Shown here: positions 1-58,592 of the stretch, piece by piece
Position numbering within the stretch: the stretch's first letter is position 1
Layout: every line of letters begins with the position of its first letter
DNA from: Candidatus Enterousia sp.
GTDB taxonomy: Bacteria; Pseudomonadota; Alphaproteobacteria; Rs-D84
Length of the DNA stretch: 58,592 nucleotides
Assembly (NCBI GenBank): GCA_045530935.1
Contig: JAZSDC010000022.1
Location: 1 to 58,592 of the forward strand
Reading direction: 5' to 3'
The notes under the pieces: model-generated
Told to the model about the DNA's origin: nothing
The model's input: the letters and a program-made list of their open reading frames with translations, nothing else
The model's database searches: none
Program-made: the position numbers and the translations under genes

Positions 1-2
1 TT

Positions 3-329
3 GCAAAAGATATAAGCGATTGTGAATGGCCAAAGCCTAAGTTGCCATCGGGTTTGTGCTGTAACGGTTGTGAAACGCATTGCAAACTTTCTATGCAGTT
101 AAATGTAAGAAGTGGGGATTTTATGCCCGAAAATGGAAGGCAGAACCTTTATGTTAGACCTGTAATATATGCGGGTGGTGTGGAAGCGTATTATTGTGGT
201 TTGGCGGCTGCTAACACTGCAACAATTCTTGAAACAGAAACGATGATTGAAATATGGAATGCAGATCGTTTGTATCAAGACGCTTTGGCGTGGTGTCGTG
301 CAACTTGCAAGCATAGCAAGATGCGTTAA
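3..329 (+). CDS. small cysteine-rich protein, paralog 1 of 3 (5' end runs off the window)
   Basis: Frame is open from nt 3 (..AKDISDCEWPKPKLPSGLCCNGCETHCKLS...AWCRATCKHSKMR*). The TTG at 42 is unlikely to be the start because paralogs 2 and 3 begin about 25 aa before the CC motif. Shares CCxGCxxxC(K/R)LS and a C-terminal CRxxC(K/A)(H/K)SK(M/V)R with 388..660 and 720..1079. Confidence 0.6.
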   Translation, partial: AKDISDCEWPKPKLPSGLCCNGCETHCKLSMQLNVRSGDFMPENGRQNLYVRPVIYAGGVEAYYCGLAAANTATILETETMIEIWNADRLYQDALAWCRATCKHSKMR

Positions 330-358
330 TTTATAAATTTGCGAGGCGAGGGTGTAAA
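327..358. repeat. conserved post-gene spacer taatttataaatttgcgaggcgagggtgtaaa (partial copy of one arm of the 1095..1184 palindromic element)
   Basis: Nearly identical to 658..690. The core ttgcgagg-gag-gtgtaa resembles the right arm ctttgcgagggagtgtgaa of 1095..1184. Confidence 0.6.
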
Positions 359-387
359 TATTTTGTATTTAACAAAAGGGGTATCGT

Positions 388-660
388 ATGTCGTATGAGT
401 ATAAGTTTAATAAAAATTTTTTCTGCCCAAATATATGGCGTAGTGAACCGAGGGCAAAGGAACTTACATCCGATGAATGTTGTGATGGTTGTGAGGAACA
501 CTGTAAGTTAAGTGTTAATTCCGCTTTTTGGTACGGCCATGTTGAGATGATGGCAAATGATAAGATGGTCTTGACTGTAAAGGGCAGCGGGAGAGAAAAC
601 GATTTAAAAGCACTACTTATGTATTGCAGAAAAAGCTGTGCAAAAAGCAAGATGCGGTAA
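388..660 (+). CDS. small cysteine-rich protein, paralog 2 of 3
   Basis: ATG preceded by aaaagggg SD. Starts MSYEYKF; contains CCDGCEEHCKLS and ends YCRKSCAKSKMR*. No signal peptide visible. Confidence 0.6.
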   Translation: MSYEYKFNKNFFCPNIWRSEPRAKELTSDECCDGCEEHCKLSVNSAFWYGHVEMMANDKMVLTVKGSGRENDLKALLMYCRKSCAKSKMR

Positions 661-690
661 TTTATAAATTTGCGGAGGCGAGGGTGTAAA
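658..690. repeat. conserved post-gene spacer (second copy)
   Basis: taatttataaatttgcggaggcgagggtgtaaa; differs from 327..358 by one extra g. Confidence 0.6.
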
Positions 691-719
691 GGTCTAACAA
701 TTGAAAAAAAGGATGTGTT

Positions 720-1079
720 ATGTCGTATGAACGTAATTATAAAAAAGGCAAGAAAGATGTTCTTGATCGTTATGAAAAAAGGCCTGAGTTGGCATCAGGT
801 TTGTGTTGTGATGGGTGTGATAAATTTTGCCGATTGTCTTTGACTTTGCAAGTTAAAGAAACACCTTTTAAACCAAGAAGTGGGAATCAAAAGTTTCTGG
901 TTAAACCTGTTATGTTTGTTGGAGATAAGAAGTTGTATGATGTTGCTGCATATGCGAGTCGTTGTGTTTGCTATCCAAGCGGTATTGAGATTGATTTTTT
1001 TTCTCGTAATGCAGAAGCACTTTATCAAACCGCCTTGGCATGGTGCAGAGTGACTTGCAAGCACAGCAAAGTGCGGTAA
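720..1079 (+). CDS. small cysteine-rich protein, paralog 3 of 3
   Basis: ATG preceded by aaaggatg SD. Starts MSYERNY; contains SGLCCDGCDKFCRLS and ends ALAWCRVTCKHSKVR*. Aligns along its length with paralog 1. Confidence 0.65.
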   Translation: MSYERNYKKGKKDVLDRYEKRPELASGLCCDGCDKFCRLSLTLQVKETPFKPRSGNQKFLVKPVMFVGDKKLYDVAAYASRCVCYPSGIEIDFFSRNAEALYQTALAWCRVTCKHSKVR

Positions 1080-1094
1080 TGCGGAATACATAGG

Positions 1095-1184
1095 ACTGGA
1101 TTGCCACGGATACGCCTCGCAATGACAAAGGTGTTTAAGAACCCTGTCTTTGCGAGGGAGTGTGAACGACCGTAGCAATCCAGT
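1095..1184. repeat. imperfect palindromic REP/MITE-like element
   Basis: Left arm is actggattgccacgg..cctcgcaatgaca. The reverse complement of the right arm is actggattgctacgg..cctcgcaaagaca. It belongs to the ggattgc...cgcaatgac type of dispersed hairpin repeat seen in several intracellular and host-associated bacteria. Confidence 0.6.
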
Positions 1185-1376
1185 AAATAGAAGCAAATTA
1201 TAAATCTTGATTTTGGGGGAAAATAGTTTTATCATGTCTGCCATGATGATGTTTGGTTATTTCTTTACTACAACTACTACAACCCCTTTGGGGGTGTAAT
1301 TTCTATTGCGATAAATCGCACAACTTTCTATAATTAAATAACTAATCAAATACAAAGTAAAACTAAGGATTTTATT

Positions 1377-3110
1377 ATGTCTTATCCAATTGAAACGATT
1401 CGTCATTCGTTGGCTCATGTGTTGGCGGGGGCTGTTAAAAAATTACACCCTGATGTTAAGTTCGCAGGTGGACCGGCGATTGAAAACGGTTTTTATTATG
1501 ATTTTGATACGGAATATCGTTTTTCCGAAGACGATTTTGCAAAAATCGAAAAGGAAATGCGGGATTTAATCAAATCAAATGGACGTTTCGAACAAAGAAA
1601 TGTCAGTTTAGATGAAGCAAAGGAAATCTTTGCTGACCAACCATACAAAATGGAATGGTTGAACGAATATGATGCCAAAGGTGAAGATTTATCAATCTAT
1701 ACTTTCCGTGATTTCGTTGATCTGTGTCGTGGACCTCATGTGGAAAGTTCCAAAGACCTGCCAAGGGACGCATTCAAGATTCGCAGTGTGGCCGGTGCAT
1801 ACTGGAAGGGTGATGCAAAAAATAAAATGTTGCAACGTATCTATGTTGATGCATTTGCAAGCAAAGAAGAACTGGATAATTTCTTGAAAATGCAGGAAGA
1901 AGCCGCCGCACGTGATAATAGAAAACTGGGCAAGGATATGGACTTGTTTCATTTCGAACCAGAATATGCACCAGGGTCGGTGTTCTGGCACGATAAAGGA
2001 TACAAAATGTATCGCAGATTGATAGAATATGTTCGGTTGCGTCAAGAAAAAGCCGGATATCAGGAAATTTCTACACCTGCGGTTATGGACAGATGTTTGT
2101 GGGAACGGTCTGGACACTGGGCAAAGTATGGTGAACACAACTATTCTGGGAAAACACAAGATGGTAAAGTGTTCTGCATTAAACCTATGTCTTGTCCAGG
2201 GGGGATGTTGGTGTTCGGACACGGGCTGCGTTCATATAAAGATTTGCCGTTGTATATGGCCGAATTCGGCAAGGTGCACCGCTATGAGGCAGCAGGGGGA
2301 TTGTCTGGGTTGATGCGTGTGCGTGAATTTACCCAAGATGATGCTCATATTTTCTGCACAGAAGAACAATTGGAAGAAGAAGTTGTAAAGATTCTGCGTT
2401 TTATCAAAGATATTTATGGCAAGTTCGGATTTGATAAAATTACAATGAAACTTGCAACCAGAAAAGAATCTGAATTTAGAATCGGCAGTGATGAAATTTG
2501 GGACAAAGCCGAAGGGGCATTGAAACATGCACTGGATGCAAATGGTATCGAATATGAAATCGCCGAAGGTGATGCCGCATTCTATGGACCAAAAATTGAT
2601 AACTATCTGAAAGATTCTATGGGACGTGTATGGCAGTGTGGAACGGTGCAGTTGGATATGAATCTGCCGGAAAGATTTGATTTGTCTTATGTCGGTGAAG
2701 ATGGTGAAAAGCATCGCCCAATTATGTTGCATCGTGCAATGTTGGGGTCTATTGAACGCTTTATGGGTGTGTTGTTGGAATCCACGGGTGGTAATTTGCC
2801 ATTGTGGTTAAGCCCAGAACCCGTTGTCGTGACACCAATTTCACAAAAGTATGCAGATTATGCAAACGAAGTTGTCGAGGAATTACGTAGTGTTGGTGTG
2901 AATACACGTGCGGATTTGAGAGACGAAAAAGTGAACTATAAAATTCGTGAACTGTCGTTGGCAAAAACACCAATCGTTGCAGTTGTCGGGGAAAAAGAAA
3001 TGGCAGACAAAACCGTCACTTTGCGTCGTTTGGGTGAACAGAAACAGGAAACTTTGCCACTGTCAGAATTTGTGAAAATGATGCAAGATAGTGTCAAGAT
3101 GCCGTTGTAA
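1377..3110 (+). CDS. thrS: threonine--tRNA ligase (lacks the N-terminal TGS domain)
   Basis: IRHSLAHVL..NGFYYDFD editing-domain start, class II motifs (FRDFVDLCRGPH, MRVREFTQDDAHIF, GPKID), and a C-terminal anticodon-binding region. 577 aa. Confidence 0.95.
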   Translation: MSYPIETIRHSLAHVLAGAVKKLHPDVKFAGGPAIENGFYYDFDTEYRFSEDDFAKIEKEMRDLIKSNGRFEQRNVSLDEAKEIFADQPYKMEWLNEYDAKGEDLSIYTFRDFVDLCRGPHVESSKDLPRDAFKIRSVAGAYWKGDAKNKMLQRIYVDAFASKEELDNFLKMQEEAAARDNRKLGKDMDLFHFEPEYAPGSVFWHDKGYKMYRRLIEYVRLRQEKAGYQEISTPAVMDRCLWERSGHWAKYGEHNYSGKTQDGKVFCIKPMSCPGGMLVFGHGLRSYKDLPLYMAEFGKVHRYEAAGGLSGLMRVREFTQDDAHIFCTEEQLEEEVVKILRFIKDIYGKFGFDKITMKLATRKESEFRIGSDEIWDKAEGALKHALDANGIEYEIAEGDAAFYGPKIDNYLKDSMGRVWQCGTVQLDMNLPERFDLSYVGEDGEKHRPIMLHRAMLGSIERFMGVLLESTGGNLPLWLSPEPVVVTPISQKYADYANEVVEELRSVGVNTRADLRDEKVNYKIRELSLAKTPIVAVVGEKEMADKTVTLRRLGEQKQETLPLSEFVKMMQDSVKMPL

Positions 3111-3160
3111 AATAATGGGGCAGGGTATCTGCCCCATAAAAATAAAGAAAGGGGGAAATT

Positions 3161-3304
3161 ATGAAAAAAATTATGTTGGTATTGGCTTGGTTGGTGGTGC
3201 CAGTGATGTTGACCGCATGTGCCAGCAAGTGCGAGGTCGAACCAATCGTTGAAGAAAATCATAAATTGATTGTGCCACCAAACTTTGGACAGATGCCAAA
3301 ATAA
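3161..3304 (+). CDS. small lipoprotein (47 aa), possibly DUF3035/BamF-like
   Basis: gggggaaatt SD then ATG. MKKIMLVLAWLVVPVMLTAC has a lipobox; LIVPPNFGQMPK tail. Too short for the ORF track. Confidence 0.5.
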   Translation: MKKIMLVLAWLVVPVMLTACASKCEVEPIVEENHKLIVPPNFGQMPK

Positions 3305-3315
3305 TCATAAAAAAT

Positions 3316-3341
3316 AAAAAACGACCTTGGTCGTTTTTTTT
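3316..3341 (+). terminator. rho-independent terminator
   Basis: Stem aaaaacgac / loop cttg / gtcgttttt, followed by a T-run. Confidence 0.65.
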
Positions 3342-3352
3342 ATTGTAACGAT

Positions 3353-3381
3353 TTGGTTATTGGCTTTTTTTATGATATAAT
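3353..3381 (+). promoter_or_regulatory. sigma70-like promoter (TTGGTT-17-TATAAT)
   Basis: -35 at 3353..3358, 17-nt spacer, -10 TATAAT at 3376..3381, upstream of the SPOR gene. Confidence 0.4.
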
Positions 3382-3409
3382 GTTCGTATCAATGTAGGGA
3401 GATTGTATT

Positions 3410-4204
3410 ATGAATGATGATAATTTGGATTTATTAGATTTAGGTGATGAATCAACGTTGGATTCTTTGCCCGAGGCATCGCCTTTTGCATCGCCACGTC
3501 CAAAAAAACCATGGTTGTTGATGACGGTTGGATTGGTCGTTATCGTGTTGGCGACCTATGTCATTATTCGCACAATTGGTGGGGATTCTTCGTCTTCGAT
3601 AGAAGTTGATTTAGATGCACCTGCCGTGGTTGTTGATGGACAACAGGGGGTGCCAGTTGATATGAATGTTATGCCACCGGCACCAAATCAGGTTCAGGTT
3701 GCTCCACAGCCGGTCGCACAGCCACAACCTCAGCCACAGCCGGTTGCACAACCTGTGGCAAAACCACAGCCAGTCGCACAGCCGCAACCTGCACAACAGA
3801 CCGCAGGGGTGCCGGTGCGTGTCGTAGAAGAAAGAAAAGAAGTGACATTTAATCCAAATGCCGAGACACCAAAGCCGGTGGCAAAACCAACACCAAAGCC
3901 ACAGCCAAAACCGGTTGCAAAAAAGCCAGCGGTTCAGAAAACTGCCAGTTCGGCACCAGCAGGGTCTTGGTATGTTCAATTCGGATCATACAGCACACGG
4001 GCATTGGCAGAAAATGCACAACGGCAGATTCGTAATGCTCACCCAAGTTTGTTCCAAGGAAAACAGTTTGTTATCTTGGCTGCACAGTTGAAAAATGGAA
4101 CAACAACATATCGTTTGCGTGTTGCGTTCAAGACATCGGCGGATGCAAATGGATTCTGTCGCAATGCAAAATCCGATGGTTTGGATTGCTATGTCGCAAA
4201 ATAA
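3410..4204 (+). CDS. SPOR domain-containing membrane protein with Pro/Gln-rich linker
   Basis: TM segment (WLLMTVGLVVIVLATYVII), a PQPVAQP repeat linker, and a C-terminal SPOR-like WYVQFGSYSTRALAENA...YRLRV. Confidence 0.8.
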   Translation: MNDDNLDLLDLGDESTLDSLPEASPFASPRPKKPWLLMTVGLVVIVLATYVIIRTIGGDSSSSIEVDLDAPAVVVDGQQGVPVDMNVMPPAPNQVQVAPQPVAQPQPQPQPVAQPVAKPQPVAQPQPAQQTAGVPVRVVEERKEVTFNPNAETPKPVAKPTPKPQPKPVAKKPAVQKTASSAPAGSWYVQFGSYSTRALAENAQRQIRNAHPSLFQGKQFVILAAQLKNGTTTYRLRVAFKTSADANGFCRNAKSDGLDCYVAK

Positions 4205-4220
4205 TTAAAAGGAGCCAAAA

Positions 4221-4406
4221 ATGAGATTAGGTTGGTTGGAAATTCTGCTGATTGTTCTGTTGGTGTTCTTGTTGTTTGGAACCAAAAGAATATCTGCGGT
4301 TTTGGGGGATTTTGCCAAAGGAATCAAGACGTTCAAAAAAGAACTGAAAGATGATGATAAAAAAGTGGCAAAAAGTAGCCCCAGAAAAAAGTCAGCAAAG
4401 AAATAA
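4221..4406 (+). CDS. tatA: twin-arginine translocase subunit TatA/E
   Basis: MRLGWLEILLIVLLVFLLFGTKRI..GIKTFKKE signature. 61 aa. Confidence 0.85.
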   Translation: MRLGWLEILLIVLLVFLLFGTKRISAVLGDFAKGIKTFKKELKDDDKKVAKSSPRKKSAKK

Positions 4407-4408
4407 AG

Positions 4409-4436
4409 AAATCCCCCGTTTGGGGGATTTTTTTTA
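4409..4436. terminator. bidirectional hairpin terminator between tatA and the dksA-like gene
   Basis: aatccccc / gttt / gggggatt with a T-run after and A-rich sequence before. Confidence 0.65.
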
Positions 4437-4865
4437 ACCACGACGTTGTTCGTATTCTTCTTGTTCTTCAACCGTCATTGTTGCCAAGGGACGGGCCATC
4501 AGGCGTTTGATACCGATTTCGTCACCAGATACAACACTGTATCCATAGGTGCCGTTTTCAATCCTGTCCAGGGCCGCATTGATTTTCTGCAACAATTTAT
4601 TATTACGTTCGGATATACGCAGGTCCATTGTTATGTCCTGGTTATAGGTCGCATTGTCCGATTCGTCGCCAACACCGGCGTTGTTTGTTTTTTCCGCCAG
4701 ACGAACCGCATTTAAAACACTATCACGTTCACTTATCAATTCTTCTTTTTGGGTCGTTAAAACGTGATAGAAATATGCCAAGTGCATTGGGCACATGTAG
4801 GGTTCGTTCTTTTTCGGTGTATATCTTGACGGTAATTCAATCGTCTTGTAATTTTCAGTTGCCAT
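4434..4865 (-). CDS. dksA: DksA/TraR-family RNA polymerase-binding protein without zinc-finger cysteines
   Basis: Coiled-coil tip DESDNA (DxxDxA). C-terminal YGYSVVSGDEIGIKRLMARPLATMTVEEQ aligns with YGxCxxCGxxIxxxRLxxxPxxxxCxxC, but all four Cys are replaced. Confidence 0.75.
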   Translation of the reverse strand: MATENYKTIELPSRYTPKKNEPYMCPMHLAYFYHVLTTQKEELISERDSVLNAVRLAEKTNNAGVGDESDNATYNQDITMDLRISERNNKLLQKINAALDRIENGTYGYSVVSGDEIGIKRLMARPLATMTVEEQEEYEQRRG

Positions 4866-5178
4866 TGTTTAATTCCTTTACCCAGTCAATCAATGTGTCG
4901 CCGTCCATTAGGCCGGTGCGTGCCTCGACCAAATCGCCGTTCTTGAAGGCAAGAACGCATGGAATACTGCGAATGCCATATTTCGCAGGGGTGCGTCGAT
5001 TCGTTTCATCAATCTCGAACTTTATAAAGTTCACGTCCGATAATTTGTCAGATGTTTCTTCGAATATAGGACCAAACATACGGCAGGGACCACACCAGGC
5101 AGCCCAAAAGTCAACCAGCGTTATGCCAGTGCCAATCATTTCTGCAAATGTTTCATCGTTCGCGTGTTTAACAGCCAT
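4855..5178 (-). CDS. trxA: thioredoxin
   Basis: WAAWCGPCRM active site. 107 aa. Confidence 0.9.
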   Translation of the reverse strand: MAVKHANDETFAEMIGTGITLVDFWAAWCGPCRMFGPIFEETSDKLSDVNFIKFEIDETNRRTPAKYGIRSIPCVLAFKNGDLVEARTGLMDGDTLIDWVKELNNGN

Positions 5179-5199
5179 CTTTTCCCCCTTGGATATTTA

Positions 5200-5227
5200 T
5201 TGATATTTGGCATAACTTTATTATAAT
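5200..5227 (+). promoter_or_regulatory. sigma70-like promoter (TTGATA-16-TATAAT) for the suf genes
   Basis: -35 at 5200..5205 and -10 at 5222..5227 in the trxA/sufS divergent spacer. Confidence 0.4.
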
Positions 5228-5236
5228 CGCCGTAAA

Positions 5237-6346
5237 ATGCAAGAGAAAAACAAAATGAATAAAATCATATATTTAGACACTGCTGCATCAATGCAAAAAC
5301 CACAGCAGGTAATCCAAAATATGGCGGATTTTCTGGGGAAAAAGTATGCTAATGCCGGTCGGGGGGTGTGCGAACGGGCCACAAATGTTGATAAAATGAT
5401 TGATGGGGCACGTAATTCGGTGGCTGACTTTATCGGTGCAGATAAATCACAGATTGTCTGGACAGGGGGGGCAACAGATGCATTGAACCGAATCGCAAAT
5501 ATAGTTGGGGTGGATAAAAATACGGTTGTGGGGGTGTCTGATTTAGATCATCACAGTGCACGTTTGCCGTTCGTGGCGTGTGGCGGGCAGGTGGTGGTGT
5601 GTCCACTGGACAATACGTTGAATATAGACGTAAAAAAAATACCACAGGTTGATGTATTGATTGTCAGTGCGATGTCTAATGTGATTGGGGTTGCACAAGA
5701 TGTGCAAAATATTGTTCGCAAGGCACGTGAAAAAAATCCAAATGTTATTGTGGTGGTAGATGCAACACAATTTGTTGTTCACTGTGATATAAATGTAAAA
5801 TTGTGGGATGCGGATTTTGTTGTGTTTTCTGGACATAAAATCGGTGCGGATACCGGGGTGGGGGTAATGTATATGAAGGAACCCTGTCGGTGGAGGCCTG
5901 ATAAATTCGGTGGCGGAATGGTCAAGGTTGTAAATGATGACAATTCATGGGTGGCGGTGGATGTGCCAGAATGCTTTGAGGCGGGAACGTTGCCTTTGAC
6001 ACAGATTTCGGGGTTGGTGGTTGCAATAGATTGTCTGAAAAAGAAACGGCCTGATTTGGGATTGATTAAATATATGTATGATGAATTGCAAAAAAACAAA
6101 CGTGTGAAAATTATTTCGCCACGTGATGCGTCGTTGTTGACGTTTGTCATAGATGATATGCATGTGTTGGATTTTGGTGCGTTGGTTGGGGCAGGTGGTG
6201 TGTGTCTGCGTGTGGGGAATATGTGTGCGTCTTGGATTCATAAGTATTTGCAAATCCCAGGTTCGGTGCGTATATCGGTTGGACCACAAAATACAGAAGA
6301 TGAAATAAAAAGGGCCTTGGAAATTATAAAAGGTGTTGTGAAATGA
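5237..6346 (+). CDS. sufS: cysteine desulfurase (class V aminotransferase, SufS-like)
   Basis: FSGHKIGADTGVGVMYM PLP-lysine motif, RVGNMCASW catalytic Cys, and sufT/sufE immediately downstream. Start could instead be 5255 (MNKIIYLD). Confidence 0.85.
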   Translation: MQEKNKMNKIIYLDTAASMQKPQQVIQNMADFLGKKYANAGRGVCERATNVDKMIDGARNSVADFIGADKSQIVWTGGATDALNRIANIVGVDKNTVVGVSDLDHHSARLPFVACGGQVVVCPLDNTLNIDVKKIPQVDVLIVSAMSNVIGVAQDVQNIVRKAREKNPNVIVVVDATQFVVHCDINVKLWDADFVVFSGHKIGADTGVGVMYMKEPCRWRPDKFGGGMVKVVNDDNSWVAVDVPECFEAGTLPLTQISGLVVAIDCLKKKRPDLGLIKYMYDELQKNKRVKIISPRDASLLTFVIDDMHVLDFGALVGAGGVCLRVGNMCASWIHKYLQIPGSVRISVGPQNTEDEIKRALEIIKGVVK

Positions 6347-6654
6347 TAAGTCGGGATAACGTAATTGCGGTATTGAAAACTGTCTATGACCCAGAAATAC
6401 CTGTGGATATTTGGGAGTTGGGACTGATATATGATATCGAAATTAAAGATGACGAGATTGTAATAAAAATGACCTTTACCAGTCCAACGTGTCCGATGAT
6501 GGAAGAAATGTTGGAACAGGTTAAAAATGCGGTCCAAAATATCGCAGGTGAAATACCTGTGCGGGTTGAACTGGTATGGGATCCGCCATGGGATTTGTCC
6601 AAGATGTCGGATGTGGCACGGTTGGAACTGGATTTGACTGAACAGGGGTGGTGA
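6343..6654 (+). CDS. sufT: SUF Fe-S assembly protein SufT (DUF59/MIP18 family)
   Basis: VYDPEIPVDIWELGLIYDI..TFTSPTCPM signature. Overlaps the sufS stop. Confidence 0.85.
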   Translation: MISRDNVIAVLKTVYDPEIPVDIWELGLIYDIEIKDDEIVIKMTFTSPTCPMMEEMLEQVKNAVQNIAGEIPVRVELVWDPPWDLSKMSDVARLELDLTEQGW

Positions 6655-7022
6655 TTGATATGACATATGAACAGATGAAAAGCACACTTGAAATGATTGA
6701 CAATCCTGTTGAAAAATTAGAAATGGTGATGGATTTTGGAAAAAATCTGGAACAGGTGCCACAGAACGCCGTGTGTAGTGAAATTTTAGGATGTGCATCA
6801 CAGGTGGAAATTTGTGTTCGTGGTGGGGATTTGTTTGCACGTGCCGATTCGGCATTGGTGCGTGGTGTGGTCGCAATTCTGATTGAAATGGTGCGGGGAA
6901 AAACACCACAAGAAATTAAACAGATGGATTTGTATGGAGAATTTAATTCGCTGGATATCAATTTGGGGGCGGGTAGATTAAATGGATTAAATTCTATGAT
7001 TCGTTTTTTGCAGAATTTGTGA
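6648..7022 (+). CDS. sufE: cysteine desulfuration protein SufE
   Basis: ILGCASQVEI active-site Cys context. 124 aa. Overlaps the sufT end. Confidence 0.8.
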   Translation: MVIDMTYEQMKSTLEMIDNPVEKLEMVMDFGKNLEQVPQNAVCSEILGCASQVEICVRGGDLFARADSALVRGVVAILIEMVRGKTPQEIKQMDLYGEFNSLDINLGAGRLNGLNSMIRFLQNL

Positions 7023-7052
7023 TACACTGTATGGGAATAATAAACGGGACGT

Positions 7053-7367
7053 GTGGCAGAGATGAATGACGAAGAAAAAATGTATCATATAGGTTGGTGG
7101 ATACTGGGGACGGCGGTGTTCCTGACGGTCGTGTTGCAGGTTCTTTACCGCAGTCAGAATAGTGCAAGAAACTATGTCAGGGCGGAAATCGTGCGTGTGC
7201 AACAAGATACCGCAGATGCAATTACCAAGTTTGAAGGATTGAAAAGACCAGAAATATTAAGAAATCTGGTGGGGTTGGTGGTGCCAGATGCAACCGCAAT
7301 CGGGTTCGGAAAACATATTTCAATAGATGATTTGCCAGAAAGAAAAGACAGCAAGGTAGATGATTAA
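7053..7367 (+). CDS. ftsL: FtsL-like cell division membrane protein
   Basis: Single TM segment (IGWWILGTAVFLTVVLQVLY) then a helical segment. Sits immediately upstream of, and overlaps, ftsI. Confidence 0.5.
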   Translation: MAEMNDEEKMYHIGWWILGTAVFLTVVLQVLYRSQNSARNYVRAEIVRVQQDTADAITKFEGLKRPEILRNLVGLVVPDATAIGFGKHISIDDLPERKDSKVDD

Positions 7368-8988
7368 AGTTGGAAAGGATATTTTTAGTCGGGGATTTAC
7401 TGGAATCCAAGGCGGTGATGCCGGACGCAAACCAATGAAAACAGTTTATTGGTGGATTCGGGCGGTCTTTATCGTGTTTATTGCAGTGACTTTGACGTAT
7501 GGAATCAGTGGAACTGATAAAACACGGCGGGGGGTCGCAAATGGGCAGTGGATGGTGAAACGTGCCGATATTGTGGATAGAAATGGTGATGTGCTGGCTA
7601 AAAATGTGATGTCGGGGCATATAACGTTGCGTAATCGTGATGTGACCGACAAGGAAGCCGTTGCAAATATGATTCATCAGGTGTTGCCGTATGATTATTC
7701 GCTGCAAGATGCATTGAATCTGGTGAATTCTGGCAGAAGATTTATTTATCTGAAAAAATATGTCAGTGATAATCAGCGAGATATGATTAAAAAAGCACGG
7801 TTGCGGGGGTTGGAAATCGAATCGGTGCAGGATAGAAAATATCCAAAGGGACGGTCTTTTTCGCATGCGGTTGGTTTTGTCGGAAATGAAGGGCATGGAC
7901 TGGAAGGGGCAGAACGGGCCTTTGATGATTATTTGACAGAAAATGCAGATCCGTTGCAGTTGTCACTGGACGCACGTATTCAGGCGGTGTTCTATGAGCA
8001 GTTGTCAATCGCAATGCAAAAGTATCAGGCCAAGTCCGCCATGGGTATGATGATGAACAGCAGAACCGGCGAAATTGTCGCAATGGTGTCGTTGCCGGAC
8101 TATGACCCAGAAAATCTAAACCTGGATCCGGTTGCAAATCGTATGTTCAAACCAATGCGTGCCGTTTATGAGCCGGGGTCTATATTTAAGATATTTAATA
8201 CTGCGTTGGCGTTGGAAAACGGTATAGATGTCAATCATCAATACTATATCAAAGAACCGTTCAAGGTCAGGTTGAAAAATGGCAAGGCCGTCAAGACCGT
8301 GCGTGACCATCCTTCGTTTAAACCGCCAAGACCAAATTTGACAGTCGAAGAAATTATGGTGCATTCGTGCAATGTTGGCAGTGCACAAATCGCAATGGAT
8401 TTGCCAGATGATGCACAAAAAGAATTCTTTGAAAGATTACATTTTGATGATGCGCTGGAATTAGAATTTGGTAAAACAGGGCGGTCGCTGATGCCACCAA
8501 AGTGGGGACCAGTGGAACGGGCAACGTTGTCATATGGACACGGTATGTCGGTGACGCCGATGCACCTGATGCTGGCGGTGAATGCGGTGACAAATGGTGG
8601 ATTCTATATCTATCCTACGTTGAAAAAACGTGGTTTGGGCAAGGTGCGTGGAGAACGGGTGCTGGATCCAGAAATTTCTGCAAAAATCCGTGATATTATG
8701 GTGCGGGTCAGCGAAGAGACCAGTGGTAAAGGGGCACGGGTTGTTGGTGTGCAAATTGGGGGTAAGACCGCAACGGCAGAAAAATATACTAATGGCAAGG
8801 TTGACAGCAAACGTAATGTGACCGCATATGTGTCTATATTCCCGGCAAATGCACCGCAATATATTACGCTGGTTGTGATGGACGAACCACAGCCAGAAAA
8901 GGGAAAATACTGGAAAACTGCTGCGTGGAATTCCGTGCCGACAACGGGAAAAATTCTTGATCGCATACTGCCGTTGCTATTTGAATAA
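7360..8988 (+). CDS. ftsI: peptidoglycan D,D-transpeptidase (class B PBP, FtsI-like)
   Basis: SxxK (GSIFK), SxN (HSCN), and a KTG-box read as GGKTATA. Has a TM anchor. Alternative start at 7435 (MKTVYWW). Confidence 0.85.
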   Translation: MIKVGKDIFSRGFTGIQGGDAGRKPMKTVYWWIRAVFIVFIAVTLTYGISGTDKTRRGVANGQWMVKRADIVDRNGDVLAKNVMSGHITLRNRDVTDKEAVANMIHQVLPYDYSLQDALNLVNSGRRFIYLKKYVSDNQRDMIKKARLRGLEIESVQDRKYPKGRSFSHAVGFVGNEGHGLEGAERAFDDYLTENADPLQLSLDARIQAVFYEQLSIAMQKYQAKSAMGMMMNSRTGEIVAMVSLPDYDPENLNLDPVANRMFKPMRAVYEPGSIFKIFNTALALENGIDVNHQYYIKEPFKVRLKNGKAVKTVRDHPSFKPPRPNLTVEEIMVHSCNVGSAQIAMDLPDDAQKEFFERLHFDDALELEFGKTGRSLMPPKWGPVERATLSYGHGMSVTPMHLMLAVNAVTNGGFYIYPTLKKRGLGKVRGERVLDPEISAKIRDIMVRVSEETSGKGARVVGVQIGGKTATAEKYTNGKVDSKRNVTAYVSIFPANAPQYITLVVMDEPQPEKGKYWKTAAWNSVPTTGKILDRILPLLFE

Positions 8989-9031
8989 TTTTCGATTATA
9001 ATGCTCTTGATAATAAAAAAAAGAGTAAAGT

Positions 9032-10765
9032 GTGAGAAAGATAGTGGAAAAATCCATGTTGGGGAAAGCATGGGTGATGGAAAATGATGTTTTTGATGGT
9101 AGTGGGGATTTAGTAAAAAATATTTTGTGTGGCCGTGGAATCGAAAGTGATGCAGATATAAAATTGTTCTTGAACCCCAGTATAAAGGATTATATGCCTG
9201 ACCCTTTTGTGTTGAATGATATGGGGGTGGCTGTTGATATAATTGCCGATGCTGTACAGAATGGTGAAAAAATAGCAATATATGGCGATTACGATGTTGA
9301 TGGTATCACTTCAACTGCAATATTTGTTAAGTTCCTGCGTGCAGTTGGTGCAGATGTTGTTTGGCATTTGCCAACACGCGAAGGTGAAGGATATGGTTTA
9401 AATAATCAGGCGATTGATGAAATTGCAGCCCAGGGGGGGCGGTTGCTGGTTACTGTTGATTGTGGAATATCTGGGGTTGAAGAAGTTGAATATGCGCATA
9501 AATGTGGTTTAAAGGTTGTTGTAACAGATCATCACTCGCCAGATAGTGTTTTGCCATGTGCGGATGCAATCGTTAACCCAAAATGTGATGCTGATACGTC
9601 AGGATTGACTTATTTGGCGGGTGTTGGTGTTGCTTTTTTGACGTTGGTGGCTTTGAACCGCGAATTAAAAAAACGTGGTTTGGGGTTGGATAATTCAGAA
9701 TTGATGAACAGTATGGACCTGGTCGCATTGGGGACGATTTGTGATACGATGCCATTGGTTGGTTTGAATCGCGCGTTTGTTGCAACTGGGTTAAAAGTTT
9801 TGGGATTGCAGAAAAATTTGGGGTTGCGCGTATTGATGGATGTTGCGGGGATAAAAAAACCATCGGTGTATGCGGCTGGTTTTGCATTGGGCCCACGCTT
9901 AAACGCAGCGGGAAGATTGGATTCTGCAGGGCCTGCATTGGATTTGTTGTTGACAGATAATCCATTGATTGCGCATGATTTGGCAGATAAATTGCACAAA
10001 ATGAATCAAGAGCGTATTGATATACAAAATGCGATTATGTTGCGTGCGTGCGAAATGGCAGAAAAATGCTGTGCGTCAGGTAAATGCAGTTTGTTCGTTT
10101 GTGGCGATAATTGGCATGGTGGTGTAATGGGAATTATCGCAGGGCGCTTGAAGGATAAATATAATTTACCTTCGTGTGTGGCGACACGCAGCGATGGAAT
10201 GGTTAATGGGTCTGGGCGCTCAATCGCAGGAATTGATTTAGGTAAAATTATTCATGATGCATTGGCGTTGGGATTGGTTAGTGAAGGTGGCGGACATGCG
10301 GCAGCGGCTGGTTTCTCGCTGCCAGTTGAAAACGAAGATGCATTTTGCAAGTTTTTAGAAAACGCAGTGAACGAGCAATTAAATGGTACTCGCCCCAGTC
10401 CAGAAGTTATGGTTGATGCAGAAATTGATGCAGGGGGCGCAAATATGCGATTGGTAAAACAGTTGTCTGCATTAGAACCTTTTGGCCAGGGAAACCCAGA
10501 GCCGGTGTTGGTATTGCGTGGTGGGCAATTGCGGCATGCGTCAATTATGGGAACAGGTGGGGCGCATTTGCGTGGGACATTGGCGACCAGTGCAGGAACA
10601 CAATTGTCTTTTGTTGGTTTTAATTTAGTTGGAACGCCCGTTGGTGATTTTTTACTAGACGATGCGAATACAAATACTAAAATAATGATGCTGGGGCGAT
10701 TGAAACAGAATGAATATAATGGTCGGGTTAGTGCGCAGTTCTTCTTAGAAGATATTGCTATATAA
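9032..10765 (+). CDS. recJ: single-stranded-DNA-specific exonuclease RecJ
   Basis: GTG start. DHH motifs (IAIYGDYDVDGITS, VVVTDHH), DHHA1 GGGHAAAAG, and an OB-fold tail. Confidence 0.9.
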   Translation: MRKIVEKSMLGKAWVMENDVFDGSGDLVKNILCGRGIESDADIKLFLNPSIKDYMPDPFVLNDMGVAVDIIADAVQNGEKIAIYGDYDVDGITSTAIFVKFLRAVGADVVWHLPTREGEGYGLNNQAIDEIAAQGGRLLVTVDCGISGVEEVEYAHKCGLKVVVTDHHSPDSVLPCADAIVNPKCDADTSGLTYLAGVGVAFLTLVALNRELKKRGLGLDNSELMNSMDLVALGTICDTMPLVGLNRAFVATGLKVLGLQKNLGLRVLMDVAGIKKPSVYAAGFALGPRLNAAGRLDSAGPALDLLLTDNPLIAHDLADKLHKMNQERIDIQNAIMLRACEMAEKCCASGKCSLFVCGDNWHGGVMGIIAGRLKDKYNLPSCVATRSDGMVNGSGRSIAGIDLGKIIHDALALGLVSEGGGHAAAAGFSLPVENEDAFCKFLENAVNEQLNGTRPSPEVMVDAEIDAGGANMRLVKQLSALEPFGQGNPEPVLVLRGGQLRHASIMGTGGAHLRGTLATSAGTQLSFVGFNLVGTPVGDFLLDDANTNTKIMMLGRLKQNEYNGRVSAQFFLEDIAI

Positions 10766-10777
10766 AAATGGTTTGGT

Positions 10778-11728
10778 ATGGAACAGAAGATACAAGAATT
10801 TTTTGAACGTTTAGAAAATGCAAAATCTGTCGCGATTATGGGACATAAAAACCCTGATGGCGATTCGTTATGCAGCATATTGGCATTGGCGCATTTGATA
10901 GAGGATGCGTACGGTATAACACCTGTGTGTACGTATGATGGAAATATTCCTGATGCGCTGGATTACGTGCCAATGCGTTCTCGTATAAAATATTTTGAAC
11001 GTGTCGATACGCAGATGCAGTATGATTTGGCAATTGTTATGGATTATGGAAATCCAGCATTGATTGGTGGACCGCGCCCAATTGTTGATAATGCTAAATT
11101 CGTAGTTGAAATAGATCATCATAAAAATGATAACCATATTGGTACGTTGTGTATAAATGATGAAAATGCCCCAGCGACAGCAGTGATTGTGTATAAAATA
11201 ATGCGGCAGGGTGGGCTGTATATGGATTCGCGTACGGCGGATTTGTTGGCGTTGGGTATTTTGACAGATACGGGTAACTTTAAATTTGTACGTAATGGTG
11301 AAGTTTTGCGTATTATGGCGGATTTGGTTGATTCGGGGGTTAATATTCGTGAATTGATTGAATTGATGCAAAATAAACCACGCAAGGCAGTTCAATTGGA
11401 AGCGCGCACAACAGCGAATGCAGAATTTTTTTATCATGGGCGTTTGGCTTTGGCAACAATTCCTAAGAAGGATTATAAATACCTGGATGGACGTGGAGAG
11501 ATGGTGTTAAGTTTGTTGGGGCAAATCCAAGGGGTTGATTACGTTGTGTTATTAAAGGAACAAAAACCAGAACAGATTGGTGTTTCAATCCGCAGTCGCA
11601 GAAAACCAATCGACCATATTGCTGTGGCATTGGGTGGTGGCGGCCATGAAAGGGCGGCGGGTGCAATTATTAGGGATTCCTTGGAAAATGCGCGTGCACA
11701 GGTTTTGACCTTATTTAAGGAGGAGTAG
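10778..11728 (+). CDS. nrnA: DHH/DHHA1 phosphoesterase (NrnA-like oligoribonuclease/pAp phosphatase)
   Basis: GHKNPDGDSLCS, EIDHHKND and GGGGHERAAGA motifs. Confidence 0.8.
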   Translation: MEQKIQEFFERLENAKSVAIMGHKNPDGDSLCSILALAHLIEDAYGITPVCTYDGNIPDALDYVPMRSRIKYFERVDTQMQYDLAIVMDYGNPALIGGPRPIVDNAKFVVEIDHHKNDNHIGTLCINDENAPATAVIVYKIMRQGGLYMDSRTADLLALGILTDTGNFKFVRNGEVLRIMADLVDSGVNIRELIELMQNKPRKAVQLEARTTANAEFFYHGRLALATIPKKDYKYLDGRGEMVLSLLGQIQGVDYVVLLKEQKPEQIGVSIRSRRKPIDHIAVALGGGGHERAAGAIIRDSLENARAQVLTLFKEE

Positions 11729-11729
11729 A

Positions 11730-12344
11730 ATGAAAAGATTGTTAGCTGTATTATTATTTGGGTTGTTTTGTGTTACGGCAAATGCGGGTGTCGATAATAA
11801 TTTGGTGTCCAAAGCTGAAAAATATTTAAACTCAATTACCGGATTAAATGGTAAATTTGTTCAAACGGCAAATGGCAAGCAGCAGGAAGGAGATTTCTCT
11901 ATGTTGCGTCCAGGGCGCGTTCGTTTGGATTATGATAATATGCCTGTGCAGTTAATTTCTGATGGTCAAGATTTGTATTTCTTTGATAAGTCATTGGATC
12001 AAATTACAACCGTGCCGATTACCAGTACGCCTGCGGGGATTTTAGTGCGGAAAAATGTAGACCTAAGAAATGCCGATATAAATGTGGTTGAAACGATGGA
12101 TATGGATGATGCTTTTTCATTGAAGTTAAATTTACGTGGTCAAGAAGGGTTGGGGTATATGACAGTAGTTTTTGCAAATAATCCAGTTAAATTAAAGTCT
12201 TGGACAGTTGTTGATGCAACAGGCGCAACAACAGATGTTGCCTTTCATGGATTGAAAGAAAAAACAAAATTTGGAAAAGATTATTTCCAGATTCAACGCC
12301 ATAAAACTGTAAGTACCAGTGGTGGTGACAGCTATTATGATTAA
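11730..12344 (+). CDS. lolA: outer-membrane lipoprotein carrier LolA-like
   Basis: Signal peptide, then F.Q....G..QEG.F...PGRVRLDY.....L.SDG..LYFFD pattern. Strong SD aaggagg. Confidence 0.65.
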   Translation: MKRLLAVLLFGLFCVTANAGVDNNLVSKAEKYLNSITGLNGKFVQTANGKQQEGDFSMLRPGRVRLDYDNMPVQLISDGQDLYFFDKSLDQITTVPITSTPAGILVRKNVDLRNADINVVETMDMDDAFSLKLNLRGQEGLGYMTVVFANNPVKLKSWTVVDATGATTDVAFHGLKEKTKFGKDYFQIQRHKTVSTSGGDSYYD

Positions 12345-12349
12345 TAAAA

Positions 12350-12646
12350 ATGTTTGGAATTAGTTGGGGTGAATTTTTTGTAATTTTATTGGTTGGGGTT
12401 TTGATTATCCCAGTGCGCATGTGGCCAGAAGTGGCACGTTTTTTGGCGCGTGTGGTTAATATGGTTCGTCAGGCGATATGGAAAATTACAGATTTGTCAG
12501 AGGATGTTAAACGACAAATAGAATTAGAAAAACCAATTGATGAGTTGATTCAAGGTGCGACAAATGACGTCTTGGATTCTTTTTCAGATGTTGTTAAAAA
12601 AAATAAAAAAATCCCTAAAACAGTGCGTAAAGGACGTAAAAAATGA
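12350..12646 (+). CDS. tatB: twin-arginine translocase subunit TatB
   Basis: MFGISWGEFFVILLVGVLIIPVRMWPEVAR signature. Directly upstream of tatC. Confidence 0.8.
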   Translation: MFGISWGEFFVILLVGVLIIPVRMWPEVARFLARVVNMVRQAIWKITDLSEDVKRQIELEKPIDELIQGATNDVLDSFSDVVKKNKKIPKTVRKGRKK

Positions 12647-13350
12647 AAAATATGACACTGGTACAGCATTTTTCAGAATTGCGTCGTCGTATCTTATGGG
12701 TGGCGCTTGTTTTTATCGTTACTTTTGTTTTGGGATGGTATGTTGCCCCAATATTGCAAGAATTTTTAACCGCGCCATTGTTATCGGCGTGGGATGATGG
12801 GACGTTGTTATATACAAGTTTATCTGATGGTTTGATGATTCATTTTTCTATGGCGACATTGTTTGCGTTGATTATTATTTTGCCCGTGGCGTTGTGGCAT
12901 GCGTGGGCCTTTGTTTCGCCGGGGTTGAAAAAAAATGAACGTAGAATAATATGGCCAATGTTGATTGCGTCGCCTGTATTATTCGTTCTTGGGGCAATGT
13001 TTGCTTTTTATTTTTTATTTCCTGTTGTCTTCAGTTTTTTTATAGAACTAAATAAATCATCCCCTGTGCCCAGTATGTTGTTGCCTGTGGCACGTGATTA
13101 TTTAGGATTTGCGATTGGATTAATGAAAACGTTTGGGGTCGCATTTCAATTGCCTTTGTTGCTGGTTTTGTTGAATCGAATCGGGGTTTTAAGTCGTGTG
13201 TATGTAAAGAAAATACGTAGGTATGCAGTTGTTTTAATCATTATTGTTGCAGCGATTTTAACACCGCCAGATGTGGTTTCGCAGATTATGCTGGCACTGC
13301 CAATGTGGGCACTGTTTGAGATTGGTATTTTATTTATGCGTCGTGATTGA
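12643..13350 (+). CDS. tatC: twin-arginine translocase subunit TatC
   Basis: HFSELRRRILW start, six hydrophobic segments, AAILTPPDVVSQ motif. Confidence 0.9.
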   Translation: MKNMTLVQHFSELRRRILWVALVFIVTFVLGWYVAPILQEFLTAPLLSAWDDGTLLYTSLSDGLMIHFSMATLFALIIILPVALWHAWAFVSPGLKKNERRIIWPMLIASPVLFVLGAMFAFYFLFPVVFSFFIELNKSSPVPSMLLPVARDYLGFAIGLMKTFGVAFQLPLLLVLLNRIGVLSRVYVKKIRRYAVVLIIIVAAILTPPDVVSQIMLALPMWALFEIGILFMRRD

Positions 13351-13370
13351 TTTTGTGCTATAATAGTTGT

Positions 13371-14597
13371 GTGAAAAAAATCATTTGGATTTTTGCTGCG
13401 GTTCTTTTTACGCAAACTGCGTGTGATTTGCAACCGAAAATTCAATCGTTGCCAGATTCTGTTGGTGACTTTATTTCAGCGCGATATCCTGCATTATTGG
13501 CAGACCCAAATGTTAATCCAGATATTTATAATTCTGCAGCGACAGACTATGGCGTGTACGCATCTGCAGAATTATATGGCCAGGATGAAACAAATGATTA
13601 TGTGATGTATGCGTCAGTTGATGATTATGTTGTGCCAATCCAGACGGCGGAATATGGAACGCCACCAGTGATGCATGATGTGCAAAAAACGTATAAAGTA
13701 TCAGAAGATGATGTCTTAATTGTGCCAATATACAAGAAATCAGAGAAGAATATAGCGGCACAATCCGTAGAGGAATATGGTGATGTTTTGACGGTAGATA
13801 GACCAAATTCAGGGGTTAGGGCAGTTGCGCGTGTTGGCTTGAAAGATATACGTGTTTCTGTGGGCGACACGTTGTATTCTTTATCAAGAAAGTATTCTGT
13901 GCCAGTAAATGATTTGGCGGTTATAAATAATTTGCGCCCGCCATTTAATTTGACTGTTGGACAAAAGTTACGTGTTCCAAATCTTGAGGAAGTTATGACG
14001 AAACAAAGTAAGGATGTTGTAATTGATAAAGTGCAAAAATCGCAGAAATCAAGCGTAGAGAAAGAAATTAATGTTGCAAAAAAAACAGATGTTTCTGTCC
14101 CTGTGATAAAAGAAAAACAAGATGTAAATGTTAAAACTGAAACAAAAAAAACAGTGAAAGCAGAAAAGAAAATTTCATCTAATCCAAATAAAAAATTGCC
14201 TAAGATTATGGCGCGTTCTTCATCTAAATTTTCCTGGCCGTTGCATGGCAAGGTGTTGTCAAACTATGGTGCAAAGACAAATGGTTTGTTTAATGATGGA
14301 ATAAATATCGCAGCGGCACGTGGCAGTACTGTTGCAGCGGCAGAAAATGGCGTGGTCGCTTATGCAGGTAATGAAATCAAGGGAATGGGAAATCTGGTTA
14401 TTATCCAGCATTCAGATGGTTGGATGACGGTTTATGCACATATGGATTCAATGAGTGTGCGTCGTGGCAGTCGTGTGACTGTCGGTCAAAAAATTGGTTC
14501 CGTAGGTCAAACAGGTAAAGTAGATAGACCACAATTGCATTTTGAAATACGCAAAGGAACAAAGGCATATAATCCTATGTCGTATCTAAAAAAATAA
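13371..14597 (+). CDS. LysM + M23 peptidase (NlpD-like)
   Basis: LysM motif (VSVGDTLYSLSRKYSVPVNDLAVINNL...GQKLRVP). M23 motifs (GINIAA..G..V.AA.NGVV.YAG, IIQHSDGWMTVYAHM, LHFEIRKG). Start is either GTG 13371 (VKKIIWIFAAVLF signal-like) or TTG 13347. Confidence 0.85.
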   Translation: MKKIIWIFAAVLFTQTACDLQPKIQSLPDSVGDFISARYPALLADPNVNPDIYNSAATDYGVYASAELYGQDETNDYVMYASVDDYVVPIQTAEYGTPPVMHDVQKTYKVSEDDVLIVPIYKKSEKNIAAQSVEEYGDVLTVDRPNSGVRAVARVGLKDIRVSVGDTLYSLSRKYSVPVNDLAVINNLRPPFNLTVGQKLRVPNLEEVMTKQSKDVVIDKVQKSQKSSVEKEINVAKKTDVSVPVIKEKQDVNVKTETKKTVKAEKKISSNPNKKLPKIMARSSSKFSWPLHGKVLSNYGAKTNGLFNDGINIAAARGSTVAAAENGVVAYAGNEIKGMGNLVIIQHSDGWMTVYAHMDSMSVRRGSRVTVGQKIGSVGQTGKVDRPQLHFEIRKGTKAYNPMSYLKK

Positions 14598-14700
14598 CAT
14601 GTGATTTTAGGATTGTAAATCTGGTGTATATGAATATTGTCAAATCATAATTTTTCACGTTTTGTGTTAGTCTTGTATCGTAGATATAGGGGGTGCAATC

Positions 14701-15912
14701 GTGAAAAGATTAATTTTTATTTTATGTGTTTTTTTAGTTGTCTTTTGTATTGTTTGGTTGGTTGCCTATATGCGCAAATCGCCATTGGTTGCAAATGTTG
14801 GATACCAGGCATCAAATCGAGATGGAAGAATTACAATATATGATATTTCTGATTTAGAGACTGCTGTATCTGAAATTATCCCACAAGGTGGTTTTGATTA
14901 TATTCGTGGTGGTGCAGGAACAGAAGTGACGATGAATAGAAATGTTGCTGCCTTTGATGATGTTTATATTATTCCACGTGTGTTGACAGGTGTTGTAGAG
15001 CCAAACTTATCTGTTTCTATTTTGGGTGAAAGAATTTCGTTGCCTGTTATCGCTGCGCCGGCGGCGGCACATGGGTTGGCGCATGTCAGCGCCGAAGCGG
15101 GTACTGCACGCGGTGTGGCAGACGTGGGCACTATTATGTGTGTCAGTAATTATGCAAGTTCTTCGTTGGAAGACATTGCCCAGGCGGGGCGTGGTGCGCC
15201 ACAGTGGTTTCAGTTGTATTTAAGCAAGGATGATAATTTTAATCGTCAAATTATTAAAAAAGTGGAAGATTTGGGTTATAAAGCAATTGTTTTAACCGTT
15301 GACGCGCCTGTGGGGGGAAATCGTGTAGCTGATTTACGTAATAATTTTAAGTTTCCATTGGAATTGCCAAATGTCGCAAAGAAAACAGTGAAGACAAAAG
15401 GACAGGGAATAAATAAAATATTTTCATCCGCAAAAAATTATTTGGTTACATATGATGTAATGTGGGTAAAATCAGTGACCAAGTTACCAGTGATTGTAAA
15501 GGGAATTCAACATCCTGATGATGCAGAGAAGGCTATCCTGGCGGGGGCAGATGCGGTATGGGTTTCTAATCATGGGGGAAGGCAACTGGATGGCGCGCCG
15601 GCGGCGTTCGAAGTGTTGCCAGAAATAGCGATGCGCGTGAATAAACGGGTTCCAATAATTTTTGATAGTGGTATTCGTCGTGGACAACACGTGTTCAAGG
15701 CAATTGCTAGTGGTGCAGATATTGTTGCAATCGGGCGACCTGTTATTTATGGCCTGGCGTTAGGGGGGTGGCGCGGTGTTGTGGATGTCTTTGATTGGCT
15801 AAAACAAGATTTGGAGCGTGTTATGGTTTTAGCAGGTGCACATGATGTTGAGGATATAAAAAATATGAAGTTGCACAGTGGATGTGTATGTGATGGGGAA
15901 AGTGAATTATAA
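14701..15912 (+). CDS. lctO: FMN-dependent alpha-hydroxy acid oxidase/dehydrogenase (L-lactate oxidase-like) with hydrophobic N-terminus
   Basis: AAPAAAHGLAHVSAEAGTARGVADVGTIMCVS, WFQLYLSKDD, TVDAPVGGNR and VSNHGGRQLDG motifs. About 25 N-terminal residues are hydrophobic (VKRLIFILCVFLVVFCIVWLVAY). Confidence 0.8.
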   Translation: MKRLIFILCVFLVVFCIVWLVAYMRKSPLVANVGYQASNRDGRITIYDISDLETAVSEIIPQGGFDYIRGGAGTEVTMNRNVAAFDDVYIIPRVLTGVVEPNLSVSILGERISLPVIAAPAAAHGLAHVSAEAGTARGVADVGTIMCVSNYASSSLEDIAQAGRGAPQWFQLYLSKDDNFNRQIIKKVEDLGYKAIVLTVDAPVGGNRVADLRNNFKFPLELPNVAKKTVKTKGQGINKIFSSAKNYLVTYDVMWVKSVTKLPVIVKGIQHPDDAEKAILAGADAVWVSNHGGRQLDGAPAAFEVLPEIAMRVNKRVPIIFDSGIRRGQHVFKAIASGADIVAIGRPVIYGLALGGWRGVVDVFDWLKQDLERVMVLAGAHDVEDIKNMKLHSGCVCDGESEL

Positions 15913-15973
15913 AACTTGCATTTTTTAGAAAAACAGATATAATAAGCGCGCTGATAAGAATTAAAACGGTTCT

Positions 15974-16049
15974 GGATGCGTAGCTCAGTTGGTAGAGCAA
16001 CTGACTCTTAATCAGTGGGTCCAGGGTTCGAGTCCCTGCGCGTCCACCA
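15974..16049 (+). tRNA. tRNA-Lys (anticodon CUU)
   Basis: Cloverleaf read by eye: acceptor GGATGCG/CGCGTCC, D-arm TAGCTCAGTTGGTAGAGC, anticodon loop CTCTTAA, T-arm GGTTCGAGTCC, encoded CCA. Confidence 0.9.
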
Positions 16050-16056
16050 AAAATAA

Positions 16057-16086
16057 ACGGTCACGGATGTGGCCGTTTTGTTTTTG
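16057..16086 (+). terminator. rho-independent terminator after tRNA-Lys
   Basis: acggtcac / ggat / gtggccgt followed by ttttgttttt. Confidence 0.6.
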
Positions 16087-16233
16087 TGAATAATGTTTTT
16101 AACATAAGAAAAAAATCCCAGAAATAATGCGTATACATCAGGTATTCATACCTATATAATTTTTAAGTTTGTATTGATAGAATTGTAGTGTTGACATGAA
16201 GCATAAATCTTAAAAACACAAAAAGGAGAAAAA

Positions 16234-16848
16234 ATGAAAAAGTTAGCATTATCAACACTGGCTGTGCTGATGGCATGTCCTGCTTTTGCGGGTATAAATC
16301 ATCCAGATCAGGGTAGCAGTTGGCAAATGTGGGGCATGGACCCATATATTGGTTTAAGGGGTGGTATGAGCTATTCTAATTTAAACTATAAATATAATGG
16401 CAGCAAGGAATCAATGACCGATTTTATTTTTCAAGGGCGTGCTGCATTGGGTTTAGAAGTTTGTGACACTGTTCGTTCAGAAATTGAATGGTCTTATTTT
16501 GGTAAATTGTCTGACTCCGAGCGCTTTGGCAGTGCAGGAAGTGTTGATGTAGAAGCGAAAATGCAGACATTGTTGTGGAACAACTATATGGAATTTGGTG
16601 CATATAAAATTGTACGCCCATTCGTCGGTTTAGGTGCTGGTATTGCGATGACAGAAGTTAAGCGTCATGGCGATTTAGTGCCACGTCACAGCAAGGATGA
16701 AACGCGTTTCTCGGCGATGGGAACATTGGGTGTAACATTTGATATGGAACGCTTTGCGGTTGATTTGGCTGCACGTTATACATATGTTGATATTAATTCT
16801 GGATTACATAATTTTGGTGGTGATGTAGGTATCAGATTTATGTTCTAA
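16234..16848 (+). CDS. small outer-membrane beta-barrel protein (OmpW/opacity-porin-like)
   Basis: Signal peptide ..ACPAFA, alternating beta-strand pattern, C-terminal GIRFMF. Confidence 0.65.
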   Translation: MKKLALSTLAVLMACPAFAGINHPDQGSSWQMWGMDPYIGLRGGMSYSNLNYKYNGSKESMTDFIFQGRAALGLEVCDTVRSEIEWSYFGKLSDSERFGSAGSVDVEAKMQTLLWNNYMEFGAYKIVRPFVGLGAGIAMTEVKRHGDLVPRHSKDETRFSAMGTLGVTFDMERFAVDLAARYTYVDINSGLHNFGGDVGIRFMF

Positions 16849-16866
16849 GGCCCAAAGAGTGAAAAA

Positions 16867-16895
16867 AAGTGTCCACGGTTGTGGACACTTTTTTG
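16867..16895 (+). terminator. strong rho-independent terminator
   Basis: 10-bp stem aagtgtccac / ggtt / gtggacactt plus a T-run. Confidence 0.8.
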
Positions 16896-16924
16896 TTGAC
16901 CAAAATAATATAAAAAAATATAAT
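16896..16924 (+). promoter_or_regulatory. near-consensus sigma70 promoter (TTGACC-17-TATAAT)
   Basis: -35 at 16896..16901, exactly 17-nt spacer, -10 TATAAT at 16919..16924. Confidence 0.55.
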
Positions 16925-16930
16925 ATGGCG

Positions 16931-16997
16931 AATTTTTTAGGAATAAAAATAACAACGTGCAGTGCCAATAAGTCCAGTTGACGGCACTGTTTTTTTT
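16931..16997 (+). ncRNA. candidate short transcript (~65 nt) or attenuator leader ending in an intrinsic terminator
   Basis: The predicted TSS lies about 7 nt after the -10 element. Hairpin cagtgcc(16960..16966)/ggcactg(16983..16989) is followed by T8 (16990..16997) and lies 21 nt before the ATG at 17019. Confidence 0.35.
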
Positions 16998-17018
16998 GAA
17001 ATAAACAGGAGATAGAGT

Positions 17019-17482
17019 ATGAGTAAAAGTTATGCATTGCCACCACAGAATATGAAAGAAGCATTTATATCTGCAATTCCAAATTGTACCACAATGTTGT
17101 TGGGAATGATGACATTAAATTTGTGGATTTATGGTCATTTAACTTGGGAAAATTTTTGTAATGCTTTTTTTTCCCGATGTGTTTAACAGCGTTTTGTTTG
17201 GATTTTTTTCTTGTTGGACCATTAGTTATGCGAATCGTTAAACGATTTCAAATTATGAAATTTATGCCGTTGATACGTGTTGGCATGATGGCAACAATTT
17301 TGACTTGTTTGGCACCGGTAATAGAGACGGGGTATTTGCCCGGTGCACAGCAGTATTTGATGGCATTGCCACGCAATTATATTGTGGCTTTGTTATTACA
17401 GGTGTTTGTTGCATACAGATTTGGGGCGTTTGTGTTGGCTAAATACAGACAGTCAAAGGCAAAGGTAAATATTGCAGAATAA
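17019..17482 (+). pseudogene. DUF2798-like membrane protein interrupted by a frameshift at a T8 tract
   Basis: ATG 17019 (SD aggag) reads MSKSYALPPQNMKEAF...WENFCNAFFSRCV* and stops at 17184. The rest continues in the +1 frame as ORF 17177..17482. Adding one T to T8 (17165..17172) gives a continuous ~154-aa protein. Confidence 0.6.
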
Positions 17483-17487
17483 AATAG

Positions 17488-17513
17488 AACCCCACGATTG
17501 TGGGGATTTTTTT
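17488..17513. terminator. bidirectional hairpin terminator
   Basis: ccccac / gatt / gtgggg followed by a T-run. Lies between convergent genes. Confidence 0.6.
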
Positions 17514-17868
17514 ATGTTAATTTTGCAATGGCAAGTTTGTTTAGAAAACCTTCTTCTATTCCGCTTAGTAATGAATTTAAACCTTGGTTTGTATTTGGGC
17601 TGTTTTGTAATTCTTCTAAGAAGGAAATTATTTTTTCACATTTATTTGTTAAGTTTGTCTCAACTAGTTTTGGGTTTAAAATGTCAGATTTAAATATATT
17701 TTTTTTGTTCTCTGCCATAAAATAATTTTCTGCAATCGCATCAACCCATGTGTCTATGTCTGCGGCAAGTCTGTCGAACATTAAATGTTTTGAATAGTTG
17801 TCTGTTGACCAATGATTTATTTTACATGAATATTTAAACGCGATTAGTTGTTGTATTAATTCGTACAT
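17512..17868 (-). CDS. short ferritin/Dps-like four-helix protein (hypothetical)
   Basis: Start chosen at MYELIQQ (17868). LIAFKYSCKINHWSTDNYSKHLMFDRL...WVDAIAENY resembles the Dps HW..G..F..LH...D.IAER pattern. Confidence 0.4.
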   Translation of the reverse strand: MYELIQQLIAFKYSCKINHWSTDNYSKHLMFDRLAADIDTWVDAIAENYFMAENKKNIFKSDILNPKLVETNLTNKCEKIISFLEELQNSPNTNQGLNSLLSGIEEGFLNKLAIAKLT

Positions 17869-18052
17869 ATTATTGTCCTTTGTTTTTGTTGCCTGAATTA
17901 AGCATATCATTTTACCAGGCATGTGTGTTATAGGATTGATGTCAAAAAACGTGCTATACGCATGAAATTCAGTGTTTTTGGGAATTCAAACCTGGGGTAA
18001 TTTGTGTGCTTTTGTTGTAATATATGTATATGTAACCATAAAGGAGAAAAAT

Positions 18053-18610
18053 ATGAAAAATGTAAGTAAAAAAATGTTAACAGTTGCATCCTTAATGGGG
18101 GTTGCAGCTTTGTTGTCGGGATGTGTTATGGAATGCCCCACGAAAAAAACGCATCGTAAGAAAATGATGTACGATACCCCACAGGCCGTTGAAGTAATCG
18201 AATCGGATACTATTGTTGTGTATCAGACACATGAAAATGCAGATGTAAATCATGTGTATGCAAAAATGTATACTCACAGCAGTCGTGGTGGGGAATCAAA
18301 AATGGGCCATATAAAGTTCAAAGAAACGGATAATGGATTGAAAATGACTGTCGATTTAAAAGATTTGCGTCCAGGTGTCCAATATAATATAAAGATGTAT
18401 CAATGCGATTCGTGCTATAATGATGCAAAATGTTGCAATAATTCTAAAATGTTAAATGTTAAGCTGCCAATGTTGCAAACGGGAATTAGTGGGCGATTGA
18501 ATCAGACCTATATCATTCGTGGTTTAAATGCTGCACAGTTAGAAGGGGCAAATATCTATCTGGAACGTGATGGTGGATATAAAGCCGGTTGGGGAAAATT
18601 GGAAAAATAG
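18053..18610 (+). CDS. lipoprotein with Cu/Zn-SOD-like strand signature but no visible His ligands
   Basis: SD aaaggag then ATG 18053. Lipobox ALLSGC. GHIKFKETDNGLKMTVDLKDLRPGVQYNIKMYQCDSC parallels SodC G.v.F....G.kv...l.GL.PG.HGFHIHE.G.C. Confidence 0.4.
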   Translation: MKNVSKKMLTVASLMGVAALLSGCVMECPTKKTHRKKMMYDTPQAVEVIESDTIVVYQTHENADVNHVYAKMYTHSSRGGESKMGHIKFKETDNGLKMTVDLKDLRPGVQYNIKMYQCDSCYNDAKCCNNSKMLNVKLPMLQTGISGRLNQTYIIRGLNAAQLEGANIYLERDGGYKAGWGKLEK

Positions 18611-18634
18611 TTGCCCGTTGTTACAAGTATACAG

Positions 18635-18664
18635 TCACCCATGAAAAGATGGGTGATTTTTTTG
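18635..18664 (+). terminator. rho-independent terminator
   Basis: tcacccat / gaaaag / atgggtga plus T7. Confidence 0.7.
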
Positions 18665-18709
18665 TTTTTTATTGTGAATATCTTCCCAGGTGTTATTATT
18701 GTTGAATCT

Positions 18710-20254
18710 ATGAAAAAATTATTGGTGTTTTCTTTTGTTATGTTATTCCAATTTCAGCTGTTTTGTATGGAATTGGTTACGGGTGATGTTTGGGGTGGAA
18801 ATAAATATAAAGATGACAGTTTTTATATTAATGATGGGGTTAATTATTCCCCAGAAACAATATATTTGCGTAAAACAATACAAATAGAAAACGAGGGTTT
18901 ATTAAAAACTGATATTTATTTGTGTGAACGCTGCGATTTGTTTCTTAGAAATCGTGGAGTGGTAGATTCTGCATTTAATTTGTCTGATACGTCACGTTTG
19001 TATCAAGTTGTATCTGAAGCAGCTGATATGACAAGTGTGGATTTTGGTGTGGAATATTCTGTCTTGGTGGATGCAACGGATGAATTAAGCATGCTGGATG
19101 TGCTGAAATTTGCGGATGATGCGAAAAGCGTTGTGTTGCAAAATTCTGTATTGGATATAAATGGTGTGGCGCCAGGGATAGATAAAGAAATTGAGATAAA
19201 AGGAAATGTAGTTTTATTAATAGATGATTTATCTGGATTATATGATATTGCATTTCTAAAAAATGTTTCTGGGGCTGGTGCTGTTCGTGTTGTGACAGAT
19301 AGCCCCGATTTGTTGTATGTAGATATGTCGTATGTTCAAAATAATACTTTATTCTTTACGCGTATGCGTGAAACAGATTATTCAAAAATTTTTAAAGATA
19401 ATTTAGGAAATTTTTTGAATCAATTACGTGCTGAAAATCCGAATGATGGGCTGTTAAATTTAATGGATAATGCCCATAATATGACAGAGTTGCACAATAT
19501 AATGGGGCGCAGTGCGCGATTGAATCCGGATGTATTATTACGTTTGATGTATGCTGTTGATGTCGTAAACCAATTTGATTTAATAGATGCGTTCGCAGGT
19601 GTTAATACCAATGCAATGTTTGTTTTGTCTGATGATTTTTATGTGCGTGGATTAACGTTGGGGTGCTTGGATAACGTGTTTGAAAAATTAAAATTTTCAA
19701 TATCTATTAAATTTGGTGATGTGCGGTATGAGGCGGATGCGAATGATTTTGTGGGGCTTTTTTATGGTGTACATGCAGATTTAGATTATTTGTTGGATTC
19801 AGATGTGTTTATTAATTCGGATATTAGTTTTATGCGCTATGTATTTGACATAGATAAAGTGTTTTATAATGGCAAGAAAATAACGTATCCATCTGGGATT
19901 GGTGTGCGCGCCAGTTCTGATGTTGGATATAAATATAATTTTAACGATTCGTTTTATCTGAAAACATTTGTTGGGGCAGGCGGATTTTACGACGATGTAG
20001 AAACAAAATATAGCTTGGGTAATATGTTTATGCAAGCAGGTGTGGTTTCTGGGGTTGTTTATGAAATGCTGGGGGTTAAGTATAATTATGATTTGCAGGC
20101 AAAAATTAACTCTGAATCAGATGTTGAGTTTTTAATGCGGGCTGCATTTTGGTCCGAGATGGATATGTTAGGTGGTAATGTTTCTGTTGGAATTACAGAT
20201 GCTTTGGATGCAACAATGTACACGTTGGCAATTGGTGTTCAGTTGCAATTCTAA
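18710..20254 (+). CDS. outer-membrane protein with autotransporter-like C-terminal beta domain
   Basis: Start at MKKLLVFSFVMLF (signal-like). C-terminal third has alternating aromatic/Gly strands and ends ..AIGVQLQF. Confidence 0.45.
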   Translation: MKKLLVFSFVMLFQFQLFCMELVTGDVWGGNKYKDDSFYINDGVNYSPETIYLRKTIQIENEGLLKTDIYLCERCDLFLRNRGVVDSAFNLSDTSRLYQVVSEAADMTSVDFGVEYSVLVDATDELSMLDVLKFADDAKSVVLQNSVLDINGVAPGIDKEIEIKGNVVLLIDDLSGLYDIAFLKNVSGAGAVRVVTDSPDLLYVDMSYVQNNTLFFTRMRETDYSKIFKDNLGNFLNQLRAENPNDGLLNLMDNAHNMTELHNIMGRSARLNPDVLLRLMYAVDVVNQFDLIDAFAGVNTNAMFVLSDDFYVRGLTLGCLDNVFEKLKFSISIKFGDVRYEADANDFVGLFYGVHADLDYLLDSDVFINSDISFMRYVFDIDKVFYNGKKITYPSGIGVRASSDVGYKYNFNDSFYLKTFVGAGGFYDDVETKYSLGNMFMQAGVVSGVVYEMLGVKYNYDLQAKINSESDVEFLMRAAFWSEMDMLGGNVSVGITDALDATMYTLAIGVQLQF

Positions 20255-21549
20255 TCTGTGAATTTTCCACGCAGACATGCCTTGTTCGCGGCGGTGATAA
20301 CAATATTTGCCATTTCGGGCGCATTATCACGGTGGGCGACGATGCACGGCTGCATATATTGTGTGCGATATATCAGGTGCTTGCCGGTCTTGTCTGGCCC
20401 TTCTAGCAGGCAAGATAATGTCTTATCAATACAAGAAAGATTAAATTCGCGTTGGACCTCGTTTAAATATGTGTCCAGTTTTGCCAGACGTGCTGATTTT
20501 ATATTTTCAGGGATTTGATCTGGCATTAATGCGGCGCCTGTGTGTGGCCGTGGTGAATACTTAAATGAATATGAATTTATGTATTTTATTTGCTGGGCAA
20601 TTTGCATTGTTTGTTCAAAATCCGAATCGGTTTCGCCAGGGAATCCAACAATAAAATCTGATGATATTTGAATGTCGGGGCGCGCAGTTTTTAATTTGTT
20701 TACTATGTCGCAATATAGTTCCAGACTGTATGGTCTGTTCATGCGTTTTAGGACGTTTGGTGCGCCACTTTGAATTGGCATGTTTAAAAACGGCAGTAAT
20801 TTTGGTTCGGTTGCAAACATGTCAATCAAATCGTCTGTCATTTCTGTTGGATAACTGGATGTAAAGCGTATACGCATGATTTCTGGGATTTTTGCGGTTT
20901 CGCGTATTAAGTCGGACAGGCGATATAATTTGCCGTTTTCATCGGTGTATTTATATCCGTTTACATTTTGCCCTAAGAAACAAATTTCAATCGCACCAGT
21001 TTTTGCAGCGTGAATTGTGTCGCGCATAACCGAATCGAATGCGCGTGATAATTCGCGGCCACGAGTGTAGGGAACAATGCAATATGTGCAACAATGGTTG
21101 CAGCCTTCTTGGATTGGGATGTATGCAACGCGTGGGGAGGTTTTCATCTGGGGCAGGGAATCAAATTTTTCCAGCCCGCCTAGGTCTATATTAAATAACC
21201 GCGTGTCGGGATTATTTAATATCTCTGGTAATTTGTGATAACTTTGTGGACCCAGAACAAAATTTAATTCTGATATTCTTCGGAATGCGTCCGTGCCCGA
21301 TTCGCGCGCAACGCAACCAACGATTCCAAACAGGGCAGATGGTTTTTTTGCGCGTCTGATGCGTCCCAGTGCAGAATAAACTTTATCCGTTGCCTTGGCA
21401 CGAACCGCGCATGTGTTCAGTATTATGATATCTGCATCTGAAATCTGTTCTGTACGCACGAATCCGTGGTGTTCCAGCATGCTGGCAATGCGCCAACCAT
21501 CATACACATTCATTTGACAGCCAAAGGTTTGGATAAAGAATTTTTTCAT
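20251..21549 (-). CDS. miaB: radical-SAM methylthiotransferase (MiaB family)
   Basis: N-terminal FIQTFGCQMNVYD, CNHCCTYCIVP radical-SAM cluster, C-terminal TRAM-like region. Confidence 0.85.
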   Translation of the reverse strand: MKKFFIQTFGCQMNVYDGWRIASMLEHHGFVRTEQISDADIIILNTCAVRAKATDKVYSALGRIRRAKKPSALFGIVGCVARESGTDAFRRISELNFVLGPQSYHKLPEILNNPDTRLFNIDLGGLEKFDSLPQMKTSPRVAYIPIQEGCNHCCTYCIVPYTRGRELSRAFDSVMRDTIHAAKTGAIEICFLGQNVNGYKYTDENGKLYRLSDLIRETAKIPEIMRIRFTSSYPTEMTDDLIDMFATEPKLLPFLNMPIQSGAPNVLKRMNRPYSLELYCDIVNKLKTARPDIQISSDFIVGFPGETDSDFEQTMQIAQQIKYINSYSFKYSPRPHTGAALMPDQIPENIKSARLAKLDTYLNEVQREFNLSCIDKTLSCLLEGPDKTGKHLIYRTQYMQPCIVAHRDNAPEMANIVITAANKACLRGKFTD

Positions 21550-21554
21550 GTTTT

Positions 21555-21731
21555 TTACTTATGTCTTGTTCGTTGAATTTGAACTTTTTTGTTGTTTATT
21601 TGTTTCTGTTTCGCGTTAAAAGCGCGCATGGCATTTGCGCGTTGATAACGTTCACTTTTATTTAATATTTTTGATTGTGCTTCGTGTTTTTTCATTTCGC
21701 GCAATATAATGGCAATTGATTCTGAAAACAT
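21555..21731 (-). CDS. small basic hypothetical protein (58 aa)
   Basis: MFSESIAIILREMKKHEAQSKILNKSERYQRANAMRAFNAKQKQINNKKVQIQRTRHK*. Same strand as gatB and miaB. Below the ORF-track cutoff. Confidence 0.3.
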   Translation of the reverse strand: MFSESIAIILREMKKHEAQSKILNKSERYQRANAMRAFNAKQKQINNKKVQIQRTRHK

Positions 21732-21764
21732 TTATAAGCCTTTTGTTGTGGAATGTATTGGTCT

Positions 21765-22013
21765 TTATTTCTCCTTTGTTCTGGCTGCGTCTATTATACG
21801 TTTTTTTGCGCCCGTCATTTTTTGTTCCCATCTGTGTCCAGGCTGTTTGATTTGTTTTGCAGTGCGTGTCGTAGGGCGTGATTTGTCGCGAATGATGGTG
21901 TTGCCTGCAGGTGCCAGGGGTGCTGAGGGTAGTGGTTTATCGTCAATTTCAACCAGTCCGTATTGAACGCCAGTGATTAAATCATTTGAAACTATTTTGA
22001 TAACCTTTGTCAT
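21765..22013 (-). CDS. small hypothetical protein (82 aa)
   Basis: Starts 16 nt after the gatB stop on the same strand. Basic C-terminus. No family recognised. Confidence 0.35.
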   Translation of the reverse strand: MTKVIKIVSNDLITGVQYGLVEIDDKPLPSAPLAPAGNTIIRDKSRPTTRTAKQIKQPGHRWEQKMTGAKKRIIDAARTKEK

Positions 22014-22028
22014 TTTTTTCCTTTTTTA

Positions 22029-23549
22029 TTAAGCCAATTTATTGCGTAAGATTTCGTTTACAACGGCAGGGTTTGCAGTGCCACCAGTTTTCTTCATAAC
22101 ATTGCCAACAAAGAAGCCCAGTAATCCAACCTTGCCAGATTTGTATTGTTCAACCTGGGCTGGGTTTGCAGCGATAACTTCGTCAACAATTGCTTCAATT
22201 GCGCCGGTGTCTGTCATTTGTTTCATGCCAAATTTGTCGGCGATGTCACGTGGACTGCCCGATTCGCCGTCCAACATTTTTATAAAGATTTCTTTGGCCT
22301 GTTTGCCGTTAATTGTGTTTTGGGCAACCATGTCAACCAGTTCTGCCAAATCAGATGGTGTGATAATACGCATATCGTCCACAATGCCTGATTTTTCGTT
22401 TTTGACATCCCAATTTTCTGGGTGCGCGAACAATTCAGAAATCATCCAGTTTGCAACACCTTTGGCGCGTTTTTTGTCGCCGTTTACAGATGCATCATAC
22501 CAATGTGATATATCAGTGCTTTCGGTCAGGCGTGCGGCATCATATTCAGACAGCCCGAATTCATGCGTATAGCGCGCGCGTGTCGCAGATGGTAATTCCG
22601 GCATTGTCGCACGTATGCGCTCAATTTGTTCGTCAGATATTTCCAGTGGCAACAGGTCCGGGTCTGGGAAATAACGATAATCCAGTGCGTCTTCTTTGCT
22701 GCGCATGACGGATGTTGTAGCGTCGCCCTGGTGATAGCGCATTGTGTCCTGAGATACCGTTCCACCGTTTTCATAGATTTCAATTTGACGGCGGGCTTCG
22801 TATTCAATGGCGGATTTGATGAATTTAAATGACACCATGTTTTTTGTTTCGGTGCGTGTGCGAAATTCGGTTGAACCCACTGGTCGGACAGAAACATTTA
22901 CATCGGCGCGCATGGAACCTTCTTCCATGTTGGCACGTGATACGCCCAGTGCGCGTGCGATTTCGCGAATTTCACGCAGATAGCGTTCAGCTTCATCGGG
23001 GGATGTGATATAGGAATTGTTTTCAGGATTTTTTGTGTCCAAAAAAGTCACGATTTCCAACAATGCGACCCCGGTACGGTTATAGTCTGCAAATGATTTT
23101 GTTGGGTGAACGTCGTGCTTTAATTTACCGGCATCTTGTTCCAAGTGTGCGCGTTCAATTAAAATTTTCTTTGGATTGCCGTCGTCGCCCATAATTTCAA
23201 CCCATCCGCGTCCAACAACCGGTGGTTCGTCCGCAGGCTGTGAAATTTGGTATCCCTGGGGCAGGTCAGGGTAGAAATATTGTTTGCGGGCAAAACGACT
23301 GGTGCGGGATATTTCAGCGTTGATGCCCAGACCAAATTTAATCGCCTGTTCAACGCAGTGTTTATTCAGTACCGGTAACATTCCAGGCATGGCAACATCA
23401 ATCATTGACGCCTGGGTGTTGGGTGATATGGTTGGGTTATAGTCGGCAGATGCGCCGCTGAATAATTTTGAATTAGAAAGGACTTCGATATGTGTTTCCA
23501 GTCCGATTACCAATTCCCAATCACATGTTTTGCCTTTTATCGTAAACAT
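22029..23549 (-). CDS. gatB: Asp/Glu-tRNA amidotransferase subunit B
   Basis: WELVIGLETHIEL-type start, FARKQYFYPDLPQGYQISQ, C-terminal YqeY-like GatB tail. Confidence 0.95.
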   Translation of the reverse strand: MFTIKGKTCDWELVIGLETHIEVLSNSKLFSGASADYNPTISPNTQASMIDVAMPGMLPVLNKHCVEQAIKFGLGINAEISRTSRFARKQYFYPDLPQGYQISQPADEPPVVGRGWVEIMGDDGNPKKILIERAHLEQDAGKLKHDVHPTKSFADYNRTGVALLEIVTFLDTKNPENNSYITSPDEAERYLREIREIARALGVSRANMEEGSMRADVNVSVRPVGSTEFRTRTETKNMVSFKFIKSAIEYEARRQIEIYENGGTVSQDTMRYHQGDATTSVMRSKEDALDYRYFPDPDLLPLEISDEQIERIRATMPELPSATRARYTHEFGLSEYDAARLTESTDISHWYDASVNGDKKRAKGVANWMISELFAHPENWDVKNEKSGIVDDMRIITPSDLAELVDMVAQNTINGKQAKEIFIKMLDGESGSPRDIADKFGMKQMTDTGAIEAIVDEVIAANPAQVEQYKSGKVGLLGFFVGNVMKKTGGTANPAVVNEILRNKLA

Positions 23550-23604
23550 TTTGTCTTTTTCCCTTGCTTTTTTATTTTTTGTATCTTATTATTGTCGTCG
23601 CGTT

Positions 23605-23680
23605 GGCTAGGTAGCTCAGTTGGTAGAGCAAGGGACTGAAAATCCCTGTGTCGGCGGTTCGATTCCGTCCCTAGCCACCA
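23605..23680 (+). tRNA. tRNA-Phe (anticodon GAA)
   Basis: Acceptor GGCTAGG/CCTAGCC, anticodon loop CTGAAAA, T-arm GGTTCGATTCC, encoded CCA. Confidence 0.9.
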
Positions 23681-23695
23681 TCTCCTTTCTAAATG

Positions 23696-23720
23696 AGGCC
23701 GTTTTTACGGTCGTTTTTTT
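23696..23720 (+). terminator. rho-independent terminator after tRNA-Phe
   Basis: ggccgt / tttt / acggtc (one G-U pair) followed by a T-run. Confidence 0.5.
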
Positions 23721-23751
23721 ATTTGTGAAAGGAGTGGACTTTGTTTCCATT

Positions 23752-25218
23752 TTATTTCCCCATAATTATTGTTGGGCGGTTGTCAATGGCGGCCGCGGTT
23801 TCAATATGTTTTGCCAATTGCAGAACGCGCATGTCGTCAAAGCGTTTTCCTACAACCTGAATCCCCAGGGGCAGACCGTTGCCTGCCAGGCCGGCCGGGA
23901 CACTGCATGCAGGGACGCCCGCCAGGTTCATTGCAACCGTGAATAAATCCAGTGCGTAGTATTCCAATGGGGTCAGGTCTGAATCCAGTGGCATTGCGGT
24001 GCCGGCAGATGACGGACAGACGATTAAGTCGCACTTATCAAAGGCGGCGTTAAAACTGTCAGATATCATGCGGCGTACGCGTGCAGCCTGCATAAAGTAT
24101 ACATCGTATGATTCACTGGACAGTACTGCGGTGCCGATTACCATACGGCGTTGTACTTCGTCGCCAAAGCCAGCGGCGCGTGACTTTTTAAATGTGTCAT
24201 AGATATCACGACCTTCGACACGGATGCCATAGCGCATGCCGTCATAACGGGCGAGATTCGATGAGGCCTCGGCTGGGGCAATGATATAGTATGCCGCCAA
24301 TGCGTCCAGAATGTTTGGAATGGATACTTCGACGATTTCTGCGCCCATGGATTTTAAATCGGCAATGCGTTTTTCAAATAATGTTTTCATGTCGTCTGAA
24401 ATCTTAACATCGCCAAATTCGCGAATTATGCCAACGCGTAATTTTTTGCCGTTGCCCAGGATAGGCTGAATTTCAGATGTACAGGCAAAATTGTTTTCGC
24501 AACTGGTGGATTCGCGTTTGTCGTGTCCCGCCATAATATTTAATAATAATCCTGCATCGTTAACGGTGCGTGCGATTGGGCCCGGGGTGTCCAGGGAAGA
24601 TGCAAATGCAATACAACCAAAGCGTGAACACAGACCATAAGTTGGCTTCATCCCGACCAGACCGGTTATTGCTGCCGGAAAGCGAATTGAACCACCGGTA
24701 TCGGTGCCGGTCGCCGCAATGGCCAGTCCCCCCGCCACAGCAGATGTTGAACCACCCGAAGAACCACCCGCGGTCAGACGTTTTTCAATTTGCCATGGGT
24801 TGACAGGCGCGCCAAAGTATGAAGTCTTGCTGAAAGTGCCCATTGCGAATTCGTCCAGGTTTGCCTTGCCCAATAATACGGTGCCGGCATCAATGAATTT
24901 TTGTGATATGGTTGATTCGTATTCTGGGACAAAATTTTCCAGCATGTGTGATGCCGCGGTTGTGCGAATGCCGCGCGTGGCAAATAAATCTTTCATTGCG
25001 ATTGGTGCGCCGTCCAAGAATTTTGCATCGCCCGCAGCACGACGCGCATCAGATGCAGCCGCGTCAGCCATTGCGCGTTCGGGTGTGGTTGTGATATAGC
25101 AATTTAAATCCGTGCCATATTTTTCAATGCGGTCCAGATACGCGCGTGTTAATTCCACCGCAGAGATTTCGCGGACGTTCAGTTTTTTAAGTGCTTCGGT
25201 CAATGTTAGATTTATCAT
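23752..25218 (-). CDS. gatA: Glu-tRNA(Gln) amidotransferase subunit A
   Basis: Amidase signature GGSSGGSTSAVA...GTDTGGSIRFPA. Confidence 0.95.
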   Translation of the reverse strand: MINLTLTEALKKLNVREISAVELTRAYLDRIEKYGTDLNCYITTTPERAMADAAASDARRAAGDAKFLDGAPIAMKDLFATRGIRTTAASHMLENFVPEYESTISQKFIDAGTVLLGKANLDEFAMGTFSKTSYFGAPVNPWQIEKRLTAGGSSGGSTSAVAGGLAIAATGTDTGGSIRFPAAITGLVGMKPTYGLCSRFGCIAFASSLDTPGPIARTVNDAGLLLNIMAGHDKRESTSCENNFACTSEIQPILGNGKKLRVGIIREFGDVKISDDMKTLFEKRIADLKSMGAEIVEVSIPNILDALAAYYIIAPAEASSNLARYDGMRYGIRVEGRDIYDTFKKSRAAGFGDEVQRRMVIGTAVLSSESYDVYFMQAARVRRMISDSFNAAFDKCDLIVCPSSAGTAMPLDSDLTPLEYYALDLFTVAMNLAGVPACSVPAGLAGNGLPLGIQVVGKRFDDMRVLQLAKHIETAAAIDNRPTIIMGK

Positions 25219-25230
25219 TTTTGTTTGCTC

Positions 25231-25674
25231 TTACTTTTGTTTATCTTTTGCGTAATGTTGTGGGTATAAGACAGCACCCAGTGTGTTGCGCATAAATTCA
25301 TCCTGGCATTTGCCGTCTGCCAAATTTTTGCAACATATACCCATTTTCATGTCTTCGTCTGCCCCGTGTGGTACACTTGTGCATTTTGGTTTTGCGTCCG
25401 AGAAATAGAAGATGTTAGATATTTCAACTGACTGATTACGTTTGTTATGAAATGGGTTTCTGCCAAAATTGACAGTGTCCATAAGTTGAATAGACATAGT
25501 GCGTACACATGAGCCTGGTCTTACAGTGTTCTTTTCGTCAGAAAATTCGGACATTATCCATTCCAAGTTATTGCGATCAATTTTTCCTATTTCTTGTTCA
25601 AATGAGGAAAATTCTGGGTCGTATACATCCGTGACAATAAATTTTACAGGAATATTTTTTTTTGTGTCTGGCAT
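25231..25674 (-). CDS. hypothetical protein inserted between gatC and gatA
   Basis: ATG 25674 lies 1 nt after the gatC TAA. Ends 12 nt before the gatA ATG. 147 aa, Cys-containing (GICCKNLADGKC). No family recognised. Confidence 0.55.
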   Translation of the reverse strand: MPDTKKNIPVKFIVTDVYDPEFSSFEQEIGKIDRNNLEWIMSEFSDEKNTVRPGSCVRTMSIQLMDTVNFGRNPFHNKRNQSVEISNIFYFSDAKPKCTSVPHGADEDMKMGICCKNLADGKCQDEFMRNTLGAVLYPQHYAKDKQK

Positions 25675-25675
25675 T

Positions 25676-25972
25676 TTATTCACCGTCCATAACCTTGGGT
25701 ACTGCAAAATAGCCGCGTGATGTGCCGGCGTTGTCGGGCGTGTTTGCTAAAACCAAATCACGAATGTTGCCGTCGGTGACGATGTCTTCGCGTTGTGGTA
25801 ATTTGTGTTCTGATGGATTTAACATTGGGGTCACGCCCGTTGTGTCTATTTGTTGTAATTTATCCAGCCATTCAACCACAGAATCAATGTTCATGGATTC
25901 CAGTTTTTCTGGGCTGATTTCAATTTTGATTAAATCTGCGAATTTTTGTAATTGTTGCTTGCTAAATGCCAT
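25676..25972 (-). CDS. gatC: Asp/Glu-tRNA amidotransferase subunit C
   Basis: Start at MAFSKQQLQKFADLIKIEI. VVEWLDKLQQIDT..V.PM and a REDIV motif. Confidence 0.85.
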   Translation of the reverse strand: MAFSKQQLQKFADLIKIEISPEKLESMNIDSVVEWLDKLQQIDTTGVTPMLNPSEHKLPQREDIVTDGNIRDLVLANTPDNAGTSRGYFAVPKVMDGE

Positions 25973-26010
25973 TTTCAATCCTATTATTTCAAAGTAAAAG
26001 GAATTATACA

Positions 26011-26460
26011 ATGATTTTGCCAGATTTCAAGGCTTTTCCACGCGACGGGCGTGTTTTAGGAATTGATTGGGGATTGCGACGGATTGGGGTTGCGGTATCT
26101 GATCCAATGCGCAATTTTGTCTTTGCACGTGATGCGATTGTTTTACAACGCGGTGCAGATAATCATTCCGATTTGGTTGCGGAAACGGCAATGCGTGAAA
26201 ACGTTGTTGGTATTATTGTCGGGTTGCCGTTATATCCAGATGGTATGGAATCTGATACAACCAAGATGGTGCGTGATTTTATTGATAAATTGGCGGGAAA
26301 AACAGATTTACCAATTTGTACAATAGAAGAAAACCTGACGTCTGTTTCGGCCCAAGAAGATATGGGGCGTGTTCGTGTGCGTGATTTAAAGACGCGCCTG
26401 GATTCGGAATCTGCGCGTGTGATTTTGGAAAATGCAATCGCAATGATTAACCGGGCGTAA
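26011..26460 (+). CDS. ruvX: Holliday junction resolvase-like RuvX (YqgF)
   Basis: VLGIDWGLRRIGVAVSD start motif, IIVGLPL, and SA..IL tail. Confidence 0.85.
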   Translation: MILPDFKAFPRDGRVLGIDWGLRRIGVAVSDPMRNFVFARDAIVLQRGADNHSDLVAETAMRENVVGIIVGLPLYPDGMESDTTKMVRDFIDKLAGKTDLPICTIEENLTSVSAQEDMGRVRVRDLKTRLDSESARVILENAIAMINRA

Positions 26461-26472
26461 AGCCCGGTTTTT
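26449..26472. terminator. hairpin terminator overlapping the ruvX stop
   Basis: aaccgggc / gtaaa / gcccggtt followed by ttt. Confidence 0.55.
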
Positions 26473-26490
26473 ATGTGTATATAGCGTTTT

Positions 26491-27522
26491 TTATTCTTCG
26501 TTTTTGTCAGGGATTTGACCGTCTGCGGATAGTAATACCGCAATCCAACGCGTGTTGTCAAACTGGGCGCATATTATGTACAGGGCAACCAATAATGGAA
26601 CACTAAAGAACATACCTGCGACACCCCATATCATACCCCATACAACCAGGTTTATTAATATTGCCAATGTTGACAGGTTTAGTGTCTTGCCAGTTAATTT
26701 TGGTTCAATAATGTTGCCAAATAATATTTGCAGCCCGATTAAGCCAATGGCGGTTAATATTGGTTCTTGCAGTGTGGGGTATGATACCAAAGAATATAAT
26801 ATTGGCAGTCCGCATGCAATGATTGCGCCAATTGTTGGAATGTAACTGGTTACAAATACGATAAATGCCCAAACGCCTGCAAATTCAACACCAATCATTT
26901 GCATCCAGAAATACGAGGCGACACCAGTAATTGCCGATATGGTTGTTTTAACGAATAGATATTTTTTCATGTTGGTATCAATGCTGTCCAAAATATAACG
27001 CGTTTTCTTGAATTGTCTGCGTCCAGGAAACATTGCAGCAAATTTTTTATTAAATGTGCTTTGTTCTACAAACATAAATATCATGTATACCAATACCATA
27101 CCAAATGACGCGGCGATGCCCGCAATGGAAGTGCCGATATTGGCAGCGATTTTGGTTATGTTTGGTATTATGTTTGAGTCAAATTTTAGTCCAATGGATT
27201 TGGATAAGTAACTGCCAAATTCTGTTAACTTTGTTTGCAGTGCTGGCAGGGCGTTTACCAGTTCTGAGAACATGGGGCGGATTTGTGTTATGAACAAGTA
27301 ACTGACTAATCCGATTGTTGCAAGTGTGGCGATGTTTGCAAGGTAATCAAATATAATGTTTGTAATTTTTTTATTGGTATATCTGGGTAATACACGACGA
27401 TAATAATCAGAAATGGCGTTCATTAAATACCACAGAAATGTAGCGATTAATAGCGGGATGAATATTGAACGGCCAATCCATAACAGAAAAATACTGCTGA
27501 TTAAAATAATAATCTTGTTCAT
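26491..27522 (-). CDS. AI-2E family transporter (PerM-like)
   Basis: About 8 TM segments, typical IPTIGAII...GLIGLQILFGNIIEPKL.GK.L.LS region. Confidence 0.8.
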   Translation of the reverse strand: MNKIIILISSIFLLWIGRSIFIPLLIATFLWYLMNAISDYYRRVLPRYTNKKITNIIFDYLANIATLATIGLVSYLFITQIRPMFSELVNALPALQTKLTEFGSYLSKSIGLKFDSNIIPNITKIAANIGTSIAGIAASFGMVLVYMIFMFVEQSTFNKKFAAMFPGRRQFKKTRYILDSIDTNMKKYLFVKTTISAITGVASYFWMQMIGVEFAGVWAFIVFVTSYIPTIGAIIACGLPILYSLVSYPTLQEPILTAIGLIGLQILFGNIIEPKLTGKTLNLSTLAILINLVVWGMIWGVAGMFFSVPLLVALYIICAQFDNTRWIAVLLSADGQIPDKNEE

Positions 27523-27555
27523 ATTTTTTTTTACCCCCTTTTTGGGTTCAGCTGT

Positions 27556-28419
27556 TTATATAAACTGTTGTATGTAGATAACTAAAACAGTCATTGTTGC
27601 CAATAGAACTAAGTTTACAAGGATTGCAACAGTTGTGTATGTTTTTCCAATATTTTCAATAAAACGTTTTTTTCCAACCTGCAATACCCAGATGCCAAAT
27701 ATTAATGCCAGGCATGCAGTAAATAAAACCCCGCTGTCGCCAAATAAACTTGCAGAGAACAGACAGCTGGCAATAAATGTAAGAATAGTGTAAATTGGTT
27801 TTGAAATAATTTTGTTATTTAGTCGTTGGTACCACTGTGGGGTTTCTATGACATATGTGTTCTTTTTGTTTGTTTGGTTCAAAATGTATCCAGGAATCCA
27901 TAATGCAGAGAAACCAAATGGAACACTTAGTATGATTTTCCACATTGGAATTTTGAAATCTTTTATGCGACGGATTTTTGCGGCCATGTTTGCAACAAGA
28001 AGTCCTATTAAATATAATGCCATGATTGCGTAAAATGTGGCCATTACAAGGTATTTTGGAGTTAACTGCGCCCCCATAAGGTTTAATCTGAATATTATTT
28101 GATTAATGTTAGATATAATCATGTATGAAATTAGAATGTAAAGTGTTAGGCCAATAAACGCTTGGGCGTTGTATACGCCAACAAATGATGCATGATTCAT
28201 TTCTGCACGCAATAATTTGCGTATTGTTAAGATAATGCAGGATAGACCTGTTACACCACACAGAATCATTACAGGTGTTTCCATAATTGTTGCGGATGAA
28301 TAAAATGCTCTGATCAGAATTGTGTATAAAAAACTAACAACAGATAATGCGACAAGTGTGCCCAAAGCAAATTTTAATGGCGACCATAACAGCCATGTTG
28401 ATATTTTTGTTGTTTTCAT
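27556..28419 (-). CDS. multi-pass membrane protein, unknown function
   Basis: 287 aa with 8 or more hydrophobic segments. No recognisable motif. Confidence 0.5.
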   Translation of the reverse strand: MKTTKISTWLLWSPLKFALGTLVALSVVSFLYTILIRAFYSSATIMETPVMILCGVTGLSCIILTIRKLLRAEMNHASFVGVYNAQAFIGLTLYILISYMIISNINQIIFRLNLMGAQLTPKYLVMATFYAIMALYLIGLLVANMAAKIRRIKDFKIPMWKIILSVPFGFSALWIPGYILNQTNKKNTYVIETPQWYQRLNNKIISKPIYTILTFIASCLFSASLFGDSGVLFTACLALIFGIWVLQVGKKRFIENIGKTYTTVAILVNLVLLATMTVLVIYIQQFI

Positions 28420-28447
28420 TTTCCTATCCTTTTCTTGGTATTTGTTT

Positions 28448-29125
28448 TTATTTTATCATAATTTTGCCATTAGATAAAGTTGTAGTATTAGTTAACTGTA
28501 TCTGTGATGTAAAATCATTTTGGTGGCTGATTATTAAAAATGTTGTGTCTGGCATAGAATTTATTGTGTCTGTGATTAATTTTTTTGTATCCGCGTCTGC
28601 GCCAGAGTCGGGTTCGTCAAGTATCGCAAATTTTGGTTTTGTTAACAGCAATTGTAACAGCATTAAGCGTTTGCGTTCGCCACCAGAAAAACCAACGTTA
28701 ATGCTGCGGTTTAACCATTCGCGTGGTATTGATAGTTTTTCGCGTGCAGATTCCAGATTGGTTAAAAATTCGCCCATTGATAAATCATGGCCTGTGTTGA
28801 AATGATGATGGGCTGTGCAAGAATGTTTTAGAAAACTGATTACTGTCAGACCAGGTATTTCTGGGACATGCTGGGCGCCCATAAATATTCCCAACAGTGC
28901 ACGTGTTGTTGTGTTTTCGTTGGTTATGTCGCGTCCATCAAATATTATTTTACCAGATGTGATTCTGTATTCAGGATTGCCTGCAATTGTTTGGGCAAGT
29001 GTAGATTTGCCAGAACCGTTATGACCAGATAACAGGTGGCGTGCACCATGGGCTATTTTCAGATTAATATTTGTTAATAATGTGCGTTCGTTATATGCAA
29101 CGATTAGTTCTTTTATTTCCAACAT
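28448..29125 (-). CDS. sufC: Fe-S cluster assembly ATPase SufC
   Basis: Walker A GHNGSGKST, signature FSGGERKR, Walker B ILDEPDSG. Adjacent to sufB. Confidence 0.9.
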   Translation of the reverse strand: MLEIKELIVAYNERTLLTNINLKIAHGARHLLSGHNGSGKSTLAQTIAGNPEYRITSGKIIFDGRDITNENTTTRALLGIFMGAQHVPEIPGLTVISFLKHSCTAHHHFNTGHDLSMGEFLTNLESAREKLSIPREWLNRSINVGFSGGERKRLMLLQLLLTKPKFAILDEPDSGADADTKKLITDTINSMPDTTFLIISHQNDFTSQIQLTNTTTLSNGKIMIK

Positions 29126-29129
29126 TTTA

Positions 29130-30458
29130 TTAGTCCTTGGATAAAGCCATTTGTATTAATTGTTTTGATTCAACTAAAAACTCCATTGGCAGGCGTGATA
29201 ATACAGGGGTTGCCATCGCGCCAATAATTAGTGCGGTTGCAGAATCTGTGTCAATGCCAGCCATATTCAGGTAGGTTAGTGTGGTGTTGTCAATCGCGCC
29301 TGTGCGTGCTTCGTGTGATTGTAAATTGTTTTTTCCGTTATGGATAATGCGTGGCAATGTGTTTGCTGTTGCAGTTGTGCCTATTAAGCGACTGTCACAT
29401 TTTGAAGCGTTTTTACAATTTGACCCGGAAAAAGATACCAGACTGCGGAATGTTTGTGAAGAACGATCCGTTGCAACGCCATATGATACGATGTTAGAGG
29501 TTGAATTGTTGCCAATATGTATCATTTTTGTTCCTGTGTCTGCCATCTGGGCGCCGCGTGTTATAGACAACGAGTAAAAGTCGCTATACGCATTGTTTCC
29601 GCGTAAAATTGTTGATGGGTATTTCCATGTCAGGGCGCTGCCAATTTCCATTTGGGTCCATAGTAATTTTGCATTATTATGACAAATGCCACGCTTGGTT
29701 ACAAAATTTAAAATACCGCCGTTGTTTTTTTTGCCGTCAAAATCACCAGCAAACCAATTTTGTACGGTGGCATATTTTATAGTTGCGTCGTCATGAGCGA
29801 TAATTTCAACCACGCCACTGTGTAATTGGTGTGATGGGCGACGTGGTGCGCTGCAGCCTTCCATGTATGTTAGTTCGGCCCCAGTGTCTGCTATTATGAG
29901 CGTTCGTTCAAATTGTCCAATTTTTGCAGTTTCTATTCTGAAATAGCTAGCTAAATCAATGGGGCATTTGGTTTGTGGTGGAATGTATACAAATGTCCCG
30001 TCAGAGAAAACAGCTGCGTTCAATGTAGCAAAAAAATTATCAGTCGGTGGAACAACGGTTCCTAAATATTTTTTTACTAAATCTGGATGTTTTTCTACTG
30101 CTTCTGAAAAAGGTAAAAATATTATCCCAAGTCGTTTTAATTCTGCGGTATATGACGTGTGGACCGAGCGGCTGTCTATTACTGTATCTGTGGCCATTCC
30201 CATCAGGGCTTTTTTCTCGCTTTCTGGTAATCCCATTTTGTCGTAAACAGATTCTAGGTCAGAATTGTCAATAGGGGCAGGGTTGTTGTAGTAATCTAGG
30301 GTGTCGTAATCAATTGGTTCATAATCAACTAATCCCCAATGTGGTTCAGATATGTTGCGCCATGCGTTGAATGCTTTTAGACGCCACTGCAACAACCAGT
30401 CGGGCTCGTTACGATTGGATGATATTTCACGGATAAGATTTTCTGATATTTTTGCCAT
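29130..30458 (-). CDS. sufB: Fe-S cluster assembly scaffold SufB
   Basis: EPDWLLQWRLKAF, FSDGTFVYIP, YMEGCSAP, LNFVTKRG, TWKYPS..LRG... SufB blocks. No sufD follows. Confidence 0.9.
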   Translation of the reverse strand: MAKISENLIREISSNRNEPDWLLQWRLKAFNAWRNISEPHWGLVDYEPIDYDTLDYYNNPAPIDNSDLESVYDKMGLPESEKKALMGMATDTVIDSRSVHTSYTAELKRLGIIFLPFSEAVEKHPDLVKKYLGTVVPPTDNFFATLNAAVFSDGTFVYIPPQTKCPIDLASYFRIETAKIGQFERTLIIADTGAELTYMEGCSAPRRPSHQLHSGVVEIIAHDDATIKYATVQNWFAGDFDGKKNNGGILNFVTKRGICHNNAKLLWTQMEIGSALTWKYPSTILRGNNAYSDFYSLSITRGAQMADTGTKMIHIGNNSTSNIVSYGVATDRSSQTFRSLVSFSGSNCKNASKCDSRLIGTTATANTLPRIIHNGKNNLQSHEARTGAIDNTTLTYLNMAGIDTDSATALIIGAMATPVLSRLPMEFLVESKQLIQMALSKD

Positions 30459-30470
30459 TTATCCCTGGGG

Positions 30471-31013
30471 TTAATTATTTTGTGTGGCTAATTGTTTTGC
30501 CTGGGCAAAAAATGTTAGTGATTGCCCCAATAGACCATCTGTGAATGTACTGGATAGTAAACCATCTGGTTCGGTTGTTGTCAAATGTTGTAAAAATTTG
30601 TCGGCGCGATGCATGTAATTATCAATGTTACGCGCAATCTCTGAGTCCAATTTTATTGCGCGACGTAATTTTTCTAGGGCAAAAGGATTTTTTGCATATT
30701 CGTCCATTATTCCGCCCAGTGCACGCCACAGCGCATGTTCGGGGGTATTGCGTGGCATAATGTCAATTGCTGCCATAATAGGAATCAGGTTTTGTAACAG
30801 GTCTTGGTAAATCATTTCGGCATTTTCTGCAACAGCATTAGTGGCAGATTTGTTTTTTAGAATTGACTGAATTTTTACAAGCAGATTATACTGATGTTCA
30901 AGTGTCTTGCTGGTCGATTTTAGTTTTGTGTTTATATTGCGTATGTAATAAAAAGTTACGCAAATCAATAAGATAGTTAATCCAAGCATGATGAAATGTA
31001 TAATGTTTGTCAT
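30471..31013 (-). CDS. membrane-anchored hypothetical protein
   Basis: N-terminal TM segment (IIHFIMLGLTILLICVTFYYI) then a helical soluble part. Divergent from the secretin operon. Confidence 0.5.
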   Translation of the reverse strand: MTNIIHFIMLGLTILLICVTFYYIRNINTKLKSTSKTLEHQYNLLVKIQSILKNKSATNAVAENAEMIYQDLLQNLIPIMAAIDIMPRNTPEHALWRALGGIMDEYAKNPFALEKLRRAIKLDSEIARNIDNYMHRADKFLQHLTTTEPDGLLSSTFTDGLLGQSLTFFAQAKQLATQNN

Positions 31014-31133
31014 TTCTTTTCCTTAATAAGTTGTTTATATGTTCGCGTTGTGTAGTATAACATCTTTTTTCGATTCGTGCGATTTAATCTGGGGGGAAAT
31101 GTTTTTTATGTTGTTTTGTGTGTGTTTTATGAC

Positions 31134-31162
31134 TTGCACAGATTCGGTCAAATTGTTATAAT
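31134..31162 (+). promoter_or_regulatory. sigma70-like promoter (TTGCAC-17-TATAAT) for the tcpQ-like/pilN-like operon
   Basis: -35 at 31134..31139, 17-nt spacer, -10 at 31157..31162. Confidence 0.45.
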
Positions 31163-31206
31163 ACTTAAAAAGTAAGGGATTATTATAACAGGGAAAGGAA
31201 GTGTCT

Positions 31207-32151
31207 ATGTTCCGTAAGATATTGATTGTTGCAATGTTTGCAACGGCTACGTATTATTGTTATGCGTCTGAGTATTTGCCACAAGTGGTCACCTCGGAGG
31301 TTTTTTATGAACAGGATACAACAGTGGATTCTGGTGAACAGAGCGCGTCTGATGTGGTAGAGATTGCAATGGAACAGATTCCTGCGTGGCCGTTGGCAGG
31401 GTCGGATGCAGATGTCGAAGTGTCGTGCCAGGGTGGGGCTTGTTCCAAGAAAAAACAGCAGGATAATATACGTATCGTTTCCAAGATTGGTGCAGATTTA
31501 GTTGTAGAGAATAACTTTAATCTGGGGGCGCGTGGCGAATTTACAGGGTGGTCAGGCGGTGCAAATATGTTGCATGGTAATCAGATTCCTGTTGGATTTG
31601 ATGATGAATGTTATAATAGTTCAGAAATGCCGTTGTTGCATCGTGAAGTCTTGGAAGATGATGGGGCTAATGTTTTGGCAGTGTCGCGCAGCGGGCGCAA
31701 AAATTGTGGCAAGTACGCAGATACTTACGAAGCGTTTGCTGTAAGAAATGGTATGAGTGCGGAATTGGAAGCAGAAAAAAAGGAATTGTTAGCCTTGGGA
31801 AATGGCGATGTTTCAGAAACGGAAAGTGTAGAGGAGACTGAAGAGATTTCTGTCGATATTTCTGCAGATGCAGAAGCGCCAGCAGTGCTGACGGACCAGG
31901 TTCGTTCATGGGTGGTTGCAAATGGTCAAACATTGCGCGAGGTGTTACAGTCGTGGTGTGATAAAGAAGGTTGGGATTTGGTTTGGACAACCCCACGTGA
32001 ATATCCAATTGAAGCAAGCGCAGTGTTCAAAGGGCGTTTTGTTGATGTGGCATCTGCTCTGGTGCGTAACTTTGGTCGTGCAACGCCTGTGCCATATGCT
32101 AAGTTCTATAAAGGTAACAGGGTGTTGGTGATTTCAACGTCACAGGAATAA
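31207..32151 (+). CDS. TcpQ/PilL-like type IVb pilus accessory protein
   Basis: Signal peptide MFRKILIVAMFATATYYCYA. C-terminal WVVANGQTLREVLQSWCDKEGWDLVW....YPIEASAVFKG.F..A...L matches the TcpQ C-terminal domain pattern. ATG 31207 is preferred over GTG 31201 because of SD spacing. Confidence 0.6.
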   Translation: MFRKILIVAMFATATYYCYASEYLPQVVTSEVFYEQDTTVDSGEQSASDVVEIAMEQIPAWPLAGSDADVEVSCQGGACSKKKQQDNIRIVSKIGADLVVENNFNLGARGEFTGWSGGANMLHGNQIPVGFDDECYNSSEMPLLHREVLEDDGANVLAVSRSGRKNCGKYADTYEAFAVRNGMSAELEAEKKELLALGNGDVSETESVEETEEISVDISADAEAPAVLTDQVRSWVVANGQTLREVLQSWCDKEGWDLVWTTPREYPIEASAVFKGRFVDVASALVRNFGRATPVPYAKFYKGNRVLVISTSQE

Positions 32152-32186
32152 AATTTTATACATAGATGTTGTAGGAGAATATAGAT

Positions 32187-33815
32187 ATGATAAAGCCAAT
32201 GAAATTTTTTGTTCTTTCTATGGTTGCATTGCTGGCATTGGGTGGTTGTGCCAAGCGTGAGTCTGCAAAAGTAGCGGCATCTGTGGATCAAGATTTTATT
32301 AATGCATATGATGCTTTTGAAATGGCGAAAAATCCACGCGCTAAGGTTGCAAGTGGTGATACAGTGTCTATGTCAGAAGGAGTATGGTTGGGTAACAAGT
32401 CTGTGACGTTAGAGCATCGTAATAATTTGCCATCGAAATTTGAAACAGATACAGGGGTTACTATTTTGTTGAATGAACCTGTGTCATTGCAGGTTTTGGC
32501 AAATGATATATATTCTATGACAGGTATCCCTGTTAAGATAGATGGTCAAGTCTCGGCAGAAAAGTTGAAAAAGCAGGTTACAGTTGCCTATACAGGAAAG
32601 TTGTCGGGGTTGTTAAACCAGGTGGCAACCGATTTGGACTTGTTGTGGTATTATGACAAGAATTCAATTGTGTTTTATGAAACAGAAACAAGAACTTTTA
32701 CTTTGTATGCGCTGGGGACTGAGGTTGCGTATCAGACATCCGTATCGACGGATAATTCAAATGAAGTTTCACTGGAATCAACCTTGAAAGAATGGGATGA
32801 AGTTGAAAGCGCAATAGCGTCCATTATTGGCAAGGCGGATAATGCTGATTTTACTGTGTCGCGCAGTTTGGGTACGATTACTGTGACAGCATCACCATCG
32901 ATTCTGTCGCGTGTTGGTGAATATATCGAAAGACAGAACAAGCGTTTAAGTCAGCTGATTACGATTGATGTGAAGGTGTTGCAGGTTACTATTTCAAATG
33001 ATTCAGCGTTTGGATTAAATTTGGCGGCGGCAATTAATTCTTCGTCTGGATTGAATATTGTTGCTAATCCAAAAAATAATCTGGCATCAACCGAGGCAAG
33101 TTCAATGAACATTGCTGTGTTGTCAAATACGGTTTCTGCATTGACAGGTGCAACACATTTAGAAAATGGCACGATGGTAGAAGGGGCGTATACTAATGAT
33201 CAAATTATGAATGGTTCCCTTGCAGGGGCGGCAGGCAGTGCGGCATTGATAGAAGCATTGGCAAAGCAGGGCAAGGTGTCGTTGGTTACGAATGTTGGTG
33301 TCACAACGCGTTCAAACCGTGTGGCGCCAGTTAGCAATACGCGTACTACGGGTTACATAAAACGTTTTGAATCGCGTAATTTTACAACAGTTGAATCTAG
33401 CACAGTTGACCAAGATGATTTAGAAACAGGTTTTACGATGCAGTTGCTGCCGAATGTTTTGGAAAATGGCAAGATTTTATTGTTGTTCCGTATGTCTGTG
33501 CGTGAATTATTGCGTATGTCAACCCAGACAATCGGAGAAGTTACATTACAGTTACCAGAGGTTGAAGAACGTAGCTTTATGCAGGAAGTTATTATGGAAT
33601 CTGGTCAAATGTTGGTTGTTTCTGGTTTCGAAAAACAGACCAGCCAGGACAAGCGTTATGGTCTGGGTGATCCTGATTTTATGGCGTTGTCTGGTTCTCG
33701 CGAAACGTCTGCAACACGTGAAGTTTTGGTTGTTATATTGACACCACAGGTTTTGATAAGCCCAATGGATGCAGAACGTAGTATTCAGCAACATTGGGGG
33801 GCGCCATTGAATTAG
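32187..33815 (+). CDS. pilN: PilN-like type IVb pilus secretin lipoprotein
   Basis: Lipobox LALGGC. C-terminal secretin block GFTMQLLPNVLENGKILL...LPEVEERSFMQEVIMESGQMLVVSGF...REVLVVILTPQVL. Confidence 0.7.
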   Translation: MIKPMKFFVLSMVALLALGGCAKRESAKVAASVDQDFINAYDAFEMAKNPRAKVASGDTVSMSEGVWLGNKSVTLEHRNNLPSKFETDTGVTILLNEPVSLQVLANDIYSMTGIPVKIDGQVSAEKLKKQVTVAYTGKLSGLLNQVATDLDLLWYYDKNSIVFYETETRTFTLYALGTEVAYQTSVSTDNSNEVSLESTLKEWDEVESAIASIIGKADNADFTVSRSLGTITVTASPSILSRVGEYIERQNKRLSQLITIDVKVLQVTISNDSAFGLNLAAAINSSSGLNIVANPKNNLASTEASSMNIAVLSNTVSALTGATHLENGTMVEGAYTNDQIMNGSLAGAAGSAALIEALAKQGKVSLVTNVGVTTRSNRVAPVSNTRTTGYIKRFESRNFTTVESSTVDQDDLETGFTMQLLPNVLENGKILLLFRMSVRELLRMSTQTIGEVTLQLPEVEERSFMQEVIMESGQMLVVSGFEKQTSQDKRYGLGDPDFMALSGSRETSATREVLVVILTPQVLISPMDAERSIQQHWGAPLN

Positions 33816-33816
33816 T

Positions 33817-33849
33817 AAAAAAAAACCGGCATTATGCCGGTTTTTTTTA
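33817..33849. terminator. bidirectional terminator
   Basis: aaaaaaaaccggca / tta / tgccggtttttttt. Confidence 0.75.
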
Positions 33850-34359
33850 ATGTTGATTTTGGTTTTGGGTAATATAGGCGTTTATTTTTTGTTCGCGCAG
33901 TTTTAATTGTTTCTTTAAATCGCGACGTGATGCATGGTTTAAATGTGACATAAAATCTGTGCTGTATATGTCAAATACATACCATCCTTCTGGATATACT
34001 TGAACAACGGGTTGGTTGGTTGCTTTGTCCAGATATTCAATAATTGTTGCAGATATCTTTTCACCCATTACTTCACACAGGATTTCATGACCTGCTATCA
34101 TTTCGTTTGCACTTGGGGCAGGGAATTTTATTTGTGTAGAAGAAGATTGTTTTTTTCCGTTTATCTCTATAATTGTTAATGGTGTTGTTGGATTGGAATC
34201 TGATATTTTATAGTCTATATTTTTACAAAAATTCACAATATAGGTATTTTTCTTCTTTTTGCTGACATGGTTTTCTGGGATGTCGGGTTTGTTTGTTTTT
34301 GTTTCTATTTGTTCTGTTTTTTTTATGTCTTGGTGTTTGAAAATATTAAAAAAGCCCAT
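33847..34359 (-). CDS. hypothetical protein
   Basis: 170-aa ORF with its own promoter/operator (34382..34416). No family recognised. Confidence 0.45.
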   Translation of the reverse strand: MGFFNIFKHQDIKKTEQIETKTNKPDIPENHVSKKKKNTYIVNFCKNIDYKISDSNPTTPLTIIEINGKKQSSSTQIKFPAPSANEMIAGHEILCEVMGEKISATIIEYLDKATNQPVVQVYPEGWYVFDIYSTDFMSHLNHASRRDLKKQLKLREQKINAYITQNQNQH

Positions 34360-34381
34360 TGCTGTATCCTTTATTTGTTAC

Positions 34382-34416
34382 GCACACTATATTAGTGTGC
34401 AAAATTGGATTGTCAA
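34382..34416 (-). promoter_or_regulatory. promoter (TTGACA-16-TAATAT on the minus strand) overlapped by an 8-bp-arm palindrome
   Basis: Plus-strand tgtcaa at 34411..34416 is the -35 and atatta at 34389..34394 is the -10. Palindrome gcacacta-tat-tagtgtgc at 34382..34400 covers the -10 and the expected TSS. Confidence 0.4.
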
Positions 34417-34427
34417 TTAATAGATAA

Positions 34428-34457
34428 AAAAAACACCGAATTTTCGGTGCTTTTTTT
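34428..34457. terminator. hairpin terminator downstream of parE
   Basis: aaaaaaacaccgaa / ttttcggtg ctttttttt, with A- and T-runs on both sides. Confidence 0.6.
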
Positions 34458-36435
34458 ATACGAATAGGTCTTTAACGAACTGGGCGTGTTCCGTTATGAA
34501 TTTAAAACGAAACTCTGGCTTTTTGCCCATCAGTTCAGAAACAATAGTACGTGTTTTTTCTGTGTCTTCAGCACCTTCTTCGGTGCGTGGTGGTAAATCA
34601 ACGCGTATTAATCTGCGAGTCTTTGGTGACATGGTTGTTTCTTTTAATTGATTTGGCATCATTTCGCCCAATCCTTTGAAACGTGATATTTCGACACGCT
34701 TGTTTTTGTATTTGTTTGCCTTTAGGTTTTCTAGTTCTTCGTCGCTGTCAACATAGATTGATTCTGTGCCGCATGTTAATTTGTACAATGGTGGACATGA
34801 CAAGTATAAATGTCCGCCATAAATCAATTGGGGCATAAATTGATAGAAAAATGCCATTAACAGTGATGCAATATGGCTGCCGTCGACGTCAGCATCAGTC
34901 ATTATGATGATTTTTTCATAGCGCAATTTGTCGTCATTCCAATCTTTGGCAGTGCCGGCGCCAATAATATCAATTAAATCGTTTAATTCTTTGTTTGCGC
35001 CAAAGCGTTCATCGGAATTAGATATAACGTTTAATACTTTTCCACGCAGTGGCATAATTGCCTGGGTTGCGCGGTCGCGTGCTTGTTTTGCGGTGCCGCC
35101 TGCCGATTCGCCTTCGACGATGAATAGTTCTGTGCCTGCGATTCCGTGTTTAGAGCAATCTGCTAGTTTTGCAGGCATGCGAATGCGTTTAGTTGGTGTT
35201 TTGCGTGCAACGTCTTTGACTTGTTTGGTTTTGATGCGCGCATTGGCCAGATTTACAACAAATTCTAGTAAGGCGTTTGCTGTTTTAGGGTCTGATGCCA
35301 AAAACATTTCCCATGGATCACGCAGTGCGTTTTCTGTATAGCGTGCAATTTCTGGATTCGATAACTTTTCTTTGGTTTGCCCCAGGAATTGTGGTGTTTT
35401 GTAAAATACAGATACAATTGCCGCGACAGAGTCAAATACGTCTTCGCCAATTATTGTTGCAGCAGCTTTATTATTTACTTTTTCACCGTATGTTTTAATC
35501 CCTTTGGTAATTGCGGATTTAAAGCCTGTTTCGTGTGTGCCACCATCAATTGTTGCAATCGTGTTACAGTATGAAGAAAAGAAACCATCGTCAGATGCTG
35601 CGCCGTTTTCATCTGTTAAAAACGTTAACGCCCATTCAACACGTCCGCAATCATCGGGAAAGTCAACGCTGCCACTGAATATTCGTGGTAAAATGCGTGG
35701 TTTAGAATCTGTTTTTTCAGCCAAAAAGTCTGCGACGCCATTTGGATAATAAAATGTTGTTGTCGCAGGAATGTTCATGTCTTCGGTTAATAATTCTGGA
35801 TTACAATGCCATTCAATTTTTACACCACGAGACAAGAATGCCTTGGCGCGTGCCATACGATAAATTTTGACAGGCTTGAATACAGCGTTTTGTCCGAAAA
35901 TTTTGTCGTCAATTGTAAATCTTATCTTTGTTCCATGATTCTTGGTTGTGTCACCACGTGTCATTGGTGATGTTGTTAAGCCGCGTGAAAACGTCTGGTG
36001 CCAATTGTATCCGTCGCGTGCAATGTCAACAATCATTTCAGATGACAATGCATTAACAACCGCAGATCCAACACCATGTAATCCACCACTGGTCTTGTAA
36101 ACGTTATTGTTAAATTTACCGCCAGAATGTAAGGTTGTTAAAATAACTTCCAGTGCAGATTTTCCAGGAAATTTTGGATGTTCATCAACAGGAATGCCAC
36201 GACCATCGTCAGCAATTTCAATTGTTTTGGAATCGATTAGTTTAACGGTGATTTTTTTTGCAAAACCTGCAACCGCTTCGTCAATGGAATTATCCATAAT
36301 TTCAATTGGCAGGTGATGCCATGCTTTTTCATCAGTGCCACCAATGTACATGCCAGGGCGCAGTCGAACGGGTTCAAGACCTTCTAGGACCTGGATATCT
36401 GATGCATCATATGTTTGTGTGTTTTTCTCTATCAT
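34456..36435 (-). CDS. parE: DNA topoisomerase IV subunit B
   Basis: GHKL ATPase (YDASDIQVLEGLEPVRLRPGMYIGG), Toprim EGESAGG and IMTDADVDGSHI. 659 aa, without the long GyrB insert. Confidence 0.85.
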   Translation of the reverse strand: MIEKNTQTYDASDIQVLEGLEPVRLRPGMYIGGTDEKAWHHLPIEIMDNSIDEAVAGFAKKITVKLIDSKTIEIADDGRGIPVDEHPKFPGKSALEVILTTLHSGGKFNNNVYKTSGGLHGVGSAVVNALSSEMIVDIARDGYNWHQTFSRGLTTSPMTRGDTTKNHGTKIRFTIDDKIFGQNAVFKPVKIYRMARAKAFLSRGVKIEWHCNPELLTEDMNIPATTTFYYPNGVADFLAEKTDSKPRILPRIFSGSVDFPDDCGRVEWALTFLTDENGAASDDGFFSSYCNTIATIDGGTHETGFKSAITKGIKTYGEKVNNKAAATIIGEDVFDSVAAIVSVFYKTPQFLGQTKEKLSNPEIARYTENALRDPWEMFLASDPKTANALLEFVVNLANARIKTKQVKDVARKTPTKRIRMPAKLADCSKHGIAGTELFIVEGESAGGTAKQARDRATQAIMPLRGKVLNVISNSDERFGANKELNDLIDIIGAGTAKDWNDDKLRYEKIIIMTDADVDGSHIASLLMAFFYQFMPQLIYGGHLYLSCPPLYKLTCGTESIYVDSDEELENLKANKYKNKRVEISRFKGLGEMMPNQLKETTMSPKTRRLIRVDLPPRTEEGAEDTEKTRTIVSELMGKKPEFRFKFITEHAQFVKDLFV

Positions 36436-36571
36436 AATGCTTGTATTATTAGAACATTTTTAATTTTTTCGCAAGTCTAAAGAATTTTAACCTAAGTTAT
36501 ATTTTGGGGTTGAATTTTTGTTGTGTGCGACTATATATTTGTTAACAAACAAAATATATGGATGAAATATT

Positions 36572-37705
36572 ATGAGTAAAAACCTGTATGAAGTTTTAGG
36601 TGTTGCACGTGGTGCATCAGATGCGGATATAAAAAAAGCATATCATAAATTAGTGATGAAATATCATCCGGACAGAAATCCTGATAATAAAGAAGCAGAA
36701 GAAAAATTTAAAGAAGTTAATAATGCTTTTGATATCTTAAAAGATCCGCAAAAGCGTGCTGCTTATGACCGATTCGGTGATGCTGCATTTGCAAATGGTA
36801 ATGGGGCAGGTGCTGGATTTGGGGGTGGAAATCCGTTTGGTGATGCGGGCTTTCACTTTAATATGGGTGGCGGCGCTGGGATGGAAGACATTCTACGTGA
36901 AGCAATGCGTGGGTTCGGATTTGGCGATTTTGCCGGTGGGGCATCACAACGTGGGGCGCAACAGCGTGCAGGACGTGATTTGTTAGATGAAGTCGTTATT
37001 GACCTGAAAGATGCTTATTTTGGTAAAACGCATACGGTTAAATTTTCTAGCAATGTTCAATGTGAAAAATGCCATGGGTATGGAACGGCAGATGGAAAGC
37101 CTGCACCGACATGTGCGCGCTGTAGTGGTACTGGTTTTGTTCATACACGTCAGGGATTTTTTGCGATGGAAACGCCATGCCCAGAATGCAATGGATTGGG
37201 GCGAAAAATTGAAAAAAAATGTTCAGAATGTGATGGTACAGGTACACAGCATAAGCATAGAACATTAGAGGTGAAAATCCCAGCAGGTGTTGAAGATGGG
37301 GCAAGATTACGTTTGGTTGGTCAAGGTGAAGCAGGTGCAAATGGTGCGGCTGCGGGGGATTTTTACTTAGATGTACGTGTTCGCCCGGATAAGCGCTTTG
37401 AACGTCAGGGCAGTGATTTGATTATGAGTATGGATGTACCGTTCACAACATTGGCGTTAGGGGGCGTGATTGAGGTTGAAACCATAGATGATAAAAAGCT
37501 GGAAGTTAAGGTTCCAGCAGGAACACAAGTGGGTGAAAAATTGAGAGTGCGCGGTCATGGCATGCCGTCTGTACGTCGTGCAGGTACATATGGTGATTTG
37601 TATATAGAGGTCGCAGTTAAAGTGCCAACAAAACTAACGGATAAGCAAAAGAAGTTATTGTCAGAGTTTGCAGAGCTAAAATCTGATAAAAAAAGTTGGT
37701 TCTAA
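36572..37705 (+). CDS. dnaJ: molecular chaperone DnaJ
   Basis: J domain with HPD (KYHPDRNP), G/F-rich region, four CxxCxGxG repeats. Confidence 0.95.
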
Positions 37706-37749
37706 TATCCCTTGTTGTTCTTTGTTCTGTTGAATGTATTTGTAATATA

Positions 37750-37776
37750 AAAAAACCGGCATTTGCCGGTTTTTTG
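37750..37776. terminator. bidirectional terminator
   Basis: aaaaaaaccggca / tt / tgccggtttttt. Nearly the same sequence as 33817..33849. Confidence 0.7.
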
Positions 37777-37782
37777 TATAGA

Positions 37783-38382
37783 TTATTTTATCTTTTTCAT
37801 GTGTCCCAGGAATGTTTTTGTATATTGAAATGCAGACCATAAAGATGCAATCAGTGATAACCATAATCCATAAATCCCAATTTGTGGCAGTGCATATATC
37901 ATATACATTAATGTGCGGCTGTCAGTGTCTGGTTTTATCAATGTGCCAATTGCAAAGATTAATAAAAATGCTGCGATTGAAATCATTTGCAACGTTGTTT
38001 TTATCTTGCCCATGGAAAAACGTGCCTTGGGGACTGGCATTTCTATTTTTTGTGTGCCCAAGAATTCACGCAACCCCGATATGTATAATTCACGTGCAAC
38101 CATGACGATAACAGGAACAACAATGAACCATACCGGCATCATAACAGTTAACATGATTAACGTGTTAACAACCAGTAATTTGTCGCCGATGTGATCCATT
38201 ACGCCACCTATCTTGCTGCAAACATTATATTTACGTGCCAGGTATCCATCAAACCAATCGGATATGGCGGCCAGTGCGTACAATATGAATGTTGTCCAAT
38301 ACATCTGGAATATCAGTGTTGGTATTATCGCAAATGATGCAGCGATGCGAAATGCTGACAGAAAATTTACAAAAAACTTCAT
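37783..38382 (-). CDS. pgsA: CDP-alcohol phosphatidyltransferase (PgsA-like)
   Basis: DWFDGYLARKYNVCSKIGGVMDHIGDKLLV matches the D(x2)DG(x2)AR(x8)G(x3)D(x3)D motif. Confidence 0.85.
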   Translation of the reverse strand: MKFFVNFLSAFRIAASFAIIPTLIFQMYWTTFILYALAAISDWFDGYLARKYNVCSKIGGVMDHIGDKLLVVNTLIMLTVMMPVWFIVVPVIVMVARELYISGLREFLGTQKIEMPVPKARFSMGKIKTTLQMISIAAFLLIFAIGTLIKPDTDSRTLMYMIYALPQIGIYGLWLSLIASLWSAFQYTKTFLGHMKKIK

Positions 38383-38434
38383 ATGTTTCTCCTTTTTTGA
38401 ATTGTTTATATATGAATTAATATGATTATATCAT

Positions 38435-39853
38435 TTATGAATGAAAATGAGCATATATTTTTTCTGCGATATTATCCCCAAGCCCTGGTACGTGTTTTAA
38501 TGCGTCAAGGCTGGCGTCTATGATTGCGCGTGGTGTGCCAAAATGTTGTAATAAGGCGCGCTTTCGTGCGGGGCCGATACCTTCGATTTCATCCAGTATT
38601 GATGCGGTCATTTGTTTGGCGCGCAGTGTGCGATGATATGTGATAACGAATCGGTGCGCTTCATCACGGACTGTTCGCAGCATAAGGAACAGTGGTGAAT
38701 CTTTTGGCAGATTGTGGCATAGTGTGCCATCGGGTAAAATAAAGTGTTCGTCGCCGTCGCGCACTTCCCCTTTTGTAACGCCGAATACAGGAATGTGACC
38801 AGCAGCACGTTTTGCGATGTTCCATTGTGCCATACCACCATCGACAATTATTAAATCTAATTTTGGGCCACGTTCGGTTGCGCGCCTTACAAATTCGGAC
38901 ATCATTGCAATGTCATTGCCTGCACGCGATTTGTCTTGAAGTTTGAAGTGACGGTATCCAGATTTTTCAAACCCATTGTGTCCAAATGTTATCATTGCGC
39001 CAACAGGTTGTTTGCCAAATAGGTGCGAATTGTCGAATACGCCAACCATGTTGATTTTTATGTTTAACCAATTTTCTAGGTCTGATACATTTTTGTTCCA
39101 GTCTAAATTTGGTGTATACGCATGTTTTTGTGCGTTTCCGCGGTTTGATGTGTGTGTTAGTGCGGATATTTTATCGCGAATTATTGCAGCAGATTCATAA
39201 TCCATATTTTGTGCATATGTTTTCATCTGTTGGGTTAAATCAGATATTATTGGTGCGCTGTTTCCGGTAAGGATTTTTCGCGCTATACGCACGTTTTCTG
39301 CGTATTTTTGTTTGTTTGGGTTTGTGCATGGTGCGCTGCAGCGTCCAATTTGATGCAGCAAGCATGGGCGTGATCGATTGCGCATCTGGGTGTCTGTGCA
39401 TGTACGGATTTGACATACTTTTTGGATTGTTTTGATTGTTTCGTTTAAACTGGAAACAGAAGGGTATGGACCGTACACGTCGCGTTTTTGTGTGATTTTG
39501 CCACGAAACTTTAATAGACGTGGATAATTGCCAGCGGTTAATGCCAACATTGGATACATTTTCCCATCGGTTAGCATTATGTTGTATTTAGGTTTTTGTT
39601 TTTTTATTAATTCTTGTTCGCGAACCAGAGCGTCTGATTCTGTTGGTACTGTTTCCCATTCAACATGTGATACCAGTGAACGCATAACCTGTTTGTGTAA
39701 TTCCAGCTTGCTGATATCTAAATATTGTTTTAGTCGATTCGATAAATTTTTTGCCTTGCCAACGTACAGCAGGGTATTTTCGTTATCATACATCTTGTAC
39801 ACGCCGGGGGCGTGTGGTGCATTTTCAATTAAATCAGAAAATTGAATATTCAT
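38435..39853 (-). CDS. uvrC: excinuclease ABC subunit C (short form)
   Basis: GIY-YIG (PGVYKMYD..LLYVGKAKNLSNRL), UVR domain (DYESAAIIRDKISAL), C-terminal (HhH)2 (GIGPARKRALLQHFG). Start at MNIQFSD. Confidence 0.85.
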   Translation of the reverse strand: MNIQFSDLIENAPHAPGVYKMYDNENTLLYVGKAKNLSNRLKQYLDISKLELHKQVMRSLVSHVEWETVPTESDALVREQELIKKQKPKYNIMLTDGKMYPMLALTAGNYPRLLKFRGKITQKRDVYGPYPSVSSLNETIKTIQKVCQIRTCTDTQMRNRSRPCLLHQIGRCSAPCTNPNKQKYAENVRIARKILTGNSAPIISDLTQQMKTYAQNMDYESAAIIRDKISALTHTSNRGNAQKHAYTPNLDWNKNVSDLENWLNIKINMVGVFDNSHLFGKQPVGAMITFGHNGFEKSGYRHFKLQDKSRAGNDIAMMSEFVRRATERGPKLDLIIVDGGMAQWNIAKRAAGHIPVFGVTKGEVRDGDEHFILPDGTLCHNLPKDSPLFLMLRTVRDEAHRFVITYHRTLRAKQMTASILDEIEGIGPARKRALLQHFGTPRAIIDASLDALKHVPGLGDNIAEKIYAHFHS

Positions 39854-39903
39854 AATATTTATGATAGAATAATAATTAGTAAATAGCAAATAAGAGGTTT
39901 TCT

Positions 39904-40368
39904 ATGAATCAAGAATCAGGTCGTTCGATGATTGAAATGTTGGGGGTGTTGGCGATTATGGGGGTCATAACAGTTGGTGCAATTGGTATGATTTCATCGG
40001 CAATGCGTACACAAAAGTTGACAACCGTTAATGATCAGGTTGTGCAAATGGTGACGATGGTTCGAAATCTGCATGCTGAATATGATGATTTCTCTAATAT
40101 GGATGGCAATAAAATATTTGCAGCAATTGGTATGGATAAACAAAATCCATATGGTGGGGAATATGAACTGGCTGTTGATTCTGCAAACCCGCGTCAGTTT
40201 GTTGTTACTATTGGAGGATTGGGTGCTTCTGAGTGCGAGGCACTGGTAGCAAAAGCCTGGACGGATTCTGTTGATTATCAGTTGTCTGATGGTAAGCAGG
40301 GTGGCGCCAGTGGAAACTGTGGTGGCGCAAATGGTACGAATTTTGTTCGTATTGTTTATGGCGAATAA
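39904..40368 (+). CDS. type IV pilin-like protein (type IVb-like N-terminus)
   Basis: MNQESG|RSMIEMLGVLAIMGVITVGAIGMI: Gly at -1, Glu at +5, hydrophobic alpha1-N. C-terminal Cys pair (ASECEAL...GNCGG). Confidence 0.7.
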   Translation: MNQESGRSMIEMLGVLAIMGVITVGAIGMISSAMRTQKLTTVNDQVVQMVTMVRNLHAEYDDFSNMDGNKIFAAIGMDKQNPYGGEYELAVDSANPRQFVVTIGGLGASECEALVAKAWTDSVDYQLSDGKQGGASGNCGGANGTNFVRIVYGE

Positions 40369-40395
40369 TTTTGTTGTGCCAGGGTGGGTTGAAAG

Positions 40396-41367
40396 ATGGC
40401 AAATTTTATCGAAGTTTCAAAAGTAGAAGATGGAACGCGCTTGTTACGATGGTTCTTGCGCCATTTTCCATCAATGCCACAACGTGAATTTTATAAATTA
40501 TGTCGTGGTGGACAAATTCGTGTTAATTCAAAACGTGTTCGTGGACAAGAGCTGTTGTGTGCAGGCGATGTGGTGCGTGTGCCACCAACTGTGATGGGGT
40601 ATACCAAGGCGCCGCAAAAGAAAACAGAAAGCGGAGATGTCTTTTCATTGGCGGATCTTGAACAGCTAAGAAAGTGCATAATGCACAATGATGAAGATGT
40701 TGTGGTGTTTAATAAACCTGCGGGTTTGGCTGTTCAGGGTGGAACAGGTATTCGTAAGTCAATAGATAAAATGGCGGCTGCGTTGTTCCCATATGATAAA
40801 ATCTCGTTGGTTCACAGGCTAGATAAAGAGACTAGTGGTGTGTTGGTCGTGGCAAAAAATCAACGTGCAGCACAAAGCTTGTCTGCGCAATTTCAGACAA
40901 AAACTGCACACAAAGAGTATTTAGCGTTATTGTATGGTGATGTAAGTCCAAAACACGGTGTGATTGACAATTATATGTTAAAAGGTCAGGTGTTTGATAC
41001 GCCTGGGCGTTTGGCTAATGGGGCGGGAGCGCGCCCACAACGTGCGATAACAGAATATTCTGTTTTGACCAGTGCTGCGGGATGCGTGTCGTGGGTTTTG
41101 TTTTCGCCAAAAACAGGTCGTACACATCAGTTGAGAATACATAGCGCATTATCCTTGAATGCGCCAATCGTTGGTGATACGCTGTATTCCAGACAGCATA
41201 AGTTGGATGGTGTGTTGGCTTCTATGTTGGAAACAAATAATTTATTTTTGTTTGCGCATAAGTTGACTTTTCAACATCCGGGTACTGGGCGTATGATGAC
41301 GATGCGCGCAACTGTACCAGATTTTATGTTGCCTGTAATGAAGTTTTTAGAGTTTAAATTGCCGTAA
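40396..41367 (+). CDS. rluC: RluA-family 23S rRNA pseudouridine synthase (RluC/D-like)
   Basis: S4 domain (RLLRWF...CRGGQIRVN), catalytic HRLDKETSGVLVVAK, THQLRIH. Confidence 0.85.
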   Translation: MANFIEVSKVEDGTRLLRWFLRHFPSMPQREFYKLCRGGQIRVNSKRVRGQELLCAGDVVRVPPTVMGYTKAPQKKTESGDVFSLADLEQLRKCIMHNDEDVVVFNKPAGLAVQGGTGIRKSIDKMAAALFPYDKISLVHRLDKETSGVLVVAKNQRAAQSLSAQFQTKTAHKEYLALLYGDVSPKHGVIDNYMLKGQVFDTPGRLANGAGARPQRAITEYSVLTSAAGCVSWVLFSPKTGRTHQLRIHSALSLNAPIVGDTLYSRQHKLDGVLASMLETNNLFLFAHKLTFQHPGTGRMMTMRATVPDFMLPVMKFLEFKLP

Positions 41368-43430
41368 TGAGAGTTCGAAAAAATATTTTTATGCTGTTGA
41401 TGCGAATCGCTGGATTGTTTCTGGGCGGGTTGGTTGTTGCGGTGGTTGTGGCATTAAGTCAGGTAAATTTGGAAAGCTTGCGCGGTAACTTAATTGCGGT
41501 GTTGCGTGATTCAATGGGGGTTCCTGTTGAAATAGATGGTGCAGTATCGTGGAAATTTTCTTTGCGTCCTCATGTGGAATTAAACAAGGTTCGTGTGCCG
41601 AATGCACAGTGGGCAAAAGCAAAAAATGCCTTTAGTGCAGAAAAAATAGATGTGCGATTAAATCTGATATCATTGTTTCGTAATCGGCCAACAATTCAAA
41701 ATGTACGTGTGTATGATGCGAATATAAATATTGAGAGAAATAGTGAGGGTGAATATTCACTGGAACGATTGGTAAAACAGAAAAAAACACCTGAAAATAT
41801 TACGCATGTGACCGAGAAATATCCTTTTCGTGACCCAGGGTTGGGTGGTGTTGAAATTCGTGGGATGAATGTAAACTTTTTGGGGGATAAATATTATCTG
41901 GCGGGTTTTAATGTGCGTTTGGTTCCACATTCAACAAAAGGGCGTGAATATTCTGGATGGATAAAAGCGAAAAATGATGTACAGCCATTTATTGTATCGT
42001 TTTTAGAGTATAATGAAACACGAAAAATATATCCTGTTAGGGTTGCTTTATCGACTGGCGGAGATGCACTGATTGCAAATATTGCATTAGAAGGAAAAAG
42101 CAAGCAACCAATTGATTTTATTGTTAAGGGGGATGTGCCAGATGCAGAAAAATTTGGAAAAATTTTCAACCTGGATTTATCGGATGTTCCTGCATTAAGT
42201 TTGAATGTCGCAGGGGGGTGGGATAGAAAGAAAATAGTACTGCGAAAGTCTGCGGTGCGTATTCGTGGAACTGATTTTACTGTTTCGGGTGAATTGGATT
42301 TGAGTAAAAGTATTTCTGTTGTAAAATTGAATGTTTATTCGCCACGAATTGCGTTGATGGATTTATTCCCTGCGTGGTATGCGAATAGGAATATGCGCAA
42401 GAAAGATAAAAAAAATGTGTTTAAAGGCATTCCTTTGTTCGCAGAAGAATTATTTGACCGGCAGGTTTCTTTAAATGTTGTGGTTGATGATTTGATTGTC
42501 TATCGTGATTTGAATTTGAAAAAAATGAATTTAAGTATGGATGCGGTTAATAATCATGCGCGATTAGATTTTAATACAGAATTTGTAGATGGTGAAATAA
42601 AAATAGGGATGGATGCTGATATAGAAAAAGATGGACGTGTATGGTTACAGTCGGCGGCACGCGGAAAAAATATTTATGTTGGACAATTATTACATAAGAT
42701 TAAAGAAGATAATTTGTTATCTGATTTGCCAATGGATTTTGAATTTTATGTCCAGGCAAATGGAACGAATTTATCGGAAATTATGCAAACTGTAACTGGG
42801 CCTGTGCGTGTTTGGTCCAGTGGAACAGGGTACATGCATCCAAATTTGGTAGAGTATGTTTATGGAACGGATTTTTTGACTTCGTTGCGGCATAGTATTC
42901 AGGATTTGTTCAGTTCGGAAAAAAATAAGGATCGGATTAAGATATCGTGTGTCGCGCTGAATGTTATTTTGCGTGATGGTATATTTGAAACGCAAAATGG
43001 TTTTGCAGTTGAAACTAATGCGATAAATGTGCGGTTGTTGGGGGCGTTAAATCTGGGGGATGAGGAGATGAAGTTGTCTTTGACAACCGTGCCTGTTCGT
43101 GGATTGAAATTGTCGTTGACAGGAAATGTTGTAAATTCGATAAGCTTAACAGGTAACTTGGCAGAACCGAACGTGAAAATTGATGGCGTATCTGTTGCAG
43201 GCAAGGTTGCATCTGCAACGGGGTTGGGGTTGTTGTTGGCGCCATTTACAGGTGGTATCAGTTTAGTCGCTGGGGCGGGGATTGGTTTGGTTGCTGGGGA
43301 TTTGCTGGAAAACTGGTTGGCGGATGATAATCCGTGTGATACAGCCCTGAAAAAAGGTGCACCGCTTAGACACGATGACCCGGAATGGATGGCAGAACCG
43401 ATAGATGAATTGGTTAATCGTGTGCTTTGA
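41367..43430 (+). CDS. asmA: AsmA family outer-membrane biogenesis protein
   Basis: N-terminal anchor, then a long beta-rich body. N-terminal (..ESLRGNLIAVLRDSMGVPVEIDG.VSWKFSLRPHVELNKVRV) and C-terminal (LSLTGNLAEPNVKID) AsmA-like blocks. ATG overlaps the rluC stop. Confidence 0.7.
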   Translation: MRVRKNIFMLLMRIAGLFLGGLVVAVVVALSQVNLESLRGNLIAVLRDSMGVPVEIDGAVSWKFSLRPHVELNKVRVPNAQWAKAKNAFSAEKIDVRLNLISLFRNRPTIQNVRVYDANINIERNSEGEYSLERLVKQKKTPENITHVTEKYPFRDPGLGGVEIRGMNVNFLGDKYYLAGFNVRLVPHSTKGREYSGWIKAKNDVQPFIVSFLEYNETRKIYPVRVALSTGGDALIANIALEGKSKQPIDFIVKGDVPDAEKFGKIFNLDLSDVPALSLNVAGGWDRKKIVLRKSAVRIRGTDFTVSGELDLSKSISVVKLNVYSPRIALMDLFPAWYANRNMRKKDKKNVFKGIPLFAEELFDRQVSLNVVVDDLIVYRDLNLKKMNLSMDAVNNHARLDFNTEFVDGEIKIGMDADIEKDGRVWLQSAARGKNIYVGQLLHKIKEDNLLSDLPMDFEFYVQANGTNLSEIMQTVTGPVRVWSSGTGYMHPNLVEYVYGTDFLTSLRHSIQDLFSSEKNKDRIKISCVALNVILRDGIFETQNGFAVETNAINVRLLGALNLGDEEMKLSLTTVPVRGLKLSLTGNVVNSISLTGNLAEPNVKIDGVSVAGKVASATGLGLLLAPFTGGISLVAGAGIGLVAGDLLENWLADDNPCDTALKKGAPLRHDDPEWMAEPIDELVNRVL

Positions 43431-43557
43431 CGAATTTGTGTTTTAATATTGTTTATCTGTGTTGCTTTTGGTCTTGCACCGAATCGGTGTTTTTTGGTAA
43501 AGTTGATGTAACAGAGTGTGGGATACACATAAAATATAAGGAAACAGGAGTAGTATT

Positions 43558-44676
43558 ATGGAATTTTCAGTGTTTCGTCAGGTTTTAATACGTGCGCTGG
43601 GGCATATGCAATCGATTGTAGAAAAGCGTGCGACTTTGCCAATCTTGATGAATGTAAAAATAGAAGCTGCTGATGATTTGATTTTGTCGGCGACAAATGT
43701 TGATTTGGAATTGGTTGAACATGTTGCAGCAGATATCACGTTGGGGGGCAAAATTACTGTGCCTGTTCAGATGTTGTATGACATTGTTCGCAAGTTGCCA
43801 GATGATGCAGAAATTTCTTTTAAACAGTCGGGTGATCAGTTGGTCGTGTCCAGTGGGCGTGCAGTATTTCGCTTGCCAACGTTGCCTGCGGAAAATTTCC
43901 CTGCGATGGCAGGCAGCAATCTGACAACAAAATTCCAGATGACGACAGGTGATTTGGCGCATTTGATTAATCAGACAAAATTTGCGATTCCAACAGATGA
44001 TGTGCGTTACCACTTGGGTGGGATTTATTTCCATATTGCAGATGAAGGCGATGCGAAAAAGTTGACTGCAGTTGCAACTGATGCCCAGCGTATGGCGTTG
44101 TGTGCGATGCCGGCGCCGGTAGGCAGTGCGGAAATGCCATCTGTTATTTTGCCACGTCGTGTGATTGGTGAATTGTCAAAGTTGTTAGAAGATGCCAATG
44201 TCGATGATGTTATGGTTGAATTGTCAGATACCAAGGCGCGTTTCACAGTTGGTTCCGCAACATTGACCAGTAAATTAGTCGATGCGCAGTATCCAAACTA
44301 TCGTGTTGTGATTCCAAAAGGTAATGACAAGATTGCGATTTTAGACAGAAAACAGTTTATTAATGCGGTTGACTTGGTTTCGGTTGCCAGTGTTGATAAG
44401 ACAAAATCTGTTCAGTTGACATTCAGTATGAATAAGTTGGTCATTAATGCGTCCAGTCCAGATGCAGGTACTGCAACCCAGGAATTGGACATTGAATATA
44501 ATGGTGACAGTTCGTTTACGGTTGTATTTAATGTAAAGTTTTTGTTGGATGTTGCGGGTCAGGTTGAGGGTGAAAAATTCCAATTAGAGATGCAGGATCC
44601 TTTGGCGCCAACAAAGATTAATTCAGTTGATAAAGACACGGATGCGCTGTATGTTTTAATGCCGATGCGTATGTAA
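43558..44676 (+). CDS. dnaN: DNA polymerase III beta sliding clamp
   Basis: 372 aa. TLPILMNVKIEA, AENFP, YHLGGIYFH, and C-terminal LYVLMPMRM. Confidence 0.95.
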   Translation: MEFSVFRQVLIRALGHMQSIVEKRATLPILMNVKIEAADDLILSATNVDLELVEHVAADITLGGKITVPVQMLYDIVRKLPDDAEISFKQSGDQLVVSSGRAVFRLPTLPAENFPAMAGSNLTTKFQMTTGDLAHLINQTKFAIPTDDVRYHLGGIYFHIADEGDAKKLTAVATDAQRMALCAMPAPVGSAEMPSVILPRRVIGELSKLLEDANVDDVMVELSDTKARFTVGSATLTSKLVDAQYPNYRVVIPKGNDKIAILDRKQFINAVDLVSVASVDKTKSVQLTFSMNKLVINASSPDAGTATQELDIEYNGDSSFTVVFNVKFLLDVAGQVEGEKFQLEMQDPLAPTKINSVDKDTDALYVLMPMRM

Positions 44677-44745
44677 GGAAACTTATAGCTTGAAACGTTG
44701 TGTGTGTTCGTGTATAATTGAATAAGAAGGAAAAAAGGTGAATTC

Positions 44746-45108
44746 ATGAAAAAGATTATGAGACGTATTAATTTTGCGCTTGTTGCGATGATGGCTGCGC
44801 CAATATCTGCATTCGCTGCACCTGATGGGACGGTGCTGTCGATGAATAAGACAGTTTGTGAATTGGCCACGCAGTTTGGGGCTGTGTTTAAGGGGTTACG
44901 CTTGCTGGCGTTTATTGGTGCTGGCTTTATCCTGGCGTCCTGGGCCTGGACATATATTTCTAAAGGCGAAGCAAAGCTGGAAGATGTTAAGACTAAGGGG
45001 ATGGGTATGTTGATTGGTTTTGCAATGCTGTTTTTGGTTGGTATTATTTTGTCTGCCTTTATTACAATGACGGGTGGTGACAATTGTGTTGCTAGCTCCT
45101 TTTCATGA
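44746..45108 (+). CDS. TrbC/VirB2-like pilin (orphan)
   Basis: Signal peptide ..ISAFA|AP, short hydrophilic region, two hydrophobic helices separated by a charged loop (KGEAKLEDVKTKG). This is the VirB2 topology. Confidence 0.5.
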   Translation: MKKIMRRINFALVAMMAAPISAFAAPDGTVLSMNKTVCELATQFGAVFKGLRLLAFIGAGFILASWAWTYISKGEAKLEDVKTKGMGMLIGFAMLFLVGIILSAFITMTGGDNCVASSFS

Positions 45109-45112
45109 TGTG

Positions 45113-45144
45113 TAAAAAAAAGGGGGGGCACCCCCTTTTTTTTA
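45113..45144. terminator. bidirectional G/C hairpin terminator
   Basis: aaaaaaaaggggg / ggca / cccccttttttttt. Confidence 0.65.
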
Positions 45145-46077
45145 TTTTGTTTTTAAATAGGCATATTTGTTTATAAAGTCGCGTTCTTTTTGCATTAAAA
45201 TAGATTGTATTTGTTGTATGGGCGTGTGGGTTATGTCGCGAATTGGGTCAATGCCCATTTCTGTGATAAATTTTGTTCGTATTGCTGAAAATTCGTTATA
45301 TGCGATGTCAAAGATTTCCTGATGTGTTATAAAATCTTCTTGGGTGATTGCTTTTATAATATTCTGTAGTATTTCTTGTTTGTAGAACAGTAGCATTGAA
45401 CCCATGAAATCTGCCAAGGGTCTTTTGTCGTGGGTGTTTAATGCGTTTTTATTGCGAATGGTAGCAGGTGTTTCATTGAACAGTGCGATTGTGTTTTGTT
45501 CTGAAAAGTCATGAAAGTTAACGCCATGTTTGTACAGTAATCCATTCAGTTTTTTTGTATAGCGTGATAATTGTTCGCGCAGGTGTACGCGTGCGAATTG
45601 ATAACACCATGCGTTCATTGTGTCAAATGTCATATTTGGGTCGATTATGGGGCTGATAAAATATGTGCGCGCAAAAATCATGTACGGGTTCTTGCGTGAC
45701 ATGCACCAGCATGCATAAGGCGACAATTTAAAATCTTTGGCGTTTTTAAAGTAATGGTTGTCCAGTGTGTATGGGTGTGTGATTTGTACGACATGATTGT
45801 TGTAAAAATCAATATTTGTGTTTTCTAGTTGTGGAAATCCGCGGGTGCTGTTTGTTGGTCTGGGCATAACCATATTTTGCCATATATGTGCGCTGAATGA
45901 TGGTTTTTGTGGGAATATATTTTCGCCAAACAGGTTATGTAAATCAGAATACATCCAACCAGTTGTGCTGGTATTTTTTTCAGATTCTGTATCTGGGAAC
46001 AGCGATGGTTGGGTGATGTGCTGAATACGACAAGCGTTCAATGTTTTAAAAATTTTTTCTTTTTTTGAAATTATCAT
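45142..46077 (-). CDS. DinD-like (DNA-damage-inducible protein D / Bro-N-like) protein
   Basis: KLSPYACWCMSRKNPYMIFARTYF resembles E. coli DinD LSRYACYLVVQNGDP..IA.GQTYF, and RPLADFMGSMLL resembles its LDHMGSTELA region. Confidence 0.5.
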   Translation of the reverse strand: MIISKKEKIFKTLNACRIQHITQPSLFPDTESEKNTSTTGWMYSDLHNLFGENIFPQKPSFSAHIWQNMVMPRPTNSTRGFPQLENTNIDFYNNHVVQITHPYTLDNHYFKNAKDFKLSPYACWCMSRKNPYMIFARTYFISPIIDPNMTFDTMNAWCYQFARVHLREQLSRYTKKLNGLLYKHGVNFHDFSEQNTIALFNETPATIRNKNALNTHDKRPLADFMGSMLLFYKQEILQNIIKAITQEDFITHQEIFDIAYNEFSAIRTKFITEMGIDPIRDITHTPIQQIQSILMQKERDFINKYAYLKTK

Positions 46078-46102
46078 TTAAATCTCTCTCGGGGGTGGGA
46101 TG

Positions 46103-46327
46103 TTATTTTTTTTCATCCAGATTGGCCAGGGAATATAATACCGATGATATTAATGATTGGTATGGGACGTGTTGTGTTTCGGCCAGTTCTTTAATCTTGT
46201 CCAGAATGGGGCGTGGTATGCGCATGTTTATAACGCAATCAGATTTGTTAAAAGCCTTGTATGCGGCGTATTCGCGTAACAAGGATTCCATATTCATTAC
46301 AAATAATTGTTGCATTACGTTTGGCAT
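46103..46327 (-). CDS. CopG/RHH BrnA-like antitoxin-family protein
   Basis: INMRIPRPILDKIKELAETQHVPYQSLISSVLYSLA matches the BrnA C-terminal pattern. 25 nt upstream of the DinD-like gene. Confidence 0.55.
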   Translation of the reverse strand: MPNVMQQLFVMNMESLLREYAAYKAFNKSDCVINMRIPRPILDKIKELAETQHVPYQSLISSVLYSLANLDEKK

Positions 46328-46531
46328 ATGCAGACTCCTATACTAACCGCAATACAGCGGTAATTACAACAAACTATACCATTGTAAATACATTTGTCAA
46401 TACAAATATAAATACAGTTGTGTGTGCCTGTGTGTGGGCGGTGGTATTGGTGTTTGTATTGTGTGGTTTTGGTTTGATTTTTGCGTTTAGTGTGTTTAAA
46501 ATTGTCGTGTATAAATGGAAAGGATTTTATT

Positions 46532-47851
46532 ATGTTAAAGCGTGTCTTGGTCACGGTTGTGGCATTGTTTGTTTCTGTGTGGTCTGCGCATGCGGAATTA
46601 AAGGTTGATATTATTGCGGGCGCGGCCCAGCCGATTTCAATCGCGGTCCAAAAATTTGAAACAGGTGATGGGGTGCGTGCAAAAGATGCCGCCATGATGC
46701 GCAGCGTCGTTGAAAACGATTTAAAGCGAACAGGTTTATTTCGTATCGTTAATCATGATGCGTTTCCTGAATATGTAAAAATGCACGCGATGCCGACTTT
46801 TAAAACATGGGCGGCGATTAAGACACAGGTTTTAGTCCAGGCGAAATTAACAGCAGAATCAGATAATCGTTATAAACTGGATTTCTTTGTATGGGATGTT
46901 GATGGGCGCGAACAGATAGAGGCCCAGTCACTGGTTGCAACGCGCAAGACGGCGCGTCGTATGGCACATATTATGGCAGATGCGATTTATGAACGCCTGA
47001 CAGGCGAGGTTGGATATTTTGATACTCAGATTGTCTTTATTGCGGAAACAGGTGATGTGGCACAGCGTGAAAAGCGTTTGGCAATTATGGACCAAGATGG
47101 GGCAGGGTTGCGTTATTTATCTGATCTTGGGGTGATGGTTATGTCGCCGCATTTTTCGCCGAATATGCAATCGATTGTATTTTTGTCTTATTATAATGAT
47201 GATCCAATGGTGTGGAGTTTGGATTTAAATACTGGTGAACAGCGTCGTCTGGGGCAGTTTGGTGGAATGAATTTTGCGCCGCGTTTTTCCCCAGATGGTT
47301 CGCGTGTCGCAATATCATTGGTAAAAAATGGTATTACGCACATATATGAATTTAATTTGGAAACGAATGAATTGCGTCAATTAACATTTGGTAATTCGAT
47401 TAATACTAGTCCTTCGTATTCCCCGGATGGCAAAAAAATGGCGTTTAATTCAGACCGTTCAGGGCGTCAACAAATTCATGTCTTGGATTTAGAGACAGGT
47501 GCTGTTGAACGTATTACCTATGGGGCGGGGCGATATGCAACGCCTGCATGGTCGCCGGATGGTCAGTTTATCGCGTTTACAAAAATTGCAGAAGATACTT
47601 TCTATGTTGGTATTATGGACCCGCGTGGGCGCAATGAAAAGATTTTGGCGGGTGGTTGGTTTATGGAGGCACCATCTTGGGCGCCAGGATCACGTCGAAT
47701 TGTTTATTATGAAACGGAAAAACATTTAGATGGCATAGATAGAATCAGTCATATTCGCAGTGTCGATATAACAGGACAGAATTTCTATGATATTGAATTA
47801 CCAGATGGTGTGAATGGATTAGAACCAACGTGGTCGCCAAAGTTGCCATAA
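46532..47851 (+). CDS. tolB: Tol-Pal system beta-propeller protein TolB
   Basis: Start at MLKRVLVTVVALFVSVWSAHA (SD ggaaagga). Repeated P.wSPDG.x.aF propeller blades. Confidence 0.9.
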   Translation: MLKRVLVTVVALFVSVWSAHAELKVDIIAGAAQPISIAVQKFETGDGVRAKDAAMMRSVVENDLKRTGLFRIVNHDAFPEYVKMHAMPTFKTWAAIKTQVLVQAKLTAESDNRYKLDFFVWDVDGREQIEAQSLVATRKTARRMAHIMADAIYERLTGEVGYFDTQIVFIAETGDVAQREKRLAIMDQDGAGLRYLSDLGVMVMSPHFSPNMQSIVFLSYYNDDPMVWSLDLNTGEQRRLGQFGGMNFAPRFSPDGSRVAISLVKNGITHIYEFNLETNELRQLTFGNSINTSPSYSPDGKKMAFNSDRSGRQQIHVLDLETGAVERITYGAGRYATPAWSPDGQFIAFTKIAEDTFYVGIMDPRGRNEKILAGGWFMEAPSWAPGSRRIVYYETEKHLDGIDRISHIRSVDITGQNFYDIELPDGVNGLEPTWSPKLP

Positions 47852-47857
47852 GTATAC

Positions 47858-48268
47858 ATGTACAAGATTTTTGTTATATTCTTGATGGTTTGTGTGTCGA
47901 TGGCTGCCGGTGCGGTACCTGCGGTGGTGGATTATGTTGTTGATGGTGATACATTGGCTGCACATGTTAATGTTGCAGATGGGGTTCGGGTTCCTGTGCG
48001 TGTACGTTTGATTAATATAGATACCCCAGAATTAAATGGCGATTGTGAAGCAGAGGTGAACAAGGCGCATCGTGCGCGTATGCGTATGCAACAAATATTA
48101 CCGCGTGGAACAGTAATTCAGTTAAAAAATATCAAAGATGATAAATATTTGGGGCGGATTGATGCAAATGTTGTAATTGATGGCGATGATGTTGGGGATG
48201 TAATGGTTCGTGAAAATTTAGCTCGTAAATATTCTGGTGGACGTCGACAGTCATGGTGTAAAAAATAA
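47858..48268 (+). CDS. secreted thermonuclease (SNase-like)
   Basis: Signal peptide. VVDGDTL...VRLINIDTPE...DKYLGRIDANV...ENLARKY. Confidence 0.75.
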   Translation: MYKIFVIFLMVCVSMAAGAVPAVVDYVVDGDTLAAHVNVADGVRVPVRVRLINIDTPELNGDCEAEVNKAHRARMRMQQILPRGTVIQLKNIKDDKYLGRIDANVVIDGDDVGDVMVRENLARKYSGGRRQSWCKK

Positions 48269-48292
48269 CACGCCCAAGTGGGCGTTTTATTT
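48268..48292. terminator. hairpin terminator between convergent genes
   Basis: acgccca / ag / tgggcgt followed by ttttatttt. Confidence 0.55.
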
Positions 48293-48301
48293 TGTTTATT
48301 A

Positions 48302-49087
48302 TTATTGGTAATATGCATTAGATGAACAATAATATGTTCCAGAATATGAAGAACTGCTCCATGCGGGTTTCGAGGAGCCTTGCATATAGCATTGGTTAAT
48401 GCCGGTTGCGCCGGTGGTGCTTAGGCCGTTGTAACCGCTTTGTGTGGGGCATGCGGTGCACAGTGTGCCACTAATTGCATAATATCCAGCGTTGCATTTA
48501 AATGTTTCAGTACCGCCCATGCATGTTGCGTTGGATGGACATTGGGTGCAGTATTGACCGGATGCGGCATCGGGGGTATGATAATATCCGGTGTTGCATA
48601 CGTATGTGGAACCATTACCACCCATACATGTTGCGCCCGATGGACATTCGACGCAGCCGTTGGCGGACACAGGCCTTATGCTAGCTGTGCTGGGGTTAGC
48701 GGTCCCATAGTATCCGGTTGCGCATTGTATTGAATATGAGTTTTCGCATGTACAGTAAAGGACGCCACTGGTTGGGTTGCAAGTTGATGTAAGAATGCCG
48801 CCAACGTCTTGTATTTTGTAACCGATCAAGTACGTCTGAGGCATTCCTGTTGCGGCGCATTTGTCTGCTGCGCATACGCCATCTGCGCCCATTTGACAGG
48901 TTTCTGAATCATATGTTAGCCCAGCTGTATCAATATTCGAGCACAAAAGAGGCAGTACGCACTGCAGATCTGTTGCATTTGCGTTTGATGATATGTGTTG
49001 GGTAGTAAGGATTGCAAAGGCCCCCATAAATATTTTAGCAACGCATCTGGATATATAAATTGTGTTTGATAAAATATGATTTCGCAT
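48302..49087 (-). CDS. secreted cysteine-rich repeat protein (CxxGYY / C.CP...C.GG repeats)
   Basis: Start at MRNHIL (SD gggggaaaaga). Signal-like segment ending SSNANA. Three repeats of the form C(A/N)(T/A)GYY....C..CP(S)(G/N)ATCMGG....C. Confidence 0.6.
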   Translation of the reverse strand: MRNHILSNTIYISRCVAKIFMGAFAILTTQHISSNANATDLQCVLPLLCSNIDTAGLTYDSETCQMGADGVCAADKCAATGMPQTYLIGYKIQDVGGILTSTCNPTSGVLYCTCENSYSIQCATGYYGTANPSTASIRPVSANGCVECPSGATCMGGNGSTYVCNTGYYHTPDAASGQYCTQCPSNATCMGGTETFKCNAGYYAISGTLCTACPTQSGYNGLSTTGATGINQCYMQGSSKPAWSSSSYSGTYYCSSNAYYQ

Positions 49088-49160
49088 TCTTTTCCCCCAT
49101 AGATTTGATTTTTTTCTGATACGATGATAATAAAAAAAATCTGGCATTGCCAGAATTATT

Positions 49161-49868
49161 TTATGCACTGTGACGATTTATTGCTTCACTGATTTCGTCT
49201 AGTGATGCATTGCATGGTAATAATGGTTCAAACCATACGTTGGCAGTTCCAGAATTCATGCGGCCATGTTTGGGCCAATATAGTCCAGCATCTGTTCCAA
49301 CAGGCAAAATTGGTAATTTTAATGTGTGGGCCAACAATAACAGACCGCGCTTTAATGGAATGCGTTCACCTGGTTTTGCGCGTGTGCCTTCGGGAAATAT
49401 GACCAATGTGCCGCCGTCCAGTACGCGTTTTTCAACGTCGTCGGCTAATTTCTTCATGTTTGTTTTGCCACGGGCACGATTTACGCCCAACATGCCACAA
49501 CGCCAAAACGCCCACCCATAAATTGGTATCCATAACAGTTCGCGTTTCATGATAAAAAATGAATTTGGTACAACGCGTGAGATAACAGCAATCTCTAGGA
49601 TAGACATGTGTTTGGCGGCAATGATTGATTTGCCGTCCAGACGCTTGTTCTCGTTCGGCATGGCTGGTATGCCGTTTTCTTCGGTTTGGGGATAGTGCAC
49701 GTTATATCGTATGCCACAAATCAGGCGCGCCAATACCAATACGCCGGCGGCGTCGGTGAATACAAATTTACGAGATAGCTTTTTTGAAACCAAACCGATT
49801 AACAGTAATGGCGACCATAACAGAAAGTATATTGGTAAGATGATTTTAAATAGTATCGTGCGTATCAT
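49161..49868 (-). CDS. plsC: 1-acyl-sn-glycerol-3-phosphate acyltransferase
   Basis: N-terminal TM segment. AKHMSILE (HX4D-type box ending in E) and FPEGTRAK. Confidence 0.8.
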   Translation of the reverse strand: MIRTILFKIILPIYFLLWSPLLLIGLVSKKLSRKFVFTDAAGVLVLARLICGIRYNVHYPQTEENGIPAMPNENKRLDGKSIIAAKHMSILEIAVISRVVPNSFFIMKRELLWIPIYGWAFWRCGMLGVNRARGKTNMKKLADDVEKRVLDGGTLVIFPEGTRAKPGERIPLKRGLLLLAHTLKLPILPVGTDAGLYWPKHGRMNSGTANVWFEPLLPCNASLDEISEAINRHSA

Positions 49869-49893
49869 ATTTATTTCCCTTTTCTTGTTGTGT

Positions 49894-50409
49894 TCAGCTT
49901 TCTTTTATTCCAATCATTGTGACAATGTATTTTATATATTCAGTTGTCCATCTTTCAAGTCTTTTTGCAGGGGGCATTCCTGTTAAAATTGCAGGGCATG
50001 TAACAATTTCTGTTTCGGGTAATTCTGATTGAACCAGGTATTTGGCACGATTCATGTGGTCTTCGGTTGTGATTATTACCAGGCGTGTCAGATTGCGGGT
50101 GTGCGCAATGTCGCGTATCGCACGTGCGTTTTGATATGTGGATTTTGATTCGGATTCAATTATCGCAGGACGTGAAATGTCAATATGACCCTGGGCCCCG
50201 GCGCCAATGATGTATAAGTTTGCGTTGGGAAATTCTTGCATTTTACGAATCGCAAATGGAATGCGACGTTCGTCGCCGGTCAGTACAAATATACTGTCGT
50301 CAGGGCGTATCGTGCCACACTGAACCGGGGCGGTGGATTTAAATATCATGCCACCCAGGATAAAACAACTGAATATTAAAAATGTTGGTGTCAGGATGCG
50401 TGGTGCCAT
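49894..50409 (-). CDS. DUF218 (YdcF/ElyC/SanA-like) protein
   Basis: N-terminal TM segment. IFVLTGDERRIPFAI...LYIIGAG...NARAIRD...LVIITTEDHMNRA. Confidence 0.7.
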   Translation of the reverse strand: MAPRILTPTFLIFSCFILGGMIFKSTAPVQCGTIRPDDSIFVLTGDERRIPFAIRKMQEFPNANLYIIGAGAQGHIDISRPAIIESESKSTYQNARAIRDIAHTRNLTRLVIITTEDHMNRAKYLVQSELPETEIVTCPAILTGMPPAKRLERWTTEYIKYIVTMIGIKES

Positions 50410-50414
50410 ATGTA

Positions 50415-51257
50415 TCAGCTGTTCTTTAATATTTTTAGTGTTGTTTTATGGGTTATTGTTATTGCAAATATAATTATTGCAATTGGCAGTAATGTTAATG
50501 CAAGCCATCCATATGTTGATATGCCAATCATCGCCATTAACCCAATGCGTGTACGATGAGCCGCAGATATAATTAACAGTAATACAGGGCATGCCGCTAA
50601 AAAACCAATGCCGGTTGCAGTCGCGGATATTTTCGCAACAATAATTTGCATCTGGCGTGCAATAAATTTATCAGATGCGCCAATTTGATTCAATATTTCC
50701 AGCTCGCGACGGTGTAACATGGCGGTGTTGCGCGCAATGTACGATATGCAAATCCCAATCGCCCCCAGAATCATTGCCAGTATCAATGTCGACATTAGTA
50801 TGATTTGTATGCCAACACTGGTCGATGATTTTAGTGCCTTGGCGTGTGGTAAAAAGCGGGCGGTGCCAGATATCTTTTTTTCAAATTCTGTCATGGCATC
50901 GGCAGAATTGAATTTTATTTCCCACATCGCAGGCAGGTAATTTTTTAATATGTTGTTGTTCCCGGATATCCATGGTGACATCAAGTCTTGCATTTGATTT
51001 GTGCTGATTTGGGTCGATTGGGCGATTTGTTCCGCGCTGTCTTGGATAATTTTTTTTGCGGTGTCTTGTTTGTTTGTGTCCATAACCTGGACCGTGGCGA
51101 CCAAATCCCATTGTGCATTCCAGCGCATTATCCCGGTTCCAATGGATAGTGCCAGCCCCAATGCCAATACCGATAAAAATGCCAGCAGGGACATAATTGT
51201 TGTCATGAACATGGATTGTTCGCGTACTAGTGAAAATACAACAGGTTTTTTAATCAT
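50415..51257 (-). CDS. ftsX: cell division permease FtsX-like
   Basis: Four TM segments with a periplasmic loop. Directly downstream of ftsE. Confidence 0.7.
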   Translation of the reverse strand: MIKKPVVFSLVREQSMFMTTIMSLLAFLSVLALGLALSIGTGIMRWNAQWDLVATVQVMDTNKQDTAKKIIQDSAEQIAQSTQISTNQMQDLMSPWISGNNNILKNYLPAMWEIKFNSADAMTEFEKKISGTARFLPHAKALKSSTSVGIQIILMSTLILAMILGAIGICISYIARNTAMLHRRELEILNQIGASDKFIARQMQIIVAKISATATGIGFLAACPVLLLIISAAHRTRIGLMAMIGISTYGWLALTLLPIAIIIFAITITHKTTLKILKNS

Positions 51258-51259
51258 TT

Positions 51260-52048
51260 TTATGCATTCCCAATGTCGTCAAATTGTTTCGATAATTCTG
51301 TAAAATAATTTTGGGGTTTAGGGCCACGCCAAATTTTCTTGGGTTCTGAATCGGTGGGCGCTGCCTTGGTGGTGCCGGTGAATGTAACGCGGTGATTGTT
51401 TACGTGAATAACAGGAAATTTATATGTTTCCATTAATTTTGTATTGTGTGTCGCAAGAATTATCGTGGTGCCAAACATCTTGTTCATTTGTATGAATAAT
51501 TCCATCAGGCGTGACGCGTTTTCATCGTCCAGGTTTCCTGTTGGTTCGTCGGCCAGTAAAATTGTAGGCTGAATCGTAATTGCACGTGCAACCGATACGC
51601 GCTGTTTTTGCCCGCCAGATAAGGTTAATGGATTTGCATCGGCGTATTTACCCAAACCAACCCAATCTAATACCTTGGTCACCAGTTGTTTAATCTTAAC
51701 CTCTGGCATGTTGCGTACACGCAGGGGCAGGGCGACATTATCAAAAACACTAAGGTGTGACAGCAGTGAATAATCTTGGAATACAATCGCCATTTTCTGA
51801 CGAATTTGTGTTATTTCGTCGCGGGTCATGTCGTTGGTTATTTTGCCAAATAATTTTATTTGACCACGTGATGGCTTGTGTAATTGATATATCAGGCGCA
51901 ATAAAGTCGTTTTGCCGGCGCCAGATGCACCAGATAAAAAATAAAAGCCACCGTTGCTGATGTTAAATGAAACATCAGTTAATATGTCAGGCGTTCCGTC
52001 ATAACGTGCCGCCACATTTGCAAATGATATTGCTGTCTTTTCTTCCAT
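51260..52048 (-). CDS. ftsE: cell division ATP-binding protein FtsE (with ~40-aa C-terminal extension)
   Basis: Walker A GASGAGKTT, signature LSGGQKQR, Walker B LLADEPTGNLD. Confidence 0.85.
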   Translation of the reverse strand: MEEKTAISFANVAARYDGTPDILTDVSFNISNGGFYFLSGASGAGKTTLLRLIYQLHKPSRGQIKLFGKITNDMTRDEITQIRQKMAIVFQDYSLLSHLSVFDNVALPLRVRNMPEVKIKQLVTKVLDWVGLGKYADANPLTLSGGQKQRVSVARAITIQPTILLADEPTGNLDDENASRLMELFIQMNKMFGTTIILATHNTKLMETYKFPVIHVNNHRVTFTGTTKAAPTDSEPKKIWRGPKPQNYFTELSKQFDDIGNA

Positions 52049-52155
52049 GGGGTGAATATAGAAAAAAAATTATTAATGGTCAATATTTGTTTTTTTTGTG
52101 TTTGGTTGTTTCGTCGTTTTATGGTATACTTAGGAAAAAAGGAAAGGGGTTATTT

Positions 52156-52827
52156 ATGAGCAAAGTTATGTCTGCTGCCGTGTTGGGGGCGCTGGTTATG
52201 TTTGGTGGGGCGCATGCGGCGCCAGTTTCGTCACAGCCAAATATGTTGCAGCGTTTGTTTGGCGGTCAATGGTATGGTGCGATTCGTGGTGAAGCGTCTT
52301 TTTTAAATTGGAAAAATGAGTATTCATCAGATGCTGATGTTGATGGCACGTCAGAAAGATTTTCGTTTGAACCTGTTTTTGGTGCTTCTTTGGCGATTGG
52401 GCATGTTGGTGATAATAATTGGCGTGGTGAAGTAGAAGCAGGGCTGATTGGACGTTTTTCGGACAGTGGATATGGCGCAGATTTTAAGCTGACTATACCA
52501 TATGTGTCGGTTAATGCGTTGCATGATTTTGATAATAATGTCTTTGTTGGGGCAGGGTTGGGATTGGCGCTGCCTAAGGTTGATTTAAGTTGGTACACGT
52601 TTGAAGTTGATGAACGTGAATTTTCACCAAAGTTTGATTTGATGGCGGGATATTCGCATCAACTGGATTCGCGGGTAAGCTTGGAATTCCGTTACAAGCT
52701 GTCTGTGTTGTTCGGGCCGGATGTCAAGGCGCAGGGAATTTCAAACTCTGGTGATTATTGGCTGAAAACAGATGTGGGAACAATTTTTGCTAATTCATTT
52801 TCTATTGGGTTAAGGTATATTTTCTAA
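52156..52827 (+). CDS. small outer-membrane beta-barrel protein
   Basis: SD ggaaagggg then ATG 52156. Signal peptide ..GGAHA|AP. Ends SFSIGLRYIF. The longer ORF from 51967 overlaps ftsE and is rejected. Confidence 0.65.
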   Translation: MSKVMSAAVLGALVMFGGAHAAPVSSQPNMLQRLFGGQWYGAIRGEASFLNWKNEYSSDADVDGTSERFSFEPVFGASLAIGHVGDNNWRGEVEAGLIGRFSDSGYGADFKLTIPYVSVNALHDFDNNVFVGAGLGLALPKVDLSWYTFEVDEREFSPKFDLMAGYSHQLDSRVSLEFRYKLSVLFGPDVKAQGISNSGDYWLKTDVGTIFANSFSIGLRYIF

Positions 52828-52910
52828 GAAAATGAATTTTTTGCAAAAAAGTCGGTTGACCCCGATTCGTTAGATGTGATAAAGTTGGACATAAGTAGAG
52901 AGAAGAAATT

Positions 52911-53780
52911 ATGGAACAAAAGTTTAAAATATCGTTGCTGTCAGTTGTGTGCGTGTTGTGCGCGGCGGTGACGTTGCCTGGGTATGGCGCTGCTTCGGTT
53001 CGTTCGTTGGGCGGGGCGGGCACATATGTCGGTACATCTGGTGCGGCGGCTGCGAAAAGAAACGGTGTTTCGAATTCTGTTAATTCTGCGCGTGCAGGTT
53101 CTATGCGTGTAAATAAGTCTGATGCGGCAACATCTGGATCGCGTATTAGTGCAACGCGTGCGTCTGGAACGCCGCGTTTGTCAATTGGTAAATATTTATC
53201 AGGGTCCAGTATGATTAACCCAGGACAATCGGTGTCTGGTGGTGTTGCAAGCGGTAGACCTGGTGGCTCAGATGATAAACCAAGTGGGTTAGAGGCGCGT
53301 GTAGACGCGTTGGAAGCGTACGTTGATTTTGATGCGGATGCCCAAGAAAATATCGCGGACAAGGTTGCAGCTGTTTCAGACAGGATTGAAAGCTTGGTTT
53401 TGGATGTTGATAAGTTGTCTCAAGATTTGTCCCAGGTCACAGGTGAACATACAGTTGTCGATTATGAAAATGGTGTTCTGACGGTTGTTCAGGATGGGCA
53501 GACATTTAATTATGAATTGAATAAAGTTTTTGCTGGCAAGGACGAGGTTGCGGCACTGCAGGATGCGATTGATGATATCCAGATGGGGAAAGAGGCGCTG
53601 ATTAATTATTATACTAAAACCGAAGTTGATGGATTGCTGGAAGGTTATGCGAAAAAGGGTGATGAAAGAGTTATAACTGCTGATATGTTAGACGTTGGTA
53701 ATGTGGCGCCGGGTGGTTTGCTGATGTTGCAAACAAATGCCCAGGGTGTGCCAGAATGGGTTGATGTGAATATTTACTAA
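52911..53780 (+). CDS. fibre-family protein A (divergent N-terminus, shared coiled-coil/C-terminal module)
   Basis: Signal-like MEQKFKISLLSVVCVLCAAVTLPGYGAAS, Ser/Gly/Arg-rich region, coiled coil (LEARVDALEAYVD..), tail-fibre-like YYTKTEVDGLLEGYAKKGD. Ends GGLLMLQTNAQGVPEWVDVNIY*. Confidence 0.6.
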   Translation: MEQKFKISLLSVVCVLCAAVTLPGYGAASVRSLGGAGTYVGTSGAAAAKRNGVSNSVNSARAGSMRVNKSDAATSGSRISATRASGTPRLSIGKYLSGSSMINPGQSVSGGVASGRPGGSDDKPSGLEARVDALEAYVDFDADAQENIADKVAAVSDRIESLVLDVDKLSQDLSQVTGEHTVVDYENGVLTVVQDGQTFNYELNKVFAGKDEVAALQDAIDDIQMGKEALINYYTKTEVDGLLEGYAKKGDERVITADMLDVGNVAPGGLLMLQTNAQGVPEWVDVNIY

Positions 53781-53819
53781 TTAAAAAAGAAAAATAAAAA
53801 ATAAGAAAGGAAGGAAAAG

Positions 53820-54722
53820 ATGAAAATAAAAAATATTATGTTCTCTGGTGTTATGGCGGCAATCTTGACATCAGTATGTGGTGCGGCCAGTGCGGCAACG
53901 GTTGATTTGGTTACCAAAGGCTATGTAGACAAGGCTGTTGCAACAAAGCAGGCTGATTTGGGATTGACAGCCGAAGGGTTGCAAGCAATTCAGACCGAAG
54001 CAGGCAAGGTTACAGGTATTGCACAACGTGTAGAAGCATTAGAAGGTGATATTGGCGAAATGCCTGTGGATGGTTTTACAATTAATGGTAATACGGTTAA
54101 TACAATTGTTGGGGCGATTAATGCGTTGGATACCAAGGTTGCGTCCAGTGAAGATGTTTCTGATTTGAAAGAGTTGGTGACAAACAGTGAAACAGGTTTG
54201 CAGAAACAATTGGCAGATGTTAAAAATTTGGTTGGCGACACATCAGTTGAGAGCCAGATTCAAGATGCAACAGCCGGTATGGTATCAGAAGGGGAGTTGA
54301 ATACAACATTGGCTGACTATGCCACAGATGAAGAAGTTAAAAACTTGGTTGGTGAAATACCAGTTGCAACCCAGATTCAAGATGCAACAGCCGGTATGAT
54401 TACAGAATCAAATATGACAGAAAAATTATCTGGCTATGCGACGGATAGTGAATTGCAGGCTGTGTCAAATGTTGCGAATGCTGCTTTGACAAAAGATGTT
54501 GCGGATACATTGTATGATGCGAAAAATGCAGCGGCAACAGTTAAATCTGAAATAGCAGCTGAAAATTACATCAGTGGTAATGGCGAAGCAGGTACATATC
54601 TGGTAACCAAAGATGGTAATGGCGGTGTTACATGGAATGCAGTTGTTATTGTCGATGAAGAAGGTAAAAATGCAATTACTGGTCAGACAATTGAACAGCC
54701 ATTGCCAGATGCTGGTGAATAA
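53820..54722 (+). CDS. fibre-family protein B
   Basis: Signal peptide MKIKNIMFSGVMAAILTSVCGAASA, then TVDLVTKGYVDKAV. Has 39-aa repeats (VKNLVG..QIQDATAGM). C-terminal motif AGTYLVTKDGNGGVTWNAV. Confidence 0.65.
   Translation: MKIKNIMFSGVMAAILTSVCGAASAATVDLVTKGYVDKAVATKQADLGLTAEGLQAIQTEAGKVTGIAQRVEALEGDIGEMPVDGFTINGNTVNTIVGAINALDTKVASSEDVSDLKELVTNSETGLQKQLADVKNLVGDTSVESQIQDATAGMVSEGELNTTLADYATDEEVKNLVGEIPVATQIQDATAGMITESNMTEKLSGYATDSELQAVSNVANAALTKDVADTLYDAKNAAATVKSEIAAENYISGNGEAGTYLVTKDGNGGVTWNAVVIVDEEGKNAITGQTIEQPLPDAGE
54219..54408 (+). repeat. 117-bp-period tandem repeat inside gene B
   Basis: gttaaaaa(t/c)ttggttgg... at 54219 and 54336. The 28-bp core ccagattcaagatgcaacagccggtatg is identical at 54254..54281 and 54371..54398. 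Confidence 0.85.
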
Positions 54723-54795
54723 TAAGGATATAAAAAACTGCTAAGGTCCCTGCCATAATGTGGGGTGCGTAAAAAAACGAAAGAAAGGAAAAAAA

Positions 54796-55872
54796 ATGAA
54801 AGTAAAAAATATTATGTTTTCAGGCATTATGGCAGCGATTTTGACATCTGTTGCAGGTAATGCCGGTGCTGCGATTTCTGTTGCATCCCAAGGGTATGTT
54901 GATACAGAAATTGGCAAGGTAAATGCCACAGTAACAAATTTGGAAACCAATATTACAAATAATTATGTAACAAACAATAATTTGGCAGGTGCAGTTGCAG
55001 ATGCAATTGAAAATGCAGAATCTGGAACATTGGCAGAAATTGATTCTGTTATTGATCAGGTTGGCAATTCAGAATCTGGTTTGGTTGCGGATGTTGATTC
55101 TTTGCAAAACGCGATTGGTGAAAATACAATCGGTGATTTGGGTACAGATGCCGAAGGTAATGCGATTACCAGTGTTGAATCTGCATTGGCGTTAAAAGAA
55201 GATGTTGCAAATAAAAAGACGTCGATGACCGCAGATGAATACAAGGCAATGTCCAGTTCAGACAAAGAAAAGTTCTATACATCTGTTGCAGCGGCAGAAA
55301 CAATTGCAAATGCAATTGTAACCCAGATTGAAGCTGATGCGGGCGATTTGTCTGACTTGCGTAGTGATGTTAATACTGCAATGAATGATATTGATGCATT
55401 GGAAGAATTGGTTGGTGAAACTTCTGTTCAATCACAAATTTCAACAGCAACTGCAGGTATGGTTACGACAGAAAACAAAGCAACAACATTGGCAGACTAT
55501 GCCACAGATGAAGAAGTTAAAAACTTGGTTGGTGAAACTTCTGTTCAATCACAAATTTCATCAGCATTGTCTTCTTATACTAATACCGAAGGGACCCAGA
55601 ACTTAATCGCAACTGCAAAACAAGAAGCGATTGATACAGCGGCAGGTGATGCGACAACCAAGGCGAATGATGCATTGGATTCCGCAAAGACTTATACAAA
55701 TGACGAGATTGCAAAATTAAGCGCACTGGCCAAGGCGTCGGTTCCAACAGAATGTTCGTCTGAATCTACGTATTGTGTGTTGTCATATAATGGTACAGAA
55801 TATTCATGGATGCCATTGACTGCGCCGGCAGAAACACCATCAAATTCAAATGGTGAAGAATTGCCAGAATAA
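54796..55872 (+). CDS. fibre-family protein C
   Basis: Signal peptide MKVKNIMFSGIMAAILTSVAGNAGA (near-copy of B), ISVASQGYVDTEIGKV, and 39-aa repeats. C-terminal motif PTECSSESTYCVLSYNGTEYSWMPL. ATG 54796 has the SD; 54760 is rejected. Confidence 0.65.
   Translation: MKVKNIMFSGIMAAILTSVAGNAGAAISVASQGYVDTEIGKVNATVTNLETNITNNYVTNNNLAGAVADAIENAESGTLAEIDSVIDQVGNSESGLVADVDSLQNAIGENTIGDLGTDAEGNAITSVESALALKEDVANKKTSMTADEYKAMSSSDKEKFYTSVAAAETIANAIVTQIEADAGDLSDLRSDVNTAMNDIDALEELVGETSVQSQISTATAGMVTTENKATTLADYATDEEVKNLVGETSVQSQISSALSSYTNTEGTQNLIATAKQEAIDTAAGDATTKANDALDSAKTYTNDEIAKLSALAKASVPTECSSESTYCVLSYNGTEYSWMPLTAPAETPSNSNGEELPE
55408..55560 (+). repeat. 117-bp-period tandem repeat inside gene C
   Basis: The 36-bp sequence ttggttggtgaaacttctgttcaatcacaaatttca is identical at 55408..55443 and 55525..55560. 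Confidence 0.85.
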
Positions 55873-55880
55873 AATTTAAA

Positions 55881-55911
55881 AAAAGGGCAAAAATATGTTT
55901 TTTGCCCTTTA
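55881..55911 (+). terminator. rho-independent terminator after gene C
   Basis: aagggcaaaaa / tatg / tttttgccctt. Confidence 0.7.
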
Positions 55912-55965
55912 CAGGATTAGGCAAAAAATGATATAATGCATCATACGAAAGGAAGGAAGGGAATT

Positions 55966-57009
55966 ATGAAAAAGTTAACATCCAGTATTTTTGTTGGAAT
56001 TCTGGGGCTTTGTGCGGTCGGGGTGGCGGATGCTGCGGTCGTTTCCACTGGCTATTTAGAAGAAAAATTAGCAGACAAGCAAGATGCGTTTACTGTTGAT
56101 GGTAACGTTAAAATGTCAGATAACAATGTTTTGACTGTTGAAACTGGCGCGGTTGCTGAAAATGCAACAACATTGGTTACCGGTGGTGCGGTTGATACGG
56201 CGATTAAATCTGCTGTTTCTGCCGAGGCGACTGCCCGCGATAACGCGATTACAAACATAATTGGTGATTTGGGTGAAAATGCGTCTGTTGTTGCTGCGAT
56301 TGCATCTTCTTTGGACGAAGCTAATAAATACACAGATGATGAAATTAATGAATTGGCGGCAAAACTGGATGGTACTGCAGGCCCAGAAGGTCAACCGGGC
56401 TTGGTAACCCAGGTTACAACCCTGCAACAATTGGTTGGTGATACTGCGGTTGCGACCCAGATTGCAAATGCAATTGGTGCGTTAACGGCTGAGGATATCC
56501 CAGAATTGGGAATTTCCAAGATTAATGGTCTGCAGGATGCGTTGGATAATAAACAGACTAAGTTGGGTGTCGATGATTTTGGTAATTTTGTCACAATTGA
56601 TGAAAATGGCAAGATTGTTACGACGTTCAAGGCGACTGATTCTGTTACAATTGCTGACGATGGTTCATTAAGTGTTGGTGTTATCACAAATGCTAATATT
56701 GCAGATGGCACAATTGATGGCAGCAAGCTGACTGCAAATTCTGTTACTGCGGACCAAATTGCATCAGGTGCAATTGGCGTAGATGAACTGGGCGCGAATG
56801 CGGTTACAGATGCTGCGGTTGCAGACGGTGCGTTGGCTGTTGCAAAGATTAATGGTTTGCAGGCATCATTGGATGAAAAATTTGAAATCCCTGAATATAC
56901 AACACAAACCCAAGAGGGTACATATGTTCTGACGGCAACTCAGAAGGATGGTGTCGTTACATATGCGTGGGAAAATATTGCAGGTCGTGATGATAGTGCG
57001 ACAGAATAA
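55966..57009 (+). CDS. fibre-family protein D
   Basis: Signal peptide MKKLTSSIFVGILGLCAVGVADA, then AVVSTGYLEEKLADKQD. Repeated KINGLQ(D/A)(A/S)LD(N/E)K. C-terminal motif EGTYVLTATQKDGVVTYAWENI. Confidence 0.65.
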   Translation: MKKLTSSIFVGILGLCAVGVADAAVVSTGYLEEKLADKQDAFTVDGNVKMSDNNVLTVETGAVAENATTLVTGGAVDTAIKSAVSAEATARDNAITNIIGDLGENASVVAAIASSLDEANKYTDDEINELAAKLDGTAGPEGQPGLVTQVTTLQQLVGDTAVATQIANAIGALTAEDIPELGISKINGLQDALDNKQTKLGVDDFGNFVTIDENGKIVTTFKATDSVTIADDGSLSVGVITNANIADGTIDGSKLTANSVTADQIASGAIGVDELGANAVTDAAVADGALAVAKINGLQASLDEKFEIPEYTTQTQEGTYVLTATQKDGVVTYAWENIAGRDDSATE

Positions 57010-57070
57010 TATATAACGAAATTTAAATCACTTTGTGATTAAATAAAAAAAGAAAGAAAGGAAGGAAAAC

Positions 57071-57907
57071 ATGAAAAAATTATTAACAGTATCTTTGTTG
57101 GCGATTATGTCTGTAAGCGCTGCAAACGCAAAAATCGCATCAACAGAATATATGGAAAAGGTTGCAGGTGCAACTTTAGCAACAGATGGTATAATCGCAG
57201 ACTTGCAAACAACAAGTAAAAAACTTGTTCCTGCTATTAACGAGGTAAAAGGTACTGCGGATTCTGCATTGTCAAAGGCGAATGCTAATGCACAGACTTT
57301 ACAGTCTATGGCGACATCTGAAACTGTTTCAGGAATCGACACTCGTTTGAATGCCGCCGAAGGTGAAATTGACGCATTGCAGACAGCGATGGGGACTACA
57401 ACAGATGTGACAGCAGATATTGCTGCTGCAAAGAAAGCTGGTACAGATGCTGCGACAGCTGTTGAAGCTTTAGAAGATGGTCAGGTTGCGACTAATACGA
57501 CGAATATTACCAATTTGACAACTACAAAGTTGAATGCATCAGAGGTTTCAGAAGCCGGTACGGTTGGTCAGTTAGTTACTACAATGCTAGGTACAACCGC
57601 GGGTGGGTTGACGTCAGAGATTAATGCTGCAAAGGGTGCAGCAGCTGCTGCCCAGGAGACAGCTGATGATGCTGCGACAGCTGTTGAAGCTTTAGAAGAT
57701 GGTCAGGTTGCGACTAATACGACGAATATTACCAATTTGACAAATGCTGTCAATGATCAGACTAATGGTTTGGCGACCAAGGCCACCAAGGCAGAATTGG
57801 GTATTAATGGTACTTTGACTGTTCCTACAGAATGTCAGGGGGCAGGTAAGGAATGTGCTTTGGTTATTATCAATGGTGTGGCTGAATGGCAGGTCGTTCA
57901 GAAATAA
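57071..57907 (+). CDS. fibre-family protein E
   Basis: Signal peptide MKKLLTVSLLAIMSVSAANA, then KIASTEYMEKVAG. Contains a 74-aa repeat. C-terminal motif PTECQGAGKECALVIINGVAEWQVVQK*. Confidence 0.65.
   Translation: MKKLLTVSLLAIMSVSAANAKIASTEYMEKVAGATLATDGIIADLQTTSKKLVPAINEVKGTADSALSKANANAQTLQSMATSETVSGIDTRLNAAEGEIDALQTAMGTTTDVTADIAAAKKAGTDAATAVEALEDGQVATNTTNITNLTTTKLNASEVSEAGTVGQLVTTMLGTTAGGLTSEINAAKGAAAAAQETADDAATAVEALEDGQVATNTTNITNLTNAVNDQTNGLATKATKAELGINGTLTVPTECQGAGKECALVIINGVAEWQVVQK
57446..57742 (+). repeat. 75-bp perfect direct repeat (222-bp period) inside gene E
   Basis: gatgctgcgacagctgttgaagctttagaagatggtcaggttgcgactaatacgacgaatattaccaatttgaca occurs at 57446..57520 and again at 57668..57742. 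Confidence 0.9.
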
Positions 57908-57928
57908 TGAGCATTTCTTTGAACATGT

Positions 57929-57961
57929 GCGGGACAGAATTTTCTGTCCCGTTTTTTTTTA
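57929..57961 (+). terminator. rho-independent terminator after gene E
   Basis: cgggacagaa / tt / ttctgtcccg plus T9. Confidence 0.8.
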
Positions 57962-57976
57962 TTTCCCTTTCCTACA

Positions 57977-58070
57977 TTCTCATCCCGGAAAAAACTTCTC
58001 ACCCCACCACACACCTTGTCACCCCGGGCAAAAAAATTGTCATCCCGGGGCTTGACCCCGGGACCTAGGT
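57977..58070. repeat. composite palindromic repeat unit 1 (tcatcccgg / caccccaccacacacc subrepeats plus hairpin core)
   Basis: ttctcatcccggaaaaaacttctcaccccaccacacaccttgtcaccccggg...ttgtcatcccggggcttgaccccgggacc. The core tcccgggg/ccccggga is self-complementary. Confidence 0.8.
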
Positions 58071-58095
58071 CGTACAACATTTTCCATATAATAAT

Positions 58096-58189
58096 TTCTT
58101 ATCCTGGGAAAAAATTTCTCATCCCACCGCACACTTTCTCATCCCACCACACACCTTGTCATCCCGGGGCTTGACCCCGGGACCCAGGT
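58096..58189. repeat. composite palindromic repeat unit 2 (direct copy of unit 1)
   Basis: ttcttatcctgggaaaaaatttctcatcccaccgcacactttctcatcccaccacacaccttgtcatcccggggcttgaccccgggacccagg. Confidence 0.8.
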
Positions 58190-58196
58190 TTGGTGC

Positions 58197-58496
58197 TTAT
58201 AATAAATTATTTAAATCTTCAAATAAGTCGCGCCATTCTGGGTTGAATTTTTCTATCAAATCTTTTTTCCAGTTTCGTTTCCATTCTTTTAAGCGCTTTT
58301 CGTGTCGTATAGCCTGGTTTACGTCTTCAAAGCGTTCGAAGTAAACTAATTTATCAATATTATATTTACTGGTGAAACCGGGGGTCAGGTGATTTTTATG
58401 TTCGAAAATTCGTTGCGGCAGATTACTGGTTATGCCTATGTAAAGCGTTCCATTTCTGGAACTGGCCATGATATAAACATAATAATATTTTTGCAT
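58197..58496 (-). CDS. GIY-YIG nuclease family protein
   Basis: MQKYYYVYIMASSRNGTLYIGITSNLPQRIFEHK.....FTSKYNIDKLVYFE.F.....AI..EK.LK.W.R. The track's N-terminal extension MSSRGLTPGPRS.. is only the repeat translated, so ATG 58496 (or 58502) is preferred. Confidence 0.8.
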   Translation of the reverse strand: MQKYYYVYIMASSRNGTLYIGITSNLPQRIFEHKNHLTPGFTSKYNIDKLVYFERFEDVNQAIRHEKRLKEWKRNWKKDLIEKFNPEWRDLFEDLNNLL

Positions 58497-58522
58497 GTAC
58501 ATAATATTTACAATGATATATG

Positions 58523-58592
58523 ACCTGGGTCCCGGGGTCAAGCCCCGGGATGACAAGGGGAGGGGATGACAAATTTTTTGTCCTGGGGTGAC
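58523..58592. repeat. composite palindromic repeat unit 3 (inverted relative to units 1 and 2; runs off the window)
   Basis: acctgggtcccggggtcaagccccgggatgacaaggggaggggatgacaaattttttgtcctggggtgac is the reverse complement of the unit 1/2 pattern. Confidence 0.8.

Follow-up and report, generated by a model that had tools for sequence, protein, structure and literature searches.

What do the small cysteine-rich proteins encoded in tandem at one end of a Candidatus Enterousia contig do for their host? Ca. Enterousia is uncultured, lives in the animal hindgut, has genomes of less than 1 Mb, and no mechanism by which it interacts with partners, competitors or phages is known (PMC12306168). The genes around the locus are nearly all housekeeping genes. 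A dedicated site with between one and four exchangeable genes of a family peculiar to these bacteria in such surroundings is a strong pointer to what Enterousia fight or recognise.

The window analysed here, a stretch of 58,592 nucleotides, begins with three intact paralogs on one strand (3-329, 388-660 and 720-1079, +; Table 1), which were found as described in the original prediction, including the truncation of the first copy by the window edge. Copies 2 and 3 begin with MSYE and the full-length relatives of copy 1 with MAYE, and all three copies carry the CCxGCxxxC(K/R)LS cluster and the (W/Y)CRxxC(K/A)(H/K)SK(M/V)R* end. The N termini are hydrophilic and the maximum 19-residue Kyte-Doolittle mean does not exceed 1.16, in agreement with the proposed lack of a signal peptide or transmembrane segment. 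A Shine-Dalgarno sequence for each gene was confirmed for copies 2 and 3 (Table 1), whereas the start of copy 1 lies outside the window. The spacer described as an identical 32-nt sequence is indeed a repeat (0.02 matches expected by chance), but its two copies differ by one indel and measure 29 nt (behind copy 1) and 30 nt (behind copy 2). The suggestion that the array might continue upstream probably does not hold for any great distance, because the array begins right after hlyIII in every locus with upstream sequence; same-species contigs showing the array start carry one or three genes, and one short contig carries four. Cassette 1 is 94% identical to its full-length relative P0002, and a variant with nt 110-245 exchanged for 137 other bases is present in RNA and DNA runs. 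The exact cassette 3 protein is indexed in 46 assembly-collection blocks and was carried by 23 of the 23 contigs read. The RNA fold of 1077-1215 has an energy of -47 kcal/mol (z = -5.4), and the palindrome at the array end is a probable transcript end or stabiliser. In other strains a mobile GIY-YIG gene has the palindrome as its target or flank, with two direct copies around GIY-YIG in L036 and L037. The 102-aa GIY-YIG nuclease is not supported as a functional partner since many cassette loci, including the one in this window, are without it.

Table 1. Positions of the cassettes and associated elements in the window
Feature	Position	Strand	Remarks
Cassette 1 (type A/T2)	1..329	+	5' end cut by window edge; residue 8 onward of a 115-aa protein
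Cassette 1 reading frame	starts nt 3; stop 327-329	+	
Cassette 1 Cys knuckle CCNGCETHC	~nt 57-83	+	
Cassette 1 variable patch, residues 67-92	~nt 180-257	+	
Post-cassette spacer copy 1, TTTATAAATTTGCGAGGCGAGGGTGTAAA	330..358	+	29 nt; like right arm of palindrome 1095-1184
Shine-Dalgarno AAGGGG of cassette 2	376..381	+	
Cassette 2 (type B/T1)	388..660	+	90 aa; short form, without beta1-beta2 and part of the variable region
Post-cassette spacer copy 2	661..690	+	30 nt; one inserted G relative to copy 1
Shine-Dalgarno AAGGAT of cassette 3	709..714	+	
Cassette 3 (type C/T3)	720..1079	+	119 aa
Cassette 3 Cys knuckle CCDGCDKFC, residues 29-37	nt 804-830	+	
Cassette 3 C-terminal WCRVTCKHSKVR, residues 108-119	nt 1041-1076	+	
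Long imperfect palindrome at array end	1095..1184	.	inverted repeat and RNA fold

The view that the proteins belong to no recognisable family was upheld when Pfam, NCBIfam, PHROGs, PADLOC, PDB sequences and PDB folds were searched. The sequence searches, for which Pfam was queried with single sequences and all 31 alignment members, returned scattered chance matches only. Matches to PADLOC-DB defence systems were single-member chance matches (E 0.0018 or weaker), each PHROGs match came from one member only (E 0.006 or weaker), no described immunity (Imm) family was matched in Pfam, and a search of the viral contigs in IMG/VR gave no relative. The family profile in turn recovers its relatives with E values of 1e-13 to 1e-58, far beyond chance. 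The family is small, with ~24 clusters among 1.8 billion representative proteins, ~16 cassette types and protein lengths of 90-131 aa, and a scan of JGI metagenomes added four loci only. Relatives were sought in genomes as proposed earlier, with alignment A2 for the genome scan; all organism-named loci are Ca. Enterousia or an unclassified alphaproteobacterial MAG, and the family is confined to one Ca. Enterousia subclade. The family and its predicted fold are previously undescribed; the function is one that we infer.

Comparison of the family members showed that the six cysteines taken as invariant are so among the three window copies and in this subclade, but that only four are invariant family-wide. 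These are C30, C33, C37 and C113 (copy-3 numbering), forming CxxCxxxC plus one C-terminal Cys. Positions C109, M1, Y3, G32, S40, G68, A105, L106, T112, S116 and K117 (same numbering) are nearly invariant, and the leading Cys in the CC pair is lineage-specific. Types diverge by 45-75% and range in net charge from -2.5 to +10.5, and conserved ends with a variable core proved an accurate description of the alignment. The AF2 model of cassette 3 (m5df02e0abb12, pLDDT 85.9) shows a globular beta-sheet and helix fold, and Foldseek found no match to it in the PDB. As judged from the sequences, a metal-binding fold is plausible, and the Cys pattern fits a metal clasp that would join both conserved ends across the variable beta-sheet. 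The CxxCxxxC knuckle near the N terminus and the CxxxC pair ending the C-terminal helix would contribute to one shared metal centre, most likely Zn(Cys)4 or alternatively an Fe-S cluster, which would hold both termini over a five-stranded antiparallel sheet. The hypervariable outer strands (residues ~67-93) may then form a recognition surface. Disulfide stabilisation is unlikely under reducing gut conditions. At the protein level, the family probably has a new fold, and its proposed ligands are unusually arranged, with the CxxCxxxC knuckle clasped to the CxxxC of the C-terminal helix.

In having a CxxC knuckle together with helix Cys, and a basic C-terminal tail that contains Cys, the cassette proteins resemble small zinc-knuckle and treble-clef proteins and the SEC-C motif. 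However, their second putative ligand pair, CxxxC, comes ~70 residues later, where a long helix ends towards the C terminus, and a five-stranded sheet is inserted between the two. Zinc ribbons and treble clefs draw four ligands from two knuckles, or from a knuckle and the first turn of a helix, within ~30-40 residues and have a recognisable fold; neither the sequence searches nor Foldseek gave a match for the cassette proteins. The original prediction had also considered precursor peptides. Several small Cys-rich tandem paralogs with conserved and variable segments would fit RiPP precursors of the SCIFF or ranthipeptide kind, which are likewise small, Cys-rich and sometimes multi-copy. However, SCIFF precursors have ~45 aa and lie beside a radical-SAM maturase, and precursors of this TIGR03973-like kind would be short, at ~40-60 aa, and consist of a leader and a Cys-rich core, whereas the cassette proteins have 90-131 aa, a confidently predicted globular fold and Cys that are conserved towards the two termini, not within a single core. 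NCBIfam gave no hit, and in none of the tabulated loci do the genes with a Pfam annotation within 10 kb include a radical-SAM or other maturase, a protease, an ABC exporter or another dedicated transporter. A precursor role is therefore extremely improbable. The modifying enzyme or transporter that was to be looked for nearby is likewise absent among the annotated neighbours; hlyIII lies upstream instead.

Cassettes are gained, lost and replaced within species and between species. In one species with flanks 98% identical, the locus consists of C only, T8-B-C, T7-B-C, T8-T7-B-C or A-B-C. The replacement breakpoints are located inside the conserved gene ends, and in a single metagenome the depth increases in steps along A, B, C and the flank. 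In comparisons between species, nucleotide identity is 91-98% in the cassette region where thrS is 81% identical, and cassette dS is 0.02-0.14 vs. flank dS of 0.5-1.7; chimeric metagenome assembly could make such sharing look greater than it is, but the sharing recurs in independent assemblies. For cassette 2 and its counterparts in L008, L009 and L020, dN is ~0 and dS 0.02-0.14; for thrS, the window differs from L008 or L020 by a dS of ~1.3. Rapid divergence of one ortholog fails as the whole explanation on cassettes far more similar than their flanks and on replacement within species. However, flank dS is high (0.5-1.7), so that ordinary divergence may account for some of the distance between types. 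The positions of the breakpoints suggest homologous recombination as the probable route of the swaps, with exchange in the conserved first ~11 nt and last ~40 nt of the genes and in the spacer that they share; breakpoints within coding ends argue for homologous rather than site-specific recombination. As in integrons, short ORFs without promoters, with a conserved palindrome-related element behind each, are stacked at a single site and transcribed, probably, from upstream. The differences are that the tabulated loci have no integrase or recombinase among the genes annotated by Pfam within 10 kb, where an integron would have an IntI tyrosine recombinase and an attI site next to the array, and that the breakpoints lie inside coding ends. 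Nor does an imperfect palindrome of the attC kind appear to follow each ORF: the 29-30-nt spacers are not complete palindromes and correspond to one arm only, the right one, of the 90-nt palindrome, and the full palindrome is found only after the last cassette. At the level of evolution, the locus offers a compact, easily tracked case of cassette exchange without an integrase that can be followed in existing metagenomes.

The cassettes are coding, constrained genes. Within types, dN/dS is 0.0-0.05 for types B and E and 0.07-0.22 for type I, and the full-length family ORFs are intact in all 45 loci and the window. Metatranscriptome contigs span all three genes, although these are unstranded assemblies of RNA libraries in which DNA carry-over is possible; the expression anticipated earlier is borne out to that extent. 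Neither of the outcomes that would have spoken against the original prediction was found: there is no hit to a known domain, and low dN/dS, intact copies and presence in RNA libraries argue against unconserved, unexpressed pseudogenes. The same evidence makes it very improbable that the cassettes are functionless or decaying duplicates or purely selfish recombining sequence, as might be proposed from the orphan status of the family, its dispensability in related lineages and a C-terminal remnant in L034 and L035; that remnant, the only one seen, is a fragment of 23-26 aa. Amino-acid change in type A is concentrated in alignment columns 67-93, with dN/dS of 2.38 compared with 0.11-0.32 elsewhere (Fisher tests of patch vs. 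rest, p = 0.002-0.08). Omega >1 in the patch alone is not significant in 5 of 6 pairs (binomial p = 0.017-0.21). The estimate derives from 27 codons in nine non-independent sequences, and short diverged recombinant tracts could mimic part of the signal.

These patterns bear on a role in metal homeostasis, in which the proteins would be zinc or iron-sulfur buffers or chaperones with tandem dosage as in metallothionein arrays. The conserved set of four to five Cys, the variable copy number and the SUF cluster 4 kb downstream are consistent with such a role, as are the zinc enzymes GluRS, ThrRS and PAQR that flank the locus. However, Cys makes up only 5-10% of the proteins (6-11 Cys in 90-131 aa), whereas metallothioneins have at least ~15-30% Cys in Cys-x-Cys or Cys-Cys clusters and no regular secondary structure, and a sheet and helix are predicted here. 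Moreover, the array members are of different types rather than identical amplified copies, and dosage predicts neither a localised excess of amino-acid change nor allele replacement, making this explanation decidedly unlikely.

In every locus with upstream sequence the first cassette starts 12-60 nt, usually 12-18 nt, after the hlyIII stop codon with its own Shine-Dalgarno sequence, except that in one locus a 355-aa ORF lies between the two. The adjacency extends to the most divergent members, P0035 and P0028, and the P0028 loci have yajC downstream in place of thrS. Arrays comprise 1-4 cassettes in many combinations. The 131-aa type was considered as a second locus and dismissed because it sits at the same hlyIII-thrS site, and a MAG in which two loci occur is probably a mixture of two strains. 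Since no terminator-like site is visible between hlyIII and the cassettes behind it, the cassettes probably form the 3' tail of a gltX-hlyIII transcript; each has its own Shine-Dalgarno sequence, with the long palindrome after the last. Annotated neighbours within 10 kb include gltX, hlyIII, thrS, SPOR, tatA, dksA, trx, suf genes and others, together with several ORFs without a Pfam hit. Only hlyIII is constant, which could point to a housekeeping link instead of conflict.

TrhA is an HlyIII-type polytopic membrane protein linked to membrane potential (PMC9017321). The cassette proteins could be cytosolic accessory subunits or regulators of such a PAQR/HlyIII protein, for example metal-delivering or gating partners, with the variation in copy and type being secondary. 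The close spacing to hlyIII in all these loci, down to P0035 and P0028, would be expected of such a partner, and PAQR proteins carry a zinc site. However, two related lineages (L042 and L044), with HlyIII 80% and 88% identical to that of L008 and the same synteny, lack the family and have nothing between hlyIII and thrS in gltX-hlyIII-thrS, showing that the cassettes are accessory and the partnership is not obligate. In addition, copy number varies from 1 to 4 within one species, and HlyIII omega of ~0.03 contrasts with the 45-75% difference between types and the patch omega >1. An HlyIII partnership is thus unlikely. A tie to queuosine-precursor transport by HlyIII (PMC11130926) found nothing in its support here.

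The swapping of variants suggests a role in a biological arms race, and the evolutionary behaviour of the cassettes resembles that of known conflict loci. The reading we favour, with a probability of about 0.4, is that the cassettes encode a new family of metal-clasped, swappable, hypervariable recognition proteins in a conflict role. Each gene would give a soluble protein of ~10-15 kDa acting as a specificity-determining binder. The target would be a fast-evolving foreign protein, for instance one from a phage or the toxin of a competitor, with every type recognising or neutralising its own variant. Frequency-dependent selection would keep the repertoire diverse. The original prediction of a diversifying effector or immunity-type family fits the replacement, the cross-species sharing and the patch dN/dS of ~2.4, but no toxin or Imm match accompanies it; within 10 kb, all tabulated loci lack a target, partner toxin or defence gene. 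Alternatively, the proteins may be exported, bacteriocin-like effectors, with the basic tail (CKHSKxR) or the MxYE N terminus as a non-classical secretion signal and a core that acts on other cells. Two conserved termini around a variable core, the polymorphic and horizontally exchanged behaviour, and the presumed dependence of Enterousia, which are thought to rely on partner organisms (PMC12306168), would agree with export. However, the signal peptide is absent, the annotated neighbours include neither a dedicated exporter nor an immunity gene, disulfide stabilisation in the reducing gut would not be expected, and the termini hold the invariant Cys and are more simply read as structural, so that we assign export a low probability.

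Two known systems are closest to the proposed recognition role. Two-part abortive infection of the RexAB type pairs a cytosolic sensor with a membrane channel, and the cassette locus likewise has a variable soluble protein gene beside a conserved polytopic membrane protein gene. There is no homology, however, and HlyIII is broadly conserved, of housekeeping type and also found without cassettes. It is quite unlikely that the metal-clasped hypervariable module arms the adjacent HlyIII/PAQR as an effector, in a sensor-plus-channel defence of RexAB-like logic, or neutralises incoming toxins, with specificities spread between Enterousia species by recombination through the gene ends. Orphan immunity arrays of polymorphic toxin systems include the orphan cdiA-CT/cdiI modules of CDI and the acquired interbacterial defence islands of gut Bacteroidales. 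Polymorphic-toxin immunity genes are recognised by a position behind the cognate toxin or by an Imm family, and the flanks here hold no toxin gene. The cassettes further differ from orphan immunity arrays in belonging to one new family, with no linked toxin, recombinase or secretion system and no known Imm match, and in their position among housekeeping genes of a genome of <1 Mb. Nevertheless, the proteins may have an orphan-immunity role: as in those arrays, tandem small cytosolic proteins of differing specificity occupy one site with strain-variable content, short conserved border sequences support recombination, and exchange occurs between co-resident species.

The window begins with three tandem genes on the same strand, whose products show pairwise identities of 40-47% in the alignment. 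All three copies carry an N-proximal CCxGCxxxC(K/R)LS motif and end in (W/Y)CRxxC(K/A)(H/K)SK(M/V)R directly before the stop codon, and copies 2 and 3 start with MSYE. No hydrophobic N-terminus or TM-like segment was found in any copy. Thus, the ORFs, alignment and motifs confirm the original prediction of three same-strand six-cysteine paralogs lacking a signal peptide or TM segment, with small corrections. The Shine-Dalgarno sequence predicted for each gene is present for copies 2 and 3, and the spacer behind copies 1 and 2 is indeed repeated but measures 29/30 nt instead of 32 nt. The RNA fold of nucleotides 1077-1215, around a palindrome downstream of copy 3, has a dG of -47 kcal/mol (z = -5.4). 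Over the whole 58.6 kb, the GC skew is positive in each 2-kb interval (0.03-0.37), consistent with DNA that lies in one replichore and has most of its genes on the leading strand.

Positions of the features in the window and in comparison loci (L numbers) on other metagenome contigs
Feature	Location	Position	Remark	Basis
Copy 1 ORF (type A)	window	3-329	same strand as copies 2 and 3	ORF and alignment
Copy 2 ORF (type B)	window	388-660	same strand as copies 1 and 3	ORF and alignment
Copy 3 ORF (type C)	window	720-1079	same strand as copies 1 and 2	ORF and alignment
Shine-Dalgarno AAGGGG	window	376-381	copy 2	sequence
Shine-Dalgarno AAGGAT	window	709-714	copy 3	sequence
Imperfect palindrome, 90 nt	window	1095-1184	3' of copy 3	sequence
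thrS leader region	window	1207-1376		
thrS leader ORF	window	1243-1299	18 codons	
thrS leader hairpins	window	1282-1295; about 1307-1321		
thrS leader ORF	L044	3805-3861	cassette-free lineage	
Paired palindrome copies	L036	10358-10477; 10784-10906		
Paired palindrome copies	L001	10357-10466; 10834-10961		
Partial palindrome copies	L020	12081; 12275; 14389		
C-terminal fragment	L034; L035	6545; 6536	3' of intact cassette	
Cys-rich protein, 148 aa	L046	4132-4578	hlyIII-thrS gap	

Comparison of 31 diverse family members narrowed the six predicted invariant cysteines to four (C30, C33, C37 and C113, numbered as in copy 3); C109, M1, Y3, G32, S40, G68, A105, L106, T112, S116 and K117 are nearly invariant, and the first cysteine of the CC pair is confined to one subclade. 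AlphaFold2 produced a confident model from the 31-sequence alignment (pLDDT 85.9, pTM 0.75), in which a short N-terminal helix is followed by a cysteine knuckle running into strand 1 of five antiparallel strands (residues 37-93), and a C-terminal helix (98-112) has the CxxxC pair and then a basic tail at its end. The ligand pattern CxxCxxxC ... CxxxC, with ~70 residues separating the two parts, suggests one putative metal centre (Zn or Fe-S) that would clasp the conserved N- and C-terminal segments together. A function in metal homeostasis is quite unlikely. The types vary in net charge from -2.5 to +10.5, and this spread speaks against generic nucleic-acid binding.

As originally stated, the proteins belong to no recognisable family: they have no match in Pfam, NCBIfam, PHROGs, PADLOC or PDB sequences, and no relative was found among IMG/VR viral contigs. 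A word-indexed search of 5.8 billion proteins matched 17 clusters, all unnamed or "hypothetical", and an HMMER profile search of 1.84 billion representatives gave 25 matches, one of which (cluster P0036) is a spurious repeat protein. All genome matches are MAGs labelled Candidatus Enterousia or "Alphaproteobacteria bacterium", and MAGs with the family come from ruminant colon, caecum or rectum; all sequences compared are metagenome assemblies. Enterousia is a member of the order Rs-D84 with genomes of <1 Mb; it has neither a TCA cycle nor respiration, and the standard sugar, amino-acid and peptide transporters are missing (PMC12306168).

Wherever a locus includes upstream sequence, its first family gene lies 12-60 nt (12-18 nt in most loci) past the stop of the HlyIII/PAQR gene and has its own Shine-Dalgarno; in L006, a 355-aa ORF lies between the two. 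Thus, the array, which the note thought might continue upstream, probably does not extend far in that direction, and by analogy with these loci the sequence before copy 1 is most likely hlyIII. The usual order is trmB-like, acetyltransferase, gltX, hlyIII, one to four cassettes (family genes), an optional GIY-YIG gene, thrS, a 47-aa ORF, a SPOR-domain gene and tatA. Clusters P0035 (26% identity) and P0028, which diverge most from the rest, likewise sit behind hlyIII, with yajC-secDF replacing thrS downstream of P0028. Since thrS has its own promoter-like site and leader, the cassettes are probably part of the upstream transcript. In two lineages whose HlyIII is 80% and 88% identical to that of L008, the order is gltX-hlyIII-thrS, and the gap before thrS holds just a terminator and the leader of thrS. 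This makes the family an accessory insertion of a single subclade rather than an obligate partner of HlyIII. An accessory subunit of HlyIII, to which the adjoining gene points, is unlikely in view of this absence from related lineages and the variability of the family. A modifying enzyme or transporter, which the note suggested looking for upstream, did not appear: no maturase, dedicated exporter, toxin or recombinase is among the annotated genes within 10 kb. RiPP precursors are extremely unlikely, and an effector or bacteriocin exported non-classically is not likely either.

In a more distant relative (L046), an unrelated Cys-rich protein that has a signal peptide is encoded between hlyIII and thrS, so small accessory genes seem to have settled at this site repeatedly. 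The window's species (L036-L040) has three tandem GNAT acetyltransferase genes upstream of gltX, where other species have one or none, and, between gltX and hlyIII, an extra 244-aa ORF without Pfam match that overlaps both genes.

Clustering at 65% identity gave 17 clusters, one of them a short remnant fragment. The arrays, which short contigs may understate by showing them in part, comprise single genes (T4, T5, T6, T9, T10, T11, T14, T16, or A, B or C alone), pairs (A-B, A-T6, T9-A, A-T15, T17-T4), triplets (T8-B-C, T7-B-C and the A-B-C of the window) and one quadruplet (T8-T7-B-C, L009). In place of A-B-C, C only (L012), T8-B-C (L036, L039) or T7-B-C (L037, L038, L040) is found on contigs whose flanks share 98% identity among themselves and 98-99% with the window. 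L036 and L037 agree at 98% as far as nucleotide 11 of the slot-1 gene and again from ~40 nt before its end, with unrelated types in between. Relative to the window, their B and C differ by 0.3-1.5%, whereas slot 1 and its spacer differ by 12-36%. Within single DNA metagenomes, assembler breaks fall at cassette borders, and the depth in one dataset (X3) steps up from about 3.7 (A) to 13.6 (B), 28 (C) and at least 30 (flank), fitting presence/absence polymorphism within the population. One RNA-library contig has C before B.

Cassette sharing also extends between species. Among the loci, protein identity is 90-97% for HlyIII relative to L008 and 82-100% for ThrS relative to the window; the flank genes are conserved in protein yet strongly diverged synonymously (dS 0.5-1.7 for nearly all pairs). 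Same-type cassettes are far closer: dS between the window and other loci is 0.14 (L008) and 0.11 (L020) for type B, with dN <=0.005, and 0.02 (L014) and 0.05 (L020) for type A. In nucleotides, the window A-B region matches L020 at 95% and L008 at 91%, against 81-82% for thrS, and cassette A matches L014 at 98%. Recent cassette transfer between species via homologous recombination, anchored in hlyIII, conserved gene ends or the spacer, would explain this most simply. Repeated chimeric assembly could mimic such sharing, but independent assemblies from different hosts show the pattern again. Among loci L001-L031, whose adjacent HlyIII are all 90-97% identical, GltX falls into two main classes relative to L008 (about 74-77%, 530-531 aa; 80-94%, 525 aa), which hints that recombination or allele replacement reaches past the cassettes.

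All full-length family ORFs are intact (45 loci and the window), and dN/dS is about 0-0.05 in type B (0-1 nonsynonymous vs. 1-6 synonymous differences), about 0.05 in type E, 0.07-0.22 in type I and mostly 0.3-0.6 in types A and D. The family genes are thus real rather than decaying pseudogenes, as had been considered, and functionless duplicates are highly unlikely. The sole remnant is a 23-26-aa fragment (L034, L035) that fits the conserved C-terminus alone (…ALAWCRHTCKNSKSR), the leftover of a deleted cassette. All three genes are covered, at a depth similar to thrS, by contigs that were assembled from four transcriptomic or metatranscriptomic libraries; these support expression only modestly because a contig does not tell the strand and DNA may have been carried over. 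In nine type-A alleles, which are few and related sequences, the patch that comprises strands 3-5 (alignment columns 67-93; about nt 180-257 in the window) has a dN/dS of 2.38 (dN 0.28, dS 0.12), compared with 0.31, 0.32 and 0.11 in the remaining three segments. Fisher tests of this patch against the rest gave p = 0.002-0.08 in six representative pairs, and omega >1 within it gave p = 0.017 in one pair and 0.11-0.21 in the others; a fast-changing patch is suggestive but not conclusive. A natural copy-1 variant, seen in RNA and DNA runs, has nt 110-245 exchanged for 137 other bases.

The proteins combine a conserved scaffold, probably clasped by a metal, with a hypervariable face, and their promoterless cassettes are reshuffled among strains of a species and transferred from one species to another, in an organism with almost no other accessory DNA near the locus. 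Such a pattern is what evolution produces in proteins that engage a rapidly changing partner from outside. We tentatively infer (probability about 0.4) a cytosolic binder that would set specificity against phage proteins or incoming toxins, as an immunity-like neutraliser or a sensor. The nearest analogues would be orphan immunity-gene arrays in behaviour and integron cassettes in layout; the membership features tested (toxin, recombinase, attC, family match) were all absent. Chemically, zinc-knuckle/treble-clef modules are nearest, but the family matches them in neither sequence nor predicted fold. The family and its predicted fold are therefore rated as new.

The thrS leader ORF (MMMFGYFFTTTTTTPLGV) contains six consecutive Thr codons, is preceded by a TTGATT-17-TATCAT promoter-like site and is accompanied by small hairpins. 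In an alignment of five loci (window, L012, L008, L005, L025), neither the Thr run nor the hairpin behind it varies. The leader, which has no Rfam match, resembles a leader-peptide attenuator that would control threonyl-tRNA synthetase through its Thr codons. The cassette starts at 388-398 and 720-730 (aaggNNNNNNttATGTCGTATGA) resemble the thrS start at 1377-1387 (aaggattttattATGTCTTATCC; ATGTCGTATGAT in L025), which may be chance or a trace of the first cassette's origin or of recombination at the site. In other strains, a gene for a stand-alone GIY-YIG nuclease of 102 aa lies between two direct copies of the palindrome, each ~120 nt long; the window is in the "empty" state with one copy, L012 is in a truncated state, and relatives have partial copies in other places. 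This suggests that the GIY-YIG gene and the palindrome form a mobile element, which could favour local recombination as well.

What the first reader, a model, noticed from the sequence alone, without database searches (positions are those of the whole stretch)
52911..57907. Five tandem genes for secreted, tail-fibre-like coiled-coil proteins downstream of a beta-barrel OMP gene: candidate undescribed surface-fibre system
Five same-strand genes share a modular build: 52911..53780, 53820..54722, 54796..55872, 55966..57009 and 57071..57907. Genes B-E have a Sec-type signal peptide, and those of B and C are near-identical (MK(I/V)KNIMFSG(V/I)MAAILTSV). The peptide is followed directly by a short motif [VI][AV][ST]xGY[VLM][DE] (LVTKGYVD, VASQGYVD, VVSTGYLE, IASTEYME). 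Next comes a long Ala/Thr/Asp/Glu-rich helical region made of internal repeats. A compact C-terminal module follows, (G/S)TY.L...(N/D)G....W..(V/I); in C and E it carries a Cys pair (PTEC....C). Gene A has a different Ser/Gly/Arg-rich N-terminal part but the same coiled-coil and C-terminal logic, plus YYTKTEVDGLLEGYAKKGD. The xxGYVD start and the YTK(T/A)EVD..L..KA unit are patterns I associate with phage tail-fibre and collar repeats, not with housekeeping envelope proteins. I see no lipobox, no beta-barrel translocator and no sortase signal, so secretion and anchoring are unexplained. The OMP gene at 52156..52827 immediately upstream is a possible partner. The 5' leaders are also paralogous (aaagaaaggaaggaaaa-ATG). 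This looks like a diversifying family of trimeric fibres (adhesin, host- or prey-recognition, or domesticated phage fibre) that I cannot place in a described system.
Basis: partly seen in the sequence, partly recalled or inferred. Interest (0 to 1): 0.78.

Follow-up and report, generated by a model that had tools for sequence, protein, structure and literature searches.

The report
Secreted phage-like fibre gene array
A gene cluster conserved across tiny-genome gut alphaproteobacteria (the Candidatus Enterousia / Rs-D84 group) encodes an outer-membrane barrel protein followed by five exported, probably three-stranded fibre proteins built from phage-fibre-like pieces. The family has no description anywhere I could search, and it may be how these partner-dependent bacteria touch other cells.

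Summary
Five same-strand genes (A-E, 52911-57907) encode paralogous exported proteins. Each has a signal peptide, a short conserved N-terminal motif (B-E) and a variable repeat-rich helical shaft. Each ends in one of two small C-terminal caps: C1 with a Cys pair (C, E) or C2 (A, B, D).

No Pfam, NCBIfam or PDB family claims them. All homologues are unnamed MAG proteins from Candidatus Enterousia / order Rs-D84, gut alphaproteobacteria with genomes under 1 Mb, no flagella and a suspected partner-dependent lifestyle.

The cluster FtsX-FtsE | OMP - A - fibre array is syntenic in 45 of 56 loci, and the other 11 were not checked for missing upstream sequence. This is a fixed chromosomal operon, not a prophage.

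Shaft modules are shared with phage tail fibres and fibritin (PHROG and Pfam hits in relatives). A-type orthologues in seven loci carry collagen triple-helix repeats, which argues for trimers. AlphaFold2 predicts segmented helices ending in a C-terminal beta-hairpin, foldon-like in position. Every sequence test for foldon homology failed.

Best reading: Sec-exported homotrimeric surface fibres nucleated by the C-terminal cap and docked by the N-terminus to the co-conserved OMP and/or protein A. Surface location, trimer state and export route are inferred, not shown. Verdict: a new family of a known general kind.

The parts
52156..52827 (+). Small beta-barrel outer-membrane protein (223 aa precursor, signal peptide AHA|AP, C-terminal Phe). 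It is the first gene of the conserved cluster and a candidate envelope anchor for the fibres.
   Evidence: Pfam OMP_b-brl E 3e-6, 28.0 bits against a 28.7 cut-off. It lies directly upstream of the A-type gene on the same strand in 45 of 56 loci. It is the fastest-evolving gene of the neighbourhood, 65-69% identity to the nearest relative against 89-94% for TolB, FtsE, DUF218 and the acyltransferase.
52911..53780 (+). Fibre A (289 aa): signal peptide, a Ser/Gly/Arg-rich N-region with three lineage-invariant motifs, a helical segment and a C2-type cap. The motifs are SVRSLGGAGTY (nt 52995-53027), ARAGSMRV, and PRLSIGKYL (nt 53172-53198). The cap lies at nt 53706-53777.
   Evidence: C2 HMM 4e-12; motifs conserved in 47 orthologues of 290-865 aa. 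Orthologues in 7 loci contain collagen G-X-Y runs.
53820..54722 (+). Fibre B (300 aa): signal peptide (nt 53820-53894), N-motif LVTKGYVD (nt 53907-53930), two copies of the 39-aa module (nt 54215-54446) and a C2 cap GTYLVTKDGNGGVTWNAVVIV (nt 54591-54653).
   Evidence: N-module 1e-22, C2 3e-16; repeats.
54796..55872 (+). Fibre C (358 aa): signal peptide, N-motif VASQGYVD, a segmented helical shaft holding the 39-aa module (nt 55395-55509) with its core repeated at nt 55517-55570, and a C1 cap with a Cys pair, P317-P344 (nt 55744-55827).
   Evidence: N-module 2e-23, C1 1e-18. The AlphaFold2 model has 16 helices over residues 32-313, then a hairpin at E327-331 / E336-340 with pLDDT 77-81. C320, C327 and W338 are invariant in 55 homologues.
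55966..57009 (+). Fibre D (347 aa): its own conserved signal peptide, N-motif VVSTGYLE, helices over residues 73-201, a phage-tail-fibre-like repeat segment at aa 228-296 (nt 56647-56853) and a C2-type hairpin cap at aa 320-337 (nt 56923-56976).
   Evidence: (phrog_892 tail fiber protein 1.6e-5), (AlphaFold2 hairpin E320-327 / E330-337; BLASTP 1e-9 to a protein on a podophage-like contig).
57071..57907 (+). Fibre E (278 aa): signal peptide ANA|K, N-motif IASTEYME, an Ala/Thr-rich heptad shaft with a 100-nt internal repeat (57422-57521 / 57644-57743) and a C1 cap with a Cys pair (nt 57821-57898).
   Evidence: C1 4e-11; repeat at 90%; heptad z 4.5; phrog_2589 tail protein 1.3e-4.
57929..57952 (+). 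Intrinsic-terminator-like hairpin followed by a T-run, closing the array.
   Evidence: 10-bp stem, 6 GC pairs, then TTTTTTTTTAT.
55882..55937 (.). Palindromic hairpin (55882-55910) and a promoter-like site (55908-55937, 11 of 12 matches with TG) between C and D. This is a possible internal transcription boundary.
   Evidence: These are consensus scans only, and the number of such sites in the region is no higher than in shuffled sequence.

Best explanation
The locus OMP-A-B-C-D-E is a lineage-wide operon of Candidatus Enterousia / Rs-D84. It makes Sec-exported homotrimeric fibre proteins for the cell surface.

Proposed mechanism:
1. Each chain is exported by Sec and its leader is cut at an AxA site. 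This step rests on sequence features only.
2. Three chains are brought into register by the small C-terminal beta-hairpin cap, which is disulfide-braced in the C1 type. This is the job the foldon does in T4 fibritin. It is inferred from position, predicted hairpin topology and collagen-containing orthologues.
3. The shaft then zips up. It is a mosaic of segmented alpha-helical coiled coil, 39-aa modules and phage-tail-fibre-type repeats, with collagen triple helix in some A orthologues.
4. The newly exposed, conserved N-terminal peptide ([VI][AV]S.GYVD) is the cell-proximal end. It docks onto a conserved envelope partner. The best candidates are the co-conserved small OMP and protein A, whose own N-region carries three invariant motifs. 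This is inferred from synteny and conservation.
5. The free-to-vary shafts project from a cell that has no flagella. They mediate or modulate contact with partner or host surfaces, or shield the cell. This step is speculative and rests on the reduced, partner-dependent genome.

The export route across the outer membrane is unknown.
For: Anatomy and paralogy.

Conserved ends, variable middle: the invariant columns lie only at residues 1-36 and 317-342 of C. The same pattern holds for D and A.

Distribution: 55 loci from GTDB species genomes, named Candidatus Enterousia, Alphaproteobacteria/Rickettsiales bacterium or simply 'bacterium', mostly from animal or human gut. All named protein hits are 'hypothetical protein' from MAGs.

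Synteny: DUF218-FtsX-FtsE | OMP-A-array in 45 of 56 loci. Arrays hold 2-6 family genes, and the commonest order is A, N+C2, N+C1, N+C1.

Trimer:
- Collagen G-X-Y runs in A orthologues of 7 loci. By established knowledge a collagen triple helix is an obligate trimer that needs an adjacent trimerisation domain.
- Pfam Fibritin_C coiled-coil hits and PHROG fibritin neck whisker and tail-fibre hits in relatives.
- The [ILV]xxNTxx motif, which I recall from the literature on trimeric coiled coils, is enriched in the family: 212 observed against 102+-9 in shuffles. The sequences are related to each other, so this is weak.

Fold: segmented helices plus a C-terminal hairpin in both models, with hairpin pLDDT 77-81 in C.

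Extracytoplasmic location: leaders, and an invariant Cys pair confined to the cap.

Too long for a periplasm: about 280 helical residues in C is roughly 40 nm (my arithmetic), and A orthologues reach 865 aa.

Faster evolution than the neighbours: dN/dS 0.26-0.43 against 0.03-0.09.

Lifestyle: Rs-D84 genomes are under 1 Mb, lack flagella, TCA cycle and respiration, and are thought to be partner-dependent (PMC12306168).
Against: - No direct trimer prediction was possible. Only monomer AlphaFold2 was available, and both models are poor overall (mean pLDDT 62.5 and 61.2, pTM 0.22 and 0.20).
- Foldseek found nothing.
- Every sequence test for foldon homology failed.
- Heptad signal is weak in B and absent in D.
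- The [ILV]xxNTxx motif is not enriched in the five window proteins themselves: 4 observed against 2.3 expected.
- No outer-membrane translocator, lipobox or covalent-anchor signal was found, so surface display has no known route. A small barrel of this type cannot pass a trimer.
- The conserved part is the cap, not a variable binding tip, which is unlike most adhesins.
- The signal peptides are unusually conserved, which could mean they are retained as membrane anchors.
- dN/dS stays below 1.
- No expression or localisation data exist.
Confidence: 0.55

Rival explanations
1. Envelope-internal structural proteins. The conserved 'signal peptides' are uncleaved N-terminal membrane anchors, or the proteins stay free in the periplasm. 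The coiled coils would then act inside the envelope as spacers or tethers between inner membrane, peptidoglycan and outer membrane, or as partners of the adjacent FtsEX in the way EnvC and PcsB coiled coils are.
For: Each positional class keeps its own leader sequence, and the leader is as conserved as the mature motif. No outer-membrane export or anchor signal was found. The array always sits next to FtsE/FtsX and near tolB. From established knowledge, FtsEX partners are secreted coiled-coil proteins.
Against: - The leaders look like classic cleavable ones: an 11-13 residue core followed by AxA.
- There is no LytM or CHAP hydrolase domain.
- Five to six hypervariable paralogues with phage-tail-fibre and collagen modules are not expected of a housekeeping periplasmic part.
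- Predicted lengths of 40 nm or more exceed a normal periplasm.
- dN/dS is 3-10 times that of the FtsE/FtsX neighbours.
- The FtsEX adjacency is divergent, with the OMP gene in between, in a lineage whose gene order is generally stable.
Confidence: 0.15
2. The fibres are released rather than cell-attached. They would be soluble trimers or vesicle cargo acting as decoys for phages or antibodies, as matrix or biofilm fibres, or as effectors on host mucus or partner cells.
For: There are Sec leaders but no anchor signal of any known kind. Strong Shine-Dalgarno sites and low dS are compatible with very high expression. A PilN-type secretin is encoded 20 kb away.
Against: The strictly conserved mature N-terminal peptide, the strict co-occurrence with the OMP and with protein A's invariant N-motifs are more easily explained by docking to a cell structure. 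No secretion ATPase or pseudopilin genes were seen beside the secretin.
Confidence: 0.12
3. Prophage, tailocin or gene-transfer-agent remnant: the genes are phage tail fibres or whiskers still serving a phage-derived particle.
For: PHROG tail-fibre and fibritin hits for D, E and relatives. Pfam Fibritin_C in relatives. Collagen-like tail-fibre PHROGs hit the L062 A orthologue. A protein on a podophage-like contig shares the D repeat.
Against: - The scanned ORFs across the 58.6-kb window gave only housekeeping genes or no Pfam hit, and no capsid, portal, terminase, sheath or baseplate gene.
- The locus has the same chromosomal position in 45 loci.
- All five proteins have Sec leaders, which virion proteins assembled in the cytoplasm do not need.
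- No relatives were found in 2.9 million viral contigs with the N-module patterns or in 50,697 phage genomes by tblastn.
Confidence: 0.04
4. Trimeric autotransporter-type (type Vc) adhesins or another known type V system, with the OMP acting as a split translocator.
For: The proteins look like trimeric fibres with Sec leaders, and a barrel gene is adjacent.
Against: Pfam finds no YadA anchor, Hep_Hag, HIM, POTRA or ShlB domain in A-E or the OMP. The C-termini are soluble hairpin caps rather than beta-barrel strands. By established knowledge, a barrel of about 200 aa of the OMP_b-brl type is too small to translocate a passenger.
Confidence: 0.02

Closest known systems
Bacteriophage T4 fibritin (Wac neck whiskers; Pfam PF07921 Fibritin_C; phrog_1056)
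   Same: Both have a short N-terminal attachment piece, a trimeric coiled coil broken into segments by loops, and a beta-hairpin of about 25-30 aa at the extreme C-terminus, which in fibritin nucleates trimerisation. Relatives of C hit the coiled-coil part of Fibritin_C (E 2e-6 to 2e-5, above the cut-off) and phrog_1056 (7e-9). By eye the caps line up with the foldon: IP....DG.YV...G...W against [19 protein letters not shown] (sequence).
   Different: Foldon homology is not detectable. A profile built from 781 foldon-like stretches gives no hit at E<=10 in 214 family proteins, and hhalign probability is below 2%. The caps are longer, and C1 has a Cys pair. The window proteins have Sec leaders and are chromosomal, with no phage context. 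The N-terminal motif is unrelated to fibritin's.
Bdellovibrio bacteriovorus MAT (mosaic adhesive trimer) fibres (Caulton et al. 2024, PMC10769870)
   Same: Both are multi-paralogue families in bacteria that depend on other cells. Both have a signal peptide, a conserved N-terminal piece thought to bind an unidentified cell-surface element, and a long mosaic trimeric shaft with phage-fibre ancestry. In both, the surface attachment mechanism is unknown.
   Different: MATs are about 1,000 aa, with a conserved beta-rich N-domain of about 130 aa and highly variable C-terminal binding tips or S74 chaperone-protease domains. Here the proteins are 280-360 aa, the N-piece is about 10 aa, the C-terminal cap is the conserved part and the shaft is the variable part. 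No Peptidase_S74 was found. The genes form one fixed array beside an OMP gene.
Phage tail fibre proteins of PHROG 892 / 28766 / 21412 (repeat I.DGAVT..KLA...V)
   Same: D residues 228-296, and longer versions in relatives, match these families: window D 1.6e-5, P0124 9e-15 and P0010 1e-11. P0208, a protein on a contig that also carries a P22-type portal and an SU10-type capsid gene, aligns with D at 40% identity.
   Different: Only one shaft module is shared. There are no receptor-binding tip, baseplate-attachment domain or phage neighbours.
Bacterial collagen-like surface proteins (Streptococcus Scl1/2, Bacillus BclA) and collagen-like phage tail fibres
   Same: A-type orthologues in 7 loci have 8 to more than 50 G-X-Y triplets followed by a small C-terminal cap. 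This is the architecture of a collagen stalk plus a trimerisation domain on a surface fibre.
   Different: The window's own A protein has no G-X-Y run. The caps are about 25 aa hairpins, not C1q-like (BclA) or V-domains (Scl). There is no LPXTG signal or exosporium context.
Trimeric autotransporter adhesins (YadA, UspA1, BadA)
   Same: Both are Sec-exported trimeric coiled-coil fibres of Gram-negative surfaces, with mosaic repetitive stalks.
   Different: The defining C-terminal 4-strand membrane anchor is absent. Polarity is probably opposite, with the N-terminus proximal here.

Membership tests
T4 fibritin / Fibritin_C (PF07921) | C-terminal foldon sequence ([27 protein letters not shown]-type hairpin) | tested here: not met
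   PDB profile searches with both cap alignments returned no foldon chain, although foldon fusions are, from my own knowledge, common in the PDB. hhalign against the T4 Wac C-terminus gave probability below 1%. A profile of 781 foldon-like stretches gave no hit at E<=10 in 214 family proteins or in 3,776 locus ORFs. Profile-profile probability was below 2%. Only the topology (C-terminal hairpin) and a by-eye motif resemble the foldon.
T4 fibritin / Fibritin_C (PF07921) | Segmented parallel trimeric coiled coil | tested here: inconclusive
   AlphaFold2 monomer models show many helices split by short loops. Heptad z is 4.5-4.7 in C and E, but 1.6 in B and 0.5 in D. Fibritin_C (profile positions 2-41) and phrog_1056 hit relatives but not the window proteins. 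Oligomer state was not computed.
T4 fibritin / Fibritin_C (PF07921) | Phage virion context (neck proteins gp13/14, tail genes) | tested here: not met
   The scanned window ORFs gave housekeeping genes or no Pfam hit, and nothing phage-like. No relatives were found in viral contigs or phage genomes.
Trimeric autotransporter adhesins (type Vc) | C-terminal YadA-type beta-barrel anchor; Hep_Hag / HIM head and neck motifs | tested here: not met
   No such Pfam hit at E<=1 in A-E. The C-termini are predicted soluble hairpins.
Bdellovibrio MAT fibres | Signal peptide followed by a conserved beta-rich N-terminal domain of about 130 aa | tested here: not met
   Signal-peptide-like leaders are present. 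The conserved mature N-piece, however, is about 10 residues, and helices start at about residue 32 in C and 28 in D. The definition comes from PMC10769870. No MAT sequence was compared directly.
Bdellovibrio MAT fibres | Variable C-terminal adhesive tip or S74 chaperone-protease | tested here: not met
   The C-termini are the most conserved part, with two cap types and C, C and W invariant. There is no Peptidase_S74 hit.
Phage tail fibre (phrog_892 and allies) | Match to the family profile | tested here: inconclusive
   Window D scores 1.6e-5 over 69 residues of a 782-position profile. Relatives score 9e-15 and 1e-11. One shaft module is shared, not the whole protein.
Bacterial collagen-like proteins | Runs of G-X-Y triplets (Pfam Collagen PF01391) | tested here: not met
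   The window proteins have none. Runs occur in A-type orthologues of L013, L026, L040, L042, L046, L051 and L062.
Braun lipoprotein-type periplasmic trimers / lipoproteins | Lipobox [LVI][ASTVI][GAS]C at the end of the leader | tested here: not met
   The leader Cys residues of A, B and D sit in the contexts VVC, VLC, SVC and GLC, so no Cys has the full [LVI][ASTVI][GAS] triplet before it.
OMP_b-brl (PF13505) small outer-membrane barrels (Omp25/Adr-like) | Profile match above the gathering score; signal peptide; C-terminal aromatic residue | tested here: inconclusive
   The protein at 52156-52827 scores 28.0 bits against a cut-off of 28.7, E 3e-6. It has the leader AHA|AP and ends in ...GLRYIF. 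Its strongest hydrophobic periodicity is near 2.2 residues. It has a weak NCBIfam Rick_Adr hit.

The most novel reading that the evidence does not exclude
The five or so paralogues are not redundant adhesins. They are successive segments of one heteromeric appendage. Protein A would be fixed to the envelope through its invariant N-motifs and the co-conserved OMP. Each following fibre would plug its conserved, signal-peptidase-exposed N-terminal peptide into the C-terminal cap (C1 or C2) of the one before it. This is end-to-end joining, as in the T4 long tail fibre (gp34-gp37).

This reading would explain three things: why only the ends are conserved, why positional orthologues and gene order persist across the lineage, and why two cap types alternate. 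It would be a new kind of Sec-dependent bacterial surface filament, assembled outside the cytoplasm from phage-fibre parts in a flagellum-less, partner-dependent bacterium.
Probability: 0.1. Interest if true: 0.85.

Novelty: new variant of a known kind. Interest (0 to 1): 0.6.

Why it matters
Rs-D84 / Enterousia bacteria are widespread in human and livestock guts. Their genomes are under 1 Mb, with broken glycolysis and no respiration, and they are suspected to live off a partner. Nobody knows how they make contact: no flagella are encoded in the lineage and no adhesins have been described for it (PMC12306168).

A cluster of an OMP gene plus 2-6 fibre genes, kept at a fixed position in at least 45 genome loci, is a sizeable investment for such a small genome. 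It is the obvious candidate for the contact apparatus.

The locus also shows phage-fibre building blocks re-used as Sec-exported cellular proteins: fibritin-type coiled coil, tail-fibre repeats, collagen, and a terminal hairpin cap. So far this has been documented mainly for the Bdellovibrio MAT fibres.

The small C1 and C2 caps could be new, compact trimerisation tags distinct from the foldon. C1 would be disulfide-locked.

Finally, the locus poses a clean open problem: how a Sec-exported trimer with no known anchor or translocator reaches and holds on to the outer membrane.

Tried and rejected
1. Direct family assignment. Pfam, NCBIfam and PHROG scans of A-E gave only sub-threshold hits of coiled-coil type. 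PDB phmmer for C and D gave nothing.

2. Foldon homology. I suspected it from the motif and tested it six ways. All were negative. The caps are therefore called foldon-like in position and topology only.

3. A word-index search with the Wac C-terminus returned only near-identical T4 foldons and was useless. The exhaustive search gave a broad foldon-repeat family, which still does not reach the Rs-D84 caps.

4. Foldseek of both AlphaFold2 models against the PDB and BFVD gave no match at E<=0.001. This is expected for low-confidence monomer models of fibres, so it is not evidence against a fibre.

5. Phage relatives. tblastn of C and D against 50,697 phage genomes found nothing. A viral-contig scan with the N-module patterns found nothing.

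6. The look-up of encoding contigs with window proteins: they are not on record, so three look-ups were wasted.

7. Cassette replacement in E of the nearest relative was rejected. The apparent break is an assembly gap, a run of N.

8. The TolB row of the dN/dS table is a frame error of mine and is ignored.

9. The HAP2 hit of the C1 cap (E 0.004, 20 residues) is treated as chance.

10. Prophage, trimeric autotransporter and lipoprotein readings were rejected on tested features (see the membership tests).

Full report
**1.

The six-frame ORF list shows five consecutive + strand genes at exactly the reported coordinates. They are preceded by a 223-aa ORF (52156-52827) whose best Pfam match is the small outer-membrane barrel family OMP_b-brl (E 3e-6, 28.0 bits, just under the 28.7 cut-off). 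All quoted sequence motifs are present.

B-E carry classic Sec-type leaders: a Lys-rich start, an 11-13 residue hydrophobic core and an AxA site.

I built HMMs of the N-terminal module and of two kinds of C-terminal module. They recover the five genes at E 1e-10 to 1e-23 and hit nothing else in the 58.6-kb window.

The DNA shows module sharing:
- A 117-nt unit (39 aa, NLVG.TSV.SQI..ATAGMV..LADYATDEEVK) occurs twice in B and once in C. Its 54-nt core recurs once more in C and once in D.
- A 100-nt unit occurs twice in E at 90% identity.
- The B and C leaders are 77% identical at the nucleotide level.

The 'paralogous leaders' are strong Shine-Dalgarno stretches. A terminator-like hairpin follows E (57929-57952).

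**2. Anatomy.**

The family has conserved ends and a free middle. In an alignment of C with 11 homologues at 30-42% identity, plus one at 85%, the invariant columns lie only at residues 1-36 and 317-342.

Residues 1-36 comprise the leader plus VASQGYVD. Residues 317-342 form the cap P..C......CVL.........W.PLT.

There are two cap types:
- C1, with an invariant Cys pair and Trp (window C and E).
- C2, G(T)YLV..DG.G...(W/Y)..V (window A, B and D).

Each positional class keeps its own leader:
- B/C class: MKVKNIMFSG.MAAIL
- D class: MKKLTAGIFTVMLGLCATSGADA
- A class: MK.ELKISTLSIVCVLCAA

Protein A lacks the GYVD motif. Its low-complexity N-region contains three motifs that are nearly invariant in 47 orthologues of 290-865 aa: SVRSLGGAGTY, VR.GSMRV and PRLSIGKYL.

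Heptad periodicity is clear in C and E (z 4.7, 4.5), moderate in A (2.6), weak in B (1.6) and absent in D (0.5). 'Coiled coil' therefore describes part of the family, not all of it.

AlphaFold2 monomer models of C and D are poor overall (mean pLDDT 62.5 and 61.2). Both show helices chopped by short loops and a terminal beta-hairpin. In C the hairpin is E327-331 / E336-340 at pLDDT 77-81. In D it is E320-327 / E330-337.

**3. Whose genes these are.**

Homologues are all unnamed proteins of metagenome-assembled genomes: 213 at E<=1e-3 for C and 94 for D. The few with names are called 'hypothetical protein [Alphaproteobacteria bacterium]'.

A scan of one genome per GTDB species found 55 loci. They come from MAGs labelled Candidatus Enterousia, Alphaproteobacteria/Rickettsiales bacterium or simply 'bacterium', most of them from ruminant, horse or human gut.

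The literature places Enterousia in the order Rs-D84. These genomes are under 1 Mb and lack flagella, TCA cycle and respiration. Glycolysis is incomplete, and a partner-dependent life has been proposed (PMC12306168).

The scanned ORFs of the window gave ordinary chromosomal genes or no Pfam hit. They include ThrRS, a PBP, RecJ, GatA/B, SufBD, a GyrB/ParE-type gene, DnaJ, UvrC, AsmA, DnaN and TolB. There are no phage genes.

**4. A fixed operon, not a recent expansion.**

In 45 of 56 loci the order is DUF218-FtsX-FtsE on one strand, then OMP, A-type and the array on the other. I did not check individually whether the other 11 simply lack upstream sequence.

Arrays that are not cut by contig ends hold 2-6 family genes. 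The commonest order is A, N+C2, N+C1, N+C1. The window has A(C2), B(N+C2), C(N+C1), D(N+C2), E(N+C1).

Positional orthologues are recognisable, so the paralogues are old and individually retained.

Comparison with the nearest relative (L059):

| Genes | aa identity | dN/dS |
|---|---|---|
| Acyltransferase, FtsE, DUF218 (TolB identity only) | 89-94% | 0.03-0.08 |
| FtsX | 78% | 0.09 |
| OMP | 65-69% | 0.17 |
| A-D | 81-86% | 0.19-0.43 |

Oddly, dS in B-D (0.20-0.34) is far below that of the flanking genes (0.77-1.66). This could reflect codon bias of very highly expressed genes, or recent recombination. I could not tell which.

**5. Relation to phage fibres.**

The window proteins give only weak PHROG hits: D to tail-fibre phrog_892 at 1.6e-5, and E to a tail protein at 1.3e-4. 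Longer relatives make the link solid:
- P0124 hits phrog_892 at 9e-15.
- P0010 hits phrog_892 at 1e-11 and fibritin neck whisker phrog_1056 at 7e-9.
- Pfam Fibritin_C is passed in three relatives, but on profile positions 2-41, the coiled-coil part and not the foldon.
- P0208, which shares the D repeat (BLASTP 1e-9), lies on a contig that also carries a P22-type portal and an SU10-type capsid gene.
- A-type orthologues in seven loci carry collagen G-X-Y runs, in L062 long stretches of them.

By established knowledge a collagen triple helix is an obligate trimer and needs a neighbouring trimerisation domain. This is the best evidence here that the family is trimeric and that the terminal cap is the nucleation domain.

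The shafts are therefore mosaics of the same parts that phage fibres use. The genes themselves are not in phages: tblastn against 50,697 phage genomes found nothing, and so did a scan of the viral contigs with the N-module patterns.

**6. Is the cap a foldon?**

By eye the caps line up with the T4 foldon (sequence read from AF158101).
- PDB profile searches with both caps returned no foldon chain.
- hhalign against the Wac C-terminus gave probability below 1%.
- An exhaustive search with the fibritin C-terminus found 582 proteins. From the best 150 of these, together with the six fibritin fragments, I built a profile of 781 foldon-like stretches with consensus GIPEAPSDGKQYVRKNGAWVEV.
- That profile finds nothing at E<=10 in 214 family proteins or in 3,776 locus ORFs.
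- Profile-profile probability stays below 2%, although the local alignment falls in the register I expected.

Conclusion: the cap is foldon-like in place, size and predicted topology, but homology is not shown. It is not a member of the foldon sequence family.

**7. Mechanism.**

Shown:
- An exported-protein signature.
- A conserved N-peptide and conserved cap.
- A variable mosaic shaft.
- Strict linkage to the OMP and to protein A.
- Phage-fibre modules.

Inferred:
- Cleavage at the AxA site.
- Trimerisation nucleated by the cap, which is disulfide-locked in C1.
- Shafts of about 30-45 nm, which is too long for a normal periplasm.
- N-terminus proximal, docked to the OMP and/or A.
- A role in cell-cell or cell-host contact in a lineage with no flagella.

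Unknown: how the trimer crosses or attaches to the outer membrane. There is no lipobox, YadA anchor, POTRA partner or sortase signal.

The only outer-membrane channel seen in the window is a TcpQ-domain protein plus a PilN-type (type IVb pilus) secretin at 31201-33815. No link to the array is shown.

**8. Rivals.**

- *Envelope-internal coiled coils.* These would be uncleaved anchors or FtsEX partners. This reading explains the oddly conserved leaders and the FtsEX adjacency. It fits poorly with the AxA sites, the lack of a hydrolase domain, the collagen and tail-fibre modules, the lengths and the faster evolution.
- *Released fibres.* This remains possible.
- *Prophage or tailocin remnant, or trimeric autotransporter.* Both fail tested features.
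- *End-to-end assembly.* The N-peptide of one fibre would plug into the cap of the previous one, with A as the base. This would neatly explain conserved ends, fixed gene order and two cap types. It is untested, and I give it about 10%.

**9. Comparison and novelty.**

The family works most like T4 fibritin in architecture and like the Bdellovibrio MAT fibres in biology (PMC10769870). MATs are Sec-exported, phage-derived, multi-paralogue trimeric fibres of a cell-dependent bacterium with an unknown anchor.

It is a member of neither family. The foldon sequence, the 130-aa MAT N-domain, the variable tips and the S74 domain are all absent.

I found no description of this family in Pfam, NCBIfam, the PDB or the searched literature. 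I rate it a new variant of a known kind, bacterial trimeric fibre proteins assembled from phage-fibre modules. Its unusual features are the minimal N-peptide, the two miniature caps, the fixed OMP-A-array operon and the reduced-genome host.

Interest is 0.6. The structural picture is solid, but there is no experimental handle yet on localisation or function.

Noticed in passing
window 31201-33815 (+): A TcpQ-domain protein (31201-32151; Pfam 6e-18) is followed by a secretin (32187-33815). The secretin's best NCBIfam match is the PilN-family type IVB pilus secretin, at 3.7e-70 but below the model's cut-off. The four flanking ORFs I scanned gave no hit, so no pilus ATPase, platform or pilin genes were seen beside the pair. 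The published Rs-D84 survey does not mention pili for this order. This is a possible outer-membrane conduit, but nothing links it to the array.
   Followed up: partly
window 57960-58592: The GIY-YIG gene (58197-58556, - strand) is bracketed by inverted repeats: 58037-58092 / 58501-58556 (56 nt, 86%) and 58147-58189 / 58523-58565 (43 nt, 93%). Short direct repeats of TTGTCATCCCGGG are also present. GIY-YIG homologues sit just past the fibre array in L018, L020, L023, L033, L038, L050, L058 and L059. It looks like a small mobile-element-like cassette marking the 3' border of the array.
   Followed up: partly
window 53820-57009 compared with L059 9025-12260: Synonymous divergence from the nearest relative is 0.20-0.34 in B, C and D but 0.77-1.66 in the flanking housekeeping genes, while dN is higher in the fibres. 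This suggests either strong codon bias from very high expression or recent recombination between strains. It is unresolved.
   Followed up: no
window 52911-57907 and homologues (P0001-P0214; loci L001-L062): Signal peptides are conserved almost residue for residue within each positional class across 30-40% identical proteins (MKVKNIMFSG.MAAIL; MKKLTAGIFTVMLGLCATSGADA; MK.ELKISTLSIVCVLCAA). This is unusual for Sec leaders and hints at a special targeting or anchoring role.
   Followed up: partly
L013, L026, L040, L042, L046, L051, L062 (A-type genes, e.g. L062 3518-5566): Orthologues of protein A contain collagen-like G-X-Y runs, from 8 to more than 50 triplets. The L062 protein passes many PHROG collagen-like tail-fibre families (2e-53 and weaker). 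One other orthologue has a Big_3 Ig-like domain (L041), and another has a Phage_XkdX motif (L034).
   Followed up: partly
proteins P0225-P0370 (search with the T4 fibritin C-terminus): The foldon hairpin is not confined to fibritin. 582 cluster representatives match at E<=1e-3, and many large proteins carry 5-14 foldon-like stretches each, with consensus GIPEAPSDGKQYVRKNGAWVEV. It behaves as a widespread repeat module.
   Followed up: partly
window 16234-16848 (+): This is a second small OMP_b-brl barrel paralogue (Pfam 5e-9, above the cut-off; weak Opacity-family hit), unlinked to the array.
   Followed up: no
window 55744-55827 (C1 cap of C): The C1 cap profile gave a short match (20 residues, E 0.004) to the Cys-loop strand ITIPKDCSS...ECILV of HAP2 gamete fusogen chains (9yc3_B, 7lr3_D). 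This is probably chance.
   Followed up: no
window 13347-14597 (+): A LysM + Peptidase_M23 protein is encoded here. It is a more conventional candidate partner for the FtsEX pair next to the array than the fibres are.
   Followed up: no
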